Shown: positions 1 to 64,000 of the stretch, piece by piece
Position numbering within the stretch: the stretch's first letter is position 1
Layout of the letters: each line of letters begins with the position of its first letter
Virus record (IMG/VR): IMGVR_UViG_3300031975_001631
Source of the DNA: a virus
DNA: 64,000 bases
Strand: one strand, 5' to 3'
Position numbers and translations under genes: made by a program
Notes under the pieces: generated by a model
Told to the model about the DNA's origin: nothing
Seen by the model: the letters and a program-made list of their open reading frames with translations, nothing else
The model's database searches: none

Positions 1-188
1 TCCCATATATTCTCTGCTTTCTCATTAATAATAAGATCGTGTGTTCCTTGATAATTAATGTCCCACAATCTACCTGCGGGATCTATCCAATACTGACACA
101 TGCAACACTCTAAATCCTTGGTCTGCAATTCTTTATGAAACCCAGCACCAAGGTCATAAGATGATTTTAGAGTATCAAACATGCCCAT
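1..188 (-). CDS. Conserved cyanophage hypothetical protein, partial (runs off the window edge): MGMFDTLKSSYDLGAGFHKELQTKDLEC...
   Basis: Hand translation; ATG at 188-186, open to position 1, directly downstream of the stop of ORF 190..894. Confidence 0.7.
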   Translation of the reverse strand, partial: MGMFDTLKSSYDLGAGFHKELQTKDLECCMCQYWIDPAGRLWDINYQGTHDLIINEKAENIW

Positions 189-189
189 G

Positions 190-894
190 TCATTGGTAGA
201 TATGAAACATCATACCGTGATAACCAGAGTTGTACTTCTTACCTGATCCTTTCATTTGCAGATGGAACAGTTTAACTCCTTCAGCGGTATAAAAATGTAG
301 TGTCGTATTATTTAGAACCCACTCTCCACCCTCACATAGCTTTTCAAGTTTTGCAATGTCAATGAAGCGCATTTGATCACTTTTCTTATTGCGCCATATC
401 ATCTGACTCACAGGATAACCATCATTAAGACCTTTACGAACAATCACATCAAAAATTGCCATCTTATTGGCGTTCATAAAGGTCATGAAGGCGTCTTTAA
501 TACCCTGAGGGATATTGTTAGCGTACACACGATTTTGACGAATCTCAGCGTCACTCAGAACGAGATCTTTATGGCGTAAAGAAATAGTAGACATACCATA
601 GTTATTAGGAACACCAAAGAACAACCTAATAAACAAAGCTGGAAAAGTCTCTTGAAGTCCAAAATACTCAATAAATTTACGAGAGGATAGTAATGCTACT
701 TGAGTATGATTCTTGCTTACATTCTTGACAGAATATGCAATACCAGAATCATTGTCATATACATCAACTTTGGTATCTGGGCGACCATTGACAACATGAT
801 CACCACCAAATATCTCATTTAGATACTCAGGCAAACTGTGCTCAAACTTGTGACCCTCAGTTTTAGCAAGTCGTCCTGCTTCAGTTGCGTTCAT
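190..894 (-). CDS. PD-(D/E)xK endonuclease, HinP1I/MspI-like type II restriction enzyme fold
   Basis: N-terminal G-x-x-A-K-x-x-G-x-x-x-E helix, KVDV...YSVK catalytic core, HTQV, and C-terminal FHLQMKGSG...MMFHI resemble HinP1I motifs (KSDI, IQVK, FNQI, TIQRKGGD, MLQFKI) as recalled. Confidence 0.65.
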   Translation of the reverse strand: MNATEAGRLAKTEGHKFEHSLPEYLNEIFGGDHVVNGRPDTKVDVYDNDSGIAYSVKNVSKNHTQVALLSSRKFIEYFGLQETFPALFIRLFFGVPNNYGMSTISLRHKDLVLSDAEIRQNRVYANNIPQGIKDAFMTFMNANKMAIFDVIVRKGLNDGYPVSQMIWRNKKSDQMRFIDIAKLEKLCEGGEWVLNNTTLHFYTAEGVKLFHLQMKGSGKKYNSGYHGMMFHIYQ

Positions 895-939
895 GGTTGC
901 CTGTCTTATGCCTATATTATAGCAATTAGAACCACGCTG

Positions 940-2358
940 TCACTTCTTCTTGGTCCGCTTCTTAAAGTGTCCATCCATCATCGAATCTAACACAATTTCA
1001 CCAAATTTCTCACTTGGTTCCCACAATGGTGACATGAGAGGATATTTGTTTGCATATGGAGCACCTAAACCATATACAGCTTGACAGAAACTTTGGTACG
1101 GACCTAACATTCTATATGGTTCATCTGACTCATCTGTCATTCTCTGACGCAGAAAGTATTTGTCATCTGCTTCTGCTTGATACCTGAAATAATCAAGTCT
1201 AATGTTTTCTTCCTCAGGGATCTCGTCTAATTTTACATATACTTCTCTACGCTCAGTTGAGTGAAGATCTTTATCTTCCAAGAGTCTACATGCTTTCTCT
1301 CTAGTTTGAACCCAGAAGTCAGAATGACGATACTTTGATCCAAACTGCAAGTAAAATGCCATGACTGCTGCTTGATCAATCTGACCATCTCTCCACCGAT
1401 CTTCTACCTCAAGACGCTGTATATTGTTACAAGGTTTTTCATCATCACCAAAGATAAATTCTCCTAATGCTTCACCTAAATCAGTCTCAACATAACTACG
1501 GAACCCAGTTAAGTCATCATTCATACCTAACGCACGACCACAACGGGCATACATTCTATTTTTGTTGACACAATAGTCAGATGTTTTATGATCTGATTCA
1601 GTTTTCTTATATGAACAGTGTTTTTTAACTGCACAATGAGTATTAAAATCTTCTACTGCTTGCTCTTCAGTTGTAATATCACTGTCATATGAATATATCC
1701 ATGTTTGTGCATCTTGTGTAGGAACACCAGTCAAATATCCATGCTCAGTAGCAATGTATGCAGTGTAATCCCAATCACCAGGAATCTTACGATTAACCGT
1801 TAGCTTTGTATCAGTTGGATTATATAATGCATCACTATATGACTCTTTATCCCACAGTCCACCTCTCACACAATCAACAATAAAATCAAACTCTTCACCA
1901 TCAATATATGCTTTTCTATCTTCTTCTGAGAACCCAATAGTTTCAACTCTTTTATCAATTAAGTTAAGATTAAAGTGTTGATTTTGGAGATTTTCCCAAT
2001 AGAACTCAACAAACTTACCTTCATCGATGTGCATTGAGATCTCGGTGGGATCAAACATGACAAAGAAGTTCTTATCAATTCTATTACCAAACCCAATAAA
2101 CTTTAACCCAAGTTTTTGAGTCGCATCAAATCTTTTATGAAAATCGAGTGTACTAATTGTGGTGTTGGTAGAAATAACAGTAAGCCAAAGTGTATTGACT
2201 TGCACTCCGAAGTTGTCAATTTTATGCGAGCAATCCCGTATCCATGTAATTTCGTCATCCTGGTATTCACTATCTTGTAGGTCTCTTCGCGAGATGAGTT
2301 GAGCAACAGTCGATACTGCATCTGCACCCGCACCGATGACAGCAATTTTCCTACTCAT
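940..2358 (-). CDS. Tryptophan-halogenase (PrnA)-like flavoprotein with degenerate motifs
   Basis: N-terminal Rossmann KIAVIGAGADA, DFIVDC motif and 472 aa length typical of cyanophage PrnA-like proteins; WxWxIP replaced by YLTGVP. Confidence 0.6.
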   Translation of the reverse strand: MSRKIAVIGAGADAVSTVAQLISRRDLQDSEYQDDEITWIRDCSHKIDNFGVQVNTLWLTVISTNTTISTLDFHKRFDATQKLGLKFIGFGNRIDKNFFVMFDPTEISMHIDEGKFVEFYWENLQNQHFNLNLIDKRVETIGFSEEDRKAYIDGEEFDFIVDCVRGGLWDKESYSDALYNPTDTKLTVNRKIPGDWDYTAYIATEHGYLTGVPTQDAQTWIYSYDSDITTEEQAVEDFNTHCAVKKHCSYKKTESDHKTSDYCVNKNRMYARCGRALGMNDDLTGFRSYVETDLGEALGEFIFGDDEKPCNNIQRLEVEDRWRDGQIDQAAVMAFYLQFGSKYRHSDFWVQTREKACRLLEDKDLHSTERREVYVKLDEIPEEENIRLDYFRYQAEADDKYFLRQRMTDESDEPYRMLGPYQSFCQAVYGLGAPYANKYPLMSPLWEPSEKFGEIVLDSMMDGHFKKRTKKK

Positions 2359-2384
2359 GCGTCTAAAATTATATCTTCGTCTAT

Positions 2385-2546
2385 TTAGTTAAAAACGGGT
2401 AGAATATCGTAGTCTTCAATTCCTTGCTCTTTTAGCACATTAATATACCAGATTACATCTTCTTGTCTGTAGAATACTGCCTTTTGAAATGAAGAGTATC
2501 CTTTCTTTGGGCGCTTCCAATGTAGAGCGAATTTCATTGAACTCAT
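2385..2546 (-). CDS. Small conserved hypothetical protein (MSSMKFALHWKRPKKGYSS...)
   Basis: ORF track 2385..2642 trimmed to an internal ATG that avoids overlap with the upstream gene. Confidence 0.6.
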   Translation of the reverse strand: MSSMKFALHWKRPKKGYSSFQKAVFYRQEDVIWYINVLKEQGIEDYDILPVFN

Positions 2547-2580
2547 AGCTATAGTTGTGCTGAACTTCGACAAAGTTACT

Positions 2581-3759
2581 CTACTTGGAATTCCAGGTCT
2601 TGTCAACCGTAATGTTAGCAAGACGAAACTCATCGTCAACAAACTTCATCATTGACTTGTCATTGTGAACAACATATCCCTCAGGACTTGTGGGAGTTTG
2701 ACCGATAAATGTCTTGATAGTGCGAACTTTGTTGAGTTGGTCAATGACCATTTTCTTAGCAGTACGAATAGAAATATACGCGGCAATCAAGAAGTACAAC
2801 TCACGACGATACATAGCGATGAACATGAGACCATCAGTCTCCATGTTTTCGTATTTTTTCTGAGTTGCAGCAGTTTTCTTCTTGCCCCTCTCAGTTTGAA
2901 TAGCAACTCTGTAGAATTGTGCAAACTCAGCAACCATTGTCTTGGCATTGACAACACCACGACCACCACGGATACGCTGATTGAAGAACTTTTTGAGAAG
3001 AAGGTGCATCATTAGGTTAGATTTACCTTGACCTTGTAGGATGTCAAGAAACTTAGAAGATTGCTTTAGCGCACCTTGTGCGAGATTGATGTGAGCATTG
3101 AATGTATACAGATCTCTTTCATCAAAAAGAGAAGCACCAGTGGCATCAATAAAATTCGCACTGGCAACAAAAACATCCTCAGTAGAATGATACTTAGGGG
3201 CTTTTTTGAGAGGTACAACTTCCGCAGTCTGTAGAGTATCGCCCTTGTATTTTGTATGAAATACGATTCCAAGTTTGGAAAGATGAACGACAGAACCTGT
3301 ACGGGAATGACGATCAACAGCATAAGTAATAGTATTAGGAGTGAAACAAATAACTCTGTTTCCACCGACAATACCGCTTCTCTTGTCTTCTTGAGTGAAT
3401 AGTAAGTCACCTTGAACAATACCAGAGATATTAAGTTGAGGAAGATATTCTAGACAATCTTTGAGCTTTGATGCAAGTTGACCGTTGTAAAAACGATCTA
3501 CATCAGTGTCATCAAAACAAATTTTAGGATTGACTTTGTTGAATACTGATTTAGTACCGACAAAGAAACGACCACTGACAGGTTCAGTGCCACAAATAAT
3601 AGCTGGGGCACCATCCCACTTGGTAGTGATATTTAAGTCACTGGACTTGCCAGATAACATATCACTGAACTGTCGGAGGAAAGTAACAACATTGAAACCG
3701 CCAGCAGTGCCGCTGTTCAGGATCTCGTCTTCTAGGTGCTCAAGGTGGGTGTTTTTCAT
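2581..3759 (-). CDS. Conserved cyanophage protein (DUF6267-like) with covalent nucleotidyltransferase/ligase motifs
   Basis: TKWDG (motif I), QGDLLF (III), EGYVV (IV), MKFV (V) in the correct order. Confidence 0.6.
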   Translation of the reverse strand: MKNTHLEHLEDEILNSGTAGGFNVVTFLRQFSDMLSGKSSDLNITTKWDGAPAIICGTEPVSGRFFVGTKSVFNKVNPKICFDDTDVDRFYNGQLASKLKDCLEYLPQLNISGIVQGDLLFTQEDKRSGIVGGNRVICFTPNTITYAVDRHSRTGSVVHLSKLGIVFHTKYKGDTLQTAEVVPLKKAPKYHSTEDVFVASANFIDATGASLFDERDLYTFNAHINLAQGALKQSSKFLDILQGQGKSNLMMHLLLKKFFNQRIRGGRGVVNAKTMVAEFAQFYRVAIQTERGKKKTAATQKKYENMETDGLMFIAMYRRELYFLIAAYISIRTAKKMVIDQLNKVRTIKTFIGQTPTSPEGYVVHNDKSMMKFVDDEFRLANITVDKTWNSK

Positions 3760-3811
3760 GTCCTTATTATAGCGTCTGTGGGGCGCTGTGGGGGCGTTAG
3801 TGGACAGTTCT

Positions 3812-4414
3812 TCATCTGAACCCAGGACCAGTCGCCCAGACCACTAGAGAGCGTCTTGTGCCCCTAGTGATAGGTGTTACACGATGTAAAACATAGCTAG
3901 GAAATACTGTTACTATTCCTCTGTCATTTGCAATTGTATGAACTTCTCCATCATTAACTTGAAGTTCTCCACCATCATAATCATCAGGATCAGTTAGTTG
4001 TATTGACATGCTCAACTTTCTAGGTGGAGCATCACCAAGTATCATATTATCTACATGCCAACGATAGAAAGACTTATCATCATTGTAAACAGTATATTGA
4101 AGATGCTCATGAAATCCATGAAGATCAAATCTCCAGTGCATACCATTCATACACCTAAGAATATTTCCTAGCCTGTCATATATCCATTCAGTCTCATCAT
4201 TTAGCTCAATCCATGAGTTTTTAGATTTTCTAATACTTTCTACTACTTCATTAGATTCATCATCAACACCAACTATGGATGCTTGAGGATTTAATGACTC
4301 ACCATATCTAATAATTCTGTCACACTCTTGTGGGGTGAATCCTTCTACCCAAGTTTCATATAAAATCTCCCCCATACCGAAATTGGGTGAGGGGGATAGA
4401 CGATAAATTGACAT
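3812..4414 (-). CDS. 2OG-Fe(II) oxygenase, PKHD/prolyl-4-hydroxylase-like
   Basis: WHVD (HxD), RKLSMSIQL, YDGGEL, LHRVTPITRGTRRSLVVW. Confidence 0.9.
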   Translation of the reverse strand: MSIYRLSPSPNFGMGEILYETWVEGFTPQECDRIIRYGESLNPQASIVGVDDESNEVVESIRKSKNSWIELNDETEWIYDRLGNILRCMNGMHWRFDLHGFHEHLQYTVYNDDKSFYRWHVDNMILGDAPPRKLSMSIQLTDPDDYDGGELQVNDGEVHTIANDRGIVTVFPSYVLHRVTPITRGTRRSLVVWATGPGFR

Positions 4415-4423
4415 AATAAAAAA

Positions 4424-6067
4424 TTAGTAAATTATTCTAATATCTCCGCCGTTGGGAATAACTTCATACTTATCACCATTAACAGCGCGACCACCTTTAC
4501 CGCCAGCAGCACCACCAAACGCATCTTGACCCCAAGTGCCTCCAGATCCTCCTGGTTGTCCCGGTTGTCCTGGTTGTCCCGGAGTGCCTGCATTTCCAGG
4601 TGTTCCTGGTTGTCCAGGCTGTCCGCTTGCACCTCTACCGCCTGGTGTCCCTGGTTGTCCGGGTTGACCTGATCCGCCTGGTTGTCCCGGAGTACCAGCA
4701 CCACAAGATGCAGGAGTACCAGCACCACCGCCGAAGCCACCACCACCACCCTGGCCAGGGGTTCCGGGTTGACCTGATCCGCCGCTGCCGCCTGGTGTCC
4801 CTGATCCACCACCACCACCGGGTGTGCCAGGAATGCCGGGTGTGCCAGGTTGTCCAGTGATATTGCCTGTTTTGTAGTTCCAACCGCGACCGGGAGCACC
4901 TACACCAAGTTGACCGCCACCGCCACCAGTGCCATTATAACCAGATGGACCACCAGCACCGCCGCCGCCACCTGATCCGCCAGCACCGCCCCATCCACGA
5001 CCGCCGCCGTAGCCGCCGCCACCGCCGGATCCACCTTGACCGCCAGAACAGTGCTTTCTATTTCTTTCAGTGTTTCTTCTTCTTTCAGTCCTTCTATTCT
5101 GATAACCTTGCCTATCCTGTTTTGGCCCTCTTCTACTTCTTGGCCATCCACCATATCTTTTCCTTCTAGTCCTTCTATTTCTTTCACCTCTTCTATTCTG
5201 ATAAGCTTGTCTTGCTTGATATGTTGATCTTTGCTGACCACCAGATCCAGGAGATCCAGGTTGACCAGAGGCACCGGGTGATCCATTGCTACCATTACTA
5301 CCACTACCACCAGGGCTACCGGGTGATCCAGGAGATCCAGAAGATGCACCACTACCGGGTGATCCAGGAGATCCATCAACTCCAGTTTTTCCACCACCGC
5401 CACCGGCATAAATGCGAGCGTCTGATCCTTCGCACTCTACAAATACCTTACGGAGTGAAGGAGCTCCAGGATTAGATACTTGAACAGCATCACCGCCAGG
5501 TTGACCACCTAATGCACCACCAGCAGAATAAATGCCATAAGATGGTGGAGAATTGTTTACATAGATGTTGAGATTTGATGACGGATCATCAGCAATAACA
5601 GCAGGAGTTGCAACACTTGTACTAATAATCCTACCCTTTAACCTCAAATATTTTGTGATATTTCTATTAAGGTTACCACCCCAAGTTGCATCAACACTAG
5701 GAGTAGAGGGACTATTCAGATCAGTAACATTAAAGTTCTCTTCCTCTGAATTTGCTGCCTGTTCGACCACATACTCATCAATAATACCTCTAAGATCTTG
5801 AGGTGTAATAGCTCCAGTCGTACCAACGCCTACATTTTCAACTGCATCTAAAACATATGGTAAGTGTGGCGTTCCTGTAGAAGTAGCATATTTTCCCTGG
5901 TTAAAATCATATGGTGCATCAAGATCTGTAACTCGATGCATCTCAGATGCAGAGATTGAAGCAGAAGTATTACCTACTGCTGCCCTAACTTCGCCATATG
6001 ATATTTGTGTGCCAGGTGTACCTGTCAGGAGTTGTTGAGTTTTTGTGCTCCAATCTCCGTAAGCCAT
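4424..6067 (-). CDS. Glycine-rich tail adhesin, T-even gp38-like, expanded with Gly-X-Pro repeats and an Arg-rich insert
   Basis: YSAGG...GGDAV, IYAGGGGG and C-terminal GGAAGGKGGRAV...GGDIR resemble gp38 glycine-rich motifs; 547 aa; lies downstream of tail fibre genes. Confidence 0.6.
   Translation of the reverse strand: MAYGDWSTKTQQLLTGTPGTQISYGEVRAAVGNTSASISASEMHRVTDLDAPYDFNQGKYATSTGTPHLPYVLDAVENVGVGTTGAITPQDLRGIIDEYVVEQAANSEEENFNVTDLNSPSTPSVDATWGGNLNRNITKYLRLKGRIISTSVATPAVIADDPSSNLNIYVNNSPPSYGIYSAGGALGGQPGGDAVQVSNPGAPSLRKVFVECEGSDARIYAGGGGGKTGVDGSPGSPGSGASSGSPGSPGSPGGSGSNGSNGSPGASGQPGSPGSGGQQRSTYQARQAYQNRRGERNRRTRRKRYGGWPRSRRGPKQDRQGYQNRRTERRRNTERNRKHCSGGQGGSGGGGGYGGGRGWGGAGGSGGGGGAGGPSGYNGTGGGGGQLGVGAPGRGWNYKTGNITGQPGTPGIPGTPGGGGGSGTPGGSGGSGQPGTPGQGGGGGFGGGAGTPASCGAGTPGQPGGSGQPGQPGTPGGRGASGQPGQPGTPGNAGTPGQPGQPGQPGGSGGTWGQDAFGGAAGGKGGRAVNGDKYEVIPNGGDIRIIY
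4530..5400 (-). repeat. Low-complexity Gly-X-Y codon repeats (GQP/GTP/GSP/GGS)
   Basis: Recurring cctggttgtcc/ccggttgtcc/ccaggagatcc units on the plus strand; runs of about 12-17 Gly-X-Y triplets. Confidence 0.9.
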
Positions 6068-6077
6068 ATATCAATCC

Positions 6078-8798
6078 CTAGGAAAGTGTAAATGTAACCG
6101 AACCAATACCAGCAACTGTGATATACACTTTAGTCGGATCGGATGCGTCCTGCTCAATATTTAGGGCTGAAGTTCCAGAAGACACAAAGGATCTGAAGAT
6201 ACTCGCATCAGTTGCACTGGAACCCTGTTGAGTTGCATATTGGTGCTTATTATATGCCTTGTTATAGATCATATGTGCAGTACCAAATCCGGTAGCACTT
6301 ACACCGAACTCAGATCCAGGTTGAACAAGATTGTCAACATTATTATTAATCTGAGTTGCTCTATCAGCATCGTTTTCGACGATACCGCCAAGGTATCCAA
6401 GTTCCTCAAGATACGAGACAGGATCATGAGTTTCATTAATAACAGTCTTAATACCAACAGGATTATTCAACCTATCTTCATAGAATAATTGGTTGACATT
6501 TGAATTAATATCAAACCACAAACATCCTGGTTGTGTACCATCTGGGGTAGAATCATTTTGTCTGGAAAGAATAATACTACCGCTAGATTCTCCTAGGTCA
6601 AGAGTAGAGTTTGGAAGTGCAGTATCAAATCCAACTCTAACTGGTCCACCATCAGTGCCACCAGTGCCTGTGTAATTGCTAAAGAATTTTGTGGTTTTAT
6701 AAATTTCAACTGCATTACTGTCATTGAGACCAAATTTAGTACCAATGCCAACACCAGACTCAAAGAGAGCTTCTCCACCAATAAAGTCACCGCTAGGGCT
6801 TCTTCTTAATCCAACATAAAGATCTACATTAGAATCTCTCTTACCGGAAGTTGATCCAATACCAATACCAGCTTCACCAAGCATGGCAATCTCAGCATTA
6901 TCAAATAATGCAATTCCTTCCTGAACAGGAATACCTGAGAGAGTAGTATTGAATCCGATTCTAGTAATCAGCAGGTTTGTCCCTGCACCATCAGTAATAT
7001 CTAAGTTTGCAACTGTGGTAACACCTGCATTTGCAACCATAAATTGGCATTCAACACCTTCGGTAACTTGAAGACTGCCACATGTGACAAGACCACTATT
7101 GGCATTTAATGTAACAGCTCCAAAGGTGCAAATACCACCGCCAGTAAAGTTAAAAGTATTGTTGATGTTAATAACATCTGTATTGACAGTATTAGTTGTG
7201 ATAATACCACTTAGATTAGCAAATACTGTACCAGATGCAGAAACTACTGTGGTTAGATCACCAAAGACTAAAGTATCTGTAAGAATTCTACATGTGCCAC
7301 CGATATTGACTTGCTTGAATGATGCAGAGTCTCCACCAGTTTGAGTAATATCCCCGGTAAATGTTGTGTCATCAAGAATTGCACTAGATCCTGGTACACA
7401 AGAGACAATGCCAAGTACAACTAACTCAGTAGCAGTAACATCACTAATATTTACAGATCCGCCAAATGTACCACCGATTGAAAGATCGCCACCAACAGTT
7501 AAGTTACCAGCAAATGTGCCATCACCATCAATATCAGCATCACCCCTAACACCAAGACCTTTACCAAGTGCAGAACTTGTTGTGCCCACACCCACGAAGT
7601 TGGATACAAGTATCTCACCACCAAATGTAGAAATACCAGTGTTTCTAATAAAGATGCTGTTAATTCCAAGAGAATCAATCTGATCAACACTAATATCAGG
7701 TACACCAGTTAATCCTTGCGCCAAACCTGCGACACCAGTAATATCACCGATAACATCGCCAATGAATCCACCAGCAGCACCAAGCGAACCGCTAAATGTA
7801 CCTGTGCCGACCACATCGAGATCAAAATTGGGATCAACTCTAGATTTACCAATACCAATCTTACCCTCACTAGTAACAACTACTCTAGGCTTATTCTTAA
7901 TAGCATCTGGATCTAAATCATCTTGTCCCCAGAACTCAACTTGTCCAATTGGGGTATTACCTACACCAGTTACGGCACCGTTGAAAAGAATTGCTTGTCT
8001 TGGAATAGCACCACTTGTTTCAATAAACCTGATGCCATGACGACTATCTGAGTTGGCTACGGTTCCAATGAAAGTAATACTATTCTCATCATTAGTAAAT
8101 GTTAATCCACGATCAGTACCAATCATGGCACCTGATGACATATTTAATCCACTAAATGAACCAATACCAGTCAGTTCAATGTTACCACTACCAGTGATAG
8201 TTTGAACACCAACAATATCACCAACCATGTTGATGTTACCTTGCTGGGCATTACCAGTAAGTGTAATGTTCTTTGCACTCAGCCCCTCAAATGTACCAAC
8301 ACCACTAATAGCATCAAGTTTAATAATATCACCAACAGCAAAATCTGCCTGTGGGAATGTTACAGATACACCAACAGGTCTAAACGCATAGATTGTTGAT
8401 CCTACTCCAGGATTATCATTATCCCATACAGATGTAGGAAGATTAATCAATCCAGATCCATCACCTTCAAATTTAACAGCTGTTACAGTACCTGCGACTG
8501 ATATTGTGACACCTGTTGTTCCTACACCAACCTGAAATTCTGCTTCAGGTACTGTTGTACCAATTCCAACTGAATATCCTACAGCAACATTAATATTGCC
8601 ATAATGTGTTTGATATCCAATTACATTGACATCTCTAAAATTAGCTTGATTTTCGACAATCAAGTTTCCACGAATGTCCAGCTGCTCTCTTGGAATGGTT
8701 GTGCCGATACCGACTAGACCATTATTGGAGATTAGATCATCTGCATCAACCTGAATGCCATCTCTGAAGTTGATAATTGTCTTGTAATTATTAGGCAT
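6078..8798 (-). CDS. Tail fibre / virion structural protein
   Basis: Repeated VGIGTT/VGVGTT and beta-rich G/T/V/I composition typical of cyanomyovirus fibres; 906 aa. Confidence 0.75.
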   Translation of the reverse strand: MPNNYKTIINFRDGIQVDADDLISNNGLVGIGTTIPREQLDIRGNLIVENQANFRDVNVIGYQTHYGNINVAVGYSVGIGTTVPEAEFQVGVGTTGVTISVAGTVTAVKFEGDGSGLINLPTSVWDNDNPGVGSTIYAFRPVGVSVTFPQADFAVGDIIKLDAISGVGTFEGLSAKNITLTGNAQQGNINMVGDIVGVQTITGSGNIELTGIGSFSGLNMSSGAMIGTDRGLTFTNDENSITFIGTVANSDSRHGIRFIETSGAIPRQAILFNGAVTGVGNTPIGQVEFWGQDDLDPDAIKNKPRVVVTSEGKIGIGKSRVDPNFDLDVVGTGTFSGSLGAAGGFIGDVIGDITGVAGLAQGLTGVPDISVDQIDSLGINSIFIRNTGISTFGGEILVSNFVGVGTTSSALGKGLGVRGDADIDGDGTFAGNLTVGGDLSIGGTFGGSVNISDVTATELVVLGIVSCVPGSSAILDDTTFTGDITQTGGDSASFKQVNIGGTCRILTDTLVFGDLTTVVSASGTVFANLSGIITTNTVNTDVININNTFNFTGGGICTFGAVTLNANSGLVTCGSLQVTEGVECQFMVANAGVTTVANLDITDGAGTNLLITRIGFNTTLSGIPVQEGIALFDNAEIAMLGEAGIGIGSTSGKRDSNVDLYVGLRRSPSGDFIGGEALFESGVGIGTKFGLNDSNAVEIYKTTKFFSNYTGTGGTDGGPVRVGFDTALPNSTLDLGESSGSIILSRQNDSTPDGTQPGCLWFDINSNVNQLFYEDRLNNPVGIKTVINETHDPVSYLEELGYLGGIVENDADRATQINNNVDNLVQPGSEFGVSATGFGTAHMIYNKAYNKHQYATQQGSSATDASIFRSFVSSGTSALNIEQDASDPTKVYITVAGIGSVTFTLS

Positions 8799-8825
8799 TA
8801 TCTTTTAGTGGCAAGACCTTTTTAC

Positions 8826-11800
8826 TTATTTATCCTTTAGGTCATCGACTTGTGAACTTAGGTCTTTGACTGCTTCAATAAGAAGAGGAATTAGTTTGTT
8901 ATAGTGGACACCTTTAGTGCCATCAGGTTTGGTAGATACTGCCTCAGGAAGAACTTTTTCAACATCTTGAGCGATAACGCCAACATCGTGACCCGTATAG
9001 CTCTTGTTACCTGCCTTCCAATCGTATTCAGTGCCACGAATCTGCAGAACCTTAGCGAGTGGATCTTCAAGTGTGGAAACATTTTCCTTCATAGAAAGGT
9101 CGGAAGTCTGACCATAGAATGCAACAATATCATCACATACATGGAGAGGACCACCACAATATGTAAATCCAGCACCACTCATGTATACATCACCAGAGAA
9201 TGTAGTAAAACCATTGAGGTTAACCTGTTTCTCAAATGTTACTGATGCAGTGTACTTAGTGTCAGTTGCAATAGCAACAGCAAATCCAGTTGCAGCATTA
9301 AGAACGAGATCACCAGATCCAGGAACTGTTGTAATTTCAGTCTTCTGAGTACCAACACCGACTAAGACATTGTTTAACTTAGCACCATTGGGGAACTCAC
9401 CAGTAATTTCAATAGAACCACCAAGCTCTACAGTTCCACTTGTAATTAAATCATCGGTGAAGTTAACATCATTAGAGAATGTTACTGGACCATCAAACTG
9501 AGATAGGATATTCTGTTGAGGACCACCTTCAACAATGATTCTCTGTCTAACAATAACTTCATCAAATACAACAGAGTTAGTAGATGCAGACTCACCAGTT
9601 ACAGTAGGAATAGGAATACCAAAGGATGATTCTTCACCACTAGAAGAGGAGATTCTCTTGTTACCAATGTAGAAGTCACCTTCGTTATTCAGACCAGTAT
9701 ATACAATTGAACCAGCTGATCTTTCCTGTGCCTGAGATAGATACTCCTCATCATCAGTCAGTGTTCTGTTCTGTACTTGAGGAAGACCGGTTGAATAGTT
9801 ACCGGGACCATATCCAAGATACTCAAATGTATGTCCAGATGCACGAAGAATAGAAGGACGACGCAACTCGATAGGCAATGGTGCAATCTTTCTAATCAAG
9901 GAACCAGAAAAATGTTCAGTGGGTAGAGTACCAAGTGAACCACGAATAACACGGAGACCATCATTACCACCACCGATTAGACCTGCCTCAGATACTCTCA
10001 TGATCTCAGCATCAATCTCAATATAGTCACCAAGTCTGAATCTTAGATCAGTACCAATACCAGCATTGGGGAGTTGCAGTCTTACCGTTGTTGTTGTATT
10101 GTCCAGTGCATCTTTAGTTACTGCATGTTCTCCATCATACAAATTAGTATATCTTGATCCAATAGCTTCTGATAAAGGTACAGATTGGTTGTTTCCATCA
10201 AATGCAAATTTATATACTCTATGTCCAGCAACAAAGTTAATATCATTAACTGTTGTAGATGTAAATGTAGTGACACCTGCAACGGTATTAACAATAAACT
10301 CACCAACTTTATTACTACTGGTATCAACAACTTTGAACTTAGCTCCTCTTTTCAAACCATGTGGAACTGATGTAGTGATTGTGGTCAATCCAGTGGCAAT
10401 ATCAAATTGAGTAGATGCAATAGAGACGGATGGAGTAACTCTATAAGCATATTGACCTGCAACAACAATAGGATCTCCAGATGTTACTGCGATAGCAATA
10501 CTATTCTTATCAGGTACGCTGGTAATTCTGAATAGTCCGTCGCTAGTTGTGCCGATGCCAGTGATATTTACAACATCACCGATACATGAAGAAATACCTG
10601 ATGTTGGGACACCAATAGTAGAACCTGGGAAGGTATCAATAGTTAATGTTTCTCCACCAGAATATGCTGATCCAGGTGCAAATACCTCTAGATCAGTAAT
10701 AGTGGTAGATCCAACACCAACTGTAACTGTAGCTGTAGCACCGTTCCAATCACTACCATCGAGTAACTTTACATTATATCTGGTAGTTGCAGCATATCCT
10801 GAGGAAGTGACCAAATTTTCATGAATCTTGAGTCCACTTAAGTCATGCTGATTTTCAAAAGTAATTGTACAAATACCAGCAGAGGGACTGGTGACACTAG
10901 ATACTGCGTAACCAACATTAAATGTTTTTAAAAACTTGTCAACTGTCTCTCTTGTTAATGAATTTGTCAAATCATTAACATCAACTTTACCTAAAGGTGA
11001 GCGCCTTGCAAATGATTGTGCAGCAGGTGCGTTGATTAGAATATTGTCTCTATCTTGTTGGGGATAGTAGTAAGTAACATTCTGTTCGTACTTCTTGGGA
11101 GTAAATTCCTGCGGTGGTGAATAATCAGCAGAAAGAAGTTCTAAGATATAAACACCGTCTTCTTGTCCAGTAAGATATGGCTCAACAACGGTACTACGAT
11201 ACAATGAGAAGTTTTTATTATTGTTATTGATTGAGAATCTAGGTAAGAATAGATTCCTAGTGTTACTGGTATCCACATGAGTACCAGTATTTCTCTCTAC
11301 ACCAGAGGTATCAGTTTTGGAATGATTGAACTGGTATCCATTAATCAAACCAGTTACAGCGAAATACCCATTATATCCCTTATCGGCAAGTCCACCAGTG
11401 TTATTTGAATCTTGAACATTCTCTACAAAAACAATATCCCCAACTTCGACTTGATGAGGAAGCTCAGTCGTAACAGTAACAACACCACCAGTCTCACTAA
11501 CACTAGAAATAAACTGATGATTTCTTCTGAAGTTATTATCCTCCAGAGTGATTGTAGTGGATGTAGGATCACTAGTCTTAGCAAATCCAGTGAGACTAGA
11601 GCTTTGAATGATGAAACCATTTACAGGGTCTCTAGAGTTCCCTGCCTCCTTAGGAATAACATATCTTACTTTATATAATTTGTCTTCAATACTTCTCTTA
11701 TCTTCAAATCTCTTGATAAAACCAATATTGGTTCCACTTCCATCTTCTAGGTTGATATTAGTTTGAATCTGAGGATAGATTGTATTACCATCCTCAACAT

Positions 11801-14060
11801 GCAAGAACCACTGTTCTTGATTAATGTCCCATTGAATTGGGTGTCCAATTTCACCAGTCTGCTTATCAGATACTGTACTCTTAACTCTTAGATCTTGTCC
11901 ACCATAGATTTCCAGAGCTACATTATTGATAGCGTTAGAGAATGTTGTAGCAATTTTAATCTCTGTAGGGGAATTTACAATGGCATAATAGATTTTATTG
12001 AACTGAAGACCTTCCGAAAGATCTCCACTATCACTAAAGATTCTGATCTTCTCACCAGTTACCAATCCAATGGCATCCGTTGTCAATGCAAAATTAGAAT
12101 TTGGTACACTAAGTTTACTTTCCTTGCTACCTGTTTGATCTCCCAGAATAGCTGTCGCTACACCGGTCAGAACATTTTCTGACATACGAACATCAGCATC
12201 ATATTCTGTACCGCCAATGGAGACATACAATTTCTCGTTCTTATTAGCACCAATTCTGAAACCTTGGGAGAGTGCTAGAGGTGGTTCATCCTGACGATCA
12301 AAACCGAAAATGTATAAGTGACTAGACAGACCAACATTCTTAGTCTTACTTACATCTAACTGATAGAAACTTACAGTATCAATTTTAGATGCTGATGTAT
12401 CTACATGCTGAGGTGTGGTGATATGAGTGATATATCCTTGGTCATCTCTGGGGAATGCTTCGGGTCTAAATCCATCAGCAAGTAGAGCAAACTGACCGAA
12501 GTTAGAGTTAGAGTTCGTGATAGATGCGTCAGCACCACTTTCACCAACAAAATGAGCATTATAACCAATAGCAAAAACAGAAACGACTTGAACAACGGCG
12601 TTTTCTGAGATCTTAATATGAGATTGTTCCCATCCTTGCCTATAAACTGCACCAGAGTCTAAGTGATAGACAGTAGTAGCATCTGTAGATGAAGATTCTG
12701 CTGCCAGTTGAGATCCAGAGACTTTCTGATATGTAATACCTTCATAAAGTCTTGACTGAGTATTATACTTAACAAATGCACGGTCATCCTTCTGCAATGA
12801 AATGCCCGTGAATTGAGCCACAACCATTGAACGGAAACCAGTAGCTTTACTGCCATCCGTGTGCATACCGTTCATGCCATAAACAGAACGCAATGAGATG
12901 TTGAAGATATAAGGAGATGCACCAGTTACAGTATCAGATTCAATGGTAACAACAGCACTTGTAATGTTAGATGGTGTCGCTGGTAGGTTATTGGGGAAGA
13001 CGGAAAGAGAATATGTAAATGTTGTTGAGTTTACAACAGACTGAACAAGAGTAGAAATATTATACTGAGATACATTAACTCCACTGATTTTAATTGGAGT
13101 ACCAGAACTGAGTCCATGTGCTTGTTCTGTGGTAACAGTAATCTGAGCTGTAGGATTTAATCCGTCACCAGAGATGATACTAGCAATCTCAAGAGGGTCA
13201 GTACCGAGAGCACCAACAATCTCATTTTCTTGGCGAACTGCTTCAAAGTCGCCCTGATTTTCAGGCCATTCGTATGAAATAGCACGACCAGATGCTTCTT
13301 GGAAAGCATATGTCAGCTTGTAATAATACATGCTGAGGTCAGTGATATCATAACCTTTGACATCATTCTTACCATCAGCATACTCAAAGCATGTCAGTTT
13401 GTGGTGAGAAAATGTTGGGAAAGATCTATTATCATCAGTAAATTGTTGATGATCGGTAAATACTAACCGGTCACCTACTCCATCAAACAGAGAGAACTGC
13501 CACATATAGCAGTTACCGGTAATTCTAAAGATGGCACTATTGGGAACATCATCATCTGTTGGGTTGGGGACATATAATGGTCTAATCTTAGTTTTACGAA
13601 GGTCAAGACCAACCAGAGATGTGCCCCTAGGGATAACAACACCACCATTGACCGAGTTGAATCTATAAAGCTGATTATTTTCTACAGTTAAGTCAAATTC
13701 ACTTGTTAAAGATAATGCAAATTCAGTTGTTCCTAAAGTTTCTGCACCAATAGGAGACACGCCTACGGCTCTAGTTGGATCACTGGGATCTTTTTTAATG
13801 GCAAATCCAGGACGATTATCAATAAAGTGATCGCCAGGGAACAACAGAATCGTTGTTTTATCGGTAATATCGTTATCGAATCCAGTCTGATACGAGAATC
13901 TTGCTGATTCTAATAGTGCTCGCTGAATTGTCTTAAAGGGTTTCGTTAATGAGTTACCCTGGTTCGTGATGCTATCTGTAGCATCAAGATCGTTAGGGTT
14001 CACATAAAGAATCTTACCCTCAGTATTCTTGATGAAATTCTCTAACTTATTAAGTGGCAT
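8826..14060 (-). CDS. Large tail fibre with C-terminal intramolecular chaperone (peptidase S74)
   Basis: C-terminus SDLSMKENV...YDWK...GVIAQDVEKVLPEAV...VHYNKLIPLLIEAVKDL coiled coil; MPLNKLENF N-terminus typical of cyanophage structural proteins. Confidence 0.85.
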   Translation of the reverse strand: MPLNKLENFIKNTEGKILYVNPNDLDATDSITNQGNSLTKPFKTIQRALLESARFSYQTGFDNDITDKTTILLFPGDHFIDNRPGFAIKKDPSDPTRAVGVSPIGAETLGTTEFALSLTSEFDLTVENNQLYRFNSVNGGVVIPRGTSLVGLDLRKTKIRPLYVPNPTDDDVPNSAIFRITGNCYMWQFSLFDGVGDRLVFTDHQQFTDDNRSFPTFSHHKLTCFEYADGKNDVKGYDITDLSMYYYKLTYAFQEASGRAISYEWPENQGDFEAVRQENEIVGALGTDPLEIASIISGDGLNPTAQITVTTEQAHGLSSGTPIKISGVNVSQYNISTLVQSVVNSTTFTYSLSVFPNNLPATPSNITSAVVTIESDTVTGASPYIFNISLRSVYGMNGMHTDGSKATGFRSMVVAQFTGISLQKDDRAFVKYNTQSRLYEGITYQKVSGSQLAAESSSTDATTVYHLDSGAVYRQGWEQSHIKISENAVVQVVSVFAIGYNAHFVGESGADASITNSNSNFGQFALLADGFRPEAFPRDDQGYITHITTPQHVDTSASKIDTVSFYQLDVSKTKNVGLSSHLYIFGFDRQDEPPLALSQGFRIGANKNEKLYVSIGGTEYDADVRMSENVLTGVATAILGDQTGSKESKLSVPNSNFALTTDAIGLVTGEKIRIFSDSGDLSEGLQFNKIYYAIVNSPTEIKIATTFSNAINNVALEIYGGQDLRVKSTVSDKQTGEIGHPIQWDINQEQWFLHVEDGNTIYPQIQTNINLEDGSGTNIGFIKRFEDKRSIEDKLYKVRYVIPKEAGNSRDPVNGFIIQSSSLTGFAKTSDPTSTTITLEDNNFRRNHQFISSVSETGGVVTVTTELPHQVEVGDIVFVENVQDSNNTGGLADKGYNGYFAVTGLINGYQFNHSKTDTSGVERNTGTHVDTSNTRNLFLPRFSINNNNKNFSLYRSTVVEPYLTGQEDGVYILELLSADYSPPQEFTPKKYEQNVTYYYPQQDRDNILINAPAAQSFARRSPLGKVDVNDLTNSLTRETVDKFLKTFNVGYAVSSVTSPSAGICTITFENQHDLSGLKIHENLVTSSGYAATTRYNVKLLDGSDWNGATATVTVGVGSTTITDLEVFAPGSAYSGGETLTIDTFPGSTIGVPTSGISSCIGDVVNITGIGTTSDGLFRITSVPDKNSIAIAVTSGDPIVVAGQYAYRVTPSVSIASTQFDIATGLTTITTSVPHGLKRGAKFKVVDTSSNKVGEFIVNTVAGVTTFTSTTVNDINFVAGHRVYKFAFDGNNQSVPLSEAIGSRYTNLYDGEHAVTKDALDNTTTTVRLQLPNAGIGTDLRFRLGDYIEIDAEIMRVSEAGLIGGGNDGLRVIRGSLGTLPTEHFSGSLIRKIAPLPIELRRPSILRASGHTFEYLGYGPGNYSTGLPQVQNRTLTDDEEYLSQAQERSAGSIVYTGLNNEGDFYIGNKRISSSSGEESSFGIPIPTVTGESASTNSVVFDEVIVRQRIIVEGGPQQNILSQFDGPVTFSNDVNFTDDLITSGTVELGGSIEITGEFPNGAKLNNVLVGVGTQKTEITTVPGSGDLVLNAATGFAVAIATDTKYTASVTFEKQVNLNGFTTFSGDVYMSGAGFTYCGGPLHVCDDIVAFYGQTSDLSMKENVSTLEDPLAKVLQIRGTEYDWKAGNKSYTGHDVGVIAQDVEKVLPEAVSTKPDGTKGVHYNKLIPLLIEAVKDLSSQVDDLKDK

Positions 14061-14092
14061 CTCTCTTCAGACTGAGAACTGTTTGCTCTGAC

Positions 14093-14107
14093 TATTTAGA
14101 CTAAATA
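14093..14107. promoter_or_regulatory. Back-to-back T4-type late promoters (CTAAATA on both strands)
   Basis: Perfect inverted repeat TATTTAG-A-CTAAATA between divergent genes 8826..14060(-) and 14111..14911(+). Confidence 0.7.
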
Positions 14108-14110
14108 TGA

Positions 14111-14911
14111 TTGGTCTTGTTATGTTCTATTGTGGATATACATCCAATACGAATACAAGAGATTAATATTCCCGAAGCACCAGCCTGGTTAACATCAGAT
14201 CCACCGGTAGCATTGCCTATCTATCCTCCTGTAACCACACAGATAGGAATACCAATTGTCAATATGCCAGGATGTGTTGAGTCTCACAGAGATAGTAGTG
14301 AGAATCAAACTCTGAAGGATGAGGATAAGGATGGTGTTCAAGTATTCTGTGATGCAGGAACTCCTAGCTTTAATCCTATTGATTATGATCCAAACAAACT
14401 AGAAATAACAACAGAGTCTCCACCACCCCCACCTATCAAATCTCCAGAAACTAAAAAACCAGAGACACCAAAGGCAGAGACAAATACCCCACCACCGCCT
14501 GCAAAGGTAGAGTGTCCTAGTAGAGCACAAGAATTAAAAAACCCTGTAGGAAAAATCCTAGAGGGTAATAAAAAGATTACTAAGTATGAGACAGTGGGAA
14601 AAGAATGTCTCCCTGTATTTGAAAATTTAAATATACCTGATCAGATCGTCCAGAACATACCATCACCAGGCTCTATAACTATTACCGCCTCAATTGCTGT
14701 AGTTGCGACGACCTCTGCGTTGCTCGCAAAACCTCTTGCTGATCTTTTGTTAAAAGTGGTGAAACCTGTAACGAAGAAGGTTGTGAAGAAGATTGCTGCC
14801 TTACGGGGTAAGAAGTCCCCGGTATTGTCTGTGTCTGAGAGGAAGGCGGAGCAACGGGATCGGAACCGGGCGATAAAGATTTTACGGTCGGCACTGAAAC
14901 CGAAGGGATAG
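14111..14911 (+). CDS. Conserved cyanophage hypothetical protein, Pro-rich linker, hydrophobic segment and basic C-terminus
   Basis: 266 aa ORF after a late promoter; PPPPP tracts; ITITASIAVVATTSALLA hydrophobic stretch; start could be slightly downstream. Confidence 0.7.
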   Translation: MVLLCSIVDIHPIRIQEINIPEAPAWLTSDPPVALPIYPPVTTQIGIPIVNMPGCVESHRDSSENQTLKDEDKDGVQVFCDAGTPSFNPIDYDPNKLEITTESPPPPPIKSPETKKPETPKAETNTPPPPAKVECPSRAQELKNPVGKILEGNKKITKYETVGKECLPVFENLNIPDQIVQNIPSPGSITITASIAVVATTSALLAKPLADLLLKVVKPVTKKVVKKIAALRGKKSPVLSVSERKAEQRDRNRAIKILRSALKPKG

Positions 14912-15690
14912 AGTGGCGATGTTGTGGAACTGCATTGACATTCATCACTACAACATCAGCACATATTTTTCTATAAGGGCTGCGTGGGTGAAAAGAAATT
15001 CCTGCCTTCATTAATTCTCCACAATTCTTCAAACGAGCAAGCTCAAAGTCCAATCTTTTATTGGCAAGTTGTTGTTTCATTAATGCAGTATTGGTATCTG
15101 CAGCTGCTTTACAACGCTCTTGTAATCCACCATCAAGTGGGAAAGAGAGTGTTGCAGATAAACCAATACTGGTACTATAATTTCTAGTGTCACCAGTTCT
15201 TACTGGTTTATCCCACAACTTAGAACCGGGATTATCTGGAATACCATCACCTTGCATTTCCATAACTGTGATAGTCATATCTTGACCATCTTCATATGCT
15301 CTTACTGTCTCACCATCTGAGTTTGTATATGTTTTATCATTGTAATGCGATTCCCAAGGCCAATTCTTTACATTCTTTTGAACTTCTACTAGTCTTCCAT
15401 CAAAATCTCTATTGTCATACTGAGGTTCATAGTAATGTGTCTCAAATGGATCCTTCTCATTACGAGCATGAGTAATGAATGGTGTGATATTAGCAGTCGG
15501 TCCTTGACATGCGATACCACCACCATATTGGTTGGTTATATATGGTCCTTGTAAGACCTGAATAGCTTGGTTGGTCACTGAGCCTGAGCTATTCGCGATT
15601 GGGTTTGCAGTTGCACTTACACCCCCTACATTGGCATGTGCAGGTGTTGTTAAGAATATTGCTGCTACTGCGTAAAGATACTTGTGGTGT
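14682..15690 (-). CDS. Secreted/outer-membrane-like conserved protein (signal peptide KYLYAVAAIFLTTPAHA); start codon unresolved
   Basis: Mature region ANVGGVSATANP...; ORF track extends to the ATG at 15956 inside the upstream gene; 15690 is only the approximate start of the signal-peptide N-region. Confidence 0.65.
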
Positions 15691-16159
15691 CGGTGACGCT
15701 GGTAACCTCTGTGACTCTTTGAATTACTGTTTGATTTGACACTCCTGGTCCGCTGTAAGTTTGGGTGAACTGAAAAGCCTCTCCAGGAGTTGTTATCTGA
15801 AAATTCTGATTGGATAGATTTAGAGCCGAGTTGGTGCTCGTTATCTGCCCTTCCGTACCCCCTAAAGGATTGACGATTACAGAATTTGTTGTTGGTGTTG
15901 GACTTAATGATTGACCACCACTGTCCACATTCGTTCCACTTACTGAATACTGCCATCCTGTTGCATAATCTATAGAGTTAATAGTTTCAGTCACCTTCGA
16001 TGTTGTCTCAGTGTGACTGGTCATTGAGCCCTGGGTGAAGTTTGGGACTACTGGAACTGCTTTTGCTTGCCCAGAAGACATCGCAATGAGAACAACAACG
16101 GCAAAAAGAGGTGCCTTTACAATTTGAGCAAAGACATCCCTTTTGATTAGGAAATCCAT
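15665..16159 (-). CDS. Secreted beta-rich Ser/Thr protein (signal peptide ...QAKA|VPVVPNF)
   Basis: Hydrophobic signal region with AxA cleavage site; shares YSVSGxNV and GEAFxF with the neighbouring gene. Confidence 0.75.
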   Translation of the reverse strand: MDFLIKRDVFAQIVKAPLFAVVVLIAMSSGQAKAVPVVPNFTQGSMTSHTETTSKVTETINSIDYATGWQYSVSGTNVDSGGQSLSPTPTTNSVIVNPLGGTEGQITSTNSALNLSNQNFQITTPGEAFQFTQTYSGPGVSNQTVIQRVTEVTSVTDTTSIFTQ

Positions 16160-16171
16160 AACTAAGTTCCA

Positions 16172-16675
16172 TTAATCAATTACCGTAATTTCACTTACAA
16201 ATTGACCAATTGCCGTACTGCCAGCTCCACCAGCCGTCACGGTTAGAGCACCCGAAGTACCTACAGTACCTGCTAGAGTTCCAGCAACACCCGCAGTGTA
16301 AGAAGTTACACTAGAGAAATTAGGAACATCACCTACAGTAGGAGCAGCAGTTGGGATTGCATCGCCTTGAAGGTAAGAGGTACTAAAGGAGAATGCTTCT
16401 CCGTTTGTTGCCGAAAGTTGATTTGCTGAAATAGTGCCAGGAGAATATACCCCACTGGTGATTGTGCCACTTGAAAGCATACCAGCAGTTGTTCCATCTG
16501 AGGTGCCAACATTTGAACCAGAGACACTATACTGAGACCCTAATCTTGTTGCTGAACTTCTAGCAGCATCAACAGTTAGTTGGACACTAGAAGACATTTT
16601 ATGAACTAATCCGCCAGCGTTTGCTACACTAGCGGTCATCAATAACATTCCAAAAGCTAGTAAAGCTTTCTTCAT
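16172..16675 (-). CDS. Secreted beta-rich Ser/Thr/Gly protein (MKKALLAFGMLLMTASVANA|GGL)
   Basis: Classic Sec signal peptide at ATG 16675; the longer ORF-track start overlaps the tRNA. Confidence 0.8.
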   Translation of the reverse strand: MKKALLAFGMLLMTASVANAGGLVHKMSSSVQLTVDAARSSATRLGSQYSVSGSNVGTSDGTTAGMLSSGTITSGVYSPGTISANQLSATNGEAFSFSTSYLQGDAIPTAAPTVGDVPNFSSVTSYTAGVAGTLAGTVGTSGALTVTAGGAGSTAIGQFVSEITVID

Positions 16676-16705
16676 TTTTTTGAATGTAGGTGAACCTACA
16701 ATATA

Positions 16706-16789
16706 TAGGAGTAGAGAGACTTGAACTCTCACGACCATGAGGTCAACAGATTTTAAGTCTGGTGCGTCTACCTATTCCGCCACACTCCC
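16706..16789 (-). tRNA. trnL: tRNA-Leu (anticodon UAA), CCA not encoded
   Basis: GGGAGTG/TACTCCT acceptor stem, D-loop TGGCGGAATAGGTAGACGC, anticodon loop CTTAAAA, long variable arm, T-loop GTTCAAG. Confidence 0.93.
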
Positions 16790-16797
16790 AAACCAAT

Positions 16798-17586
16798 TCA
16801 AATGTCATAGTAAAAGTATTGCCGACCGTATCTAGGGACATCAGTTAACCAACCATTCTTGGTAATCAGTCCACTTTGACTAGAAGTTCTAAACTTATTA
16901 ATCATAGTTTCATCTTCACCATCCCACTCCCATTGTGTGCATGCATCTACAGTTAGAATTGGAATTCCACATGAATATGATGTCATATGAAGAAATCCGT
17001 TATGCCACATATCGAAGGGAATAAAAGATGGATCATCTTCAGAAACCTTTGCACCATTTGTAGCATGAAAAATAATTGATACTTCAGGAATATCAGAATA
17101 TTCTGTGGTCAATGGCTTCCTACCTATTTCATGATATCCCCAAAAATCATTACATATCAAACTAGCAATATTTTGATTATAACCTATTTCAATTAGAGTA
17201 ATGGGATCCAGGATAGGATCTCTACCCAAACAATTTTCACCATCACAAACAAATGTCTTATTTGTTGATCCAACAAAATTTCCATAAGCATTATAATGTC
17301 TAATTTGATTTCTATTTACATTGCCAATAACCTCGTTTTCTTCAAAAAATGTTCCTAAATGTAAGTTTATCTTAGCATCTTTCTGTGCCTTTTCTACCTC
17401 TTTTAATGCATCAGCAAGTTCTTCCTTGTTGTAAGTCCATCCACTGTGATATCCAGACAAGGCACATTCTGGTGTCAATAGATGATCTACTTTATTTTCC
17501 TTTGCCCAATCAATAGATTTAAGAATCTCTTTTTTGTTATACTGAATATTTGTGGATACTGGAATTTGAGCAGCTGCAAATCTCAT
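16798..17586 (-). CDS. Carbon-nitrogen hydrolase (nitrilase superfamily)
   Basis: MRFAAAQ start; Glu-Lys-Cys triad in TPECALSGY, TNKT and LICNDFW. Confidence 0.88.
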   Translation of the reverse strand: MRFAAAQIPVSTNIQYNKKEILKSIDWAKENKVDHLLTPECALSGYHSGWTYNKEELADALKEVEKAQKDAKINLHLGTFFEENEVIGNVNRNQIRHYNAYGNFVGSTNKTFVCDGENCLGRDPILDPITLIEIGYNQNIASLICNDFWGYHEIGRKPLTTEYSDIPEVSIIFHATNGAKVSEDDPSFIPFDMWHNGFLHMTSYSCGIPILTVDACTQWEWDGEDETMINKFRTSSQSGLITKNGWLTDVPRYGRQYFYYDI

Positions 17587-17590
17587 AGTT

Positions 17591-17716
17591 TCAAGAGCCT
17601 TCTTCATGATTAGTGTACATTTCTTTTAGATCATTATCATCATCATCAGGAAACTCAAAGATTCCTGATGCATCATCTGTAGGTGGAATTTCTTTCTTCT
17701 CTTCAGGGTCTTGCAT
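17591..17716 (-). CDS. Small acidic peptide, 41 aa (MQDPEEKKEIPPTDDASGIFEFPDDDDNDLKEMYTNHEEGS)
   Basis: Hand translation; fills the gap between talC and the nitrilase with tight coupling to both. Confidence 0.55.
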   Translation of the reverse strand: MQDPEEKKEIPPTDDASGIFEFPDDDDNDLKEMYTNHEEGS

Positions 17717-18356
17717 TTTGTACAGCCTCCCAATCTTTGTCGAAGATTTCTAGACCTTTATCGGTCAGAATGTGATTATACATCTTTTCAAAGACTGATG
17801 GTGGCATTGTTACAACATCAGCACCATTATACCAAGACCGAACTGCACGATGAACTTCACGGATAGAAGCAGCAAGAACTTGGGTCTTCATACCATGAAT
17901 ACGATACAACTCTGAAATTGAACGAACAACTTCAAGACCAGCAATAGATTGATCATCAAGACGACCAACAAAAGGAGAAACATAAGTTGCTCCTGCTTTA
18001 GCTGCAAGGATACCTTGAGCAGCATTAAAGATCAAAGTAACATTTGTCCTGATACCTTTGCCAGAAAGATAATTACAAATCAAAAGACCCTCTGGGGTAC
18101 AGGGTAGTTTAATAGTGCAACAATCACCAAACTTTCCAGAAAGACGCAGTGCCTCAGAAGTCATCTCTTCTTGAGTGCCAACAACCTCCATACTGATATC
18201 TTTGATGCCAATATCACGAAGCTCTTCGTAAACCTTTTCAGGATCACGACCACTCTTCATAATCAAAGATGGATTAGTTGTTACCCCATCAATCAAACCC
18301 GTAAGGTAGTGTTTTTGGATTACTTTTGTGTCAGCTGTGTCAAGAAAGATCTTCAT
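17703..18356 (-). CDS. talC: Transaldolase (TalC/FSA family)
   Basis: MKIFLDTAD, GVTTNPSL, TIKLP, NVTLIF, YVSPFVGRLDD, LAASIR. Confidence 0.97.
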   Translation of the reverse strand: MKIFLDTADTKVIQKHYLTGLIDGVTTNPSLIMKSGRDPEKVYEELRDIGIKDISMEVVGTQEEMTSEALRLSGKFGDCCTIKLPCTPEGLLICNYLSGKGIRTNVTLIFNAAQGILAAKAGATYVSPFVGRLDDQSIAGLEVVRSISELYRIHGMKTQVLAASIREVHRAVRSWYNGADVVTMPPSVFEKMYNHILTDKGLEIFDKDWEAVQNARP

Positions 18357-18374
18357 AATCTGAGAAATACTGGT

Positions 18375-18614
18375 TTATTTAGCGGTAGTTACAATGGGAT
18401 CTACCCAAAGAATTGCTTCTTCAGGAAGAAATGCTTGACACATTTCAAGCACACGCATGAACTCATCAGGAGTATCACACTCTAGAGTTTTTGAATTATC
18501 CTTATCTGAGACACAGGCAAACCGACGCTTGCACATATCAACAACAACGCACTCGATGTATTCATCGTTTTGAGACTCAAAATGCTCGTCCGCAAAACTG
18601 TACTCGTCTGTCAT
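18375..18614 (-). CDS. Conserved cyanophage hypothetical protein (MTDEYSFADEH...)
   Basis: ORF track 18375..18731 trimmed to the ATG at 18614. Confidence 0.65.
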   Translation of the reverse strand: MTDEYSFADEHFESQNDEYIECVVVDMCKRRFACVSDKDNSKTLECDTPDEFMRVLEMCQAFLPEEAILWVDPIVTTAK

Positions 18615-18684
18615 TAGGATGACCTTGGTTACCTGAATATTATAGCAGGATATCCTCAGGTTGGGAAGATTACAGATCCAGTTT

Positions 18685-19485
18685 CTAGACTGTCCACTCT
18701 GGGTTTCTTCTATCGTAATCCCACCCACCAACTAAGAAGTTGTGATTGCCACCAGGATAATCATCGGGATCTTTTCCATCGTAAACGACGGTAAGCTTTT
18801 CATCATGATTCATTGGGTTCAACCATCTTGCAACCCATACATGATAAAAACAATCAATTGGTTTATCATCTGCTTCCTTCACAACTATCTTTTCACTATC
18901 GATTTCCGTTACATTTAAATGGAAATGTCTGTCACCAATAGGTTGTAATTGAACACTGATACTATCATAATCTACCAGACCATCCCAATACTCTGGCAAT
19001 TCAATTACATTACTATCTTTAAGTCTTCCACGAATGTATATACCCGCTTCTGGTCCTTCAGTAATAATATGACGAATTCGTTTTCCTTTCTCTTTTACAT
19101 GAGGAATATCAAAGTTAGCAATTAATTTATTACCACTTGCAACTCCATTGACATTTCCGGTCAATGGTCCAACAAATGATGTTGCAGATACAACTCCAGT
19201 AACGCCCACCGCACCAACAATAGTTGTAGCAGCATTAATTTTAACTATTCCATTAAGTGTAGTTGCACCAGCAACAGTCAATGTTCCTGATGGTTTCTTC
19301 TTCTCTAAGGGATCGATGGCAATAATAACATTGCCCGTGATTAAAATCTCACTAGTTCCTAAAATAGGACCAGTGACTACTGCTCCTGCTTGACACTCAA
19401 GGCTTTGTGAAAATGATGCTGGAAGTCCATGCACAGTTCCTTTAGAACCATTTCTTAAGGTTGTAGTAATTGCATTATTTGTCAT
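18685..19485 (-). CDS. Baseplate/tail-associated protein with fibre-type C-terminal domain
   Basis: FDIPH...RIRHIITEGPEAGIYIRGRL...IELPEYW motif common at cyanophage fibre C-termini; downstream of gp5. Confidence 0.6.
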   Translation of the reverse strand: MTNNAITTTLRNGSKGTVHGLPASFSQSLECQAGAVVTGPILGTSEILITGNVIIAIDPLEKKKPSGTLTVAGATTLNGIVKINAATTIVGAVGVTGVVSATSFVGPLTGNVNGVASGNKLIANFDIPHVKEKGKRIRHIITEGPEAGIYIRGRLKDSNVIELPEYWDGLVDYDSISVQLQPIGDRHFHLNVTEIDSEKIVVKEADDKPIDCFYHVWVARWLNPMNHDEKLTVVYDGKDPDDYPGGNHNFLVGGWDYDRRNPEWTV

Positions 19486-20162
19486 TAGAAGAACCCTCCG
19501 AGAACAGATTTAACAGCACCACCAGCTACTCCACCAATACCTGTAGAAGAAATAACACTGTCAGCAACAAATCCACCTAGATTACCACCCGTAGCAGCAC
19601 CAAATGCTGCCTTACCGATGCCAAGAATGCTTGGAGATGCAAATGGACCTAATGCAGATTCAACTAAGTCTCCAGGGACAAATGATCCTGCAAACATCTT
19701 CATACCAAAAGTATTAACAATGCCATTACCCCTCTTACCCTCAACATTAACCGTATTTGCTTTATATAAGATTCTCTGACCAGCAGTAACATTGACATTT
19801 CTCCCTGCATGGAGATCAATATCTTGAGTTGCCTCCATCATAATATTTTTAGCATTGACTCTAACAGATCCGTTACTAGCAGTAATAGTAACATCGCCAT
19901 TAGCAGCACTAACTCTAATATCAATGATGTGTGGATTGTTTTTGTCACCAGCACGAACTTCTAAAGTCTTTTCTGCTGCGATTCTAGTTAATCCACCTTG
20001 ACTGTGGGAAATTAGAAACGAGTCATCATTATCATTTACGGCATATACTTTACATACCTCAGCACCAGTTGATCCCACCAAAGGATCACCAGAAACAATC
20101 CTAAAGTGAGCTCCTCTAGAGTCAATAACTCTTCTATTATAATTTTTTGGTTTAGCAGCCAT
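19485..20162 (-). CDS. gp5 C-terminal-like beta-helix / spike protein
   Basis: Beta-strand repeats (DVTITASNGSVRVNAKNIMMEATQDIDLHAGRNVNVTAG); directly after gp5. Confidence 0.55.
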   Translation of the reverse strand: MAAKPKNYNRRVIDSRGAHFRIVSGDPLVGSTGAEVCKVYAVNDNDDSFLISHSQGGLTRIAAEKTLEVRAGDKNNPHIIDIRVSAANGDVTITASNGSVRVNAKNIMMEATQDIDLHAGRNVNVTAGQRILYKANTVNVEGKRGNGIVNTFGMKMFAGSFVPGDLVESALGPFASPSILGIGKAAFGAATGGNLGGFVADSVISSTGIGGVAGGAVKSVLGGFF

Positions 20163-22255
20163 TACACACAATCGATTGCAGAAATAATACCAACTTGACG
20201 ATCTGTTGGGAACGAACCAAATACGGGTCTAAGAATAGCCCCACTTCCAGTTTCACTTAGAACTTTTAGTTCAGGTAAAGTTTCATCATACCTGAAAATA
20301 TTTAGAACCTTAACATCAAGGATTTCTCCCTCATCACCAACAACAATCTCATAGATTGGTGCAGAAGATCCGATACCCACACCACCAGGAGGACCAACGG
20401 GATCATCACCATCGAATACAATATCAGGACCTTCGGGAAGATTAATTATAAAAGTACCATCTTCAGAAATTCCTGGGATTGTGACGGGATCTCCAGGTGT
20501 ATATCCACTTCCAGGATTGGTAACAATAATATCTGTAATCCCCTCAGAACCTCTTGGGTCCGAAGGAACAGTTTCTGGATAGTTTTCTCCGGGAGTAATT
20601 ATAACAATAGCGACAACTTTATCACTATCTTCTCCCTTGCCAAGAATAGCTTGACCGGTAGCACCATATCCAAAACTACACTTATCTCTAAAGTTTACCA
20701 TGGGCGGATATCTATACCCTGATCCCTTATTTTTCATCTGAACGCCGATGATACTAGCTGTTCTTTGAATACCAGCAGTGATACCACCAAGTCCAACATT
20801 ATCTACAAAATAACCCATGATAACTTCACCTGCTGCACCAAATCCACCTCCACCAAAGATTTCAACATAAGGACCAGTACAGTTTTGAGATGGACCGCCA
20901 TAGCACCCACCAGATACAATATTATTACTAGAATCGCTTAACAATCCACCATCATCAAATATATCCCACTTACCCCACTGTCGTTCAAAATCATTGGTTA
21001 GATTAGCAGCACCTTTTGATATCTTAAGGGCATTCATAACATAGTCAAAAGGATCTTCTCCTTTCTCTTTGCTGCTACCACCAACAACATATTCTTTATC
21101 TTGTGGACACTTACCACCGTTGTTTTGATTACAATCAAGGAATGATGCAACGGTATTTAAATTACTACTAACGCTTGATAAGAAATCTGCAACTTTAAAT
21201 CCAGGAGCGATAATCTTAGATACAGCATCAAGAGGTTTCGACATAGCATCTTCAATTTCATCCAGAATTGCTCCAACAAAAGCACCAGTAAACTGTGCTC
21301 CCATACATCCAGCATAGTTTCTTCCACTATCAATGAGATCAAAAAGTAAATCTTCGATAGTACCAGATAAACCTTCTACAGCTTTATTTGCAGCACATCC
21401 AATTGCTGATTGTAAAAAAGAAACTGGAGACAACAGTGCAGTTTGTGCAGCAACACCAGCAGCATGAGCGATAATTGCAGATTGAGTTGCAGCAAGAACT
21501 TTAGCGTAAACTGCAGCATATAAAGCTTTAAGACCTTGTTGTCCTAAACCTTCTAATTTATCAAATAACTTTTCAATCATTGTGCCAACGAATCTGTTGG
21601 CTTGAACTTCAATAAGATCAGCTGCTAGTCTAACTTCATTAGATAAGTTAGTACCAGCAAGAGCAAGACTTTCTACTTTACTAGCAAGATTTTCTACTAC
21701 ATTTGCAATCTGACTAATAGGATTAGTTTGACAAGTATCAGCAGTTAGAACTTTTATTTTTGCTGCAGCAACATTGTCTGGTTTTGCAGTGTTTGGTGAT
21801 GTGTTAGGAGTTGGCTGTGATTCTTCGTTCTGTTCGTTTGTTTGTGATCTGGGTACTCTAGCACTTTCTGGGGTAGATTTTGTGTATGATCCAAACAGTT
21901 CCTCCACGAGTGAAGTTCTAGGAAATTGTCCTAGAATCATTGGGATTTGTTCTTCATCATCAAGAAAAAATCCAAAAACTAAATCATTCTGCTGAATTAC
22001 AGTGGACTGAGCATAATTTGCACCACCGGCACCAGAAGTTGTTGGTAAGATTGCACATGCATACGGCAATTCTTTATCAGGTATGTCACCCTCATTATCA
22101 TGAAGACCACAGACTCTAATTTTATACCTATTACTAAGTCCCTTACCATTAACTACTTGCTCTTCTTGAGCACTAATAGGAGCAACTCTTGCAATAAAGG
22201 GTTTAAATGGTAATTTAGTAGTATAGTTGTAAAATAAATTGCTAGCGTCTGTCAT
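20162..22255 (-). CDS. gp5: Baseplate hub / cell-puncturing protein gp5-like (OB-fold N-terminus)
   Basis: RYKIRVCGLH...ELPYA...LPTTSG...VFGFFLD...QIPMILG. Confidence 0.8.
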   Translation of the reverse strand: MTDASNLFYNYTTKLPFKPFIARVAPISAQEEQVVNGKGLSNRYKIRVCGLHDNEGDIPDKELPYACAILPTTSGAGGANYAQSTVIQQNDLVFGFFLDDEEQIPMILGQFPRTSLVEELFGSYTKSTPESARVPRSQTNEQNEESQPTPNTSPNTAKPDNVAAAKIKVLTADTCQTNPISQIANVVENLASKVESLALAGTNLSNEVRLAADLIEVQANRFVGTMIEKLFDKLEGLGQQGLKALYAAVYAKVLAATQSAIIAHAAGVAAQTALLSPVSFLQSAIGCAANKAVEGLSGTIEDLLFDLIDSGRNYAGCMGAQFTGAFVGAILDEIEDAMSKPLDAVSKIIAPGFKVADFLSSVSSNLNTVASFLDCNQNNGGKCPQDKEYVVGGSSKEKGEDPFDYVMNALKISKGAANLTNDFERQWGKWDIFDDGGLLSDSSNNIVSGGCYGGPSQNCTGPYVEIFGGGGFGAAGEVIMGYFVDNVGLGGITAGIQRTASIIGVQMKNKGSGYRYPPMVNFRDKCSFGYGATGQAILGKGEDSDKVVAIVIITPGENYPETVPSDPRGSEGITDIIVTNPGSGYTPGDPVTIPGISEDGTFIINLPEGPDIVFDGDDPVGPPGGVGIGSSAPIYEIVVGDEGEILDVKVLNIFRYDETLPELKVLSETGSGAILRPVFGSFPTDRQVGIISAIDCV

Positions 22256-22482
22256 CAGTCCTCGTAAATCCTACATTCATCTGCATCTGGTTCCATCTCA
22301 CAAAAAAGTTCTAATGCAGTAGGATCATGATGATCTCCTGCCTCAATTTCTTTTTTATGGTTTTCTGCATAGACTTCTAGCTCATGAAGTTCTCCCTCAA
22401 TGTGCCTCCGTTGATTTGGAGAAATCAGAGGATTATCAAGGATTTCTTTGTCCTTTGCAATGTGAGTTTCGATGTTTTTCAT
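22255..22482 (-). CDS. cp12: CP12 Calvin-cycle inhibitor
   Basis: C-terminal LELFCEMEPDADECRIYED with the C-terminal Cys pair; N-terminal Cys pair absent as in marine cyanophage CP12. Confidence 0.9.
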   Translation of the reverse strand: MKNIETHIAKDKEILDNPLISPNQRRHIEGELHELEVYAENHKKEIEAGDHHDPTALELFCEMEPDADECRIYED

Positions 22483-23775
22483 TTAACTTTTTGTTTTAAT
22501 TCCGGGATTGTCTTTAACCAACCGCATAGCCGTATATGACTTATTAGGGAAAAACTTATGGGTAATTTCCTTAATAATATATAGACCGCTTTGCCTACGG
22601 TCAATGTCAGGAGATTCACTTGATACTTTTGGGAACTCTAGATGTACAGCATCCCCAGCACATAAATTAGTGTTGACAGGAACCAGGATATGGCAATCAA
22701 TATTCGTAAAAGAGCTATATCTAGCAGCTGATTGACCAACAGAATCTAAGGGATTGTAAGCTCTGCTAGTAGATACTCCCACATCTAGAGTACCTACATT
22801 ATACATCCCAACGAAGGTTCTGGAGTTATTTGGGGGACTTTGTTTTGGATCGACAATTTTTGGTATAGGACTTTTTTCCCCCAATTTGGTCCCACCTTTT
22901 GGTTCAAATTTAGATACTGTTCGTGGAGTAGTCTCATAATTATATGGATCGATAAAAATACGATTTGAAGAATACTCTCCTTTAGATATCGACTCCGAAA
23001 GATCGATAGTTTTATTTACACGAAAATCAAGCAGTGATGTAGCTTGATATTTGGGATTTCTATGACCATCTTCAAAAGTTTGTCTATAGTAATATCTCTG
23101 AACGATTTTTTTGTTTTTTATCGCAGTTTTAGATAATCCATCCATGGATTTAAAGTTAAATCCTCTCTTTGTCTGCCAAAAGAAAAATCCTGCAGAATTA
23201 CTTTTAGCACCTACAGGAACTGCTCTAGCTGCTAACTTAATAGCCCACCAAAAAGGTAGTTTCATATTGCCAGTAAGAGGCCATACAGTTTCTGTTTGCT
23301 CAAAATCAACTGGTTGTGTTGGTTGCACTAATCCAATAATTTTTGACAGAGTTTTATCAATTGTCATACCTGTGTATTTTCTACTTACCCTGATTTGTCT
23401 TGCAGAAATTGCTTCTCTTGAAGTTAAATGTAAAACAAATCCCTCCATCTGTCGATTACTAATATAATTAGTGACTTTATCGACAACCATTGTATACTCA
23501 AATGATCCGGGTTTTTCAAAAATCGCATCAAATGGAGTTTTGATCTTAATATTTACCTGTTCTCCACCAATTATAGGTAATCCATGATATAGCCCTTGAC
23601 CATCGATAGTATTACCAGTATTTGAAATTACCGCCAGTGCTGTTACAATTGGTGAATATAGATCCTCAAAATATTGAAAATCAATCACACCATTAATAAT
23701 AGATACAGTCTTATCTTGTTCTTTCGATGTTATGTCAAATTTCTCATAGATTGATGCTCCAGTTGATGCAGACAT
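22483..23775 (-). CDS. Baseplate hub protein (gp27-like)
   Basis: QYFEDLYSP...GGEQV, FFFWQTKRGFNFKS, NTNLCAGD; position between gp5 and tape-measure-like genes. Confidence 0.55.
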   Translation of the reverse strand: MSASTGASIYEKFDITSKEQDKTVSIINGVIDFQYFEDLYSPIVTALAVISNTGNTIDGQGLYHGLPIIGGEQVNIKIKTPFDAIFEKPGSFEYTMVVDKVTNYISNRQMEGFVLHLTSREAISARQIRVSRKYTGMTIDKTLSKIIGLVQPTQPVDFEQTETVWPLTGNMKLPFWWAIKLAARAVPVGAKSNSAGFFFWQTKRGFNFKSMDGLSKTAIKNKKIVQRYYYRQTFEDGHRNPKYQATSLLDFRVNKTIDLSESISKGEYSSNRIFIDPYNYETTPRTVSKFEPKGGTKLGEKSPIPKIVDPKQSPPNNSRTFVGMYNVGTLDVGVSTSRAYNPLDSVGQSAARYSSFTNIDCHILVPVNTNLCAGDAVHLEFPKVSSESPDIDRRQSGLYIIKEITHKFFPNKSYTAMRLVKDNPGIKTKS

Positions 23776-25307
23776 TATCCCAACCTCACTACTTTTTGGA
23801 TATCAGTGATTATATTAGAGTTGGAACTTTGACCAAAACTTTCTATGGTTCCCGAATCAGATCCCATATCACTTGAAGCTTGACCACTACTAATATTTAG
23901 AGATGCAAGATCAAATGGAACTACTATAGGTTCTTGTAAAGATCCAGCAGATGCTACCGTTGATGATCTTTTTACTCCCTCTAAAGATGAGACAAGCCTC
24001 TTAGGAGCAGCAACAACTTCTCCAGTAAAAGGAGCAGTGCCAGGGAATCCATATTCCATGGGATTAATTGCATTCTTTCTAGGATATCCGGTAATACCCT
24101 CTGCTTTACCGAGTTCCCAATGCAAGTGTGGTCCACGAGATTTTCCAGTTGATCCTACTCTACCAATGATATCGCCTGGCTTAACCCTGTCTCCTTTCTT
24201 ATATGGGGTCCTTTCCATCATGTGTCCATAAAAATGCTCCAGTCCATTTGCATCCACGAACACAACATAGTTACCATAATTCTTTTCAAATCCTCCATCA
24301 GTGATAGTAGAATTTGACGGAACCGTGAGCGCAGAACCAAACTCCGCAGGAATATCTAATCCCATATGGCCGCGGTTAGCACCAATACCATCTCCTATCC
24401 TATATCCAGGAGGTTTTTTCCCAGTATCTTGGAATATTAATCCAGATGTTTGTGGTTGTACTCCAGAAGAAGGTGCGGGTCTAGCTTGAACAGGAGGTGA
24501 AGGAGGAAGAGTAGTTGGAGGCTGCATAATAGTCTCTACTTGCTGATTGTACTCTTGTTGAGTAATTTCTCCACTGTCTAGTCTTTCCTTAGCTTCTGCA
24601 ATTTGAGTCTGCTGTTTAACACTTCGTCCAGTAGGTATTGCAGATGTTGTTGGCAAAGGATCTAATCCTAGTTTTTTTCTAGCATCAGCAATTTCTGCTT
24701 CACTCTGTGCTTTTAAATCTTCTAGATCTCTAACAGTATCTTTGAATGTAATGTCAACATCTTTTTGAAGTTGGGAGAAATCGTTACCTAAATCTTCCAA
24801 CTCTTTTGTAACTTCCCTTTCACTTGTAAATATTTTTCCAGATATTAAATCTCTGCTTAGTGCAGCAGCTGTATCCATAATGCCTCGCAAGACATTTCCA
24901 AAGCTATTGAAAACTTTAACAATATTATCATACAAATTCTTAACGAAATTAGTTACATCCTCAACAATTACAATAATTCTTGGGAGATTTGCCAATAACC
25001 AATCAAGAAGAATCCAACCAGCTGCTTTCAGTAACCCAGAGAATATACTCTTAGATCCTTTAATAGCAGAAGAAATTCCACCTTTAATAAAATTCTGAGG
25101 TTTTTTTGCCTCTACAATTTTTTCTGCATCTTTTGTTCTTGCAGTGTCAACTTCTAATCTATCAAGACTTAACTTAGTCGTTTCTCTTTGCTTATCTTTT
25201 CTAATCTCCTTACCTAAAGACTTCCTAAGACCTTGAGTGGTCTGCCTAATAGAGAGCAAACCTACATCAACAATATTTAAAGCTTCGTTGGTTGGAATTA
25301 ATTTCAT
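23775..25307 (-). CDS. Coiled-coil tail/baseplate protein with M23 (LytM) peptidase domain
   Basis: HMGLD (HxxxD), YGNYV, YGHM, GRVGSTGKSRGPHLHWE (HxH). Confidence 0.85.
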   Translation of the reverse strand: MKLIPTNEALNIVDVGLLSIRQTTQGLRKSLGKEIRKDKQRETTKLSLDRLEVDTARTKDAEKIVEAKKPQNFIKGGISSAIKGSKSIFSGLLKAAGWILLDWLLANLPRIIVIVEDVTNFVKNLYDNIVKVFNSFGNVLRGIMDTAAALSRDLISGKIFTSEREVTKELEDLGNDFSQLQKDVDITFKDTVRDLEDLKAQSEAEIADARKKLGLDPLPTTSAIPTGRSVKQQTQIAEAKERLDSGEITQQEYNQQVETIMQPPTTLPPSPPVQARPAPSSGVQPQTSGLIFQDTGKKPPGYRIGDGIGANRGHMGLDIPAEFGSALTVPSNSTITDGGFEKNYGNYVVFVDANGLEHFYGHMMERTPYKKGDRVKPGDIIGRVGSTGKSRGPHLHWELGKAEGITGYPRKNAINPMEYGFPGTAPFTGEVVAAPKRLVSSLEGVKRSSTVASAGSLQEPIVVPFDLASLNISSGQASSDMGSDSGTIESFGQSSNSNIITDIQKVVRLG

Positions 25308-25310
25308 AAT

Positions 25311-26996
25311 TTATGCTTCATATACTGATCTTGCAAAATTAATCCATTCATTATTTGGATTCGTTGTACGAATATCAGGCAATGCAGTTCCAGATGGAGT
25401 GGATGAAACGGGTTCTCCACTATCACCACTAGGAGATCCAACAGGTTGTACAACTACAAGTGGCACCGATGCTACAGTGCCTTCTACATTATTAAATCGT
25501 GAGCTAACTGGTTCAAGTGAAAACCCAAAATTTGGAGGAATTGGTGCAACTTGCTCTGGTGTTATATTTGTTGGTCCATTCGATTGTGGCATCTGTTGCA
25601 CAGGAGGAGCAACAGTAGATGCAGCAGGAGCACTACTAGTAGGTGGAGTCTCAGCTTTACCAAGACCCTTATTCATTTGCTGAACAATATCGTTTAGATC
25701 AGACAATCTGTTTGGATCCGGTTCACCTCCAAATCTCGGTATTCCTAGAATTCCAGGTTTATCAAGGAACATAGCCTCATCAAACATCCCCACTCTAGCA
25801 TTAAAGAAATTCTTTCCTTGCTCCGTTAACTTAGTATCTCTAATACCCTGGATAAATTCCATAGATTTTATCATACTGGTCTTCAATTTTTCATATTCAT
25901 CATATTTTCTCTTATCTTCTGGACTCAATTTAGACACATCTTTTTGCACCTTTGATAAAGCAAGTCCTACATCTTTATTCAAAGTTTCATATCTACTAGT
26001 ATTTTGGCGCAATACCTTAATAGCAGCAATTATATGATTAAGTTGAACTTTATCTTCATCAGTAATATTCTCACCAATTGCATTTCCATATACTCCATCT
26101 ATAAGTTGCTGTCTTTGGTGCTCAATTTCATTAAGTATTCCAAATGGATCTAAGTAAATTCTTTCAGGAGAAGCTGTAGTTGTACCTCTTAAAGCGGGTT
26201 TTTGCTTGTATATTTTTTCTTCTTCCTCATAAAGCATTTCTAATGTACTCTCTCTTCCATGTTTCAAATAATGATCGATAGTTTTTCGTTTTGATTCTGA
26301 AAAACTACTTCGACCACTTCCGAACCTATCATTTTTAATAATATCAAAAAGTGTGACACCAGCTGCCACAGCTATAGCACCTATCAAAAGATATGGGTTT
26401 GCCAATAACCCTAGGATCTTTGGAATGTTGAGCAGCATTGATGTAAGAACACCACTAATTGTTCCAGTAATTGCACCAATGCCACCATTCAGAGCAAGTG
26501 CAACACCACCAGCAATCGCCAATCCCTTAATAAGATCGTTCTTTATCTTTTCAAAAGCATCATTATCACCCTCTGACCATGCTTCTAAGGCATCTAATCC
26601 TTTTATTCCTAACCACCCTAAGAACAATGCCTCAAGTGCTTTCATAAAGCGACCAAAAGGTCCCATTGCCCGTTTCTTTAAAGCCTCAATTGGTTTAACT
26701 AACCCATTCTTAAGAGCAGATTCAATAAAGTTTTCTTTTGTACCTTTTTTAAGACTATCTGCGGATTCTCTCTTTTGCTTTATCTCTCTCTTATCTTCTT
26801 CTGCATCTTGAGCGTTTCTACCACTAATCAGATCTGCAATTGCAGTTAGATTTCTTTGGATTGCAAAGATGTTTTTGTTTAACGAATTATATTGCTTGAC
26901 AGTCAAGTTCCCCTCAGGAACTCCTGGGTTGTCAACATTACCCTCGGGAGTTCCCTTCTGACCTGGTGGAAGTAGCTTTGTAGGGTCAATAACCAT
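25311..26996 (-). CDS. Tape-measure/gp29-like coiled-coil protein with hydrophobic segment
   Basis: Helical charged N-terminus, Gly/Ala hydrophobic stretch, Pro/Ser-rich tail; follows gp51. Confidence 0.5.
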   Translation of the reverse strand: MVIDPTKLLPPGQKGTPEGNVDNPGVPEGNLTVKQYNSLNKNIFAIQRNLTAIADLISGRNAQDAEEDKREIKQKRESADSLKKGTKENFIESALKNGLVKPIEALKKRAMGPFGRFMKALEALFLGWLGIKGLDALEAWSEGDNDAFEKIKNDLIKGLAIAGGVALALNGGIGAITGTISGVLTSMLLNIPKILGLLANPYLLIGAIAVAAGVTLFDIIKNDRFGSGRSSFSESKRKTIDHYLKHGRESTLEMLYEEEEKIYKQKPALRGTTTASPERIYLDPFGILNEIEHQRQQLIDGVYGNAIGENITDEDKVQLNHIIAAIKVLRQNTSRYETLNKDVGLALSKVQKDVSKLSPEDKRKYDEYEKLKTSMIKSMEFIQGIRDTKLTEQGKNFFNARVGMFDEAMFLDKPGILGIPRFGGEPDPNRLSDLNDIVQQMNKGLGKAETPPTSSAPAASTVAPPVQQMPQSNGPTNITPEQVAPIPPNFGFSLEPVSSRFNNVEGTVASVPLVVVQPVGSPSGDSGEPVSSTPSGTALPDIRTTNPNNEWINFARSVYEA

Positions 26997-27165
26997 TAGA
27001 TTGTTGTGCCTTTAAATTCTGCTCTTCAATAAATGTCTCTAATAAACTAAGATAAATGTCCCTTTCCCAAGGGATCATATTTTCAATATCACTCAAGGAG
27101 TATTTATGATGCTGCATGAGGGCGAAATTAACTTTGTAGTAAGCTACAATATCCTCATGTAACAT
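26986..27165 (-). CDS. gp51: Baseplate hub assembly catalyst gp51
   Basis: Hand translation: MLHEDIVAYYKVNFALMQHHKYSLSDIENMIPWERDIYLSLLETFIEEQN...; follows gp26. Confidence 0.9.
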   Translation of the reverse strand: MLHEDIVAYYKVNFALMQHHKYSLSDIENMIPWERDIYLSLLETFIEEQNLKAQQSNGY

Positions 27166-27167
27166 CG

Positions 27168-27881
27168 CTAGCTGAAAAAAGATGCTAATCCCTCAAGTAC
27201 GATCTCATTTTCTACATTAGTATTCGGGTTCTCAAATTTAACAGTATGAGAAAGCTTAGGCATAGTATTAAAGAAGGATTCGATTTGTTTGAACTGAGAA
27301 GAATTCAAACCCTCAATAAATTCAATCCATTCCTTCTTAGGTGTATCCTTTGACTCCCAAGTCTCATCATCCGAGTAAATCATATCAACACAGGATGCAA
27401 TGACATCGAATGATGCATTGAGATCAAGACCGGCACCAAAATTTTGACTGATGAACTCTCCAAGAGATGGATACTTCATCCTCAGAGTTAAAGTATCATC
27501 TAATTTGATATCTCGATTATGTTCAGGATAATCAATAACCTGAATTTCATCAATATAGACTGTCAAGGGAACTTTAGTTTCTCCATCATCCTGACAGGTA
27601 ACAATAACATCAATAGATTCTCCAACTGACTTTCCACGAACATTCAAAAATAGATATTCGATATCAAAAGTAGAGAGTTCATTTACTTTCACACCACGAG
27701 TGATGATACATGCGGTGAGAACATCTTTGATAGCTCTCGCAATCTGTTCAATGTCCTCGCTCTCCATAGCCAAAACAAGAACTTTTTCTTCTTTGACTAG
27801 GAATGGGCGATACTTAATTTTTTTCTTTGTGGACGGAATAACCAACTCAAATGTCGGAGTTGCAATCTTTGGTAAAGACAT
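27168..27881 (-). CDS. gp26: Baseplate hub subunit gp26
   Basis: MSLPKIATPTFEL...YRPFLVKEEK, DIEYLFLNVRGKSVGE, LEGLASFF. Confidence 0.93.
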   Translation of the reverse strand: MSLPKIATPTFELVIPSTKKKIKYRPFLVKEEKVLVLAMESEDIEQIARAIKDVLTACIITRGVKVNELSTFDIEYLFLNVRGKSVGESIDVIVTCQDDGETKVPLTVYIDEIQVIDYPEHNRDIKLDDTLTLRMKYPSLGEFISQNFGAGLDLNASFDVIASCVDMIYSDDETWESKDTPKKEWIEFIEGLNSSQFKQIESFFNTMPKLSHTVKFENPNTNVENEIVLEGLASFFS

Positions 27882-27906
27882 AATAATTGTTCAGTAATTT
27901 TATTTA

Positions 27907-28710
27907 TTAGGGTCTAAAAGGTATTACCTCAAGAGGTTGAACCCTAGGAGGGTTATTTTGATCAGTTTTTGCAGCTAGTCCACTATCTCCATTAGGATCA
28001 CTGGAGTATTCTCTCCCCGTCGTTCTCTCATATTCTTTCTTATCCTCCACAGACCATTGAGTTGAAACCTCTCTCTGATCTGAACGGGTATCTAAACTAC
28101 CAATACTTCCAAGAACATACCTATCATAACTGAAAGTCACAGTAATTTCTAGAACTCGATTAGTTCCATAATCTACTGCAGATGGGACGATATTAACTGG
28201 GAACGCATTGATAAAGGTATAGTCTATCTTCTGGAAGTGGTCTTTGTCAAACTTACTTACACCCATTTGACTACACTTATAGTTGTCGGGAAACAACATT
28301 CTACTGTAATAGGCTCTTTTATCTTGACTTACTTCTCCACCACTTGCAATAAATTCTTGCCATAGTTGGAAGAACTTTAACACAAGATAGTTCTTATCAA
28401 CAATAAAGGTGAATGAACTATCGGTAAAGACTCTTGTGTGGGCATACTTTTGGACAATACCCATGTAATTGCCTTTTATTTGTGCGGTAGCAAAAGCAGC
28501 ACCAGGAAGTTCTGCTCCCTTACACAACAAATTTAACTCCCTGGTAAGAAAATACCGAGAAAGTAAAGGTTCCTTCGCTTGAACATAATTTAATAAACCG
28601 GTTGGGAAAGCCAGAAGTTGAAACTCGAAATGATTCGTTGTAGCTACATTCGTAAACAACGATTTTATTTCTGTTGTAGTTCTCTTCCTGGGGTAATTTC
28701 GTCGTGGCAC
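27907..28710 (-). CDS. Tail tube initiator / gp54-gp19-like protein
   Basis: LCKGAELPG, YAHTRVF, FTFIVD, FQLWQEFI, NAFPVNI, ITVTFSY. Confidence 0.7.
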   Translation of the reverse strand: MPRRNYPRKRTTTEIKSLFTNVATTNHFEFQLLAFPTGLLNYVQAKEPLLSRYFLTRELNLLCKGAELPGAAFATAQIKGNYMGIVQKYAHTRVFTDSSFTFIVDKNYLVLKFFQLWQEFIASGGEVSQDKRAYYSRMLFPDNYKCSQMGVSKFDKDHFQKIDYTFINAFPVNIVPSAVDYGTNRVLEITVTFSYDRYVLGSIGSLDTRSDQREVSTQWSVEDKKEYERTTGREYSSDPNGDSGLAAKTDQNNPPRVQPLEVIPFRP

Positions 28711-28711
28711 A

Positions 28712-28718
28712 CTAAATA
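28712..28718 (+). promoter_or_regulatory. T4-type late promoter CTAAATA
   Basis: 22 nt upstream of the gp4 ATG. Confidence 0.6.
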
Positions 28719-28739
28719 CCTTAGGTTAAATATTTTATA

Positions 28740-29174
28740 ATGGCGTATAGAGGTAGATTTCAACCTAGCAATATTGAAAAATATCGAGGAGACCATCGCT
28801 CTATTATTTATCGCAGTTTATGGGAACGAAAGTTCATGGTTTACTGTGATAGAAATGAAAACATTCTTGAATGGGGCAGTGAGGAGATTGTTATCCCATA
28901 TCGTTCTCCTCTAGATGGAAGAATTCATAGATATTTTCCAGATTTCTATATCAAAGTTCGCGAAAACACGGGAGATATTAAAAGATATATTATAGAAGTG
29001 AAACCAAAAAAGCAGTGTATTGAACCAAAGGTACAAAAGCAACGAACTAAAACATACATCCGTGAAGTTGCTGAGTATGCTAAAAATCAAGCGAAGTGGA
29101 AAGCTGCTACTGAATATTGTAAGGATAGATTATTTCAATTTAAAATCTTAACAGAGGACAATTTAGGTGTATGA
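28740..29174 (+). CDS. gp4: Head completion nuclease gp4 (TnsA-like)
   Basis: YRSLWE, WGSEEI, HRYFPDF, IEVKP, NQAKWKAA. Confidence 0.95.
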   Translation: MAYRGRFQPSNIEKYRGDHRSIIYRSLWERKFMVYCDRNENILEWGSEEIVIPYRSPLDGRIHRYFPDFYIKVRENTGDIKRYIIEVKPKKQCIEPKVQKQRTKTYIREVAEYAKNQAKWKAATEYCKDRLFQFKILTEDNLGV

Positions 29175-29518
29175 GTAGGTTACAACCCATAGTAGATGAA
29201 CTTATCGGTTTAGAACAACCAGAAGATATTTTCACTAAGATTATGGAAGTTTTAGACAATCTAGAAATTATTCCAGAAGGAGGAAAATTCTATACTTTTA
29301 TATACAAAGCAAAGACACCAAACATAAAATATGATGAGTTTCCACTAATTGCCTGCACTAGTGTAGATAAATGGGGATTCACTGGATTTAACTTTCATTG
29401 GAATCTAACAAGAAACTATACTTGGGAAGAATGCCAAAGTCAGTTATATGTTATTGAGGCTAATGAACTTGAAGATGCCAGATCTTTATCATATGCAAAA
29501 TTCAAAATGTCCACATAA
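29171..29518 (+). CDS. gp2: DNA end protector gp2-like protein
   Basis: FYTFIYKAK...YDEFPLI...GFTGFNFHW; overlaps the gp4 stop (ATGA). Confidence 0.7.
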   Translation: MSRLQPIVDELIGLEQPEDIFTKIMEVLDNLEIIPEGGKFYTFIYKAKTPNIKYDEFPLIACTSVDKWGFTGFNFHWNLTRNYTWEECQSQLYVIEANELEDARSLSYAKFKMST

Positions 29519-29537
29519 ATAACTAATAAAAAAACGG

Positions 29538-30461
29538 ATGGCTCATCCACAACTGCTTAGATATCCTCTCGATATTATAGACTCCACAACAGACTATATG
29601 TTTTTGGAGGTTATGGAATATGTGCCTTCAAAAGTACCTACTTTTGACCCAGGTAGTGGTAGAAGAAAACCGGGAACAGGAACTGATGTTTTTAAATCGG
29701 CAGGTACGAAAGCAAAACAAAGTATTATCTTACCAATACCAAATTCTATCGCATCAGTAAACAGAACTGGTTGGGGAGAAAGTAGAATATCTGCACTTGC
29801 TGGTTCAGGACTCAAGGCAGCAGGATTGTTAGTTGATGCAGCTACGGGTAAACTTCCTGAGGGTAGCAGTTTAGGTGAAACAGCTGCTGATTTTGCCGCC
29901 AGCGAAGCTTCAGGGTTGGGTGGCGGTACCGGTACTGGATTTGATTTGTATAGAAAATATTTTAAAACACAAGCTCAGAGAGCGATTGTTAATGCAGTTG
30001 CAGGAACTTCGATTGGATTAAATGATGTTCTTGGTAGACAAGAGGGTCAGATTATAAATCAAAATGTAGAACTACTGTTCAATAGTGTGTCTATTAGACC
30101 TTTTGGATTCAACTGGGATTTGACTCCTAGAAATATAAATGAGTCAAAATCAGTCCTACAAATCATAAAAACTCTTAAAAGGACATCTGCAGCAAAGTCA
30201 ATAAAAGGTAAAAACGCATTCTTACAAGCACCGGATGTTTTTAGACTCAGCTATAAGAAAGGAACTGCAGATCAAAAATATCTGAATAAATTTAAATTAT
30301 GTGCCCTAACAAGTGTTGGAGTAGATTACACGGGTTCTGGTATTCACGCAACATATAATGATGGGACACCGATTCATTATAGGTTGAATTTATCATTTAC
30401 TGAGCTTGAACCAGTATATGCCGAAGATTATGACGACAACTACAACGACGCAGGATTCTAA
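29538..30461 (+). CDS. gp48: Baseplate tail tube cap gp48
   Basis: LRYPLD, ILPIPNSI, NQNVELLF, RPFGFNWDL, FLQAPDVF, CALTSVGVDY, LSFTELEP. Confidence 0.9.
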   Translation: MAHPQLLRYPLDIIDSTTDYMFLEVMEYVPSKVPTFDPGSGRRKPGTGTDVFKSAGTKAKQSIILPIPNSIASVNRTGWGESRISALAGSGLKAAGLLVDAATGKLPEGSSLGETAADFAASEASGLGGGTGTGFDLYRKYFKTQAQRAIVNAVAGTSIGLNDVLGRQEGQIINQNVELLFNSVSIRPFGFNWDLTPRNINESKSVLQIIKTLKRTSAAKSIKGKNAFLQAPDVFRLSYKKGTADQKYLNKFKLCALTSVGVDYTGSGIHATYNDGTPIHYRLNLSFTELEPVYAEDYDDNYNDAGF

Positions 30462-31102
30462 TGGCTAGTCACTCATACTTCAATCTTTTACCAAACTTCC
30501 AATACCTCAACCCCAATCAATCTGGTGGTAGAAAGAAGCAATATGTAGAGGTAAAGAATCTTTTTACGCGAATGAAGATCAGAGACTCTGTTTCTGAGTT
30601 TGCAACTAACCTGACAAAATACGATATTGATGAAAATCAACGACCTGATGATGTCGCTAATGAATTATATGGCGATCCAAATTATGATTGGGTAGTTTTA
30701 TTGACTGCCAATATCATCAATGTCAGAGATGAATGGCCATTATCATCTAGACAACTATATGATGTTATGTATGACAAGTATGAGGAAAATCTAAATTCTA
30801 CTCGTCACTATGAGACAAAAGAAACAAAAGATTCTCAAGGAAGACTTTTAATTCCTGGCGGTCAGGTTGTTGATTCCACATTTAGAATCCCAAACCCAGA
30901 CTCTCCTGGTCAAGATATTAACCCAACTGTTGGAGTTTCTAATTGGCTAGTGGAAGTAAGAAAAAACAATAAAAAACGAACGATAAGAGTACTCAGAAGT
31001 GAATACTTAACATCGTTCGTTAATGAATTTAGAGATTTTCTAGAATATCAAGAATCTTCTCAGTTTGATCCTCAGACTGGAATTAAAATTGCTTCTGACT
31101 AA
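30461..31102 (+). CDS. gp53: Baseplate wedge subunit gp53
   Basis: YFNLLPNFQY, RPDDVANELYGDPNYDWVVLLTANI, RHYET. Confidence 0.92.
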   Translation: MASHSYFNLLPNFQYLNPNQSGGRKKQYVEVKNLFTRMKIRDSVSEFATNLTKYDIDENQRPDDVANELYGDPNYDWVVLLTANIINVRDEWPLSSRQLYDVMYDKYEENLNSTRHYETKETKDSQGRLLIPGGQVVDSTFRIPNPDSPGQDINPTVGVSNWLVEVRKNNKKRTIRVLRSEYLTSFVNEFRDFLEYQESSQFDPQTGIKIASD

Positions 31103-31503
31103 AGAAGTGCTTCTAGTTGTGATGCCGTAGTTGCAGAATTAATATCAGAATAGGGTACAACAGGATTATCTTTCAGTACTGGAGATTCTCCCTTCATTTC
31201 TGCTAGTGCTGTAATCTCTTGATTCTCGGTTCTGATCTGCAGATACCGACTTTCCAGCTCTTTCTGGCACAGATTTTTTGCACTTACAAGATCCACATCC
31301 ACAGCTGAATTTGAGTGGTTGTATTTCCATGCGTTTCTGAATACTGTAGAGGGCAATTCGGTATGAGAGATCATCGAGTACTCTGATGTAGGTACATCCT
31401 TAGAGATGATATCTATATCAGAGAGAATGCACTGATCTGACGGAATGACGACATTACAAAACCCGTCAGGGCCATTATAAACAATTACTTGAGTGCGTGA
31501 CAT
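31099..31503 (-). CDS. Hypothetical protein, possibly tail-fibre assembly type
   Basis: 134 aa ORF; KDVP...ELP...FRNAW motif. Confidence 0.6.
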   Translation of the reverse strand: MSRTQVIVYNGPDGFCNVVIPSDQCILSDIDIISKDVPTSEYSMISHTELPSTVFRNAWKYNHSNSAVDVDLVSAKNLCQKELESRYLQIRTENQEITALAEMKGESPVLKDNPVVPYSDINSATTASQLEALL

Positions 31504-31505
31504 TA

Positions 31506-31664
31506 TCAGGCAGAAACAACTACAATATTCTGAGCAGACGGGAAGAGTTGCGTTACTCTTGTTTCTGCCATACTAGCAGATTCAGCAATTACTTCAAGTC
31601 TTTGAGTATTGGTATTGTCACCATCATCGTATGTGACAATATATCTATTACCGGAGAAAGACAT
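31506..31664 (-). CDS. Small hypothetical protein, 52 aa (MSFSGNRYIVTYDDGDN...)
   Basis: Hand translation; downstream of late promoter TATAAATA. Confidence 0.7.
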   Translation of the reverse strand: MSFSGNRYIVTYDDGDNTNTQRLEVIAESASMAETRVTQLFPSAQNIVVVSA

Positions 31665-31686
31665 TTTTAGCTAGAAAAAAACTACG

Positions 31687-31705
31687 AAAGGGAGGTCTCC
31701 CTCCC
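31687..31705 (-). terminator. Rho-independent terminator after gp32
   Basis: GGGAGG-GAGA-CCTCCC stem with GNRA loop followed by TTT. Confidence 0.75.
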
Positions 31706-31707
31706 TA

Positions 31708-31715
31708 TATTTATA
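31708..31715 (-). promoter_or_regulatory. T4 late promoter TATAAATA
   Basis: Exact consensus immediately after the gp32 stop. Confidence 0.75.
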
Positions 31716-32597
31716 TCATTCCTCTGCAAGACGCTGGAAATAGGACAGAGCGTCATCATCTTCTGTAGATCCACCCATATCAACCTTACCGGCGATTGGG
31801 TCATTTACTACAGGTTGTGCTTCTTCATCCATAACCTCAGGGTCAGGAGCTTTAGGAGTAGAAGATCCAAGAACATAGTTCAAACGAGTCTTCAGTTCAT
31901 CATAGGATTTGAACTGAGAAGGATCAACTAACTCTGCAAGAGAATACTCTTTCTTCCAAATTGCTTCCATAGCATCATCATCATCCAGGAGAGGTGCTTG
32001 ACGAGCAAACTCACTAGAATCATAATTCCAGTAACCTGCAACTTTTTTGATTTTGATCTTAAAGTCGGCACCCTGCCAGAAGTCGAATGGGTTGATTGGT
32101 TCTTCGTCTTCAAACTCAGGTTGCATGGCAGACATAACCTTATCAAAGATCTTCTTACCAAACTTATAAAGGAAGACCCTACCCTCGTTATCAGGGTTTG
32201 CAGGATCTTTTACAACATAGATGTTGGAGTAGTAAGAAAGCTTACGCTTCTGCTTACGAGCAGTCTCTTTGTCAGAATCAATGCCACTGTTCCAGAGACT
32301 AGAATTGAGTTCGGAAACAGGATCTTTGGCACCACTAGTGGTCAAAGAGTTTTCAATATACCAACCACCAGGACCTTGGAAGGCATGGGAGTACATCTTT
32401 GCCCATGGGAGATCTTCACCATCAGGGGCAGGAAGAAAACGGATAACAGCATATCCATTGCCAGCTTTATCGACCTCTGGTTTCCAGAGACGCTCGTCAG
32501 CTGAGTTGCCACCCTTATTGGTTTTCTCTACTTCCTTAACCAGTTTAGCGGTTAGTGAACCAAGGGAGGACTGTTTTTTAAGTGATGCGAATGACAT
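31716..32597 (-). CDS. gp32: Single-stranded DNA binding protein gp32
   Basis: MSFASLKK, DERLWKP, GNGYAVIRFLP, WYIENSLTT, YKFGKKIFDK, acidic C-terminal tail. Confidence 0.97.
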   Translation of the reverse strand: MSFASLKKQSSLGSLTAKLVKEVEKTNKGGNSADERLWKPEVDKAGNGYAVIRFLPAPDGEDLPWAKMYSHAFQGPGGWYIENSLTTSGAKDPVSELNSSLWNSGIDSDKETARKQKRKLSYYSNIYVVKDPANPDNEGRVFLYKFGKKIFDKVMSAMQPEFEDEEPINPFDFWQGADFKIKIKKVAGYWNYDSSEFARQAPLLDDDDAMEAIWKKEYSLAELVDPSQFKSYDELKTRLNYVLGSSTPKAPDPEVMDEEAQPVVNDPIAGKVDMGGSTEDDDALSYFQRLAEE

Positions 32598-32637
32598 TAG
32601 ATTTGGCCTGTAATTGGATTTGGCTTGTTACTGGTCT

Positions 32638-32667
32638 ATTATAGGGCGACAGTGCTCCCATTGTCAA
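32638..32667 (-). promoter_or_regulatory. Sigma70-type early promoter for gp32
   Basis: TTGACA-N18-TATAAT. Confidence 0.8.
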
Positions 32668-32993
32668 GAGATCTGCTCTCTGACTTTTGTTAAGGTTTTC
32701 TGCATGTTGCCGAAAAGGACTGCACAATCAACATCTTTGGGGAACCCCATCATGATAGCTGATTTGCGGACACTCTCACGCATTTCTTGTGCGCGAGGAT
32801 CATCAGACAGTGACATTCTCGTATACAGAATTCTCTGTTTTTCTAATAGTAGATCGAGTTTATCGATATGCTCAATTTTCTCTTCACGATCTAATTCGCC
32901 AAAAGAAAATACTTCAGTGTAGATTTCTTCCTGAAGTTCATTAATTTCCTGTAACTCCTCTTGAACAAGTTCTGAGTCGAAAAAATCTGACAT
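32664..32993 (-). CDS. Conserved cyanophage protein (DUF1825-like)
   Basis: MSDFFDSELVQEEL...LLEKQRILYTRMSLSDDP. Confidence 0.75.
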   Translation of the reverse strand: MSDFFDSELVQEELQEINELQEEIYTEVFSFGELDREEKIEHIDKLDLLLEKQRILYTRMSLSDDPRAQEMRESVRKSAIMMGFPKDVDCAVLFGNMQKTLTKVREQIS

Positions 32994-33016
32994 CTTTCTA
33001 ATTTACCTTGGCTTAT

Positions 33017-33271
33017 TTAGAGAGGCAACTTTGCTCTAGTGGTCTTCTTCATAAAATTAAGATCTTGAGCATCACGCTTCAATTTCTCTTTCAATGGCTT
33101 TGAAATTAACTTACTAATTGAGTCTATTTCAATACCATTCTCCTCACAGAAAAGCACAATGGCTTCAATGTAATTCATTTTTTCTTTTAGTACAAGAGTC
33201 TCTATTTCTAAAGAGAACTTTGCAGCATTCATGAACTTTTTGCCCAATGCCTTTGTTAATTCATTTTCCAT
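33017..33271 (-). CDS. gp33: Late transcription coactivator gp33
   Basis: FSLEIE...NYIEAIVLFCEENGIEID...LISKPLKEKL. Confidence 0.9.
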   Translation of the reverse strand: MENELTKALGKKFMNAAKFSLEIETLVLKEKMNYIEAIVLFCEENGIEIDSISKLISKPLKEKLKRDAQDLNFMKKTTRAKLPL

Positions 33272-33920
33272 TTAAGTGATACTCCGCGAAGTTTCTGATG
33301 TATTTGGTAAGTAACTTCATGTACTTAAGTTTATCATATTCTTGATACACTTTGCAAGACCCATCTTCACATGCCATGATAATGACAAATTTTTTGACAG
33401 GTGTGCCAGTCAGTTCATAGTACATACAAGCATAAGCAGCACATTGAACAAGATAACCTTCAATCCACTTATATGGTTTAGGTTTTGCCGATGTTTTAAA
33501 GTCAATAACTGCTAATTCACCATCATACTCAGCGATACAATCTACAGTTCCAGCAACTCCTAATTGCTCACTATACAAAGATCCTTCTAGAGTGTGAATG
33601 TTACTAATCCGATTTAGATCGGGTTTGGCAATTTTAAACAAAAATTCAGGAAGAGGCTTTACCTTGGGGAGATCATCATTCTTTAGATAATGCTCTGTAA
33701 GAGTGTGCATATCTGTACCACGACTCGTAGAGAGTTTAGTCTTTAGATTTGCTGCTTCTTCTCCAACTCTTTTCCGCCATTTGATGAAAATTTCTCTATT
33801 ATAAAAACTGATAATAGAGGTAATGGATACCATCTTTGTGTCAGGTGTTTCATAATATCGTACACCATCAATGGTGTTCCTCTCTAACCGAGGAAGTTCA
33901 ATTTCAAGATGATTAAACAT
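33261..33920 (-). CDS. PD-(D/E)xK exonuclease
   Basis: SRGTDMH, EGSLYS, AGTVDCIAEY, VIDFKTS, QCAAYA. Confidence 0.85.
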   Translation of the reverse strand: MFNHLEIELPRLERNTIDGVRYYETPDTKMVSITSIISFYNREIFIKWRKRVGEEAANLKTKLSTSRGTDMHTLTEHYLKNDDLPKVKPLPEFLFKIAKPDLNRISNIHTLEGSLYSEQLGVAGTVDCIAEYDGELAVIDFKTSAKPKPYKWIEGYLVQCAAYACMYYELTGTPVKKFVIIMACEDGSCKVYQEYDKLKYMKLLTKYIRNFAEYHLNGK

Positions 33921-34672
33921 TACATACCGAGTGCCAATTTAGTAGCAAGATATTCTTTACAGAGACCAGAACGAACAATATCATCAACACCAAATTCAAT
34001 TGATGCGAATGATGGCATTTGCTCTAGAATCTTCATAAAGTCTAGGATGCCATTTTTTTCGTAAGTCTTAGTCAAATCAGTCTGGGTAGCATCACCACAG
34101 AAATGAATTTTAGAATTCTCCCCAACTCTAGTGATTATACTATCAAGTTCATGAAAATTCAAGTTTTGGCATTCGTCTACAATGACAATTGCATCATCAA
34201 GAGTAGTTCCACGAATGAATGATGTTGACCAGAAAGAAATAGTCTCTTGCTGCTTTAGATTGCCATACAACATCTCAAAGTCAGAATCAGTAGGCATCTC
34301 AAACATATATTTTACCATATTCTTATAAGGAATTTGGTAAAGAGCTGACTTATCCTCATGATCTCCGGGAAGGAAACCAATTTCTCTAGTGGATACTAAA
34401 GAACGGACAATATAGATTTTTTGATAAGGAGAGTATTCGTCAAGAACATCTTTAATAGCATTATACAGTACGATAAAGGTTTTGCCCGTACCAGCTGCTC
34501 CATAAGCAAAAATATTTTTCCCCTGAGAATAGTCCTTGAATAGGGTTTCTTGATTATCTGTTAAGGGTTGAATATCAACCAGGAAGTCCGTATTAATAGG
34601 TTTCTTCCTTCTCATCTGCTTACTGGTCATTCCAGCACCGGCACTTGGATCGGACTTTCTCTTCCTAGGCAT
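33920..34672 (-). CDS. phoH: PhoH family ATPase
   Basis: GAAGTGKT Walker A, GFLPG, RGTT, IVDECQN, GDATQTD, DIVRS. Confidence 0.96.
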   Translation of the reverse strand: MPRKRKSDPSAGAGMTSKQMRRKKPINTDFLVDIQPLTDNQETLFKDYSQGKNIFAYGAAGTGKTFIVLYNAIKDVLDEYSPYQKIYIVRSLVSTREIGFLPGDHEDKSALYQIPYKNMVKYMFEMPTDSDFEMLYGNLKQQETISFWSTSFIRGTTLDDAIVIVDECQNLNFHELDSIITRVGENSKIHFCGDATQTDLTKTYEKNGILDFMKILEQMPSFASIEFGVDDIVRSGLCKEYLATKLALGM

Positions 34673-34675
34673 AAT

Positions 34676-34930
34676 TTAGTCTAAAGTGAGTTTTTGGCAG
34701 TTTTTACCAGTTTTTTGTGCATTAGCTAATACTTCATTCCAACCGGGTTTAGATTTAAGAAGTTTATCTTTCCATTCTCCAACTTCACCAACACCGGGCA
34801 TGGTTGATGGATCAGAATAATCACGAGTCCAGTCAGGATTATCTTCACGCCAGGAGTCCCAAGCATGAACACTCATCACTACTTCTTTTTGTTCACCGGT
34901 TTCTTTGTGTACTACAGGATAAGTTGCCAT
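34676..34930 (-). CDS. Conserved cyanophage hypothetical protein (MATYPV...)
   Basis: 84 aa ORF typical of the gene upstream of phoH. Confidence 0.75.
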   Translation of the reverse strand: MATYPVVHKETGEQKEVVMSVHAWDSWREDNPDWTRDYSDPSTMPGVGEVGEWKDKLLKSKPGWNEVLANAQKTGKNCQKLTLD

Positions 34931-34956
34931 ATCAAAATATTATGCGAAGTTATTTA

Positions 34957-35595
34957 TCAAAACCAATTGAGTGCCTTGCCGACAGTAGGATATTGTTCGC
35001 AGAAAATACTCTTAGCCTGAACTGCGATATCCATATGTTCTTTCTGAGTACCATGAGCACTTCTAAGATCTATATAATGCACCCACGAGCGACATGAGCC
35101 TGTCATATAGATTCTTGTGGGGGTTGCTAAGGGAAGCACCATTCTAGCGCACTCCTTGGCGATTCCAGCGTCTAGCATGGTCTGATATAGATCCATACCT
35201 TCAGTAAAGTATTTCTGTATAGCAATCTCAAAAGTTTGTCTTTTAAATGCATCAACATTGTCAAGACTATTTTGGCGATTCTTGTAATCTTGGCCACGCA
35301 ATTCAGGAATAGGAATACTACTAGCTAACATAGAACTGTCAGCATATCTTTGTGAAAATTCCTGGAATGTAAAAGAACGGTGACGAAGCACTTGAGCTGC
35401 GATTGCCCTAGAAGTTTCAATTTCTAAAGTCATGTATGCTTGCTCAAACACAGACCAATGTCCATGATTAATACAATACTTTAAGAGACCTTCAAAGCTA
35501 GGATTATCCTGATTATTAGGATTTGAAACCCTTGCTATGTACGCCATCGTCTCCTCTGGATTCGGAGTCGATTGAACTAGTCTCACTTTTTCCAT
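34957..35595 (-). CDS. thyX: Flavin-dependent thymidylate synthase
   Basis: GHWSVFE, QVLRHRSFTFQEFSQRY, KECARMVLP, AHGTQKEH. Confidence 0.97.
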   Translation of the reverse strand: MEKVRLVQSTPNPEETMAYIARVSNPNNQDNPSFEGLLKYCINHGHWSVFEQAYMTLEIETSRAIAAQVLRHRSFTFQEFSQRYADSSMLASSIPIPELRGQDYKNRQNSLDNVDAFKRQTFEIAIQKYFTEGMDLYQTMLDAGIAKECARMVLPLATPTRIYMTGSCRSWVHYIDLRSAHGTQKEHMDIAVQAKSIFCEQYPTVGKALNWF

Positions 35596-35737
35596 GATTT
35601 CCTTTCAGTTGTTTTAATTTTAATCCCTTTTTAGCAACTTTCCTTGCTTTCTTCATATACAAAAGTTCTTCATCTGTATATAACCAAGGTTGTTTAAGTG
35701 CTTCCTTGGTTAACCGAATTGTATCCTTCATCCGCAT
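35516..35737 (-). CDS. Small basic hypothetical protein
   Basis: KEALKQPWLYTDEELLYMKKA motif; overlaps the thyX start. Confidence 0.65.
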   Translation of the reverse strand: MRMKDTIRLTKEALKQPWLYTDEELLYMKKARKVAKKGLKLKQLKGNHGKSETSSIDSESRGDDGVHSKGFKS

Positions 35738-35966
35738 AGTAGACCTCGTAGTATTTTAGTAGTCCGTGAGTTATCATATTTCCTTGGGATACCCAATCAT
35801 GAGCACATTCATATATGCTCTGGTTTGAATATTTAGGAGATCCATCTGGATTCAACTCACTACCAAAATTCTTCAAAAGGATTGATAGAGCAGAGTTTCT
35901 AACTTGCATTTTTTCTGGAGTATATCTCCAGTCAGTCTGCATATCCGTCATCGTCTCCGTCTCCAA
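35694..35966 (-). CDS. Hypothetical protein
   Basis: ORF track; DWRY...SIYECAHDWVSQGN; start may be an internal ATG. Confidence 0.65.
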   Translation of the reverse strand: METETMTDMQTDWRYTPEKMQVRNSALSILLKNFGSELNPDGSPKYSNQSIYECAHDWVSQGNMITHGLLKYYEVYYADEGYNSVNQGST

Positions 35967-36102
35967 AGTATTCTACTGGATCATCATAGTTTTCGCGCTT
36001 ATCTTGTTGATAAGCTTCTGCATCGGAGAACACTTCAGATTCTAGTTCTTGCACCAATGCTTTCATGGTCAAGACCAAACCCTTTAAAACTTGTCTGTCC
36101 AT
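35932..36102 (-). CDS. Small acidic hypothetical protein, 56 aa (MDRQVLKGLVLTMKALVQELESEVFSD...)
   Basis: Hand translation; directly downstream of a sigma70 promoter. Confidence 0.75.
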   Translation of the reverse strand: MDRQVLKGLVLTMKALVQELESEVFSDAEAYQQDKRENYDDPVEYFGDGDDDGYAD

Positions 36103-36122
36103 AAAAGAATGAGGTTTTGATC

Positions 36123-36151
36123 ATTATACACAAAAAAAGAGGACTCGTCAA
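36123..36151 (-). promoter_or_regulatory. Sigma70-type promoter overlapping a terminator
   Basis: TTGACG-N17-TATAAT. Confidence 0.75.
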
Positions 36152-36162
36152 GAGTCCTCTTT
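36131..36162 (-). terminator. Rho-independent terminator after the DUF4278 peptide
   Basis: AGAGGACTC-TTGAC-GAGTCCTCT stem plus T-tract. Confidence 0.8.
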
Positions 36163-36181
36163 AATTCGTCCAATCTAGTAC

Positions 36182-36325
36182 TCAGCTTTTTGATGCGAAC
36201 TTACGCTCAACTTTAATACCACGATACATTAATTCGTGATTTTGACGAGCAGTTTGCTCCTCAATTACTTTTGCTTTGTACTGGTCTGCGTCATACTTGA
36301 CGCCACGGTATGTGATTGTAGACAT
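36182..36325 (-). CDS. DUF4278-like YRG peptide, 47 aa (MSTITYRGVKYD...ELMYRGIKVERKFASKS)
   Basis: Hand translation; two YRG motifs; AGGAG Shine-Dalgarno; lies downstream of a glutamine-riboswitch-like RNA. Confidence 0.8.
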   Translation of the reverse strand: MSTITYRGVKYDADQYKAKVIEEQTARQNHELMYRGIKVERKFASKS

Positions 36326-36386
36326 CGGTTTACTCCTGAAGTTGGGTGAAAATTAACCTTCTCAGCTTTCGCTGGATCCGTTTTTT

Positions 36387-36575
36387 CCCGTTCCTTCAGT
36401 CGTGTGCGTCCCAATACCACCGACACTCTGGTGCTGAGTCCTTAAGGGTCTCAACCAACTCAACCTTAACTTGATTGCTAAGGTTTTGATTATTCTCAAT
36501 CTTCAGCATGATAGCATCAGTTTGAGTACAGGTGAGTGTTGTGTAGAATAATACTTCTAACATGGGATGAACGAC
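36387..36575 (-). ncRNA. Glutamine riboswitch-like aptamer 2 (Downstream-peptide/glnA class) with an ORF inside its P2 loop
   Basis: 5' half GTCGTTCATCCC (36575-36564) and 3' half GGGACGCACACGACTGAAGGAACGGG (36412-36387); CGTTC/GAACG and TCCC/GGGA complementarity. Confidence 0.6.
36396..36563 (-). CDS. Small protein, 55 aa (MLEVLFYTTLTCTQTDAIMLKIENNQNLSNQVKVELVETLKDSAPECRWYWDAHD)
   Basis: Hand translation; two Cys; ATG directly follows the 5' half of aptamer 2. Confidence 0.75.
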   Translation of the reverse strand: MLEVLFYTTLTCTQTDAIMLKIENNQNLSNQVKVELVETLKDSAPECRWYWDAHD

Positions 36576-36621
36576 TCCGTTCCGCGACTTACTTGCGTCC
36601 AGATTGCTCTGGATGAACGAC
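36576..36621 (-). ncRNA. Glutamine riboswitch-like aptamer 1 (compact)
   Basis: GTCGTTCA-TCCAGA-GCAA-TCTGGA-CGCAAGTAAGTCGC-GGAACGGA: P1 CGTTC/GAACG, P2 with GNRA loop. Confidence 0.6.
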
Positions 36622-36627
36622 AGGTCT

Positions 36628-36657
36628 ATTATAGACCACTATCATTATTTATGTCAA
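36628..36657 (-). promoter_or_regulatory. Sigma70 promoter with embedded late-promoter box and a palindrome over the -10
   Basis: TTGACA-N18-TATAAT; spacer begins TAAATA; GGTCTA-TAA-TAGACC. Confidence 0.8.
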
Positions 36658-36667
36658 CCCTATAGGG

Positions 36668-36697
36668 CAAAAAAAACCCGGAGATTTTTTCCCCGGA
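36668..36697 (-). terminator. Rho-independent terminator
   Basis: CCGGGG-AAAAAAT-CTCCGG plus T8. Confidence 0.65.
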
Positions 36698-36718
36698 TTC
36701 TTGAAAATAAAAGTCAAA

Positions 36719-36991
36719 TTACTTTTTAGACTCTTTATTTTTACTTTTATACCCATACATCTTTGGGTTGACTTTCCCATCAGTCTGAGTCCAACCCTTT
36801 AATCCATGCTTATATTCGTCGTAATAATAATCAAAAAGATCTACTTGTTTGTAGGATGAGGCAATATCATACTTTTTATGTCCCTCAGAGTCATAGTATT
36901 CGATTAAAAAAGCCGAGTATGGCAAAGATTTATCTTTTGCCAACTCGGGATCGCAATCCTTATGTAGGATGGTTACTCTTTCGTTGTTCAA
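36719..36991 (-). CDS. Conserved cyanophage hypothetical protein
   Basis: ILHKDCDP...LPYSAFLIEY...DLFDYYYD. Confidence 0.75.
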   Translation of the reverse strand: MNNERVTILHKDCDPELAKDKSLPYSAFLIEYYDSEGHKKYDIASSYKQVDLFDYYYDEYKHGLKGWTQTDGKVNPKMYGYKSKNKESKK

Positions 36992-37446
36992 CTACGATTA
37001 CCCCACTCAACATCAGGATATGCTTCCTTGACGACATTGTGAGTGATACGATACTTCTTACCCAAATTCTTATCCTTAACCAAGCAGATAATTTCTGCTT
37101 CATCGGGATGAAGAGACTCTAAAAGTTCAATGAACAAAGATTCTCTACGAGTCCTCTTAAGACTATCATTACCCCCCTTTACATAGTTATAAAGAGTTCT
37201 ATACTGACTAGCTAATTTACTCTGAGATTCTACAGTAGGAGAATCATTTGGAGTGAATGGAACATCTCCTTCAGGAATGGCACTTATGACACTATCATCA
37301 AAGTTCCACACAAATAAAGAGACTAAAGCAGGAGATCTATGCTCTTTGAGCAGATTGATTTTTGCTGCTTTAGTTTTTGCACTCGACACAGCTTGCAAAA
37401 TTTCAGATTGGAGTGGATGTGGTGGTAATTTACTCATGATTTTCAA
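36988..37446 (-). CDS. Conserved T4-like cyanophage hypothetical protein
   Basis: WNFDDSV...PEGDVPF...RRESLFIELLESLHPDEAE. Confidence 0.8.
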   Translation of the reverse strand: MKIMSKLPPHPLQSEILQAVSSAKTKAAKINLLKEHRSPALVSLFVWNFDDSVISAIPEGDVPFTPNDSPTVESQSKLASQYRTLYNYVKGGNDSLKRTRRESLFIELLESLHPDEAEIICLVKDKNLGKKYRITHNVVKEAYPDVEWGNRS

Positions 37447-37454
37447 ATTAATAA

Positions 37455-37679
37455 TTAGTCTTCGTCATCGGCATCGTCTTCATTAAAACGAAAGGCGATT
37501 AATGAGTCAGGAAGAATATTTCCATTCTCATCATACATTTCAGGGTGGAGAACTTGTTGTTGATCTGAACGATCATGATGGTACATCATATATTCTCTAA
37601 GTACCCATCCTAGCATACATCCAACGATTAATGCACCTATGACCAAGAACGATCCTGCAACTAAACTTACAGCTAGCAT
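37455..37679 (-). CDS. Small membrane protein
   Basis: N-terminal TM helix; HPEMYDENGN motif. Confidence 0.75.
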   Translation of the reverse strand: MLAVSLVAGSFLVIGALIVGCMLGWVLREYMMYHHDRSDQQQVLHPEMYDENGNILPDSLIAFRFNEDDADDED

Positions 37680-37683
37680 TGTT

Positions 37684-37878
37684 TTACTCCGAGGAATTAT
37701 TTTTTCTGATATCCAAATAAAAATTCAGATGTAGAACAATATCTCTCCTGAAGAAAGATAACATGTTACCGAACTTTATTTGAAAAGTTTTTGGTTGTTC
37801 TTTCTTTTTTCCTCCGCTGAGAATGAACTCCACCCCCCGATTTCCGTGGGTATCTTTATTTAGTTCTGGTTCAGACAA
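37684..37878 (-). CDS. Hypothetical protein
   Basis: ORF track 37684..37926 trimmed to the TTG overlapping the glutaredoxin stop. Confidence 0.55.
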   Translation of the reverse strand: MSEPELNKDTHGNRGVEFILSGGKKKEQPKTFQIKFGNMLSFFRRDIVLHLNFYLDIRKNNSSE

Positions 37879-38101
37879 GATTCTGCTCTTTAAAATACTG
37901 TACTGTTTCAGCAGCTCCTCCAACAACTTTATCGTTGTGAACTACCTGAGGAAAATACTGCGTATTAAATTCATTTTGAAATTCTTCAATAGTAAAATCC
38001 TGATTTAATGTGTAGACTACATGCTTTTGCTCTGTAATCTCCATGAGCTGTTTTACTTGACGACAGTGACCACACCCTGGCATTGAGTAGATTGTAAACA
38101 T
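37871..38101 (-). CDS. grx: Glutaredoxin
   Basis: CGHC active site, FPQV, GG. Confidence 0.92.
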   Translation of the reverse strand: MFTIYSMPGCGHCRQVKQLMEITEQKHVVYTLNQDFTIEEFQNEFNTQYFPQVVHNDKVVGGAAETVQYFKEQNLV

Positions 38102-38138
38102 AACTTACTGCTTTACCTACAAGTAGATTTATAAAAAA

Positions 38139-38699
38139 TTAAATTGCTCTATTATATCCCCGGAGCTGTGGGGGCACATGATCAACATTTGCAGAAATAA
38201 CTATTCTTCTTCCCTCATGATTATCAGGAACCCAATGCGGTAAGCTAGCGTCAAACACTAAAACTAATCCATTTTCTACAGGTCTACATGAGTCTCCAAA
38301 ACAAATAGGGGCAGAGTTTTCCTCCACATCAATATAAAAAATGAAAGACAATGCTGAGGGAAAGTGACTATGATATTTTGTCCCTTCATTTGGACCATAA
38401 TCCATAGCCCATAGATTAGTTACCTCATATATGCCGTTACTATAAAAGTACTGCTTGCCAATAGAGTTGGCAAACTCCTCAAAGTAATTTGCAATTGAAG
38501 AAAATCTAGAATCAACCTCATGAAGATTCCAAGCAGATCTCCAACTCGCTTCGACATTACTATCAGAGACACTATCAGGGTTTTCTTTTTTATGATCTAA
38601 AATATTCTGTTTGAATTCATCCAACCTTTCAGTCCATCTAGACTCAAAAATTGGCATTTGAACAGAGACTTTACTAATTCCGATATCGGTCATAATCAA
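38139..38699 (-). CDS. 2OG-Fe(II) oxygenase-like protein
   Basis: LWAMDY, YHSH, LVLVFDASLPHWV, RIVISAN. Confidence 0.8.
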   Translation of the reverse strand: MIMTDIGISKVSVQMPIFESRWTERLDEFKQNILDHKKENPDSVSDSNVEASWRSAWNLHEVDSRFSSIANYFEEFANSIGKQYFYSNGIYEVTNLWAMDYGPNEGTKYHSHFPSALSFIFYIDVEENSAPICFGDSCRPVENGLVLVFDASLPHWVPDNHEGRRIVISANVDHVPPQLRGYNRAI

Positions 38700-39268
38700 G
38701 ATTCATCAATAATACTAATGTTCATAGCAACAGCAATCCTTCTCCCCTTCGTAGGCGGAACATGATGTGTAATGAATCCAGGAAACAAAACTAACATCCC
38801 ATTCTTTACATGGACTTCCTTATCTTCCAATAAGATAGGAGCAACATCTTCTTCGACATCAATATAGTAAACGCAAGACCATGCTGATGGAAAGTGATCA
38901 TGAGGGGTAGCTTGATCACCCTCCTCCATGACTACTGCCCATAAAGAAGCGAGTTTATACTTTGCATGAGTATGGAATACCTGCTCCGTAATGTAGTCTA
39001 GCACATATATGACATAATTGCCAATGTCCAAAAACCTATCATCAGTTTGATGTGTATCCCACTTAGTTAACCATGCCTTGACAGAATGGCCTGCGGTCTC
39101 ATCTGTATCCAGATATTCTGGATCTTGAGATCTTTTCTCCAGAATTATATCTTTAAATCTATTAAATTCTTCTGGACCATTTTCAATAATAAAGGTGGGC
39201 AACTTAGTGACCACCTTATCATATTGAATAACCCTAGATGTAGGTCCGTTCTCCATCTTGTCCACCAA
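38696..39268 (-). CDS. 2OG-Fe(II) oxygenase-like protein (paralogue of the neighbour)
   Basis: LWAVVM, PHDH, LVLFPGFITHHV, RIAVAMN. Confidence 0.8.
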   Translation of the reverse strand: MVDKMENGPTSRVIQYDKVVTKLPTFIIENGPEEFNRFKDIILEKRSQDPEYLDTDETAGHSVKAWLTKWDTHQTDDRFLDIGNYVIYVLDYITEQVFHTHAKYKLASLWAVVMEEGDQATPHDHFPSAWSCVYYIDVEEDVAPILLEDKEVHVKNGMLVLFPGFITHHVPPTKGRRIAVAMNISIIDES

Positions 39269-42200
39269 GCGTCATAATACTAAGTTCGCCCAAGTCTTCA
39301 AGGGCAGGAATTCCATTATACACCCTAACGGTATATCCGTTAACTGTTCTGTCAGAAATTCGTAAATTAACGATACCACCTGGGAAAGCATTTGTACCAC
39401 TTGCGATACCAATGACAGCATAGTCAGTATCATTCATTGCATCAGCAAAGTTAACATTGTAGATACCAGTACCGGTTTGAACGATAGAGCTTACATTATG
39501 TGAGCGATCTCCAGGGACATAATCACTGTTACCAACACCAAGGTTAGTGTTCATGTACCAAGAAGTGGCGCGACCTTCATAGAATTGAGTGTAAGTAGCA
39601 GTCTTGAGACCTACAAGATTCTTAAACTCCCCAACTCTGCTGACCTTATGGAAATCATTATTAAACACTTGGATGGAGTTACCCATGCTTCCAAATTGTG
39701 TTCCAATACCAGCACCATAATACAAGAGTTGAGGAGTGTTCTCATCAATGAGAATTTCAGTATAAGTTCCAGTCTCAGTTACATTATCAGAGTACTGATT
39801 CGGAGTTGTTGTACCAAATCCTACTGCAGAACCATCTGCAGCATAGTAGAACCTGATCGGATAGTTTACCTGCTGTGATGCATTCTCAAAGCGATAGGTT
39901 TGACCTACTTCAAATCTCAGGTAAGGAGATTCATAACCCTGAACATTGATAGAACGATCAGATCCGATGCCATAATATCTGTGATCTGTTGTCTTTGTAC
40001 CAATAGTAGTAGGTAGAGGCTTGTATGTGCCCTCAAACTGCGTATAAAGGTTCTTAGCGGTGTCTGCAGCGCCCGTTAAGGTGGAGAAACTAGAACTATT
40101 AGCAAAGAGTGCATTGTTTGCCTGAGAGGCGAGTCCAGCGAGCGTAGCGTAGGTAGCAATGCCAGCGACAATAGCCTCAGATGCAATACCTGCAAGTGTA
40201 GCACGAGGTGCCTCGTTAATCGTTACTGTAACGATACCAGCAGAGACTGGACTTACATCGAGACCAGCATTAAAGTTGACTGTTCCTGCTGTACCAACTG
40301 CGGATCCAGAGTCTTGAATGATGACACCCGAACCAGCAGCAACAATATTAGTTAACTGAGATCCGTCACCAATAAATCTCGGTGCAGTGATGTCATTATT
40401 AGATGTGATTGTAGCATCAACATCCAATTGAGAAGCTGTTCCTGCAGTTGTTGCACTGTCAGCAGTATTTGCCGAGGTCGCTGTGGTTGCTACCGTAGCC
40501 AATCCAGCAACAGTTGCAAAGTCTGCTTGAGTTGCTTTAGGAACAGAAACCCCAGCGGCAAGACTATTAGCAGTTTGTGCAACACCTACGGTATCTGCAG
40601 CAGTAATAGTGACAATACCAGCAGAGATTTGAGATACTGTCAGATTCTGACCGAAGTTAATAGTAGCAGCAGTACCAACAGTACTATCATCATCCTTAAT
40701 GATGACACCTGCACCAACACCAGTTACACCAGTAATACCAGAACCATCTCCAAAGAATGCAGTAGCAGTAATGTTACCGCTGGTATTAACATTGATGTTT
40801 GTACCAATACCAGAGGGACCAGGGTCCTGAGGTACAGAGTGAGCAACAAAAGTCAGATTGGGTTTAGAACCACGAACAATCAAGCTCTGACCCTTAGCAA
40901 GAGCAAGGTTGTCGATCTGAACATCCTGCAGAGGAGCCAGTCTTAAACCAAATACCAGGTAGTCAGACTCTTGGAACTGTGCGAGACCACCAGAGGACAG
41001 ACCAACTGACATGCCAACAGTAGAGTCAGAGTTCTGGTTTGTAGCATGAACTGTGACTAGGCTATCTTCTTGTGCTGTAAAAAACTCAAGGTTAGTATTG
41101 ATCTGGAAAGGAGGATTGAATCCAAGAGTACCAGATCTTCTTCTACCATGAACCAGAGCAGAGTCAGGACCCAACTTATCAAACTTTCTAGTAGCAAAGG
41201 CAAGGAAAGAGATGTTAGGGTCGAAAGAAGATACGAAGATCTTATCTCCAGGTTTGATACCAACTTTTTCAATCAGTCTCGTACCACCTCTATCAAGGGG
41301 AATACCATAGGTAATATAGTCACTCCTTTTGAATCCAGGAGTACTAGAAATACCAATAGAGAATGTAGAACGGAAGTCGTTCTGGTTTGCAACACTAATG
41401 CTAACCTCAAGGAGGTTATCTGCCTCATATAACTGAACCGGCTCAACAACACCGTTCGTTAGTGTTGTTTTAATAGAAGCAAGTCTACCAACCTCAGCAA
41501 GAGCAGCAGAAGGAGTGGTGAAAGAAATTACTGCTGAGAAAGGAGATGTATGTTCAACACCAGATGTACCATCAGCGTTAGAAAGATGACGACATCTTAC
41601 ATAGAAGGTATGATTAGAGTTAAGTCCTTCAGGAATTATCTGAGATAAAGAAGTATTATTGTTACCAACACTAGTAAATACTATAGTAGTAAATCCAATA
41701 TCTTCAGCAACTTCAAACTCAACTGCTTTTAAAGTACCAGATACTGCTTCACTATCAATAGAAACAAATGCACTGGATACAAGAGCAATACCAAATCTCT
41801 GATTTAGAGTAGTTCCACTGATAGGACTAATAATCGTAGGTGCCTGAACACCAGGAGCATTACCTAAGGTAGCGAATGAAACAATACCTGTAGAGTAATT
41901 AGAGGTATATGAAGTAAATGATGTGCCATCATCGTTAGACAGATGTCTTGTACGAGCATAGTGGGTCGTGAAACCTGCTAACTGAACATCAACTGTTTGG
42001 ATTAGACTAGTATTATTATCTCCAGTAGATTCCCAGACAATAGAACTAAAGTCAGATGCAGTAGAGAGTTGCATCTCAACTGCTTTTAAAGTACCAGATA
42101 CGGTAGTATCTCCAATAGCAACATAGCTACTAGATCTTATCTGTAAGCTTTCAGTACTAACACCAACATCATTATTGATTGGAGATTCAATAGTCGGTTC

Positions 42201-44174
42201 TGTAATACCAGCAGATTCTGTCAGAATACCAGAAGCAGTGTCAAGATAAACAATCGCTACACTGCCACCAGATCCATCAGGACTTCTTTGGTTGAACTGA
42301 CCAGTCCACCACTGAAAATTAGAATCACCATAGTCAGAAGTTGGAAACTGATCAAAGAGTAAATCGGAACCAGTCTGTGTACTACCAGCAGCAACAGTGG
42401 AAGAGTCCGTTGCACCAACACCAACACCCCGACCATAATCATTCAGCAACCACTGTCTCAGTTCCTGAGATGTAGCGTCAGGTTTTCTCTGCAAGTATAA
42501 AGCTACAAGACCAGTAACTACAGGAGCAGCAGCAGATGTACCGTTGAAGTTAGCGTCGAAATGAGTAGGATTATCATATCTCTGGAAGTCTGCATAAGGT
42601 CCACTAGGAAGACCAGCAGCTAGAGTGTCTTCAGCAGGTGCATAAATGTCAACACCAGGACCACTATTAGAATATTCAGCTTTTCTTTCTTTGTAGCTAG
42701 ATTCCACAAAGTCATCAAGAGCACCAACATTGATAACAGGATGATATCCAGTGGTCTCATCGACACCAATACCCTGAGGATTCATCCAATCCCTATGGGA
42801 TGTTGGTGTCCTCTGTCCACCAAACTCAGCCCTTGGATCATTAGAACCAAAGTATTGGTCGGCAACACCATTAAGTCTATGAGGATCTGTTCGTCCAATA
42901 CCAATATACTGGTTGTTATTACCAGCAGCGGCAATCATAATTACACCGGCTTCGATCATCTCAGCGCCAGCAGCATCAGTGGCGCTAGATCTAGATGAAG
43001 AAGACCATGATTTATAAGCACCTGATACTTGATTATTGAAACCAATAATCATATCTTCAACACCAGCTGGAGCTCCAGCTGCGACACTGCTCATGTCAAT
43101 GGTACTAGTAATACCAGTAAATTTGTATCTTACAGTTCCCGATGGGAGGACAGCAGCCTGATAACCCCAAGAACCATTAACAACCGTAGGATTTCTTACC
43201 CCAGTTTGAGTGTTTACTGGTTTATATTGATGGAAGAACTTAATGAGATCATAAGATGTCTCAATATCCATACCAACATTATCAGACACACAAGGCATTG
43301 CCCAGATGTTTGATTTAAATGCAAGACCAAAGTTCTTACCAGCAGCAAGAGATGCAGCTGCAGTACCGTGACCACTACCTAAGTTATTAGAACCTGCCGT
43401 GCCAATACCGATAGCACCATTTCTATTGTAACCAGGAGGAATAACTACTTCAGGAAGAAGAACGAACTCAGCAGATCTAGCATTGTTATCTTCCCACCAT
43501 GCTTCAGCTCTAGCAGTATCAACACCTACTGATCCGTCTTCTAAGGTATAAACAAATCCACCACTATTAAAGTAACCAGGGTCAAGATAATATGGGAAGT
43601 CAAGAACAAGGTCAAGCACCCTACTTTTCCCACTATCATCCAAGAATTCTGGGTGTGATTGTAGAGTACCAGAGTCTTGAATAACAATATCTACATTTCT
43701 ACCATCATATAAGAAGTTAAAGTTACCCTGCTTGGGTGCAATATCACCGACTACACCAGACCAAAAATCTCCGTTGGTTGCGATACCAGAAAGTCTAGGA
43801 AGTGCCCAGTTTGTTCTATTTAATTCTGCAGAAGTTGGATTTGAAGCTGGTGGACCATTACTATCTAAATCTCTATAGATTTTAACATCACTATCAAACC
43901 TTAACGGCATTACCAGAGATGGATCTGGAAAGCTTTCTCTATTGTCCTTTAGTGAAAGTTCAATCCACTTAACATGAGGATGACGAGCAATCTCTTGAGC
44001 CTCGTCATCTGTTAACTCATAAGTACCACGAACTGCACTAATTGAGTGCTCATCGGTACAAGTAATTTTTCTGTCTGGAATTCCGTCCTGATTAGAGTCG
44101 ATAGTGAGAGACCCATGGATCTCATTCCAATGATCAGCACTAGTAACTGCCAGGGTATATCTTTTAAGAGTCAT
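39234..44174 (-). CDS. Virion fibre protein with N-terminal subtilase (S8) domain and duplicated Ig/FN3-like modules
   Basis: Triad DIVIQDSG / GHGTAAASLAAG / FNGTSAAAP, oxyanion AAAGN; two SGTLKAVE...RHLSN modules; fibre-like repeats. Confidence 0.85.
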   Translation of the reverse strand: MTLKRYTLAVTSADHWNEIHGSLTIDSNQDGIPDRKITCTDEHSISAVRGTYELTDDEAQEIARHPHVKWIELSLKDNRESFPDPSLVMPLRFDSDVKIYRDLDSNGPPASNPTSAELNRTNWALPRLSGIATNGDFWSGVVGDIAPKQGNFNFLYDGRNVDIVIQDSGTLQSHPEFLDDSGKSRVLDLVLDFPYYLDPGYFNSGGFVYTLEDGSVGVDTARAEAWWEDNNARSAEFVLLPEVVIPPGYNRNGAIGIGTAGSNNLGSGHGTAAASLAAGKNFGLAFKSNIWAMPCVSDNVGMDIETSYDLIKFFHQYKPVNTQTGVRNPTVVNGSWGYQAAVLPSGTVRYKFTGITSTIDMSSVAAGAPAGVEDMIIGFNNQVSGAYKSWSSSSRSSATDAAGAEMIEAGVIMIAAAGNNNQYIGIGRTDPHRLNGVADQYFGSNDPRAEFGGQRTPTSHRDWMNPQGIGVDETTGYHPVINVGALDDFVESSYKERKAEYSNSGPGVDIYAPAEDTLAAGLPSGPYADFQRYDNPTHFDANFNGTSAAAPVVTGLVALYLQRKPDATSQELRQWLLNDYGRGVGVGATDSSTVAAGSTQTGSDLLFDQFPTSDYGDSNFQWWTGQFNQRSPDGSGGSVAIVYLDTASGILTESAGITEPTIESPINNDVGVSTESLQIRSSSYVAIGDTTVSGTLKAVEMQLSTASDFSSIVWESTGDNNTSLIQTVDVQLAGFTTHYARTRHLSNDDGTSFTSYTSNYSTGIVSFATLGNAPGVQAPTIISPISGTTLNQRFGIALVSSAFVSIDSEAVSGTLKAVEFEVAEDIGFTTIVFTSVGNNNTSLSQIIPEGLNSNHTFYVRCRHLSNADGTSGVEHTSPFSAVISFTTPSAALAEVGRLASIKTTLTNGVVEPVQLYEADNLLEVSISVANQNDFRSTFSIGISSTPGFKRSDYITYGIPLDRGGTRLIEKVGIKPGDKIFVSSFDPNISFLAFATRKFDKLGPDSALVHGRRRSGTLGFNPPFQINTNLEFFTAQEDSLVTVHATNQNSDSTVGMSVGLSSGGLAQFQESDYLVFGLRLAPLQDVQIDNLALAKGQSLIVRGSKPNLTFVAHSVPQDPGPSGIGTNINVNTSGNITATAFFGDGSGITGVTGVGAGVIIKDDDSTVGTAATINFGQNLTVSQISAGIVTITAADTVGVAQTANSLAAGVSVPKATQADFATVAGLATVATTATSANTADSATTAGTASQLDVDATITSNNDITAPRFIGDGSQLTNIVAAGSGVIIQDSGSAVGTAGTVNFNAGLDVSPVSAGIVTVTINEAPRATLAGIASEAIVAGIATYATLAGLASQANNALFANSSSFSTLTGAADTAKNLYTQFEGTYKPLPTTIGTKTTDHRYYGIGSDRSINVQGYESPYLRFEVGQTYRFENASQQVNYPIRFYYAADGSAVGFGTTTPNQYSDNVTETGTYTEILIDENTPQLLYYGAGIGTQFGSMGNSIQVFNNDFHKVSRVGEFKNLVGLKTATYTQFYEGRATSWYMNTNLGVGNSDYVPGDRSHNVSSIVQTGTGIYNVNFADAMNDTDYAVIGIASGTNAFPGGIVNLRISDRTVNGYTVRVYNGIPALEDLGELSIMTLGGQDGERTYI
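41718..42101. repeat. 27-bp direct repeat (ctcaactgcttttaaagtaccagatac) marking a domain duplication
   Basis: Copies at 41718-41744 and 42075-42101. Confidence 0.85.
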
Positions 44175-44247
44175 GCCTCAAAATCTATAGGTGAGCACCT
44201 TTTTTATATTTAGGTATGGTAGAATATATATTATAAAGAGCCTTACT

Positions 44248-45045
44248 ATGAATATTGTTACTGGAGCGAAGGGATTCATTGGTGGACACTTTGCCAAAAA
44301 CATGGATAGTGTGCTTGAAATTGATATTGATAACTGCTTTGACCTGTTGAATAAATTTAATCGTTGGGAAGAGGTAAACACAATCATCCACATGGGTGCT
44401 CGCTCATTCACAACAGATAAAAATGTAGATTTAATTTACAAGTATAATATTGATTATAGCATCAAGCTATTTGAAAAGGCAATTGAGTATGGTATTCCCG
44501 TCAAGTATGCCTCCTCTGCTTCCACTTATGGTCGTTGCATGTCAACTGATGGTATTATTAATCCTCTAAACCACTACGCATTATCAAAAGCAACGGTTGA
44601 TTACTGGGTGCAAGACAATATGCATAGATTCTCACACATCCAAGGATTTAAGTTCTTTAATGTATATGGTAGCGGTGAGGTCCACAAAGGAGAGCAGGCA
44701 AGCCTTGTAAGTAAGTTCAAGTGGCAATCTGCTACAGGCAAAGTTCATCCCTTTGAAGGATCAAATAAGGTACATAGAGATTATATCTGGGTAGGAGACA
44801 TTGTAAATGTTGTGCTCACTAATAGTGCAGGTAGTGGTATCTATGACCTAGGAACTGGTGCTGCAATTACTATTCAAGAAGTGGCAGATTTAGTTGCACA
44901 AAAAACCGAGGCTATGGTAGAGGAAATTCCTTTCCCACCAAACCTCGTTGGTAAGTATCAATACAATACTCAAGCAGATATGAATTGGTTAAACTATAAG
45001 TTCAAAACCGTTGCTGATTATATCAATTACCACGATGAATTCTGA
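44248..45045 (+). CDS. hldD: ADP-L-glycero-D-manno-heptose 6-epimerase-like SDR
   Basis: IVTGAKGFIG, HMGA, YASSASTYG, NHYALSK (YxxxK), FFNVYG, RDYIWVGD. Confidence 0.88.
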   Translation: MNIVTGAKGFIGGHFAKNMDSVLEIDIDNCFDLLNKFNRWEEVNTIIHMGARSFTTDKNVDLIYKYNIDYSIKLFEKAIEYGIPVKYASSASTYGRCMSTDGIINPLNHYALSKATVDYWVQDNMHRFSHIQGFKFFNVYGSGEVHKGEQASLVSKFKWQSATGKVHPFEGSNKVHRDYIWVGDIVNVVLTNSAGSGIYDLGTGAAITIQEVADLVAQKTEAMVEEIPFPPNLVGKYQYNTQADMNWLNYKFKTVADYINYHDEF

Positions 45046-45382
45046 TTGAGTCTGAATCAAAGTGTTGCGTTGAGAATTCAAACAGTTCTGAGTCTTCCAA
45101 CGCAATCATCTGATGCTTTAGCCCAGTAGGAACATAAAACTTATCTCCAGGTTCTAAGACTTTAAGTTCTGCTTTACTGAGATCTTCATCCCACCCAAAA
45201 TACAATGAGATGAGACCACTCTGTAGGTAGAAGGTCTCATCTTTTATTTTATGGTAGTGCCACGAGCACCTTTTGTTCTTTTCCAGGAACAAAAGTTTAC
45301 CACAGTACATTTCATTATTTACAATCCACTTTTCATAACCCCATCCTTTGGGGACTACCTTAATTGAAGAAGTCTTTGTCAT
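45023..45382 (-). CDS. Cupin, sugar isomerase-like
   Basis: PKGWGYEKW, CSWHYHKIKDETFY, HQMIALEDS. Confidence 0.8.
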   Translation of the reverse strand: MTKTSSIKVVPKGWGYEKWIVNNEMYCGKLLFLEKNKRCSWHYHKIKDETFYLQSGLISLYFGWDEDLSKAELKVLEPGDKFYVPTGLKHQMIALEDSELFEFSTQHFDSDSIRIHRGN

Positions 45383-45683
45383 TAATTCCCTTGTCGTCAA
45401 TGTAATAATCTGATGATGGTTTACCTAGATATAAATTATGAAACTTACACCCCCACGACTCTAATTGATTCTTAGTAAATTCGTAGAACTCTTTCTCAGC
45501 TAACTCACGATTATTATCGTACCTACCCATGCCTCTGGCGGTAAGATAATTTATAGTATGACCTTCATCATAAAGCTTATTTATTTTCTGTATACGATCC
45601 CATCTAGGGGTTGCGAGAGTATACCTAGATTCTCCCTTCCCAGCATAGCAAATTGTTTCATCGATATCAACAGTATATCTCAT
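45360..45683 (-). CDS. HAD-superfamily phosphatase (capsule/heptose-type)
   Basis: VDIDETI (DxD), TARG, GKP, YIDD. Confidence 0.85.
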   Translation of the reverse strand: MRYTVDIDETICYAGKGESRYTLATPRWDRIQKINKLYDEGHTINYLTARGMGRYDNNRELAEKEFYEFTKNQLESWGCKFHNLYLGKPSSDYYIDDKGINDKDFFN

Positions 45684-46474
45684 ATATTTAAAATCCTATC
45701 AACATTATTCATAGTGAGAATATATGTACCAGGATTCTGTACTGCAATAGCAGCTGCCTTATTAGCAAAACAAATTGCTTCATCCATTGACGGAAGTTGA
45801 ATGTAATAGAAAACTAAAGATGCAAGGAAAGTATCTCCAGCTCCAGTCACATCAAATGTCCGAACAAGATCTGCACATGGAAACTTTTTCTTATTCCATG
45901 CAGCACCCTCAGACCCCATGGTAACAATCATATTCGTAGAGTTTGGAATATGATCTGGATCTAAACTCTCAAATTCTTTCTTGTTAATTTTATAGATGAC
46001 ATTACTGTGCTCCGTAGGAAGTATAGTTTTTTTCGTATCCACAAATATCTTAGTATTAGGATACCTACCAGCAATGTCACTGATTGTTTTTGCGTCGGGA
46101 ATATAACCTTTGTTATAGTCCGAAATGACAATAGCATCATATGTTTCATGCAATAAAGCCATCTGCAGTTCAGATGGATGCAAGGGTTTTACATCAGGTT
46201 CATTATCTACTCGGACAATCTGTTGGTTAGATCTAATATCAATATATCTCGTCTTAGTGAGAGGTTCCTTATTAGTAAGAAAAGTTACATTAATACCAAG
46301 AGACTCTAGATTTGCATGAACATTAGCAGCCATGCCAGGTGCCTGTTCTTTTTGACTTTGAATCAATATAGGAACTGGTGCCTCTGGGCTTAGTCTATTG
46401 CATGGACCATAGACCCATTCATCAGTACAACTATCCCCGATCAATAATACTTTGTATGGTCTTGCTAGTTGCAT
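45680..46474 (-). CDS. hldA: HldE/RfaE kinase domain (PfkB family)
   Basis: IGDSCTD...RLSPEAPVP, GMAANV, SDYNKG, DVTGAGDTF. Confidence 0.9.
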   Translation of the reverse strand: MQLARPYKVLLIGDSCTDEWVYGPCNRLSPEAPVPILIQSQKEQAPGMAANVHANLESLGINVTFLTNKEPLTKTRYIDIRSNQQIVRVDNEPDVKPLHPSELQMALLHETYDAIVISDYNKGYIPDAKTISDIAGRYPNTKIFVDTKKTILPTEHSNVIYKINKKEFESLDPDHIPNSTNMIVTMGSEGAAWNKKKFPCADLVRTFDVTGAGDTFLASLVFYYIQLPSMDEAICFANKAAAIAVQNPGTYILTMNNVDRILNI

Positions 46475-46835
46475 AATCTTCTAACCTAGGGAAAAAATGT
46501 AATTCAGTAGCGTACATAGATCCAATGACTGACTTTCCTTCCCAGTCAGATCCTACTACCATTATATCAGGTGCAGTAACAGCTATGCACTTTTCTAGTT
46601 CTTCATCAGAACCAAATAGAACTACATGATCTACAGTCTTAAGACTTTGTAGCATGTATGCTCTATCTTCGGCGTTATTTATTGGGCGAGAAGGACCTTT
46701 CTTTTCCCTTACCCGCTCATCACTATCAATACCAACAACTACTACATCACCCATAGACTTTGCATACTCTAAGAGTTGCAAATGTCCAGAATGAAGAATA
46801 TCAAAGGTTCCGTTTACAAAAACTTTTTTAGTCAT
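46431..46835 (-). CDS. hldC: HldE/RfaE nucleotidyltransferase domain
   Basis: NGTFDILHSGH (HxGH), REKKGPSRPIN, VVGSDW, TSKTI. Confidence 0.9.
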   Translation of the reverse strand: MTKKVFVNGTFDILHSGHLQLLEYAKSMGDVVVVGIDSDERVREKKGPSRPINNAEDRAYMLQSLKTVDHVVLFGSDEELEKCIAVTAPDIMVVGSDWEGKSVIGSMYATELHFFPRLEDYATSKTIQSIIDRG

Positions 46836-48621
46836 TAGATACCTGGATTATTTTACCATATTCAGGAAGATAAAGATACTCGATATCAGAGTTAGCAAGA
46901 GTACGGCAAGCGTCGTCCAAGGTCTCCACCAGAGGTTCACCACCAAGATTAAAAGAGGTATTGAACAAAATCGGACAACCCGTAGCATCATAGAAGGTTT
47001 TGATGAGGTCATAGTAATTCTTGTTCTGTTCTTCAGTAACAGTTTGAATACGACATGTTCCGTCAACATGAATAATAGCTGGGATCTTTTCTTCAATACC
47101 AGGTTGACACTTAACAGCATACATCATGAAGGGAGTATCTTCCATCCCACGCAAATCAAACCATTCGTCAGCATATTCAGCAAGAATAGATCCAGCAAAG
47201 GGACGGAAGTATTCACGATGCTTCACATTATTAACAAAATCTTTACCCTCAGGATCACGGGGATCATAAAGAATAGAACGATTGCCGAGAGCACGAGGAC
47301 CAGCTTCTGATTTTCCTTGGAAAAGTGCGACGATATTCTCATTAGAGATCAAATTAATTACATCGTCATTGTTAGCATCACTTACAATACCACTATACTT
47401 GTCAGCAATATCAATAATCTGCTCAATAGTATAGTTATAGTCAGGACCATAGTACAAATCAGTAATTCTAGAGGGAACTGTTGTTTGTTTCTTACCATTC
47501 AATTGATAATGTACATATAAGGCAGCTCCAATAGCAGTTCCACCATCATTACTGACAGGTTCAACAAAGAGATTGATACCATCTTCTTTCAACTTATCAA
47601 GATACCAATAGTTTGCTACACAATTCAATCCATATCCACCAGAAAGAACAATATTCTTTTTACCAGTGAGTTCAACTGCTTTATAGATTAGCTTCAAAAC
47701 TGCTTCTTGCGTTTCAGTTTGCACTGCATAAGCAAAGTCTCTACGATTCTTAAGTTTGGTCAAATCGTCAGAATCATGATTATTTAAAAAAGGATATTCT
47801 TGAACATTAACATGCCCAGCATTAGGATAAGTAGGAACAATAACATTCCTATCTACTGTTCCAACCTCTTTAAATAGAGTGGGGACTTCTTCGTTAGGTT
47901 CTCCATATGGAAATAATCCCATAGTTTTACCAGCCTCGATAGCATGCCAACCACAGTATTGTGTAGCAGCTTCATATGCTTTTACGATACCTGCAGTTTC
48001 ATCGAGAGTATAAGAGAAGAAACCAGTTTCACCAGGATAAGCCATTGCTGCTTCCATTTCAGGAACATAATTTGTGCAGCAGGGACCACGAGTTCCGAGA
48101 TGTTTATATACAGTATTAATGTCGTTTGGGAACTTACAATTAAAAATAGTTTCAGTTTCCCATACAGTTTCAGTATGCCCCATTACATCAAACTGAATGA
48201 AGGTTCCGGCTCCATCAACTACAAGTGCAGCTGCTTCTTCAAATCCAGACCGATAAAAAGCAGCAGCAGCATGAAGTTTATGGTGAACATTACCAACATC
48301 AACAACTTGAGGATGCATCTTGCTTGGATCTGGTTCTACATCTTTAATCAAACCAAGTTTTCTTGCCATCCCAACATAGATTGCCTCATTGCTATACTCA
48401 AGACTACCACAATCCCTCTCCATTAATTGAGTGTGACCAACAACAAGATAATCAAGTTTATCAGTGTACTTCTGTATCTCTAATAGTGAGGCAATAGGTC
48501 CGCCATCATATTTACGACGAGATAATCTCTCTTCCTCAACAGCAAAAATAAGCTCACCATCTTTCAGAAGACATACTCCAGCGTTGTGTCCGCGAGTGAT
48601 ACCAGCAATCCACTGTGTCAT
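46828..48621 (-). CDS. Carbamoyltransferase, NodU/CmcH family
   Basis: HNAGV...EEERLSRRK, HHKLHA, DGAG, EAGKTMGL, SGGYGLNCVAN, EAGPRALGNRS, FRPFA, RIQTV, FNTSFN. Confidence 0.95.
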   Translation of the reverse strand: MTQWIAGITRGHNAGVCLLKDGELIFAVEEERLSRRKYDGGPIASLLEIQKYTDKLDYLVVGHTQLMERDCGSLEYSNEAIYVGMARKLGLIKDVEPDPSKMHPQVVDVGNVHHKLHAAAAFYRSGFEEAAALVVDGAGTFIQFDVMGHTETVWETETIFNCKFPNDINTVYKHLGTRGPCCTNYVPEMEAAMAYPGETGFFSYTLDETAGIVKAYEAATQYCGWHAIEAGKTMGLFPYGEPNEEVPTLFKEVGTVDRNVIVPTYPNAGHVNVQEYPFLNNHDSDDLTKLKNRRDFAYAVQTETQEAVLKLIYKAVELTGKKNIVLSGGYGLNCVANYWYLDKLKEDGINLFVEPVSNDGGTAIGAALYVHYQLNGKKQTTVPSRITDLYYGPDYNYTIEQIIDIADKYSGIVSDANNDDVINLISNENIVALFQGKSEAGPRALGNRSILYDPRDPEGKDFVNNVKHREYFRPFAGSILAEYADEWFDLRGMEDTPFMMYAVKCQPGIEEKIPAIIHVDGTCRIQTVTEEQNKNYYDLIKTFYDATGCPILFNTSFNLGGEPLVETLDDACRTLANSDIEYLYLPEYGKIIQVSND

Positions 48622-49598
48622 TTACCAAATCCTTTTGTAGGGGTTTCTGTTGTCTCTTTTTTCTTTACCGGTTTTCCAAGTCTATCTCTACAAGACTTTA
48701 ACACACTTTCAATATCATCTTCTGTCATTGCCATACATTCATCATTCTGCATGTCAGCATAGTCTTCCATTGTCAATCTAATGGGAGAGAATGTTCTCTT
48801 ATCCTCTCCCAAATCAATTATATCAAATTGATCGTCATTTGGATAGCTAATATTGATAGGATATGTTGATCCAATCACTGCTGTTACACTAGTATCAGTT
48901 GCAGCTGCAATGTGTTGACCAACAGAATCGCAACCCAAGAAATGATCTGCCCTATTAATAATAGATGTCCAAATACGGACATCAGGAATTTGAGGTAGAA
49001 TAAACGGATACTTAGAATCTCCATCCTCTGTCTGAAATGGGAACTCAGACATTACAATCACACAGTAATCTTTTTTGAGATCATTAACAATCTTACTAAT
49101 ATCTCCAAGACTAAAACTTCTAGATGTTGGGTCAAAAATATACCCACCCTCATCCATTACACCTCTACCAAAAGGTTGAATTACAATAACCTTTTCTTTA
49201 CCAGTAGCTTTAATTGCGTTATCGACTAGTTGAAGACCCTGAATACCCTCATGCTTTGCTAGTTTAATCGTAGGTTTGGGAAGTTCCCTAGGCTCTTCTG
49301 TGCCATTGATTTCCATATCAAATGCTTGAGCAATACTACATTTTTGATTGTAGTAATGCCAACGACGATATGGTTCAGGTGTGACACAATCTCTGTCTTT
49401 GATCTTATCTTCAAAAAGATCTTTATGCCAGTTATCGTATGCGTATTTGTGAAGGACTGGATGGGACTTGTAGAAGTTCATCCCACCCTCACACACAATG
49501 ATAAAATCATCATGTGTTTCTGCATATTTTTCAAAGGCAGGGATGGAGGTGATAACTCTACCAGCTCCTCCATTAATGAAGAATGCTTTTGATCTCAT
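48618..49598 (-). CDS. GT9 (heptosyltransferase)-like glycosyltransferase
   Basis: N-terminal FINGGAGRVI...IP, VIVIQPFG, and DHFLGCDSVGQHIAAA matching the GT9 DSGxxHxAAA motif. Confidence 0.6.
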   Translation of the reverse strand: MRSKAFFINGGAGRVITSIPAFEKYAETHDDFIIVCEGGMNFYKSHPVLHKYAYDNWHKDLFEDKIKDRDCVTPEPYRRWHYYNQKCSIAQAFDMEINGTEEPRELPKPTIKLAKHEGIQGLQLVDNAIKATGKEKVIVIQPFGRGVMDEGGYIFDPTSRSFSLGDISKIVNDLKKDYCVIVMSEFPFQTEDGDSKYPFILPQIPDVRIWTSIINRADHFLGCDSVGQHIAAATDTSVTAVIGSTYPINISYPNDDQFDIIDLGEDKRTFSPIRLTMEDYADMQNDECMAMTEDDIESVLKSCRDRLGKPVKKKETTETPTKGFGK

Positions 49599-49624
49599 AC
49601 TAATTTGGTCAACAAAGTATATAG

Positions 49625-50362
49625 TTATAAAAAGAAAACCTGATTCACTCGATCATGTTCGGTGAACATCCCATGATCAATGTTCTGCGAGTGCATCACA
49701 TCAGATTCATAAAAGATACATCTATTATACACCATTTCAGCCTCATATTCAACTCTCCACTCCCTATCACCATACAACCACTTTCTGATGTATGGAAAAC
49801 ATTGTTCGGGTCTTGTAACCTCATCATCAAATCCCTCGGGTTTGTCAATATATTCCGTTACCTTATATGGAAGAGACATCTGCCCCTTGTACGAATATAA
49901 ATTTGTACCACCTTGACATTCTTCTGGAGTATTCAAATAAATCACTGCGCCAAACTGATTGGATTCTGTAGTAAGCTCTTGCAGATATGAATCTTGATGA
50001 GGAATATTGAACCATGGTGCATGAAATGCACTATCATAATTCATAACATTACACATGAATCCAACAGTATCCCACTGGAATTCATATGATTGTTTATCAA
50101 TATTCTTAGACCATAGAGAATTGTCTAAACAATACTCATCAAAAAAGGGTTTAAGATTCTTCTTTACTTCTGAAGTCTCTTTGAATATTCTTTGACCAGG
50201 AAGATCGCCTATTAAACTCTCATTTGTTTTTCTCTCTAAGCTTAAAGAGAGATTTCTTATTTCGTCTGGATTTTTATAAAAATTATCGGCAATTATAATC
50301 GTTCTATTTTGCGGTCCTACTCTCTTAACACTAACATCAAGATTTTCATTAAGTTCAAACAT
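49625..50362 (-). CDS. DUF6445-like 2OG-Fe(II) oxygenase
   Basis: IIADNFYKNPD, PHQD, AVIYLN...GGTNLY, YNRCIFY, H, RVNQVFF. Confidence 0.75.
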   Translation of the reverse strand: MFELNENLDVSVKRVGPQNRTIIIADNFYKNPDEIRNLSLSLERKTNESLIGDLPGQRIFKETSEVKKNLKPFFDEYCLDNSLWSKNIDKQSYEFQWDTVGFMCNVMNYDSAFHAPWFNIPHQDSYLQELTTESNQFGAVIYLNTPEECQGGTNLYSYKGQMSLPYKVTEYIDKPEGFDDEVTRPEQCFPYIRKWLYGDREWRVEYEAEMVYNRCIFYESDVMHSQNIDHGMFTEHDRVNQVFFL

Positions 50363-50381
50363 TTTATAAAATCCTAAAAAT

Positions 50382-50412
50382 CAAAAAAAATTCCGGGGAA
50401 AATTTCCCCGAA
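50382..50412 (-). terminator. Rho-independent terminator
   Basis: CGGGGAA-ATT-TTCCCCG plus T-tract after the Cys-rich gene. Confidence 0.7.
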
Positions 50413-50440
50413 ATTATGGAATTAAAAAGTCAATTTCGTT

Positions 50441-51322
50441 TCAGGACCAAGTTGTAACAACAACCAGTCCACCACCACCCCAGTCACCCCAGCATTGACT
50501 GCCTTGGGTAGATCCAGAGAATCCACCGCCACCAGGGAACAACGAAGGTGAAGAACAACATCCTCTACTGTTACCATAGGAGCAGCGAGTTACACCAAAG
50601 TTTCTATCTGTGGACCAAGGACCAACTGGAGAAGATGCAACTGCAAAGTCGTCCGAGTGACAACTATACGATTTAAATTCACCACCGGACAAACCACAAA
50701 TGTAGAATTCGTTTTCTGGGTTTGCTGTATCAGGCTTAGATTGTCCATCAGGCCAAGAAGCAGAGCAAGCGTTATAACAATTGTTTCTTTGTGCTTGCTT
50801 TGCACAGGCATAACAAGAAGCAACTGTACACTTTTGGTTAGAGTAAGATCCGCCCTGCATACAGAAGGTTCCTAATCCACCACCTAAGACGAAAGAAGGG
50901 CACCCATAGAATCCACAACCGGTTCTACCGTGACAACAACCACAGCAGGAACACCTACTAGTAGATCCCGAACAAATTGTAAACTGAGTAGATCCAGCGA
51001 CAAAATGACCACAGTTAGCGTACTGCATCTTGGTGGCATAACCACCACCACCGCCACCCATACCAGCACCGTTGCCGCAGCAACGACCACCTGCACCTGA
51101 TCCACCACCAGATACAATTTCAAATTGAATAGTGGTTACTTTTTCTGGTACGGTCCAGAGGTAACAACATCCACCATTACATGGGACATTATGACAACAG
51201 TTATAATAGAAGCTTCGACAAACATTACCCGTAGATACGCCCGTTACTTTAGTTGGACCTACAGTTCCGTTAATAAATGCATCATCAGCATCAATTTTTT
51301 TATAGGTCTGATAATCCGCCAT
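50441..51322 (-). CDS. Cys/Gly-rich tail-fibre-associated protein, copy A (29 Cys)
   Basis: GGGSGAGG...GGGGGGY and GGGGLVVVT glycine-rich domain; hand count of Cys. Confidence 0.75.
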   Translation of the reverse strand: MADYQTYKKIDADDAFINGTVGPTKVTGVSTGNVCRSFYYNCCHNVPCNGGCCYLWTVPEKVTTIQFEIVSGGGSGAGGRCCGNGAGMGGGGGGYATKMQYANCGHFVAGSTQFTICSGSTSRCSCCGCCHGRTGCGFYGCPSFVLGGGLGTFCMQGGSYSNQKCTVASCYACAKQAQRNNCYNACSASWPDGQSKPDTANPENEFYICGLSGGEFKSYSCHSDDFAVASSPVGPWSTDRNFGVTRCSYGNSRGCCSSPSLFPGGGGFSGSTQGSQCWGDWGGGGLVVVTTWS

Positions 51323-51327
51323 AATAA

Positions 51328-52071
51328 TTAGGCTCCTACAGTGCTAGTATCAGTAGAATCCAATCCAGTCTCAGGAGAATCTCCAGTAAATGCGTCACGA
51401 TCACCAGGCTCTCTAGGCCATACGATCAGATAAGTATTGTTACCAACACTACTCCAAGTATCTGGCAAGTCTCTCAACTTTTGACGATATGTTGTCCACT
51501 CACTAACAAAACCTGCTGGAGCGTCTGCAGGAATTTTATCATCAGATTGTGCAAGTAAGATATCTCTTGTTCTTCTTACTTCTTCCCATCCAAAGGAATG
51601 ACTAGCAGATTCATCTTCTAGATCAATTTCTGTGTGGGGACCAGAGAATCTACCTGTATTCCAAAGACTAGTCTCAAAATTATAACCGAATGAGCACATA
51701 TCATATACTTCATTGAAGTAAAGATAGTTAGGAATGATTGGGTTAGGCTCCGAATCAGGACCAGCAGGAGTTTCAATCAGTTCTGGAGGAAGAATACCTC
51801 CATACATTGCAACTGCATTCATAGGATGAGTATCAGCATTAAGCTCAACAACTCTTGCCCCAGCTGGAGGATCTCTGTCTTCACCAGGATCAGATGGGAA
51901 AGAATGCTCTACTTCCCACTTAGGATCAGCATCTGTTCCATTATTCATATACCAGAAAGTAATCCTATCTGGTCCAGTATATGTACAGATACCACTTCTA
52001 TTTGTGTCCTGAGTATCGCCATACCACTCGGTAGGTACAGGATAAACAATTGTTTTAGTAATTTGCGCCAT
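51328..52071 (-). CDS. Tail fibre assembly chaperone-like protein
   Basis: WEEVRRTRDILLAQSD...WTTYRQKLRDLP...VWP. Confidence 0.75.
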   Translation of the reverse strand: MAQITKTIVYPVPTEWYGDTQDTNRSGICTYTGPDRITFWYMNNGTDADPKWEVEHSFPSDPGEDRDPPAGARVVELNADTHPMNAVAMYGGILPPELIETPAGPDSEPNPIIPNYLYFNEVYDMCSFGYNFETSLWNTGRFSGPHTEIDLEDESASHSFGWEEVRRTRDILLAQSDDKIPADAPAGFVSEWTTYRQKLRDLPDTWSSVGNNTYLIVWPREPGDRDAFTGDSPETGLDSTDTSTVGA

Positions 52072-52101
52072 TGCTAAAATGTACTCCGTTGTAAGTATTT
52101 A

Positions 52102-52980
52102 TCAGGACCAAGTTGTAACAACTACGAGACCGCCGCCGCCCCAGTCACCCCAGCATTGACCACCTTGACTCGCACCACTAAATCCACCACCACCAGGGAA
52201 CAACGAAGGTGAAGAACAACATCCTCTAGTGTCACCAGTGGAGCAACGACCTACTCCAAAGTTTCTTCCACTTGTCCAAGGACCAACTGGAGAAGATGCA
52301 ACTGAAAATGATCTTGAGTGACAGTTAACATGCTTCAGTTCACCACCGGACAAACCACAAATATAGAATTCGTTTTCTGGGTTTGCTGAATCAGGCTTAG
52401 ATTGTCCATCAGGCCAAGAAGCAGAGCAAGCAGTAAGACAGTTGGTTCTTTGTGCTACTTTCAGGCAAGCGTAGCAACTATTAGTGCATCTCTGCGATGC
52501 GAAAGATCCACCTTGCATACAGAAGGTTCCTAATCCACCACCTAAGACGAAAGAAGGGCACCCATAGAATCCACAACCGGTTCTGCCATGGCAACATCCA
52601 CAACAAGAACATCTGCTACTGGAACCAGCACAAACAGTAAACTGAGTAGATCCAGCGACAAAATGACCACAGTTAGCGTACTGCATTTTAGTAGCGTAAC
52701 CGCCGCCGCCTCCACCCATGCCAGGTCCATTACCACAGCAACGGCCACCTGCACCTGATCCGCCACCAGATATAATTTCAAATTGAATCGTAGTTACTTT
52801 TTCTGGTACGGTCCAAAGGTAGCAGCAACCGCCATTACATGGGACATTATGGCAACAGTTAAAATAAAAGCTTCTACAAACATTACCTGTAGATACGCCC
52901 GTTACCTTACCGGGTCCAATGGTTCCATCAATAACTGCATCAGAGGCATCGATTTTTTTATAGGTTTGATAGTCAGCCAT
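52102..52980 (-). CDS. Cys/Gly-rich tail-fibre-associated protein, copy B (29 Cys)
   Basis: Near-identical paralogue of 50441..51322. Confidence 0.75.
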   Translation of the reverse strand: MADYQTYKKIDASDAVIDGTIGPGKVTGVSTGNVCRSFYFNCCHNVPCNGGCCYLWTVPEKVTTIQFEIISGGGSGAGGRCCGNGPGMGGGGGGYATKMQYANCGHFVAGSTQFTVCAGSSSRCSCCGCCHGRTGCGFYGCPSFVLGGGLGTFCMQGGSFASQRCTNSCYACLKVAQRTNCLTACSASWPDGQSKPDSANPENEFYICGLSGGELKHVNCHSRSFSVASSPVGPWTSGRNFGVGRCSTGDTRGCCSSPSLFPGGGGFSGASQGGQCWGDWGGGGLVVVTTWS

Positions 52981-53031
52981 TGTTTATATTCTTAATGGTG
53001 AAATTCGTAATAGTATTTATGAAAACATAAT

Positions 53032-53057
53032 AAAAAGAAGGGAGATTGCTCTCCCTT
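53032..53057 (-). terminator. Rho-independent terminator
   Basis: GGGAGA-GCAA-TCTCCC plus CTTCTTTTT. Confidence 0.75.
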
Positions 53058-53067
53058 GTGATATGAA

Positions 53068-56000
53068 TCAGATGGTGATGATTCTCCATCCTTGTGATCC
53101 ATCATAGTATACCAATTCAAATGCCGCGCCTTCAGTAGATACAACCAAGTCAGCAGCGTCACCCATGATTGGTTCACCATTTCTACCAATTGTAAGGTTG
53201 TTAGTATCAAATGTCTTGGCGATATCAAAGATTCTAATGGAGTCACCCTTAACAGGAGATAAAGGTAAAGTGACAGTGAATGAACCACCACTAGTATTAC
53301 ACCAAGCTTGCTGTCTATTTGCCAATGTAGTTCCATCAGCACTGACATCTACATTAGCGTAAGCACCTAGAGGCAACCAACTAGATCCGTTATAGAATTC
53401 AAATCCATCAGCATCAGTATCGTAACGAAGACCACCTTCGATCAGATCAACACCAGTTGGACGAGAGGCTTGAGCACCACGAGGAGGAACCAGGATACCA
53501 GAAGTGGAATCCATCTTACCGCGAGTGAGGAAGCCACGAACTGCTTTCTCAGTAGGACATGCACTGTTAGAGTCGCCAGACAGGAATTCGTCCGAGGAGA
53601 ATTCGTTGACTGCTTCACCAATCTGACCACCAATGGCACCCAGTCTCAGTTCAGAAAGACCTGACAGGTTGAATGCGGAAGCATCCAGGGTAGCAGCACC
53701 AGTCAACTGGTTAACAGAGAAGTATTCACCAACTCTGAAGTTACCGCCTTGGTCAGTAGATACGAAGAAGATCTTACCAGTATTCAGTACAGTTGTCTCG
53801 TTACCCTGAGAAGCTGTGTTCTCATCAACAGTTGGATAATTAGTTTGTGAGGTGTTACCTGTACCAATTAGCAGGAAGTCATGACCTGTGAGACGAACCT
53901 TGGAGAACTTAGATCTCATCAAGAACTCTTGATCATCAAACGAAGCAGGAGCAGATCCTTTAACTGGTGCAATGTTGATCGTTGCACGACCAGATGCAAA
54001 GTCATATGCAGAAACTGTTCTAATAATGTAACTAATTGAATCGGAGAATCCCAATCCAACTGTAGTGAATCCAATCGCATCACCAACAAGTGGTGTTGTA
54101 CTCAGTCCGACTACTTCAAATAGTCCATCTTTCTGTCCGCCAACGGCGTTAGATGCAGATGCAATCTTAACATATCCTGTAGCACCAGCACCAACACTGT
54201 CAAATTCAATGAACTCACCAGGTGTGAAGACAGTAGTACCAACACCAACAGCACCGTTAGCACCATCGGGGTTACCAAATCCAGCATTGTACTTAAAGTA
54301 CAGTTGATCACCAGCGATCTGATTGTTTGTAACAACAGCACGAGCTCCTGATACAGTACCACGCATCGTAGCACCAACAGAGATAGTACCAGCAGAAGTA
54401 CCAACTTGGGTAGACATCTTGTCACCATAGAGGCGACCAGGACGAGCAGATTCTAGTGTGGAGAATCCAACAGCCAATGCACCGTAGTTACCATAGGAGT
54501 TGTTACCTGAGAGAGATCTGATTTCAGATCCATCATCAGAAACATAACCGAAAGCACAGTAGTAAGTGAAGGAAGAAACAATTTCAGCAAGAGCATCGTC
54601 TTCAAGCCAGAAACCTACGCCACCGGAGTGAATGTTGGTAAAGGCATCGAATACCATCGATTTACCACCTCTACCCTCTCGTGCTTGCCTGGCTTCGTGA
54701 ACACCACCCTCAATAAAGACACCAATAGCACCTTGATGTCCAGTGCCGTCAATACACAGGTTAGAGAAGGCAGTACAGTCTTTGATGTAGGGTGAACGCT
54801 CAAGGATAGGAGTATCAGGATTAAGTCTGAAGTAAACACCGCAAGATGTAGTACCTACACCAACCTTGGGTTGCCACTTATCAGTATTGAAAGCATCATT
54901 AGTGTCATAATTAAATCCTTGCAGACCACGCATCGTGATTGCCTGAACCGTAGTAGAGTCAGACACGAAGAACATCGTCTGACGGCTATTAGGAACAAGA
55001 CCGTCAGTGGAAACACCAGGTGCTGGTTCAACAGTCGTTCCTCTCAGGACATCACCGGCAATGGAGAAGTTCTTAGGTAGAGTAATAGGAAGCTGTTCAC
55101 TGAATACACCAGCAGACAACTTAAGAATGATAGGAGATACATCAGTAACCTCACCACCACTCACATAAGTATGAGCAATAGTAGAGATGCCAACATTAGT
55201 TACGAAACTGTTGGAATCATTAACGGCGTCAACTCTAAAGAAGAATCCTTGTGTACCATCAGGGAAGATAGTAGTTGTAACACCAGCATGTGCCTGAGCA
55301 CAAGTGAATGCAATACCCTGAAGTTTAACCTGACCCTGAGGGAACAAACCATGGGCAGCAGCAGTAACTGTTGCAATACCACTGGTTTCATCATAAACAA
55401 AGTTTGTGATATCCCTTCTGGTTTGACCAGCAGTAGAAGCATAAGCAATTGAACCCCAAGCATTGTCTGGGGTAAGACCTGTGTTATTATTACTACCCTG
55501 CTGTGCATCAACATAGTATACCTTGGTGCGAAGACCAGGATACTGCCACTCAATCTCATCGCCAGAAGAGACTCTTAGATATGTGCCTTGCGTACCAATA
55601 CCCTGTCTCGTAGGTCCAGTACCATCTCTGGTAAGCAAGTCACCTTTGGTTGTCAGCAGTGCTGCGCTGTCACCGATAGCGAACGCTGCCCACATGCTAA
55701 CAGCAGTACCAGGTTGAACATTAATGTTCGATGAAGCTACCGAGATGTAAGCAGAGGATGAATACTCGGCAACATCACCGATCTCATATACACTAGAACC
55801 ACTCCAGGTACTTCTCCAGTTAAATCCTCTAGCTAACAGAGACCAACCATTAGTACCAGTATCAATGGTAGTAATAGCAGTACCGACAGGTCGGTTGTCT
55901 CCAAGAATCTTAACTTGGTCAGCAATATAAGTATTACCACCAAGGGTTACAATCTCACCACGAGCATAGATCTCATTAGGATCGTAGGTAGTACCTGCTC

Positions 56001-56736
56001 CAGTACCAATACCACCAACAAGAACTGACCACTGATCAGCGTTTTCGTTAGGTTGAGCACCTTTAGGGTTAGTACCGATAGCAACATAAGATGCACCGAT
56101 GTACTCTACAATATCCCCCCTTTCATAGCGGGTATTTGCATTGTAAAGACCTTCATTAGTGAAGGCTTTATTAAAGTCTGTAAAATTAGATGCTGGAGGA
56201 TAGAAACCATCCGAACCTACTCCAGTAGGATCATGGAAACTAGTAGAAACCCCCTGCATTGTAAAGTCGCTAGCGACTTGGAAGGGAACAATTGTACGAT
56301 ACTCTTGTCCACCATACTTAACAACATCATTGATGCCATAATAAGTGGCAGTTGTAAAAGCACCTCGGAAGTTCAGTCCCTCAGCATAGAGATCCCAGTA
56401 TGCTGGGAAATCAGAACTGTACCAGTTGCTTTGTACACCAACTGACACATGTTGTGCCGTACAGATATATTGATTACCGCCTTCCTTGACGATATCGTTT
56501 ACAACATATCCGGTGCTAACTGTCCACTCGCCAGCATAGTTCTGACCCTCTGTATGGAGGTCCCAGTTGGCACTATCGTTTGGAAATCCAGTAGAACTGG
56601 CATCTGAAGTATGATTTGTTGTACAAACATAACTGCTGGCACCGTATCTAACGATGTCATCAATAATGAATGCGGTAGAAGCTGTCCAGGCACCACGCCA
56701 GTTAAATTTCAGTCTACCAAGTCTAAATTCTGCCAT
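53068..56736 (-). CDS. Tail fibre with carbohydrate-binding-type repeats and probable beta-helix
   Basis: Repeated W-x-x-x-T-x-Y-x-x-x-D-x-V-x-Y-G-G-x-x-Y-x-C modules; GVF.EQLPI.LP..SI.GD..R.T..P; C-terminal TLP...GD.I...W domain. Confidence 0.8.
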   Translation of the reverse strand: MAEFRLGRLKFNWRGAWTASTAFIIDDIVRYGASSYVCTTNHTSDASSTGFPNDSANWDLHTEGQNYAGEWTVSTGYVVNDIVKEGGNQYICTAQHVSVGVQSNWYSSDFPAYWDLYAEGLNFRGAFTTATYYGINDVVKYGGQEYRTIVPFQVASDFTMQGVSTSFHDPTGVGSDGFYPPASNFTDFNKAFTNEGLYNANTRYERGDIVEYIGASYVAIGTNPKGAQPNENADQWSVLVGGIGTGAGTTYDPNEIYARGEIVTLGGNTYIADQVKILGDNRPVGTAITTIDTGTNGWSLLARGFNWRSTWSGSSVYEIGDVAEYSSSAYISVASSNINVQPGTAVSMWAAFAIGDSAALLTTKGDLLTRDGTGPTRQGIGTQGTYLRVSSGDEIEWQYPGLRTKVYYVDAQQGSNNNTGLTPDNAWGSIAYASTAGQTRRDITNFVYDETSGIATVTAAAHGLFPQGQVKLQGIAFTCAQAHAGVTTTIFPDGTQGFFFRVDAVNDSNSFVTNVGISTIAHTYVSGGEVTDVSPIILKLSAGVFSEQLPITLPKNFSIAGDVLRGTTVEPAPGVSTDGLVPNSRQTMFFVSDSTTVQAITMRGLQGFNYDTNDAFNTDKWQPKVGVGTTSCGVYFRLNPDTPILERSPYIKDCTAFSNLCIDGTGHQGAIGVFIEGGVHEARQAREGRGGKSMVFDAFTNIHSGGVGFWLEDDALAEIVSSFTYYCAFGYVSDDGSEIRSLSGNNSYGNYGALAVGFSTLESARPGRLYGDKMSTQVGTSAGTISVGATMRGTVSGARAVVTNNQIAGDQLYFKYNAGFGNPDGANGAVGVGTTVFTPGEFIEFDSVGAGATGYVKIASASNAVGGQKDGLFEVVGLSTTPLVGDAIGFTTVGLGFSDSISYIIRTVSAYDFASGRATINIAPVKGSAPASFDDQEFLMRSKFSKVRLTGHDFLLIGTGNTSQTNYPTVDENTASQGNETTVLNTGKIFFVSTDQGGNFRVGEYFSVNQLTGAATLDASAFNLSGLSELRLGAIGGQIGEAVNEFSSDEFLSGDSNSACPTEKAVRGFLTRGKMDSTSGILVPPRGAQASRPTGVDLIEGGLRYDTDADGFEFYNGSSWLPLGAYANVDVSADGTTLANRQQAWCNTSGGSFTVTLPLSPVKGDSIRIFDIAKTFDTNNLTIGRNGEPIMGDAADLVVSTEGAAFELVYYDGSQGWRIITI

Positions 56737-56748
56737 TGTAGGTTCTCG

Positions 56749-57099
56749 TTAAACAGGTTCAGAGTATGAATGGGTTCCGTTGACCTGAAGGACTAGATAT
56801 CCATCAGTGTCTAGGTAATAAAAAAGGTTGCGCCTATCAAAGCGTATCTGTTGATATTTATCTTGTGGGTTATTGGCAAGTGATTTTTGTTCAGTGGTTT
56901 CTTCAACATAATCGTTGTAGTCCCCGAACTCTTCAACCTGCGTTCCATCTAAACGATGAGGATCAAGAGTTTCACTGGTAGATGCCGTGCTTACTTTACT
57001 AAAGAACAGCATGTCATTTGCATCTCTCCTCAACGCATAAACATAATAACCCGTAGAATCTTTAGGCTGAAAATGTGCGTTACTTAAAGTTAATGCCAT
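56749..57099 (-). CDS. Conserved virion-associated hypothetical protein
   Basis: YYVYALRRD...YQQIRFD..NLFYYLD.DGYLV. Confidence 0.7.
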   Translation of the reverse strand: MALTLSNAHFQPKDSTGYYVYALRRDANDMLFFSKVSTASTSETLDPHRLDGTQVEEFGDYNDYVEETTEQKSLANNPQDKYQQIRFDRRNLFYYLDTDGYLVLQVNGTHSYSEPV

Positions 57100-57569
57100 T
57101 AGCTAATGATTCTCCAATAAGTACCTGTCCACAAGAACATAACAGTCACTCCCGAAACATCTAAGTTAACGGGACCATTATCAATGTTGCCAATCGCATC
57201 TTTGAATTGATGCGCGGATGAGGTCAATATAACATTATTTATATTCCAGTTTTGTCCGCCATCAGCGATCTCAATACTGTCTCCAATAGAGAGATTGACC
57301 ACGGGCATTGTAGCGTTAATGGCACCAGCACTAGTATTCGCAAGATATCTCTTGTTAACAACTAACTGGGTAGTAATAGGACCAGTAAGGTCAGTATAGA
57401 CAGGAGTGGCACCAGTTGCTGCTTGAGCAACTGTTTCTACATTGTTCCCAGATCTGATATAGATTTTCTGGTCAACTATATTAATAGCCATCTCTCCATC
57501 TTCCAGGTCTACTAAACCAGGAATCTGACCCTGCGTGGTACTTCTTTTTGGTTTAATGCGTGTAGGCAT
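57099..57569 (-). CDS. Short tail-fibre-type protein
   Basis: IKPKRST...P..L.DGEMAIN..DQKIY N-terminus; C-terminal domain homologous to the end of 53068..56736. Confidence 0.7.
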   Translation of the reverse strand: MPTRIKPKRSTTQGQIPGLVDLEDGEMAINIVDQKIYIRSGNNVETVAQAATGATPVYTDLTGPITTQLVVNKRYLANTSAGAINATMPVVNLSIGDSIEIADGGQNWNINNVILTSSAHQFKDAIGNIDNGPVNLDVSGVTVMFLWTGTYWRIIS

Positions 57570-57603
57570 TACGACAAAATGAATATGTGACTCATAGTAT
57601 TTA

Positions 57604-58089
57604 TCAGAAGTAACTTACCGATAATACAATTCTAGCTTTTTGATCAGTACAGGTGGTGCTATGGTGTGGTTCAGATCCATCAAAAAGAACAACTCTATTC
57701 TCAACACTCTCTACTTTTGTTCCATCTTTGAATCCAGTATATCCATTACAAGTATTCAAATATAAAACTGCAGTCTTATGATTGTAATGATAATCCTCAT
57801 GAAAATCATGTTCAATAAATTTACCACTATTGGGATACAAATTAAATCTTACTCTTATAAGAGCTTTTACATTTAAATAATTTACTAACAAATGATCCAG
57901 TTCTTTTATGAAAGAACTCTGTGGTTCAAACCGATCAAATACCCTATGAGTAAAAAAGAAATGGTTATCGTTCATTTCACCTAAGTTAGCAACCTCTTGA
58001 CAAAATACCCAAGGAAACTGTGTACTGAATACACTATTCTTTAGATGATCAAAATAGTCTTGCTCCAAATAATTATCAAGTATCTTCAT
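57604..58089 (-). CDS. 2OG-Fe(II) oxygenase
   Basis: FHED, TAVLYLN...TGF, NRVVLFDGSEPHHS, RIVLS. Confidence 0.85.
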   Translation of the reverse strand: MKILDNYLEQDYFDHLKNSVFSTQFPWVFCQEVANLGEMNDNHFFFTHRVFDRFEPQSSFIKELDHLLVNYLNVKALIRVRFNLYPNSGKFIEHDFHEDYHYNHKTAVLYLNTCNGYTGFKDGTKVESVENRVVLFDGSEPHHSTTCTDQKARIVLSVSYF

Positions 58090-58669
58090 GGTAATATTCA
58101 TAGAGATTAAACGCGATTGACATCCGAGGTTCTTTACCATCACTCAAATTTCTATCTACATTATGAGCTAATGATGCAGGAAAAAGAATCATCAATCCAT
58201 CATCAGGTTCGACAGAAAAACATGTTTGCTGAGTTAATGATAAATTATGTTCATCTAAATGATGAAAAGTAATACCCCCAGAGTTATCTGGTACATTTAT
58301 GTATAGTACTCCAGCTATAGATGACCCAGGATGAGTGTGTCTTACATTATAACACTCAACATAATTAATATTAAACCACATGTTGGCAAGACGAGGTTGA
58401 AAATTAACCTCTACGAGTTCATTCTTATAGTACACTTCCAACAAACTCAGGATTCTATCACTTAAATAATTTAGAAAAGGGGTAAAGCTTTTCTCTAGAT
58501 AAAAATCATCAGGACTTTGATATCCATCAACATTACTTCTATGGTTTGGTTGATAAACTTTAGCATAATTTTCCATCCAATCCATGAAATGATCTTGAAT
58601 ATCATCAAAGTCATCATCAAAAGATCTTGCCACAACATATGGCAGAATGGAAAAAGAATCTTCAGTCAA
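58076..58669 (-). CDS. 2OG-Fe(II) oxygenase (TIGR02466-like)
   Basis: MWFNIN, RHTHP, AGVLYINVP, LFPASLAHNV, RMSIAFN. Confidence 0.85.
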   Translation of the reverse strand: MTEDSFSILPYVVARSFDDDFDDIQDHFMDWMENYAKVYQPNHRSNVDGYQSPDDFYLEKSFTPFLNYLSDRILSLLEVYYKNELVEVNFQPRLANMWFNINYVECYNVRHTHPGSSIAGVLYINVPDNSGGITFHHLDEHNLSLTQQTCFSVEPDDGLMILFPASLAHNVDRNLSDGKEPRMSIAFNLYEYYHEDT

Positions 58670-59324
58670 TGTAATTATTCTCCTCTAACCATTCGCGAGT
58701 CATTGGGGTTGGTTCGTAAACTTCCCACATAGAACCAGTAGCACATGCATCTAGTGCTGCCATAGTCATACCTTCTGTCTTACCTGCCCAGGTTGCTTCT
58801 GCTTCCCAAGGTACAGCAGACTTAGGATAGGTACGCTCTACCATCTCTCTCCAGAGCATAGGAACTTCATCTTCAGGTTTAATAATAGCAATCATACTAT
58901 TATTAATTGTTCCTGCCATACAATCTTGTGCAGCATGCCATCCCTCATGTCTCATGACTGCCATAAGAACTCCAGGATCATTCATATAATTTTCATTCAG
59001 GAAGAAGTTATTACTTACAGTATGATAGACACCACGATGACCTACTGGGAAATACTTATCGTCAGCAAGATATACTTTCACACCAACCTGATTAAGGGAG
59101 GAAAGCATATGATTAAACTCGTTCGCAACTACAGTAAAACGAGAGTAGTTTTTATATTCGGATGAGACATCCAATAAGGAGTGTACTTCTTTCACACCAT
59201 CAGTACATTCACCTAATAGCATACATCCCATGGAATCCATAGTCTTATATCCTTTAGTGATTTTATCTTCGTTAGCGAAGACTGGAGATGCTGCTAGAAG
59301 CAGAGCTAAAAGAAGTTTTTTCAT
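58662..59324 (-). CDS. Secreted HExxH putative zinc metallopeptidase
   Basis: Signal peptide MKKLLLALLLAASPVFA; MRHEGWHAAQ; distal EAEA. Confidence 0.7.
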   Translation of the reverse strand: MKKLLLALLLAASPVFANEDKITKGYKTMDSMGCMLLGECTDGVKEVHSLLDVSSEYKNYSRFTVVANEFNHMLSSLNQVGVKVYLADDKYFPVGHRGVYHTVSNNFFLNENYMNDPGVLMAVMRHEGWHAAQDCMAGTINNSMIAIIKPEDEVPMLWREMVERTYPKSAVPWEAEATWAGKTEGMTMAALDACATGSMWEVYEPTPMTREWLEENNYID

Positions 59325-59326
59325 AA

Positions 59327-59632
59327 TTAAACTCTAAAGTGAATTGGTTGTGAATCTGATTGAGGTAAAGACTGCTGAATTTCAAGTTCTTGACCCTCAA
59401 CTACAATCTTTGCAGGAGGAAGTCCATGTTGCCCAGGCAACTCTTTATCTGTAGTAGCCGTAATATCAATAACTTGATCGGTAATAAATTTATTTTTTCT
59501 ATATGTTCTACCAGGAACCATGGAACATAAGTTTATTGCATCTTTTTCCCATCCACAGTCAGCATACTTTTTACCAAGAGAATCATATACTGAGTAATAT
59601 TCATTTCCCATAAGAGGAGGTGCTATTCCCAA
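59327..59632 (-). CDS. Conserved cyanophage hypothetical protein
   Basis: YYSVYD..GKK.ADCG...DA. Confidence 0.7.
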   Translation of the reverse strand: MGIAPPLMGNEYYSVYDSLGKKYADCGWEKDAINLCSMVPGRTYRKNKFITDQVIDITATTDKELPGQHGLPPAKIVVEGQELEIQQSLPQSDSQPIHFRV

Positions 59633-59647
59633 CTAATTATAGCATAT

Positions 59648-60586
59648 TTATTTTACTTGTCCAATGACCCATGATCTCATGCCAAATGGTGTATCAGCAA
59701 TCAAGCTCTGAGTTAATGTTGCCACCTCTGGCGGCACTACCAGACAGAATCCAATACCACAGTTGAACACATTACGCATCTCCTCTTCGGCAATCTCTCC
59801 TGCCTCCTGAATCTTGTTAAAGAGTTCTGGTCTCTCCCAAGCATCATAGTCAACATCAACTGTAAGACCTGATGGAAGACACCTAGGAAGATTCTCAGGG
59901 ATACCTCCACCAGTGATGTGTGCCATGCCTAAGATAGGAACCTCATCCAACAGGTACTGGATCAGACGGGCATAGATGGTGGTCGGTATCAGAAGCTCTG
60001 GCATCTCCTTATAGTAAATGTAATTTCTATTAAGCAAATAGTTAACAAGAGTATATCCATTACTATGAAGTCCACTACTCTCAATACCAATGACTACATC
60101 ACCAGGTTGAATGTTAGTACCATCAACAATTTCATTCTTCTCTACAACACCAGTACAGAAACCAGCAAGGTCATAATCAGTTTGTCTGAAATGTTCTGCC
60201 GTTTCTCCACCTAGTAGTTCCATACCAGCCATCACACAACCAGTATTAATTCCATATACAATGTCACTCACATTACCGTCAAGGGATTTGGTAGAGATAT
60301 AGTCTAGAAAATATAATGGTTTAGCACCACTACAGATTACATCATTAACACACATAGCAACCAAATCTATACCGATAGTAAGGTACATATCGGCAATCCT
60401 ACAGATATTCATCTTAGTTCCGACACCATCAGCACCAGATACTAATACAGGTTTCTCATATCCTGATGGGATTTCCATCATTCCATTGAACCCACCATCA
60501 ATCTTAGGTGCCAGTGCTTTGATATATTCTACAAAGGATCTACCCTTGATAATGTCAACACCAGAAGTTTTGTAGTCCATTTTCAT
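59648..60586 (-). CDS. purM: Phosphoribosylformylglycinamidine cyclo-ligase (AIR synthetase)
   Basis: YKTSGVD, DGVGTK, DLVAMCVND, GGETAE, SSGLHSNGY, AHITGGG, FNCGIG. Confidence 0.96.
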   Translation of the reverse strand: MKMDYKTSGVDIIKGRSFVEYIKALAPKIDGGFNGMMEIPSGYEKPVLVSGADGVGTKMNICRIADMYLTIGIDLVAMCVNDVICSGAKPLYFLDYISTKSLDGNVSDIVYGINTGCVMAGMELLGGETAEHFRQTDYDLAGFCTGVVEKNEIVDGTNIQPGDVVIGIESSGLHSNGYTLVNYLLNRNYIYYKEMPELLIPTTIYARLIQYLLDEVPILGMAHITGGGIPENLPRCLPSGLTVDVDYDAWERPELFNKIQEAGEIAEEEMRNVFNCGIGFCLVVPPEVATLTQSLIADTPFGMRSWVIGQVK

Positions 60587-61281
60587 TGAATAGCAAGGGG
60601 TTGTAGTTGGTCAAGAATATAACGATAGGCAGGTACAATATCTCCTTCATCCTTCCTGAATAGATCTTTATCAAATCTTTCATCACTACCAATCTTCCAG
60701 AGCCTCATACTATCAGGACTGATCTCATCAGCCAGTATCAGTTCTCCATGAGCAGTATAACCATATTCAATCTTGAAGTCAACCAAATCAATACCCATGA
60801 TGTAGAACATCTGACGAAGGAAATCATTGATACGGAGTGTCATCTCAATGAAAGGTTCTGGATCATATCCCATGAGACGCACACGATCCTTTGTGAGCAG
60901 AGGATCATGCTTACTATCATCCTTCAGAAAGAACTCAACAATTGGATTTGGTAGTGGATAACCCTCCTTGAGAGTTGTCTCACGAACAATAGATCCAGCA
61001 GCACGATTCCTACAAATAACTTCTAGAGGAACGATGTCTACATTCTTACAGATCATCTTGTTAGCACCAACCATATTAATATAATGAGTTGGGATAAGCT
61101 CTTTGGCAAGTTTTTCAAAAATGATAGATGAAATACTACAGCAAAGAGATCCCTTTCCTAAAGGATGATCTTCCTTCTCTCCATTTCCTGCAGTCACCTT
61201 ATCATGATACTCAATAATGACTTGCTCTGCATCATCACCTTGGTATACAGTTTTTACCTTTCCTTCTGTAATTACTTCCAT
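60583..61281 (-). CDS. purC: SAICAR synthetase
   Basis: EGKVK, PLEVICRN.AAGS, DFKIEYG, LADEISPDSMRLW, DKDLFR. Confidence 0.96.
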   Translation of the reverse strand: MEVITEGKVKTVYQGDDAEQVIIEYHDKVTAGNGEKEDHPLGKGSLCCSISSIIFEKLAKELIPTHYINMVGANKMICKNVDIVPLEVICRNRAAGSIVRETTLKEGYPLPNPIVEFFLKDDSKHDPLLTKDRVRLMGYDPEPFIEMTLRINDFLRQMFYIMGIDLVDFKIEYGYTAHGELILADEISPDSMRLWKIGSDERFDKDLFRKDEGDIVPAYRYILDQLQPLAIQ

Positions 61282-61306
61282 AAAAAAGAGGGTGTTTAAC
61301 CCTCTT
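61282..61306 (-). terminator. Rho-independent terminator directly upstream of purC
   Basis: AAGAGGGT-TAAAC-ACCCTCTT plus TTTT. Confidence 0.7.
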
Positions 61307-61335
61307 AGTATACCATCATTCAGTTTGCTTGTAAA
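61307..61335 (-). promoter_or_regulatory. Sigma70-type promoter for purC-purM
   Basis: TTTACA-N17-TATACT. Confidence 0.65.
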
Positions 61336-61531
61336 TGTTTTCTAGTTTCTCTCTACTGAGATCAACATACATCAACTCTTCACCTGCCTGTGGTGCCTCA
61401 GGATGCTTTGGTTTGGGAGGATTCCTCATCTCTATATTAATAGATTGAATGTTGCACCACATCATAGCGAAGGCACCACCAGCAATGAGAGCGAAGCATA
61501 TAAAGTATAGCGTGAACTCGAAACTATTCAT
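61316..61531 (-). CDS. Small membrane protein (DUF2973-like)
   Basis: TM helix then HPEAP..GEELMYV. Confidence 0.7.
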   Translation of the reverse strand: MNSFEFTLYFICFALIAGGAFAMMWCNIQSINIEMRNPPKPKHPEAPQAGEELMYVDLSREKLENIYKQTE

Positions 61532-61579
61532 GATGCCTTATTTAAGTTTAGGATTGAAATTTTAATAAGAAAATACTTA

Positions 61580-62635
61580 TTAAAGGGCATTACCACGAGG
61601 TAATACTTCCTCGGGGAATACGAATGACTCATGTGGTTGATCAACTGGTGCCAACCATGCTCTCAAGCCTTCATTCAATAGGATGTTCTTGGTGTAGAAG
61701 GTCTCAAACTCTGGGTCTTCTGCTGCACGAATCTCCTGACTCACAAAATCATAAGCACGAAGATTAAGAGCAAGCCCAATGATGCCAATAGAAGATGTCC
61801 AAAGACCCATGACAGGAACAAACAGCATAAAGAAGTGCAACCAACGCTTATTACTAAAAGCAATCCCGAAGATTTGCGACCAGAAACGGTTCGCTGTAAC
61901 CATCGAGTAAGTCTCCTCTTCTTGAGTGGAATCAAATGCCTTGAATGTGTTTGCTTGTTCTCCATCTTCATACAATGTATTTTCTACAGTGACACCATGG
62001 ATAGCACTGAGCAGTGCTCCTCCCAGGATACCTGCCACTCCCATCATATGGAAGGGATTGAGCGTCCAATTATGAAAGCCCTGGAGGAAGAGAAGGAAGC
62101 GGAAAATCGCCGCGACACCGAAACTCGGCGCAAAGAACCAAGATGACTGTCCCAAAGGATAGATGAGGAATACAGACACGAATACAGCAATAGGACCAGA
62201 AAAAGCAATCGCATTGTAGGGACGAATTCCAATTAACCTAGCCAACTCGAATTGACGAAGCATGAAACCAATGAGGGCAAAGGCTCCATGGAGTGCCACA
62301 AAATTCCAGAGTCCCCCAAGTTGGCACCACCGCTGGAAATTCCCCTGAGACTCAGGACCCCAAAGTAGAAGAAGAGAATGACCCATAGCATCAGCAGGCG
62401 TCGAGACAGCTGCCGTGAGAAAGTTAGCACCCTCAAGATAGGAACTAGCAAGACCGTGGGTGTACCAGCTCGTAACAAAAGCTGTCCCAGTAAGCCAACC
62501 GCCAATGGCCAGATAAGCAGTGGGAAGAAGTAGTAGTCCAGACCAGCCCACAAATACAAAGCGGTCGCGTTTAAGCCAGTCATCCAGGACATCAAACCAC
62601 CCCCTTGTCGGTGCTGTTAGTGTACTTGTCGTCAT
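61580..62635 (-). CDS. psbD: Photosystem II D2 protein
   Basis: [16 protein letters not shown] ... [10 protein letters not shown]. Confidence 0.99.
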
Positions 62636-62732
62636 TTTTACTTACCGTTTTAATACCTTTTAAGTGAAATAATTGTGGCCAAGTATCACGAATGATCTCG
62701 GCAAGTTTGATAGGTGTATCAGAACTAATCAT
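62592..62732 (-). CDS. Small ORF, 46 aa ([26 protein letters not shown]...), overlapping the psbD start
   Basis: Hand translation; fills the psbA-psbD gap. Confidence 0.55.
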
Positions 62733-62778
62733 AATAGTAACACACAAAGTATGGGGACTACAAGAGTTAGAATACCTA

Positions 62779-62808
62779 TAAAAAACCCCCCCACATATGT
62801 GAGGGGGT
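62779..62808 (-). terminator. Rho-independent terminator after psbA
   Basis: CCCCCTCAC-ATAT-GTGGGGGG plus TTTTTT. Confidence 0.8.
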
Positions 62809-62828
62809 GTAGACTACCGTCAGGCATA

Positions 62829-63905
62829 TTAGCCTACGGCAGGTGCGGTAAGTGCCACAGGTGTGGACTCAGCAGCAGCAAGATCCAAGGGGAAGTTGTG
62901 GGCGTTACGCTCATGCATAACTTCCATTCCAAGACCAGCACGGTTCAGTACATCTGCCCAGGTGTTCAACACACGACCCTGACCATCAAGGATGGACTGG
63001 TTGAAGTTGAAACCGTTCAGGTTGAATGCCATCGTGGAGACGCCAAGGGCGGTGAACCAGATGCCAACAACAGGCCATGCAGCAAGGAAGAAGTGCAAGG
63101 AACGGGAGTTGTTGAATGAAGCGTATTGGAAGATCAAACGACCGAAGTAGCCATGTGCTGCGACGATGTTATAGGTCTCTTCTTCTTGACCGAACTTGTA
63201 ACCGTAGTTCTGTGACTCTGTTTCAGTTGTTTCACGAACAAGTGAGGAAGTAACGAGACTTCCGTGCATAGCAGAGAACAAAGATCCACCGAATACCCCA
63301 GCAACACCGAGCATGTGGAACGGGTGCATAAGGATATTGTGTTCTGCTTGGAATACAAGCATGTAGTTAAAAGTACCAGAGATACCAAGAGGCATAGCAT
63401 CGGAGAAAGAACCTTGACCGAAAGGATAGACGAGGAATACTGCACTCGCAGCAGCGACTGGTGCCGAGTAGGCAACACAGATCCATGGACGCATACCTAA
63501 ACGGTAAGAAAGTTCCCACTCACGACCCATGTATGCATAGATACCGATGAGGAAGTGGAATACTACCAATTGGAAAGGACCGCCATTGTAAAGCCATTCA
63601 TCCAAAGATGCAGCTTCCCAGATGGGGTAGAAGTGAAGACCGATTGCGTTTGAAGAAGGAACAACTGCACCAGAGATGATGTTGTTACCGTACATGAGTG
63701 AACCAGCTACAGGTTCACGGATACCGTCAATATCGACGGGAGGTGCTGCGATGAATGCAACAATGAAGCAGACAGTTGCTGCAAGCAGTGTTGGGATCAT
63801 CAGTACACCGAACCAACCAACATACAAACGATTATTGGTTGAGGTTACCCACTCACAGAAATTCTGCCATGGGGTTGATTGTTGTCTTGAAAGAGTTGTA
63901 GCCAT
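62829..63905 (-). CDS. psbA: Photosystem II D1 protein
   Basis: [15 protein letters not shown] ... [13 protein letters not shown]; uninterrupted. Confidence 0.99.
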
Positions 63906-63911
63906 TGTTTT

Positions 63912-63992
63912 GAACAAAAAAGTAAGACCATCAGGGAATGGTGGAGTTACTATTTTCCTACCACCCTCAGGTAGGAATATTAAAGACGCTTT
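63912..63992 (-). ncRNA. Structured psbA leader, PhotoRC-II-like RNA
   Basis: Hairpins TTCCTACC/GGTAGGAA and AGTAA-CTCC-ACCAT-TCCCTG-ATGGT-C-TTACT upstream of psbA. Confidence 0.55.
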
Positions 63993-64000
63993 TATACACC

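Follow-up and report, generated by a model that had tools for sequence, protein, structure and literature searches.

The locus and its transcription unit

The whole feature is carried by the minus strand of a 64 kb window (the entire stretch of DNA that was analysed, 64,000 nucleotides) from a T4-like cyanomyovirus. A sigma-70 promoter that matches the consensus at 12 of 12 positions is followed by a structured leader with a small gene inside it, by a DUF4278 gene and by an intrinsic terminator that closes the two-gene unit. The leader holds the motif pair CGUUCA… / …GGAACGG twice, which amounts to four half-sites of a glutamine riboswitch. The promoter motif TTGAC..TATAAT is kept in an alignment of 87 loci, and transcription is predicted to start a few nucleotides 5' of the first CGUUC. 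The parts of the unit that lie around the riboswitch core, together with the gene that it encloses, are the following:

36628–36657, minus strand: promoter, with the -35 box TTGACA at 36657-36652, an 18-nt spacer and the -10 box TATAAT at 36633-36628
36396–36563, minus strand: nested open reading frame (ORF) of 55 amino acids plus stop, with two conserved Cys; phrog_504
36342–36386, minus strand: optional structured spacer that only some loci possess
36182–36325, minus strand: downstream DUF4278 / IF17-like gene of 47 amino acids with two YRG motifs; PF14105, phrog_5049
36136–36162, minus strand: intrinsic terminator, an 11-bp stem followed by a T run

The downstream gene product matches Pfam PF14105 at 28.2 bits (cut-off 25.3), and glutamine riboswitches usually have DUF4278 genes as their cargo (PMC6212724). 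The context is that of the Rfam family RF01739 (glutamine-I, glnA RNA motif), which is found upstream of nitrogen-related genes, typically of the DUF4278/IF17-like kind. Where the optional spacer occurs, the stem of its hairpin CAGC-GAAA-GCUG covaries between loci (CAGC/GCUG, CUGC/GCAG, CAUC/GAUG, CUCG/CGAG). It is likely that promoter, structured leader with the gene inside, DUF4278 gene and terminator make up a single transcription unit, and that this unit forms a nested two-junction glutamine riboswitch.

The half-sites are rare outside the leader. In the 64 kb window the pattern GACGCA-N10-GGAACGG is found at two sites only, both of them at this locus, with a chance expectation of 0.41 even when two mismatches are allowed. 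The other two CGTTCAYCY matches, at 3281 and 54790 of the window, stand without a partner motif, and no other candidate above E 0.3 is found in the phage's own record of 179,846 bases. A scan of host genomes for GGAACGG-N-CGUUCA gave chance matches in unrelated phyla among the matches listed, that pattern being too unspecific.

The enclosed gene

The sequence GUCGUUCAUCCC (36575-36564) is followed directly by the ATG of the 55-codon ORF, and GGGACGCACACGACUGAAGGAACGGG (36412-36387) codes for the end of the same protein, W-D-A-H-D-stop. Both had been read correctly in an earlier note on this DNA, which took them to be the two strands of a second, split aptamer; the first aptamer of that note, with a 4-nt GCAA loop in its P2, has this loop at 36607-36604 on the minus strand. 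The 55-aa protein belongs to phrog_504 (E 1.5e-25), a PHROG family that has no assigned function, and in S-SSM5, S-SM2, S-RIM44, ACG-2014b and S-SKS1, five phages of different genera, it carries the annotation hypothetical protein, 'T4-like gene cluster 430'. A Pfam search with the protein gave no match, and none of its atlas look-alikes is named.

The ORF is a real gene. In 87 distinct loci the entropy at codon positions 1, 2 and 3 is 0.64, 0.28 and 0.93 over codons 2-49, and differences in length between loci are whole codons (in-frame indels), both of which are typical of coding sequence. In the last six codons of the same loci the entropy falls to 0.15, 0.19 and 0.03, synonymous sites are frozen across the last five codons, and the seven nucleotides 3' of the stop are invariant. 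The collapse of entropy at the end of the gene, continued in the invariant bases after its stop, shows that the C-terminus is dictated by the RNA.

Protein searches of IMG/VR gave 96 relatives with the single sequence and at least 510 with a profile, and 419 phage records match the region. The earlier note had made its proposal depend on conservation of the half-sites around homologous ORFs, and such conservation is found: both sites are nearly invariant in 127 loci, those that allowed the limits of the ORF to be set. The 5' site reads CGUU[C/G]AUCCC-AUG and the 3' site UGGGACGCA[A/C]ACGACU[G/A]AAGGAACGG, each with a handful of variants.

Pairing of the four half-sites

Four half-sites can be joined in two ways, side by side or one pair within the other. 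The elements of the nested arrangement are, in 5' to 3' order:

36615–36619, minus strand: 5' strand of outer P1, CGUUC (a5'), pairing with 36393-36389
36598–36613, minus strand: outer P2 hairpin (P2a), UCCAGA-GCAA-UCUGGA, with the GCAA loop noted above
36590–36597, minus strand: linking strand CGC (36597-36595) and E-loop half AAGUA (36594-36590)
36585–36589, minus strand: 5' strand of P3, AGUCG, pairing with CGACU 36402-36398
36569–36582, minus strand: inner P1 hairpin (P1in), GAACG 36582-36578, G 36577, loop AGU, CGUUC 36573-36569
36563–36567, minus strand: 5' strand of inner P2 (P2b), UCCCA, whose last A is the A of the start codon
36413-36409, 36408-36406 and 36405-36403, minus strand: 3' strand of P2b, UGGGA, then the inner linking CGC and ACA, which also code W-D-A-H
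36398–36402, minus strand: 3' strand of P3, CGACU, whose last U is the first base of the stop codon UGA (36398-36396)
36388–36397, minus strand: E-loop half GAAG (36397-36394), 3' strand of outer P1, GAACG (36393-36389), and G36388

In this arrangement the first CGUUC and the last GAACG, with P2a, CGC, the E-loop and P3, would form an outer junction that is a canonical glutamine-I aptamer. P3 would be uncapped and lead into a second, circularly permuted junction, in which P1 is the hairpin GAACGG-AGU-CGUUC, P2 is UCCCA/UGGGA with the gene inside it, and CGC follows.

The earlier note had described the other arrangement, with a complete aptamer 1 (36621-36574) and an aptamer 2 split into CGUUCAUCCC (36573-36564) and GGGACG…GGAACGG (36412-36387). 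Both P1 helices of this side-by-side parse can be drawn in the window, the P2 over the ORF is identical in both parses, and the first P1 can form during transcription before the later strands exist. The one Rfam signal in the window, below threshold at 23.7 bits, is also a match to this first aptamer. Pair counts were made for both parses on the 87-locus alignment, and the informative cases are ten loci in which the second CGUUC is CGUUG: exactly in those, the GAACG before the second site, which the side-by-side parse assigns to aptamer 1, is CAACG. The outer pair of P1in is consequently G:C in 77 loci and C:G in 10, with none unpaired, and in a larger set the counts are 183 and 11 with no mixed case. 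The ten CGUUG loci are fully paired in the nested parse only; side by side, both P1 helices are mismatched in all of them, while the GAACG/CGUUC hairpin is kept. The covariation of its half-sites that the note had named as a check is found for the enclosing P2 (pairs 1 and 4, below), and it fails for the P1 of either aptamer.

The remaining parts of the glutamine-I core point the same way. Side by side, aptamer 1 would have no GAAG, aptamer 2 no AAGUA, and neither would have a P3 of its own, whereas the two 5-nt P3 strands, one in each supposed aptamer, pair with each other and covary. The idea of two separate aptamers does not fit this division of E-loop and P3 between them. For the 87 loci the nested structure has 98.9% of cells paired and three pairs changed on both sides, and it beats 500 of 500 shuffles on every measure. 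Its fold is 4.3 kcal/mol better than the side-by-side fold for the window, and RNAalifold predicts the nested P1 helices on 13 compact forms. From the joint change of CGUUG and CAACG, and from P3 strands that are flanked by the split E-loop halves, it follows that the four half-sites assemble nested. As the main fold the side-by-side parse is rejected for its uncompensated mismatches in the CGUUG loci, and as an account of the locus in general we regard it as improbable; it may be a transient folding intermediate.

Some reservations apply to the nested fold. Outer P1 and most core positions never vary, so they are neutral either way. The compensatory changes in P1in, in pair 1 of P2b and in P3 may each represent one or a few events that were spread by descent or recombination, and helices that span 170-230 nt of translated RNA may seldom form in cells.

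The outer junction

Outer P1 is paired in the aligned loci and, being invariant, is without covariation. The variable P2 hairpin that in RF01739 comes directly after CGUUCA is present here as P2a, which covaries strongly between phages. The linking strand CGC and AAGUA are invariant in 87 loci and fit the Rfam glutamine consensus CG(G)AAGUA; the role of CGC would be the one that it has in the glutamine-II crystal structure (PMC6698751), if that analogy is followed. RNAalifold, run without a prior, pairs GUCG, which lies in AAGUAAGUCGCG of the first half, with CGAC, which lies in ACGACU of the last half, and extension by the flanking A:U pair gives the 5-bp P3 AGUCG/CGACU. Three variants of this P3 stay paired, one by two compensatory pairs (AGACU/AGUCU) and two by wobbles (AGUCG/CGGCU and AGUCG/CGAUU). 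A second clade has a longer P3 of 8 positions, with one covarying pair and a constant C-A mismatch.

On the 3' side, the region 36388–36397 fits the Rfam consensus GAAGGAACG, so that AAGUA and GAAG flank the P3 strands as they do in the glutamine-I consensus CG(G)AAGUA-[P3]-GAAGGAACG. G36388 would, by homology, pair with the C of the linking strand. The stop codon of the ORF straddles the border between P3 and E-loop, and in loci whose stop codon is UAA the E-loop strand GAAG becomes AAAG.

The inner junction and the helix across the gene

P2b, UCCCA/UGGGA, closes around the whole 55-codon gene and is followed by CGC. In its pairs 1-4 (UCCC/GGGA) every cell is canonical across 185 distinct ORF-bearing loci. 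Of these, 180 have U:A and 5 have C:G at pair 1; at pair 4, 173 have C:G, 7 have U:G and 5 have U:A; pairs 2 and 3 vary by C-to-U only. There are thus compensatory changes across the ORF at both ends of the four pairs, from U:A to C:G and from C:G to U:A. In the five loci with the first of these changes, GGGA to GGGG compensates UCCC to CCCC, and the protein ends in WGAND in place of WDAND, so that the RNA pair is kept at the cost of an otherwise invariant Asp. These five loci are one protein clade, and the changes in P2b may be traceable to few events. The central claim of the earlier note, that a translated ORF lies inside a helix of a glutamine-type aptamer, is upheld by these pairs.

The inner junction has the same core letters as the outer one, circularly permuted and without an E-loop. 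The letters that contact the ligand in solved structures (C1, G2, G18/C19 of CGC, C39, G40 and G41; PMC6698751) are present in both junctions, and the covarying pair of inner P1 is equivalent to C5:G36, which together with one other helix pair stands out as not highly conserved (PMC6698751). Lacking an E-loop, the inner junction may duplicate the structure without providing a second binding site.

Family membership and homologues without the ORF

At the gathering threshold of RF01739 (35 bits) the window gives no match; its sole signal is the one of 23.7 bits, to the first half in the side-by-side parse. Twelve ORF-bearing relatives likewise gave no match to the Rfam glutamine model. The failure of the window is due to an insertion of roughly 180 nt that the model is unable to span, and the earlier note was right in expecting standard covariance searches to miss such a locus. 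A pattern scan found phage contigs that have a few bases in place of the ORF, for example UCCC-UUCG-GGGA. Two of these ORF-free homologues, L221 and L220, score 43.6 and 41.0 bits, and RF01739 aligns them as the outer aptamer, the inner junction being taken as an insertion of 38-39 nt inside P3, that is, nested and above threshold. In addition, a phage contig with a single canonical aptamer (46.2 bits) reads CGCAAGUA-P3-GAAGGAACGG, with letters identical to the composite outer aptamer. At the level of sequence homology, the ORF-free homologues settle that this RNA is a member of the glutamine-I family, and its P1 CGUUC/GAACG and the E-loop flanking P3 are both found in the window itself.

Glutamine-II (Downstream-peptide motif, RF01704) was considered as well and rejected. 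The match to its model is partial, at 20.3 bits where 33 are required, pairs of the 3' hairpin are mismatched, and the pseudoknot of CGUUC with the 3' hairpin loop, which is the P2 of that class, is absent from the window. True glutamine-II examples from phage contigs differ from this RNA.

Variation among phages

The layout is repeated in about 200 distinct cyanomyovirus loci. The sample of 203 distinct loci, with counts that depend on the way in which it was collected, contains every combination of a short or ORF-bearing P2a with a short or ORF-bearing P2b: 110 have an ORF in the inner P2 only, as in the window, 65 have ORFs in both P2 helices, 13 in neither, and 7 in the outer P2 only. In another two loci the loop of the inner P1 hairpin holds an ORF for a GIY-YIG-like endonuclease. 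The inner P2 is also occupied by small ORFs of at least two other, unrelated families, all of which have DA[HN]D-stop, encoded by the aptamer, at their end. Neither half of the element, first or last, is found without the other.

In many other phages the P2a hairpin is replaced by a 66-aa ORF (phrog_6471). Its AUG pairs with a CAU whose final U begins the stop codon, and the dinucleotide immediately 5' of the AUG covaries with the remaining bases of the stop (UC/GA, UU/AA and the C/G of UAG). For 67 loci the pair 17:223 of this helix is UA in 39, CG in 19, UG in 5 and other in 4, and the pair 18:222 is CG in 29, UA in 21 and other in 17. There are 40 doubly changed cells, compared with 19.6 ± 4 in shuffles, and none of 500 shuffles reaches the observed score, so this case shows stronger covariation than that of the window. 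Distant members of the phrog_6471 type end in GRK-stop, encoded by GGACGCAAGUAA. As for paralogy of phrog_504 and phrog_6471, BLASTP found nothing between them and hhalign gave a weak match of 25 columns (E 0.049, probability 1%).

One way to explain such a locus is as a relic. A gene would have been inserted into an ancestral compact riboswitch, and the pieces would have been kept for local jobs, the hairpin as an initiation element of the ORF and the 3' piece as anti-Shine-Dalgarno partner and protein C-terminus, with glutamine no longer sensed. Compact forms without the ORF are known and might represent the ancestor, this RNA does receive homing-endonuclease genes, and the two helices that covary most are the local hairpin and the platform helix described below. 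Against this, the ligand-core letters of the four half-sites are invariant in those approximately 200 loci, which come from several virus genera, and the invariance covers synonymous sites and bases past the stop codon. The long-range helices P2b, P2a and P3 show compensatory changes, different ORF families in the same loops all respect the helix boundaries, and the two halves stay together throughout. We therefore think a relic very unlikely.

Expression signals and proposed mechanism

Between the aptamer and the DUF4278 gene lies one further element:

36333–36341, minus strand: expression platform, in which CUUCAG (36341-36336) can pair with CUGAAG (36399-36394), the stop codon of the enclosed ORF included

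CUUCAG overlaps the Shine-Dalgarno sequence AGGAG (36337-36333) of the DUF4278 gene. An ON switch of the gifB type has an alternative helix that masks the ribosome-binding site, and such a helix is present here as CU[G/A]AAG with CUU[C/U]AG. The second base of the stop codon and its platform partner are A:U in 36 loci, G:C in 30, G:U in 15 and other in 6, and none of 500 shuffles reaches the observed covariation score. The unconstrained minimum-energy fold of the window's leader contains the platform helix together with P2a, the inner hairpin and inner P2 (P2b). The enclosed ORF has a signal of its own as well. G36577 and the loop of P1in form GGAG, a Shine-Dalgarno-like sequence 10-11 nt before the AUG, and this loop begins with AG in 154 of 175 ORF-bearing loci as against 0 of 19 ORF-less loci.

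IF17/DUF4278 genes are switched ON at the level of translation by glutamine riboswitches (PMC6212724), and the bound ligand stabilises the CGUUC/GAACG helix, in whose groove the CGC strand lies (PMC6698751). On this basis the locus could work as follows. Without glutamine, CUGAAG would pair with CUUCAG and mask the ribosome-binding site of the DUF4278 gene, while the enclosed ORF would be open to initiation, most easily during transcription, before its own 3' end exists. With glutamine, the outer junction would lock and CUGAAG would be withdrawn, exposing the DUF4278 site (ON, as shown for gifB/IF17), and the inner junction would lock over the GGAG and AUG of the enclosed ORF (OFF). A ribosome finishing the enclosed ORF would melt inner P2, P3, the E-loop and outer P1. 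Since a ribosome at the end of the ORF must melt all of these, translation would reset the sensor. Such reciprocal control with a reset by translation comes near to the proposal of the earlier note.

The arrangement suggests a reciprocal, translation-sensitive switch, for which we infer ligand binding, pairing in vivo and regulation alike. The full version, with two glutamine-binding junctions that share P3 and respond to one ligand, turning the enclosed gene OFF and the IF17-like gene ON and being reset by ribosome termination, is put forward tentatively, as a possibility that we rate somewhat below even. It is weakest in the step from glutamine to the enclosed ORF, since inner P1 and P2 are formed in both states of the energy model and the inner junction is without an E-loop.

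A simpler possibility is that the loops are merely permissive. The structure would be real, small genes would hitch-hike on a strong early promoter, only the DUF4278 gene would be regulated by glutamine, and translation of the enclosed ORF would be incidental noise for the switch. ORFs do come and go in three loops with the scaffold unchanged, endonuclease genes have occupied one of these loops too, and the helices around the ORF start are present in both energy-model states. The positions of the ORFs are harder to reconcile with hitch-hiking: start codons abut the 5' strand of the enclosing helix, in almost every locus that was examined, across at least four ORF families, the stop is found within or at the 3' side of that helix, and the GGAG of the enclosed ORF overlaps core guanines of the inner junction. 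We consider permissive loops rather unlikely, if less so than the side-by-side fold. The placement of start, stop and GGAG fits the coupling of translation and sensing in the reciprocal switch, and is short of proof of it.

What the arrangement means

Riboswitch searches assume compact aptamers in non-coding 5' leaders. Here whole genes sit inside the helices with the core retained, and the aptamer core itself codes for the C-terminus and stop codon of the enclosed protein. Should the long-range fold operate in cells, this would be a natural sensor that reads a metabolite and ribosome traffic together, and it would suggest reciprocal control of two phage proteins by the nitrogen status of the host. 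Many 'missing' phage riboswitches might then be escaping covariance models, given that the architecture is found in hundreds of cyanophage contigs, and the RNA would offer a natural design for putting cargo into aptamer loops. The reciprocal reading with two junctions would, if true, make it a riboswitch that integrates metabolite level with translation flux.

Comparison with known systems

The closest known system is the glutamine-I class (RF01739), with which the RNA shares P1 CGUUC/GAACG, a variable P2, the linking strand, the E-loop AAGUA/GAAG, P3 and the DUF4278/IF17-like cargo. It differs in that its P3 carries a second junction instead of a loop, and in that the P2 of the inner junction (in other phages the outer P2 too) encloses a complete translated gene. 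Tandem glutamine riboswitches are also known, with 157 doublets described as side-by-side 'pseudo-cooperative' units that have separate expression platforms (PMC9481103; PMC2864571). They too have two sets of core motifs in one leader, but in the window these sets are interleaved, with a common P3 and E-loop and one downstream platform; the word 'nested' is absent from the review of the tandem forms (PMC9481103; PMC2864571). A survey of cyanophage genomes reported two glutamine aptamers only (PMC5473149). The papers that were read describe neither the nested two-junction form nor an ORF in an aptamer.

Among other RNAs, the tandem glycine riboswitch resembles this one in that two junctions of the same class are joined in one fold with one expression platform, and a steeper dose response, as in that system, is plausible by analogy. 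It belongs to another class with another ligand, however, and its aptamers lie side by side through tertiary contacts, with no coding sequence inside. In group I and II introns and in tmRNA a conserved fold tolerates whole ORFs in terminal loops, as it does here; those are ribozymes or a rescue RNA and not ligand sensors, whereas at this locus the boundaries of the ORF are the closing helix and its 3' end is the ligand-binding core. In leader-peptide attenuation and in translationally coupled mRNA switches, the position of the ribosome on an upstream ORF selects an alternative helix and thereby sets the expression of the next gene. In the phage RNA too, a ribosome on an upstream ORF would decide between two helices, with the differences that the upstream ORF is a conserved protein and not a sensor peptide, and that the competing structure is a metabolite aptamer. 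The glutamine-I class, its cargo and tandem aptamers were all known before; what is new, as far as was found, is a nested fold that encloses whole genes.

Optional spacer downstream of the aptamer

Between the 3' end of the aptamer and the Shine-Dalgarno sequence of the DUF4278 gene, the window contains a spacer that is found elsewhere in only a subset of the homologous phage loci:

36342-36386, minus strand: optional spacer, ~45 nt

Within this spacer lies a hairpin with conserved flanks (ACGGAUC and GAGAAGGUU) and a loop that is mostly GAAA. Its stem covaries among the loci, appearing as CAGC/GCUG, CUGC/GCAG, CAUC/GAUG or CUCG/CGAG.

Insertions and altered regions in homologous loci

A GIY-YIG-like homing-endonuclease ORF, lying between GGAACGGAG and CGUUCAUCCC, has its insertion point precisely in the inner P1 hairpin loop. 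The copy in locus L118 is full length, and those in L064 and L090 are remnants. In another homologous locus, L091, the loop of outer P2 holds an insertion whose riboswitch-sense strand lacks an open reading frame; the helix closing it is retained (UCCCC/GGGGA), and the sequence may be an opposite-strand gene or a decayed insert.

L064:380-600: GIY-YIG-like ORF, remnant
L090:430-600: GIY-YIG-like ORF, remnant
L118:1-600: GIY-YIG-like ORF, full length
L091:150-570: outer P2 loop insertion, ~420 nt

The inner P2 loop, which encloses the 55-codon gene in the window, holds other families of small ORFs (59–66 aa) in L281, L319, L326, L295 and L251. Their products have two Cys and hydrophobic N-termini, one of which resembles a signal peptide. 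An exported, disulfide-bonded character may be common to the nested proteins.

In L070, L097 and L118, just past the stop codon of the 55-codon gene, the 3' motif gives way to a partial repeat (ACUGAAGGAAAC), then to a hairpin that lacks a T run, and then to CGUUCAUCCC for the third time. This third site lies upstream of an ORF beginning MRQCSKCSEYKPL…, Cys-rich and endonuclease-like, that replaces the DUF4278 gene.

Other elements in the window

Three further features were found on the minus strand:

63942-64000, minus strand: PhotoRC-II RNA (RF01717, 40.5 bits, cut-off 39)
16706-16789, minus strand: tRNA gene (RF00005, 54 bits), long variable arm
36123-36151, minus strand: second near-consensus promoter, TTGACG-17-TATAAT (11/12)

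The PhotoRC-II match is incomplete, as the window ends inside the element. The predicted promoter, which would drive the next gene downstream, overlaps with the DUF4278 unit's terminator.

What the first reader, a model, noticed from the sequence alone, without database searches (positions are those of the whole stretch)
36387..36575. An entire 55-codon ORF nested inside the loop of the second aptamer
Seen: aptamer 1 has a 4-nt GCAA loop in P2. In aptamer 2, the 5' strand (GTCGTTCATCCC) is immediately followed by the ATG, and the 3' strand (GGGACGCACACGACTGAAGGAACGGG) encodes the last codons W-D-A-H-D-stop. Inference: translation of this ORF would unfold the aptamer, and ligand-induced folding would bury the start codon. 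That gives a ribosome-coupled split riboswitch controlling two peptides, possibly reciprocally. I know of no description of this architecture. Standard covariance searches would miss it because of the roughly 150-nt insertion.
Basis: partly seen in the sequence, partly recalled or inferred. Interest (0 to 1): 0.85.

Follow-up and report, generated by a model that had tools for sequence, protein, structure and literature searches.

The report
Gene inside nested phage glutamine riboswitch
In this marine cyanophage, and in hundreds of relatives, a real 55-codon gene sits inside a glutamine-sensing RNA switch whose two sensor cores fold one inside the other, so sensing nitrogen status and translating that gene must compete on one RNA; I found no paper describing this layout.

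Summary
The element (minus strand, 36619-36388, T4-like cyanophage) is not two aptamers in a row. It is a nested pair of glutamine-I-type cores sharing one P3 helix: a canonical outer core and a circularly permuted inner core. In 262 distinct homologous elements the P1 pair and the 23-60 long-range pair are Watson-Crick in 98-100% under nesting, against 73-86% under tandem. P3 and the inner P2 covary across the ORF. The ORF is a real gene (dN/dS 0.17). Its GGAG site is built from inner-core nucleotides and its stop codon lies in the outer E-loop. That same strand alternatively pairs over the ribosome site of the downstream DUF4278 (IF17-like) gene. Most likely, glutamine turns DUF4278 on and the nested gene off. 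Binding and regulation are inferred, not tested; ORF-free versions exist, so the gene may be a passenger. Published work I could read lists such RNAs only as tandem or single aptamers; two key papers were unavailable. This scan has already noted the same layout in at least 65 other genomes.

The parts
36628..36657 (-). Sigma70-type promoter (TTGACA-18-TATAAT) with a T4 late-type ATAAATA inside the spacer (36652-36646); predicted start about 36621, just before the aptamer
   Evidence: 12/12 consensus match; -35, -10 and late-type motifs in 200, 221 and 211 of 243 homologous upstream regions. Start site inferred.
36615..36619 (-). Outer core P1, 5' strand (C1-C5); pairs with 36393-36389
   Evidence: Watson-Crick at 5-55 in 261/262; C-G to U-A double change across about 230 nt in 5 loci, 3 tree changes
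36598..36613 (-). Outer P2 hairpin, 6 bp with GCAA loop; holds a paralogous ORF in 39 of 262 homologues
36585..36597 (-). Outer J2/3 (C21 G22 C23, AAGUA E-loop strand) and shared P3 5' strand (36589-36585)
   Evidence: P3 terminal pair G-C, A-U or U-A and matched 3-nt length changes on both strands; MI rank 3 of 496
36569..36583 (-). Inner (circularly permuted) P1 hairpin: G54', GAACG, G60', short loop, CGUUC. The GGAG at 36578-36575 is the candidate ribosome site of the nested ORF
   Evidence: 55'-5' pair Watson-Crick in 262/262, G-C to C-G in 69 loci; GGAG in 127/209 ORF-bearing and 0/53 ORF-free elements
36564..36567 (-). Inner P2, 5' strand (UCCC), directly before the ATG
   Evidence: Covaries with 36412-36409 across the ORF
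36396..36563 (-). Nested 55-aa gene (phrog_504, T4-GC430): hydrophobic N-terminus and a helical hairpin between two invariant Cys; function not identified
   Evidence: PHROG E 1.5e-25; 306 phage records; dN/dS median 0.17; AlphaFold pLDDT 80.5; no significant Pfam or PDB match
36403..36412 (-). Inner P2 3' strand (GGGA) and inner J2/3 (C21' G22' C23' A C A), overlapping codons W-D-A-H
   Evidence: C23' covaries with G60' at 36577; synonymous sites frozen
36388..36402 (-). Shared P3 3' strand (36402-36398), E-loop GAA, G54, outer P1 3' strand and G60. Contains the ORF stop codon (36398-36396) and the anti-RBS strand (36399-36394)
   Evidence: Stop at U50-R51-A52 in 202/209 inner ORFs; G60 covaries with C23 at 36595
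36333..36341 (-). Expression platform: CUUCAG (36341-36336), which pairs with the E-loop strand, overlapping the AGGAG ribosome site (36337-36333)
   Evidence: Pairing probability about 1.0 without ligand; A51 goes with U in 68 loci and never with C; 86% of homologues against 21% of spacer shuffles
36182..36325 (-). DUF4278 (IF17-like) 47-aa gene with two YRG motifs, the likely regulated output
   Evidence: Pfam PF14105 above cut-off; two YRG motifs in 232 of 247 readable downstream proteins
36136..36162 (-). Intrinsic terminator closing the two-gene transcript
   Evidence: 11-bp stem with T tail

Best explanation
A phage-encoded double glutamine-I riboswitch in which two ligand cores sit head to head at the two ends of one P3 helix. 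The outer core is canonical. The inner core is circularly permuted, and its P2 loop carries a small protein gene. At low glutamine the long-range P1 and P3 are open, the E-loop strand pairs over the ribosome site of DUF4278 (off), and the nested gene can be translated from the GGAG at the tip of the inner P1 hairpin. At high glutamine both cores close. The E-loop strand and G60 are drawn into the outer core and free the DUF4278 site (on), while G59' and G60' of the GGAG are drawn into the inner core (nested gene off). A ribosome on the nested gene melts P2', P3 and outer P1, so translation and sensing exclude each other on one molecule. Shown by comparative data: the topology (about 0.95), the coding status of the ORF, and the alternative anti-RBS helix. 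Inferred: glutamine binding (about 0.85 outer, 0.7 inner), on-switching of DUF4278 (about 0.75), off-switching of the nested gene (about 0.5), and inhibition of host glutamine synthetase by the DUF4278 peptide.
For: Nested pairs are Watson-Crick in 261, 262, 258 and 256 of 262 elements, against 193, 192, 225 and 220 for tandem. All four 23/60 combinations occur and fit nesting. Nested pairs rank 3, 5, 9, 11 and 22 of 496 by corrected mutual information; tandem pairs rank 69 to 405. The inner P1 change recurs: 23 changes on the tree, 6 of 6 supported independent pairs, p 0.03. G-U pairs are tolerated on the transcribed strand. C1, G2, G22, C58 and G59, which contact glutamine according to PMC6698751, are present in both cores. 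The anti-RBS helix covaries and dominates the ligand-free fold, as proposed for gifB in PMC6212724. GGAG occurs only in ORF-bearing elements. Synonymous sites in the last codons are frozen: Asp GAC 165/166 against 126/492 elsewhere.
Against: 53 of 262 elements have no inner ORF, and distant paralogues of the gene occur with no aptamer. 82 of 209 ORF-bearing elements lack GGAG, and GGAG is confined to the short-P3 lineage. Inner P2 and P1 are predicted to be pre-formed in most homologues, so the ligand effect on the nested gene may be small. The inner core lacks the E-loop, has an A-C or A-G mismatch at 23-60 in 5 loci, and needs G60' to pair from a 3-4 nt loop. C1, G2, C58 and G59 were part of my search patterns, so their conservation is not an independent test. 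The tree is a FastTree on short proteins, and loci were gathered by targeted patterns.
Confidence: 0.6

Rival explanations
1. Passenger gene. The nested double riboswitch is real and controls only DUF4278. The ORF was inserted into a tolerant P2 loop, uses the strong promoter and borrows a stop codon from the conserved core; its clash with folding is tolerated, not selected.
For: ORF-free doubles exist (53/262) and paralogues occupy either or both P2 loops. The family also occurs outside aptamers, and once just upstream of an ORF-free double. Homing endonuclease genes also insert into this element. No glutamine-codon enrichment (3.8% against 3.4%).
Against: Start fixed at 3-5 nt after the inner 5' strand and stop fixed in the E-loop in 202/209. 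GGAG appears only with the ORF. AUG enters the P2' stem in most loci. The arrangement persists across proteins of 18-96% identity.
Confidence: 0.24
2. Leader-like coupling. The main role of the nested ORF is to let terminating ribosomes melt the anti-RBS helix, so DUF4278 is made when either glutamine is bound or the nested gene is translated. The two outputs are then not simply reciprocal.
For: The stop codon lies inside the anti-RBS strand in 202/209 loci, and that helix is the ligand-free ground state.
Against: The protein is under purifying selection with an invariant Cys pair, unlike a pure leader peptide. No stalling or glutamine-codon signal. ORF-free versions keep the same platform. 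The next start is about 70 nt away here.
Confidence: 0.08
3. The fold is real but senses another ligand or a protein, or one core is a ligand-free structural partner as in singlet glycine riboswitches.
For: The inner core lacks the E-loop and tolerates a 23-60 mismatch in 5 loci. Nothing was assayed.
Against: The glutamine-contacting positions and the long-range pair are kept in both cores, the pair with compensatory changes. The downstream gene is the same family as behind proven glutamine riboswitches.
Confidence: 0.06
4. Two independent aptamers in tandem, the second split by the ORF.
For: In this phage the two CGUUC and two GAACG strands are identical, so both pairings are possible. Published catalogues treat the halves this way.
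Against: Tandem pairing gives mismatches in about 70 loci at 5-55 and in 37-42 loci at 23-60, and leaves P3 unpaired. It is 4 kcal/mol less stable than the nested fold.
Confidence: 0.02

Closest known systems
Glutamine-I riboswitch (glnA RNA, Rfam RF01739), e.g. the Synechocystis gifB/IF17 leader (PMC6212724)
   Same: The outer core matches position for position (P1, P2, P3, E-loop, G22, G54, 23-60 long-range pair). Same downstream family (DUF4278) and same predicted logic: ligand frees a paired ribosome site.
   Different: P3 is not closed by a short loop but extends into a second, circularly permuted core that holds a whole gene. The stop codon of that gene is part of the E-loop. It is phage-encoded; all pattern hits examined in bacterial genomes were phage-like contigs or chance matches.
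'Tandem' glutamine riboswitches (PMC2864571; 157 doublets in PMC9481103)
   Same: Two aptamer-like units next to each other. The glnA alignment of PMC2864571 contains a first half with this ORF and second half left as flank, and a second half listed alone.
   Different: Those papers treat the units as consecutive and pseudo-cooperative. Covariation here shows interlocked strands with a shared P3. How many of the 157 doublets are nested was not tested.
Glutamine-II riboswitch (Downstream-peptide, RF01704; PMC6698751)
   Same: Same ligand pocket without an E-loop, C-G long-range pair, DUF4278 target; it can be split in two strands and crystallised as a strand-exchanged dimer.
   Different: It uses a pseudoknot, which is absent here (Rfam match 20.3 bits with broken pairs). 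Here the strand exchange is within one molecule and is conserved in nature.
ORFs in loops of structured RNAs (homing endonucleases in group I introns) and leader-peptide attenuators (from my own knowledge)
   Same: A reading frame interrupts or overlaps a functional RNA fold, so ribosomes and folding compete.
   Different: No splicing core. The ORF is a conserved folded protein without regulatory codon runs, and the surrounding RNA is a metabolite sensor.

Membership tests
Glutamine-I riboswitch (RF01739) | Three-way junction P1/P2/P3 supported by covariation | tested here: met
   Met for the outer core when read as nested
Glutamine-I riboswitch (RF01739) | E-loop motif at the base of P3 | tested here: met
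   AAGUA at 36594-36590 against GAA at 36397-36395; outer core only, and many homologues carry A51
Glutamine-I riboswitch (RF01739) | Long-range 23-60 pair and ligand-contacting C1, G2, G22, C58, G59 | tested here: met
   23-60 Watson-Crick in 258/262 (outer) and 256/262 (inner) with compensatory changes; contacts from PMC6698751. The contact bases were partly fixed by my search patterns.
Glutamine-I riboswitch (RF01739) | Match to the Rfam model at the gathering score | tested here: not met
   23.7 bits against 35, on the first half alone. The model cannot span the insert; ORF-free relatives pass. This lowers formal membership, not the functional likeness.
Glutamine-I riboswitch (RF01739) | In a 5' leader with an expression platform, upstream of DUF4278 or nitrogen genes | tested here: met
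   Promoter directly upstream, DUF4278 downstream, covarying anti-RBS helix
Glutamine-I riboswitch (RF01739) | Selective binding of L-glutamine and ligand-dependent gene control | not testable with these tools
   Needs probing, calorimetry and reporters
Glutamine-II riboswitch (RF01704) | Pseudoknot with a helix closing around the 3' P1 strand | tested here: not met
   Broken pairs in the Rfam alignment, 20.3 bits against 33
Tandem (consecutive) double riboswitch | Each unit closes its own P1 and 23-60 pair | tested here: not met
   Tandem pairs fail in informative loci and rank 69-405 of 496
Amino-acid-sensing leader peptide attenuator | Leader enriched in codons for the sensed amino acid | tested here: not met
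   Gln 3.8% against 3.4% background
IF17-type glutamine synthetase inactivating factor (downstream gene) | Binds and inhibits glutamine synthetase | not tested
   DUF4278 match only; PMC6212724 notes that short Prochlorococcus forms lack the C-terminal part needed in Synechocystis

The most novel reading that the evidence does not exclude
A natural interlocked double riboswitch with a circularly permuted core, in which one metabolite switches off a gene lying inside the sensor and switches on the next gene, with ribosomes on the inner gene resetting the sensor. It is widespread in cyanophages as a way to read host nitrogen status, and many catalogued 'tandem' glutamine riboswitches are really of this nested kind.
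Probability: 0.45. Interest if true: 0.88.

Novelty: new variant of a known kind. Interest (0 to 1): 0.76.

Why it matters
Riboswitch specialists know consecutive aptamers and aptamers overlapping start codons. I found no report of two cores interlocked through one helix, of a natural permuted glutamine core, or of a whole gene inside an aptamer. The element is short, matched in about 420 phage genome records and easy to test in vitro. It would explain why Rfam calls only fragments here, suggest a re-reading of the catalogued tandem glutamine riboswitches, and make testable how cyanophages sense and steer host nitrogen metabolism. It also suggests that aptamers split by coding sequence are systematically missed by intergenic searches.

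Tried and rejected
Tandem topology: rejected by covariation. Glutamine-II pseudoknot: not present. Glutamine-codon leader peptide: no enrichment. Spurious ORF: rejected by dN/dS and codon-position pattern. Function of the nested protein: Pfam, ESM Atlas and Foldseek against viral and PDB libraries gave only uncharacterised cyanophage relatives or nothing significant. Cellular examples: a pattern scan of GTDB gave 42 hits; the real elements I inspected lay on phage-like contigs, and the pattern would miss divergent host forms. Ames and Breaker 2011 and Ren et al. 2015 are not held, so prior mention of nesting there cannot be excluded. Literature searches for nested, permuted or ORF-containing glutamine aptamers found no description. 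No second copy of the element and no clear paralogue of the gene in this genome. The metagenome scan and complex prediction were not used.

Full report
Setting. The window is part of a 180-kb T4-like cyanophage genome with psbA and talC motifs. On the minus strand a perfect sigma70-type promoter precedes the element, the 55-codon ORF, a 47-aa DUF4278 gene and a terminator. Rfam finds nothing at gathering thresholds and only the first half, weakly, in E-value mode.

Conservation. The ORF is phrog_504 / T4-GC430, found in 306 phage records. Both half-sites flank it in the close homologues and in 12 of 12 sampled isolates down to 33% protein identity. The central RNA motif matches 423 phage records. 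I assembled 262 distinct complete elements from protein and pattern searches. Patterns fixed one side of a pair and left the partner free, so counts are not population frequencies, but the partner tests are fair.

Topology. The first half has the AAGUA strand of the E-loop but no GAA partner; the second half has the reverse. AGUCG in the first half complements CGACU in the second. This suggested nesting, which covariation confirms. At P1 position 5-55 the states (first 5', first 3', second 5', second 3') are C,G,C,G in 192 loci, C,C,G,G in 64 and U,C,G,A in 5. At the long-range 23-60 pair they are C,G,C,G in 217, G,G,C,C in 19, C,C,G,G in 15 and G,C,G,C in 2. Nested pairing is Watson-Crick in 261, 262, 258 and 256 of 262; tandem in 193, 192, 225 and 220. 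The terminal P3 pair is G-C, A-U or U-A, and long and short forms of P3 match on both strands. In an unguided mutual-information ranking the nested pairs come 3rd, 5th, 9th, 11th and 22nd of 496, and the tandem pairs 69th to 405th. On a protein tree of 194 loci the inner P1 pair changes 23 times with both sides together (6 of 6 supported independent pairs, p 0.03), P3 about 9 times, and outer P1 and each 23-60 pair about 3 times. That tree is weak, being a FastTree on short proteins. The inner P2 that closes around the ORF also covaries.

The result is an outer core that matches the glutamine-I aptamer position for position, and an inner, circularly permuted core at the other end of P3. Both keep the nucleotides reported to contact glutamine (PMC6698751), though these were partly fixed by my patterns. 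The inner core lacks an E-loop, as glutamine-II does.

The nested gene is real. Median dN/dS is 0.17 over 52 homologues, and differences fall 378/195/637 on codon positions 1/2/3. Two cysteines are invariant in 87 diverse members. AlphaFold gives a helical hairpin at pLDDT 80.5 with no informative fold match. Its last codons are under RNA constraint: Asp GAC in 165/166 against 126/492 elsewhere, and only GCA for Ala. Where the 23-60 pair flips, the protein ending changes from DAND to DGND. The start lies 3-5 nt after the inner 5' strand, and the stop is U50-R51-A52 of the outer E-loop in 202 of 209. Of 262 elements, 187 carry an ORF in the inner P2 only, 17 in the outer P2 only, 22 in both and 36 in neither. 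The two loop families are homologous (HHalign 94%, E 1e-7). Distant paralogues also occur with no aptamer.

Expression platform. Without ligand the E-loop strand is predicted to pair with CUUCAG overlapping the AGGAG of DUF4278 (probability about 1.0). This holds in 86% of homologues against 21% after shuffling the spacer. It covaries: A51 goes with U in 68 loci and never with C, while G51 goes with C or U (0 opposite changes in 14 independent pairs). It parallels the mechanism proposed for gifB, a proven on-switch (PMC6212724). For the nested gene, the GGAG at the tip of the inner P1 hairpin consists of G59', G60' and two loop bases. It is present in 127 of 209 ORF-bearing elements and none of 53 ORF-free ones, although it is confined to the short-P3 lineage, where the split is 127/171 against 0/8.

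Mechanism. I commit to this reading at about 0.6. Glutamine closes both cores, frees the DUF4278 site and ties up the nested gene's site; a ribosome on the nested gene necessarily melts the sensor. Topology, coding status and the alternative helix are shown comparatively. Ligand binding, direction of control and any action on host glutamine synthetase are inferred. The main rival is that the gene is a tolerated passenger in a loop, supported by ORF-free doubles, paralogues elsewhere and predicted pre-formation of the inner helices. A further possibility is translational coupling through the stop codon in the anti-RBS strand.

What is known. Glutamine riboswitches in cyanophages have been listed without structural comment (PMC9964418, PMC9004378). 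Doublets are described as tandem and pseudo-cooperative (PMC9481103). The original glnA alignment contains a first half as a stand-alone aptamer, with this ORF and the second half left as flank (PMC2864571 supplement). Rfam calls ORF-free second halves as single aptamers. My searches found no description of nesting or of an ORF inside the aptamer, but two key papers could not be read. I reached the nested reading before consulting the scan's notes; they show the same layout reported on at least 65 other genomes, which is not independent evidence.

Verdict. A real, widespread and apparently undescribed architecture of a known riboswitch class: new variant of a known kind, interest 0.76.

Noticed in passing
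window 36623-36637 (-): An inverted repeat centred on the -10 box of the promoter. A stem of 5 bp or more occurs in 88% of 243 homologous upstream regions against 13% of shuffles, with varying sequence. It would form a 5' hairpin in transcripts from the overlapping late-type promoter, or be an operator.
   Followed up: partly
window 36357-36380 (-): An optional module between the aptamer and the DUF4278 ribosome site: CGGAUC, a covarying hairpin, then AGAAGG or UAAAGG. Present in 28 of 262 elements. It may be a relic of a third aptamer unit or a separate motif.
   Followed up: partly
L427:764-1336 (S-H68) and L059: A GIY-YIG-like endonuclease gene (judged from its sequence motif) inserted exactly in the loop of the inner P1 hairpin; the riboswitch may be a homing target.
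   Followed up: partly
L065, L095, L125, L143, L157, just after the 3' strand: A second insertion with a short duplication of the E-loop strand, followed by another CGUUCAUCCC and a Cys-containing, endonuclease-like ORF that displaces DUF4278.
   Followed up: no
L222, around 2879-2910 (-): A three-unit arrangement of glutamine aptamer halves with an altered P3.
   Followed up: no
L139:4560-4850: A symmetric version in which both halves keep a full E-loop; a possible ancestral-type form of the nested pair.
   Followed up: no
L419, L420, L422, L423, L424: Distant paralogues of the nested protein at another phage locus with no aptamer, several between the same two small genes.
   Followed up: partly
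L091 (S-SSM7), L083, L085, L089, L092: The element often lies directly upstream of pstS or talC host-metabolism genes.
   Followed up: no
window 63942-64000 (-) and 16706-16789 (-): A PhotoRC-II RNA cut by the window end, and one tRNA gene.
   Followed up: no
window 39234-44174 (-): A 1646-aa protein with a subtilisin-like N-terminal part (catalytic-serine motif visible) followed by repeats and a fibre-like region.
   Followed up: no
window 36123-36162 (-): The terminator hairpin of this operon contains the -35 box of the next promoter.
   Followed up: no
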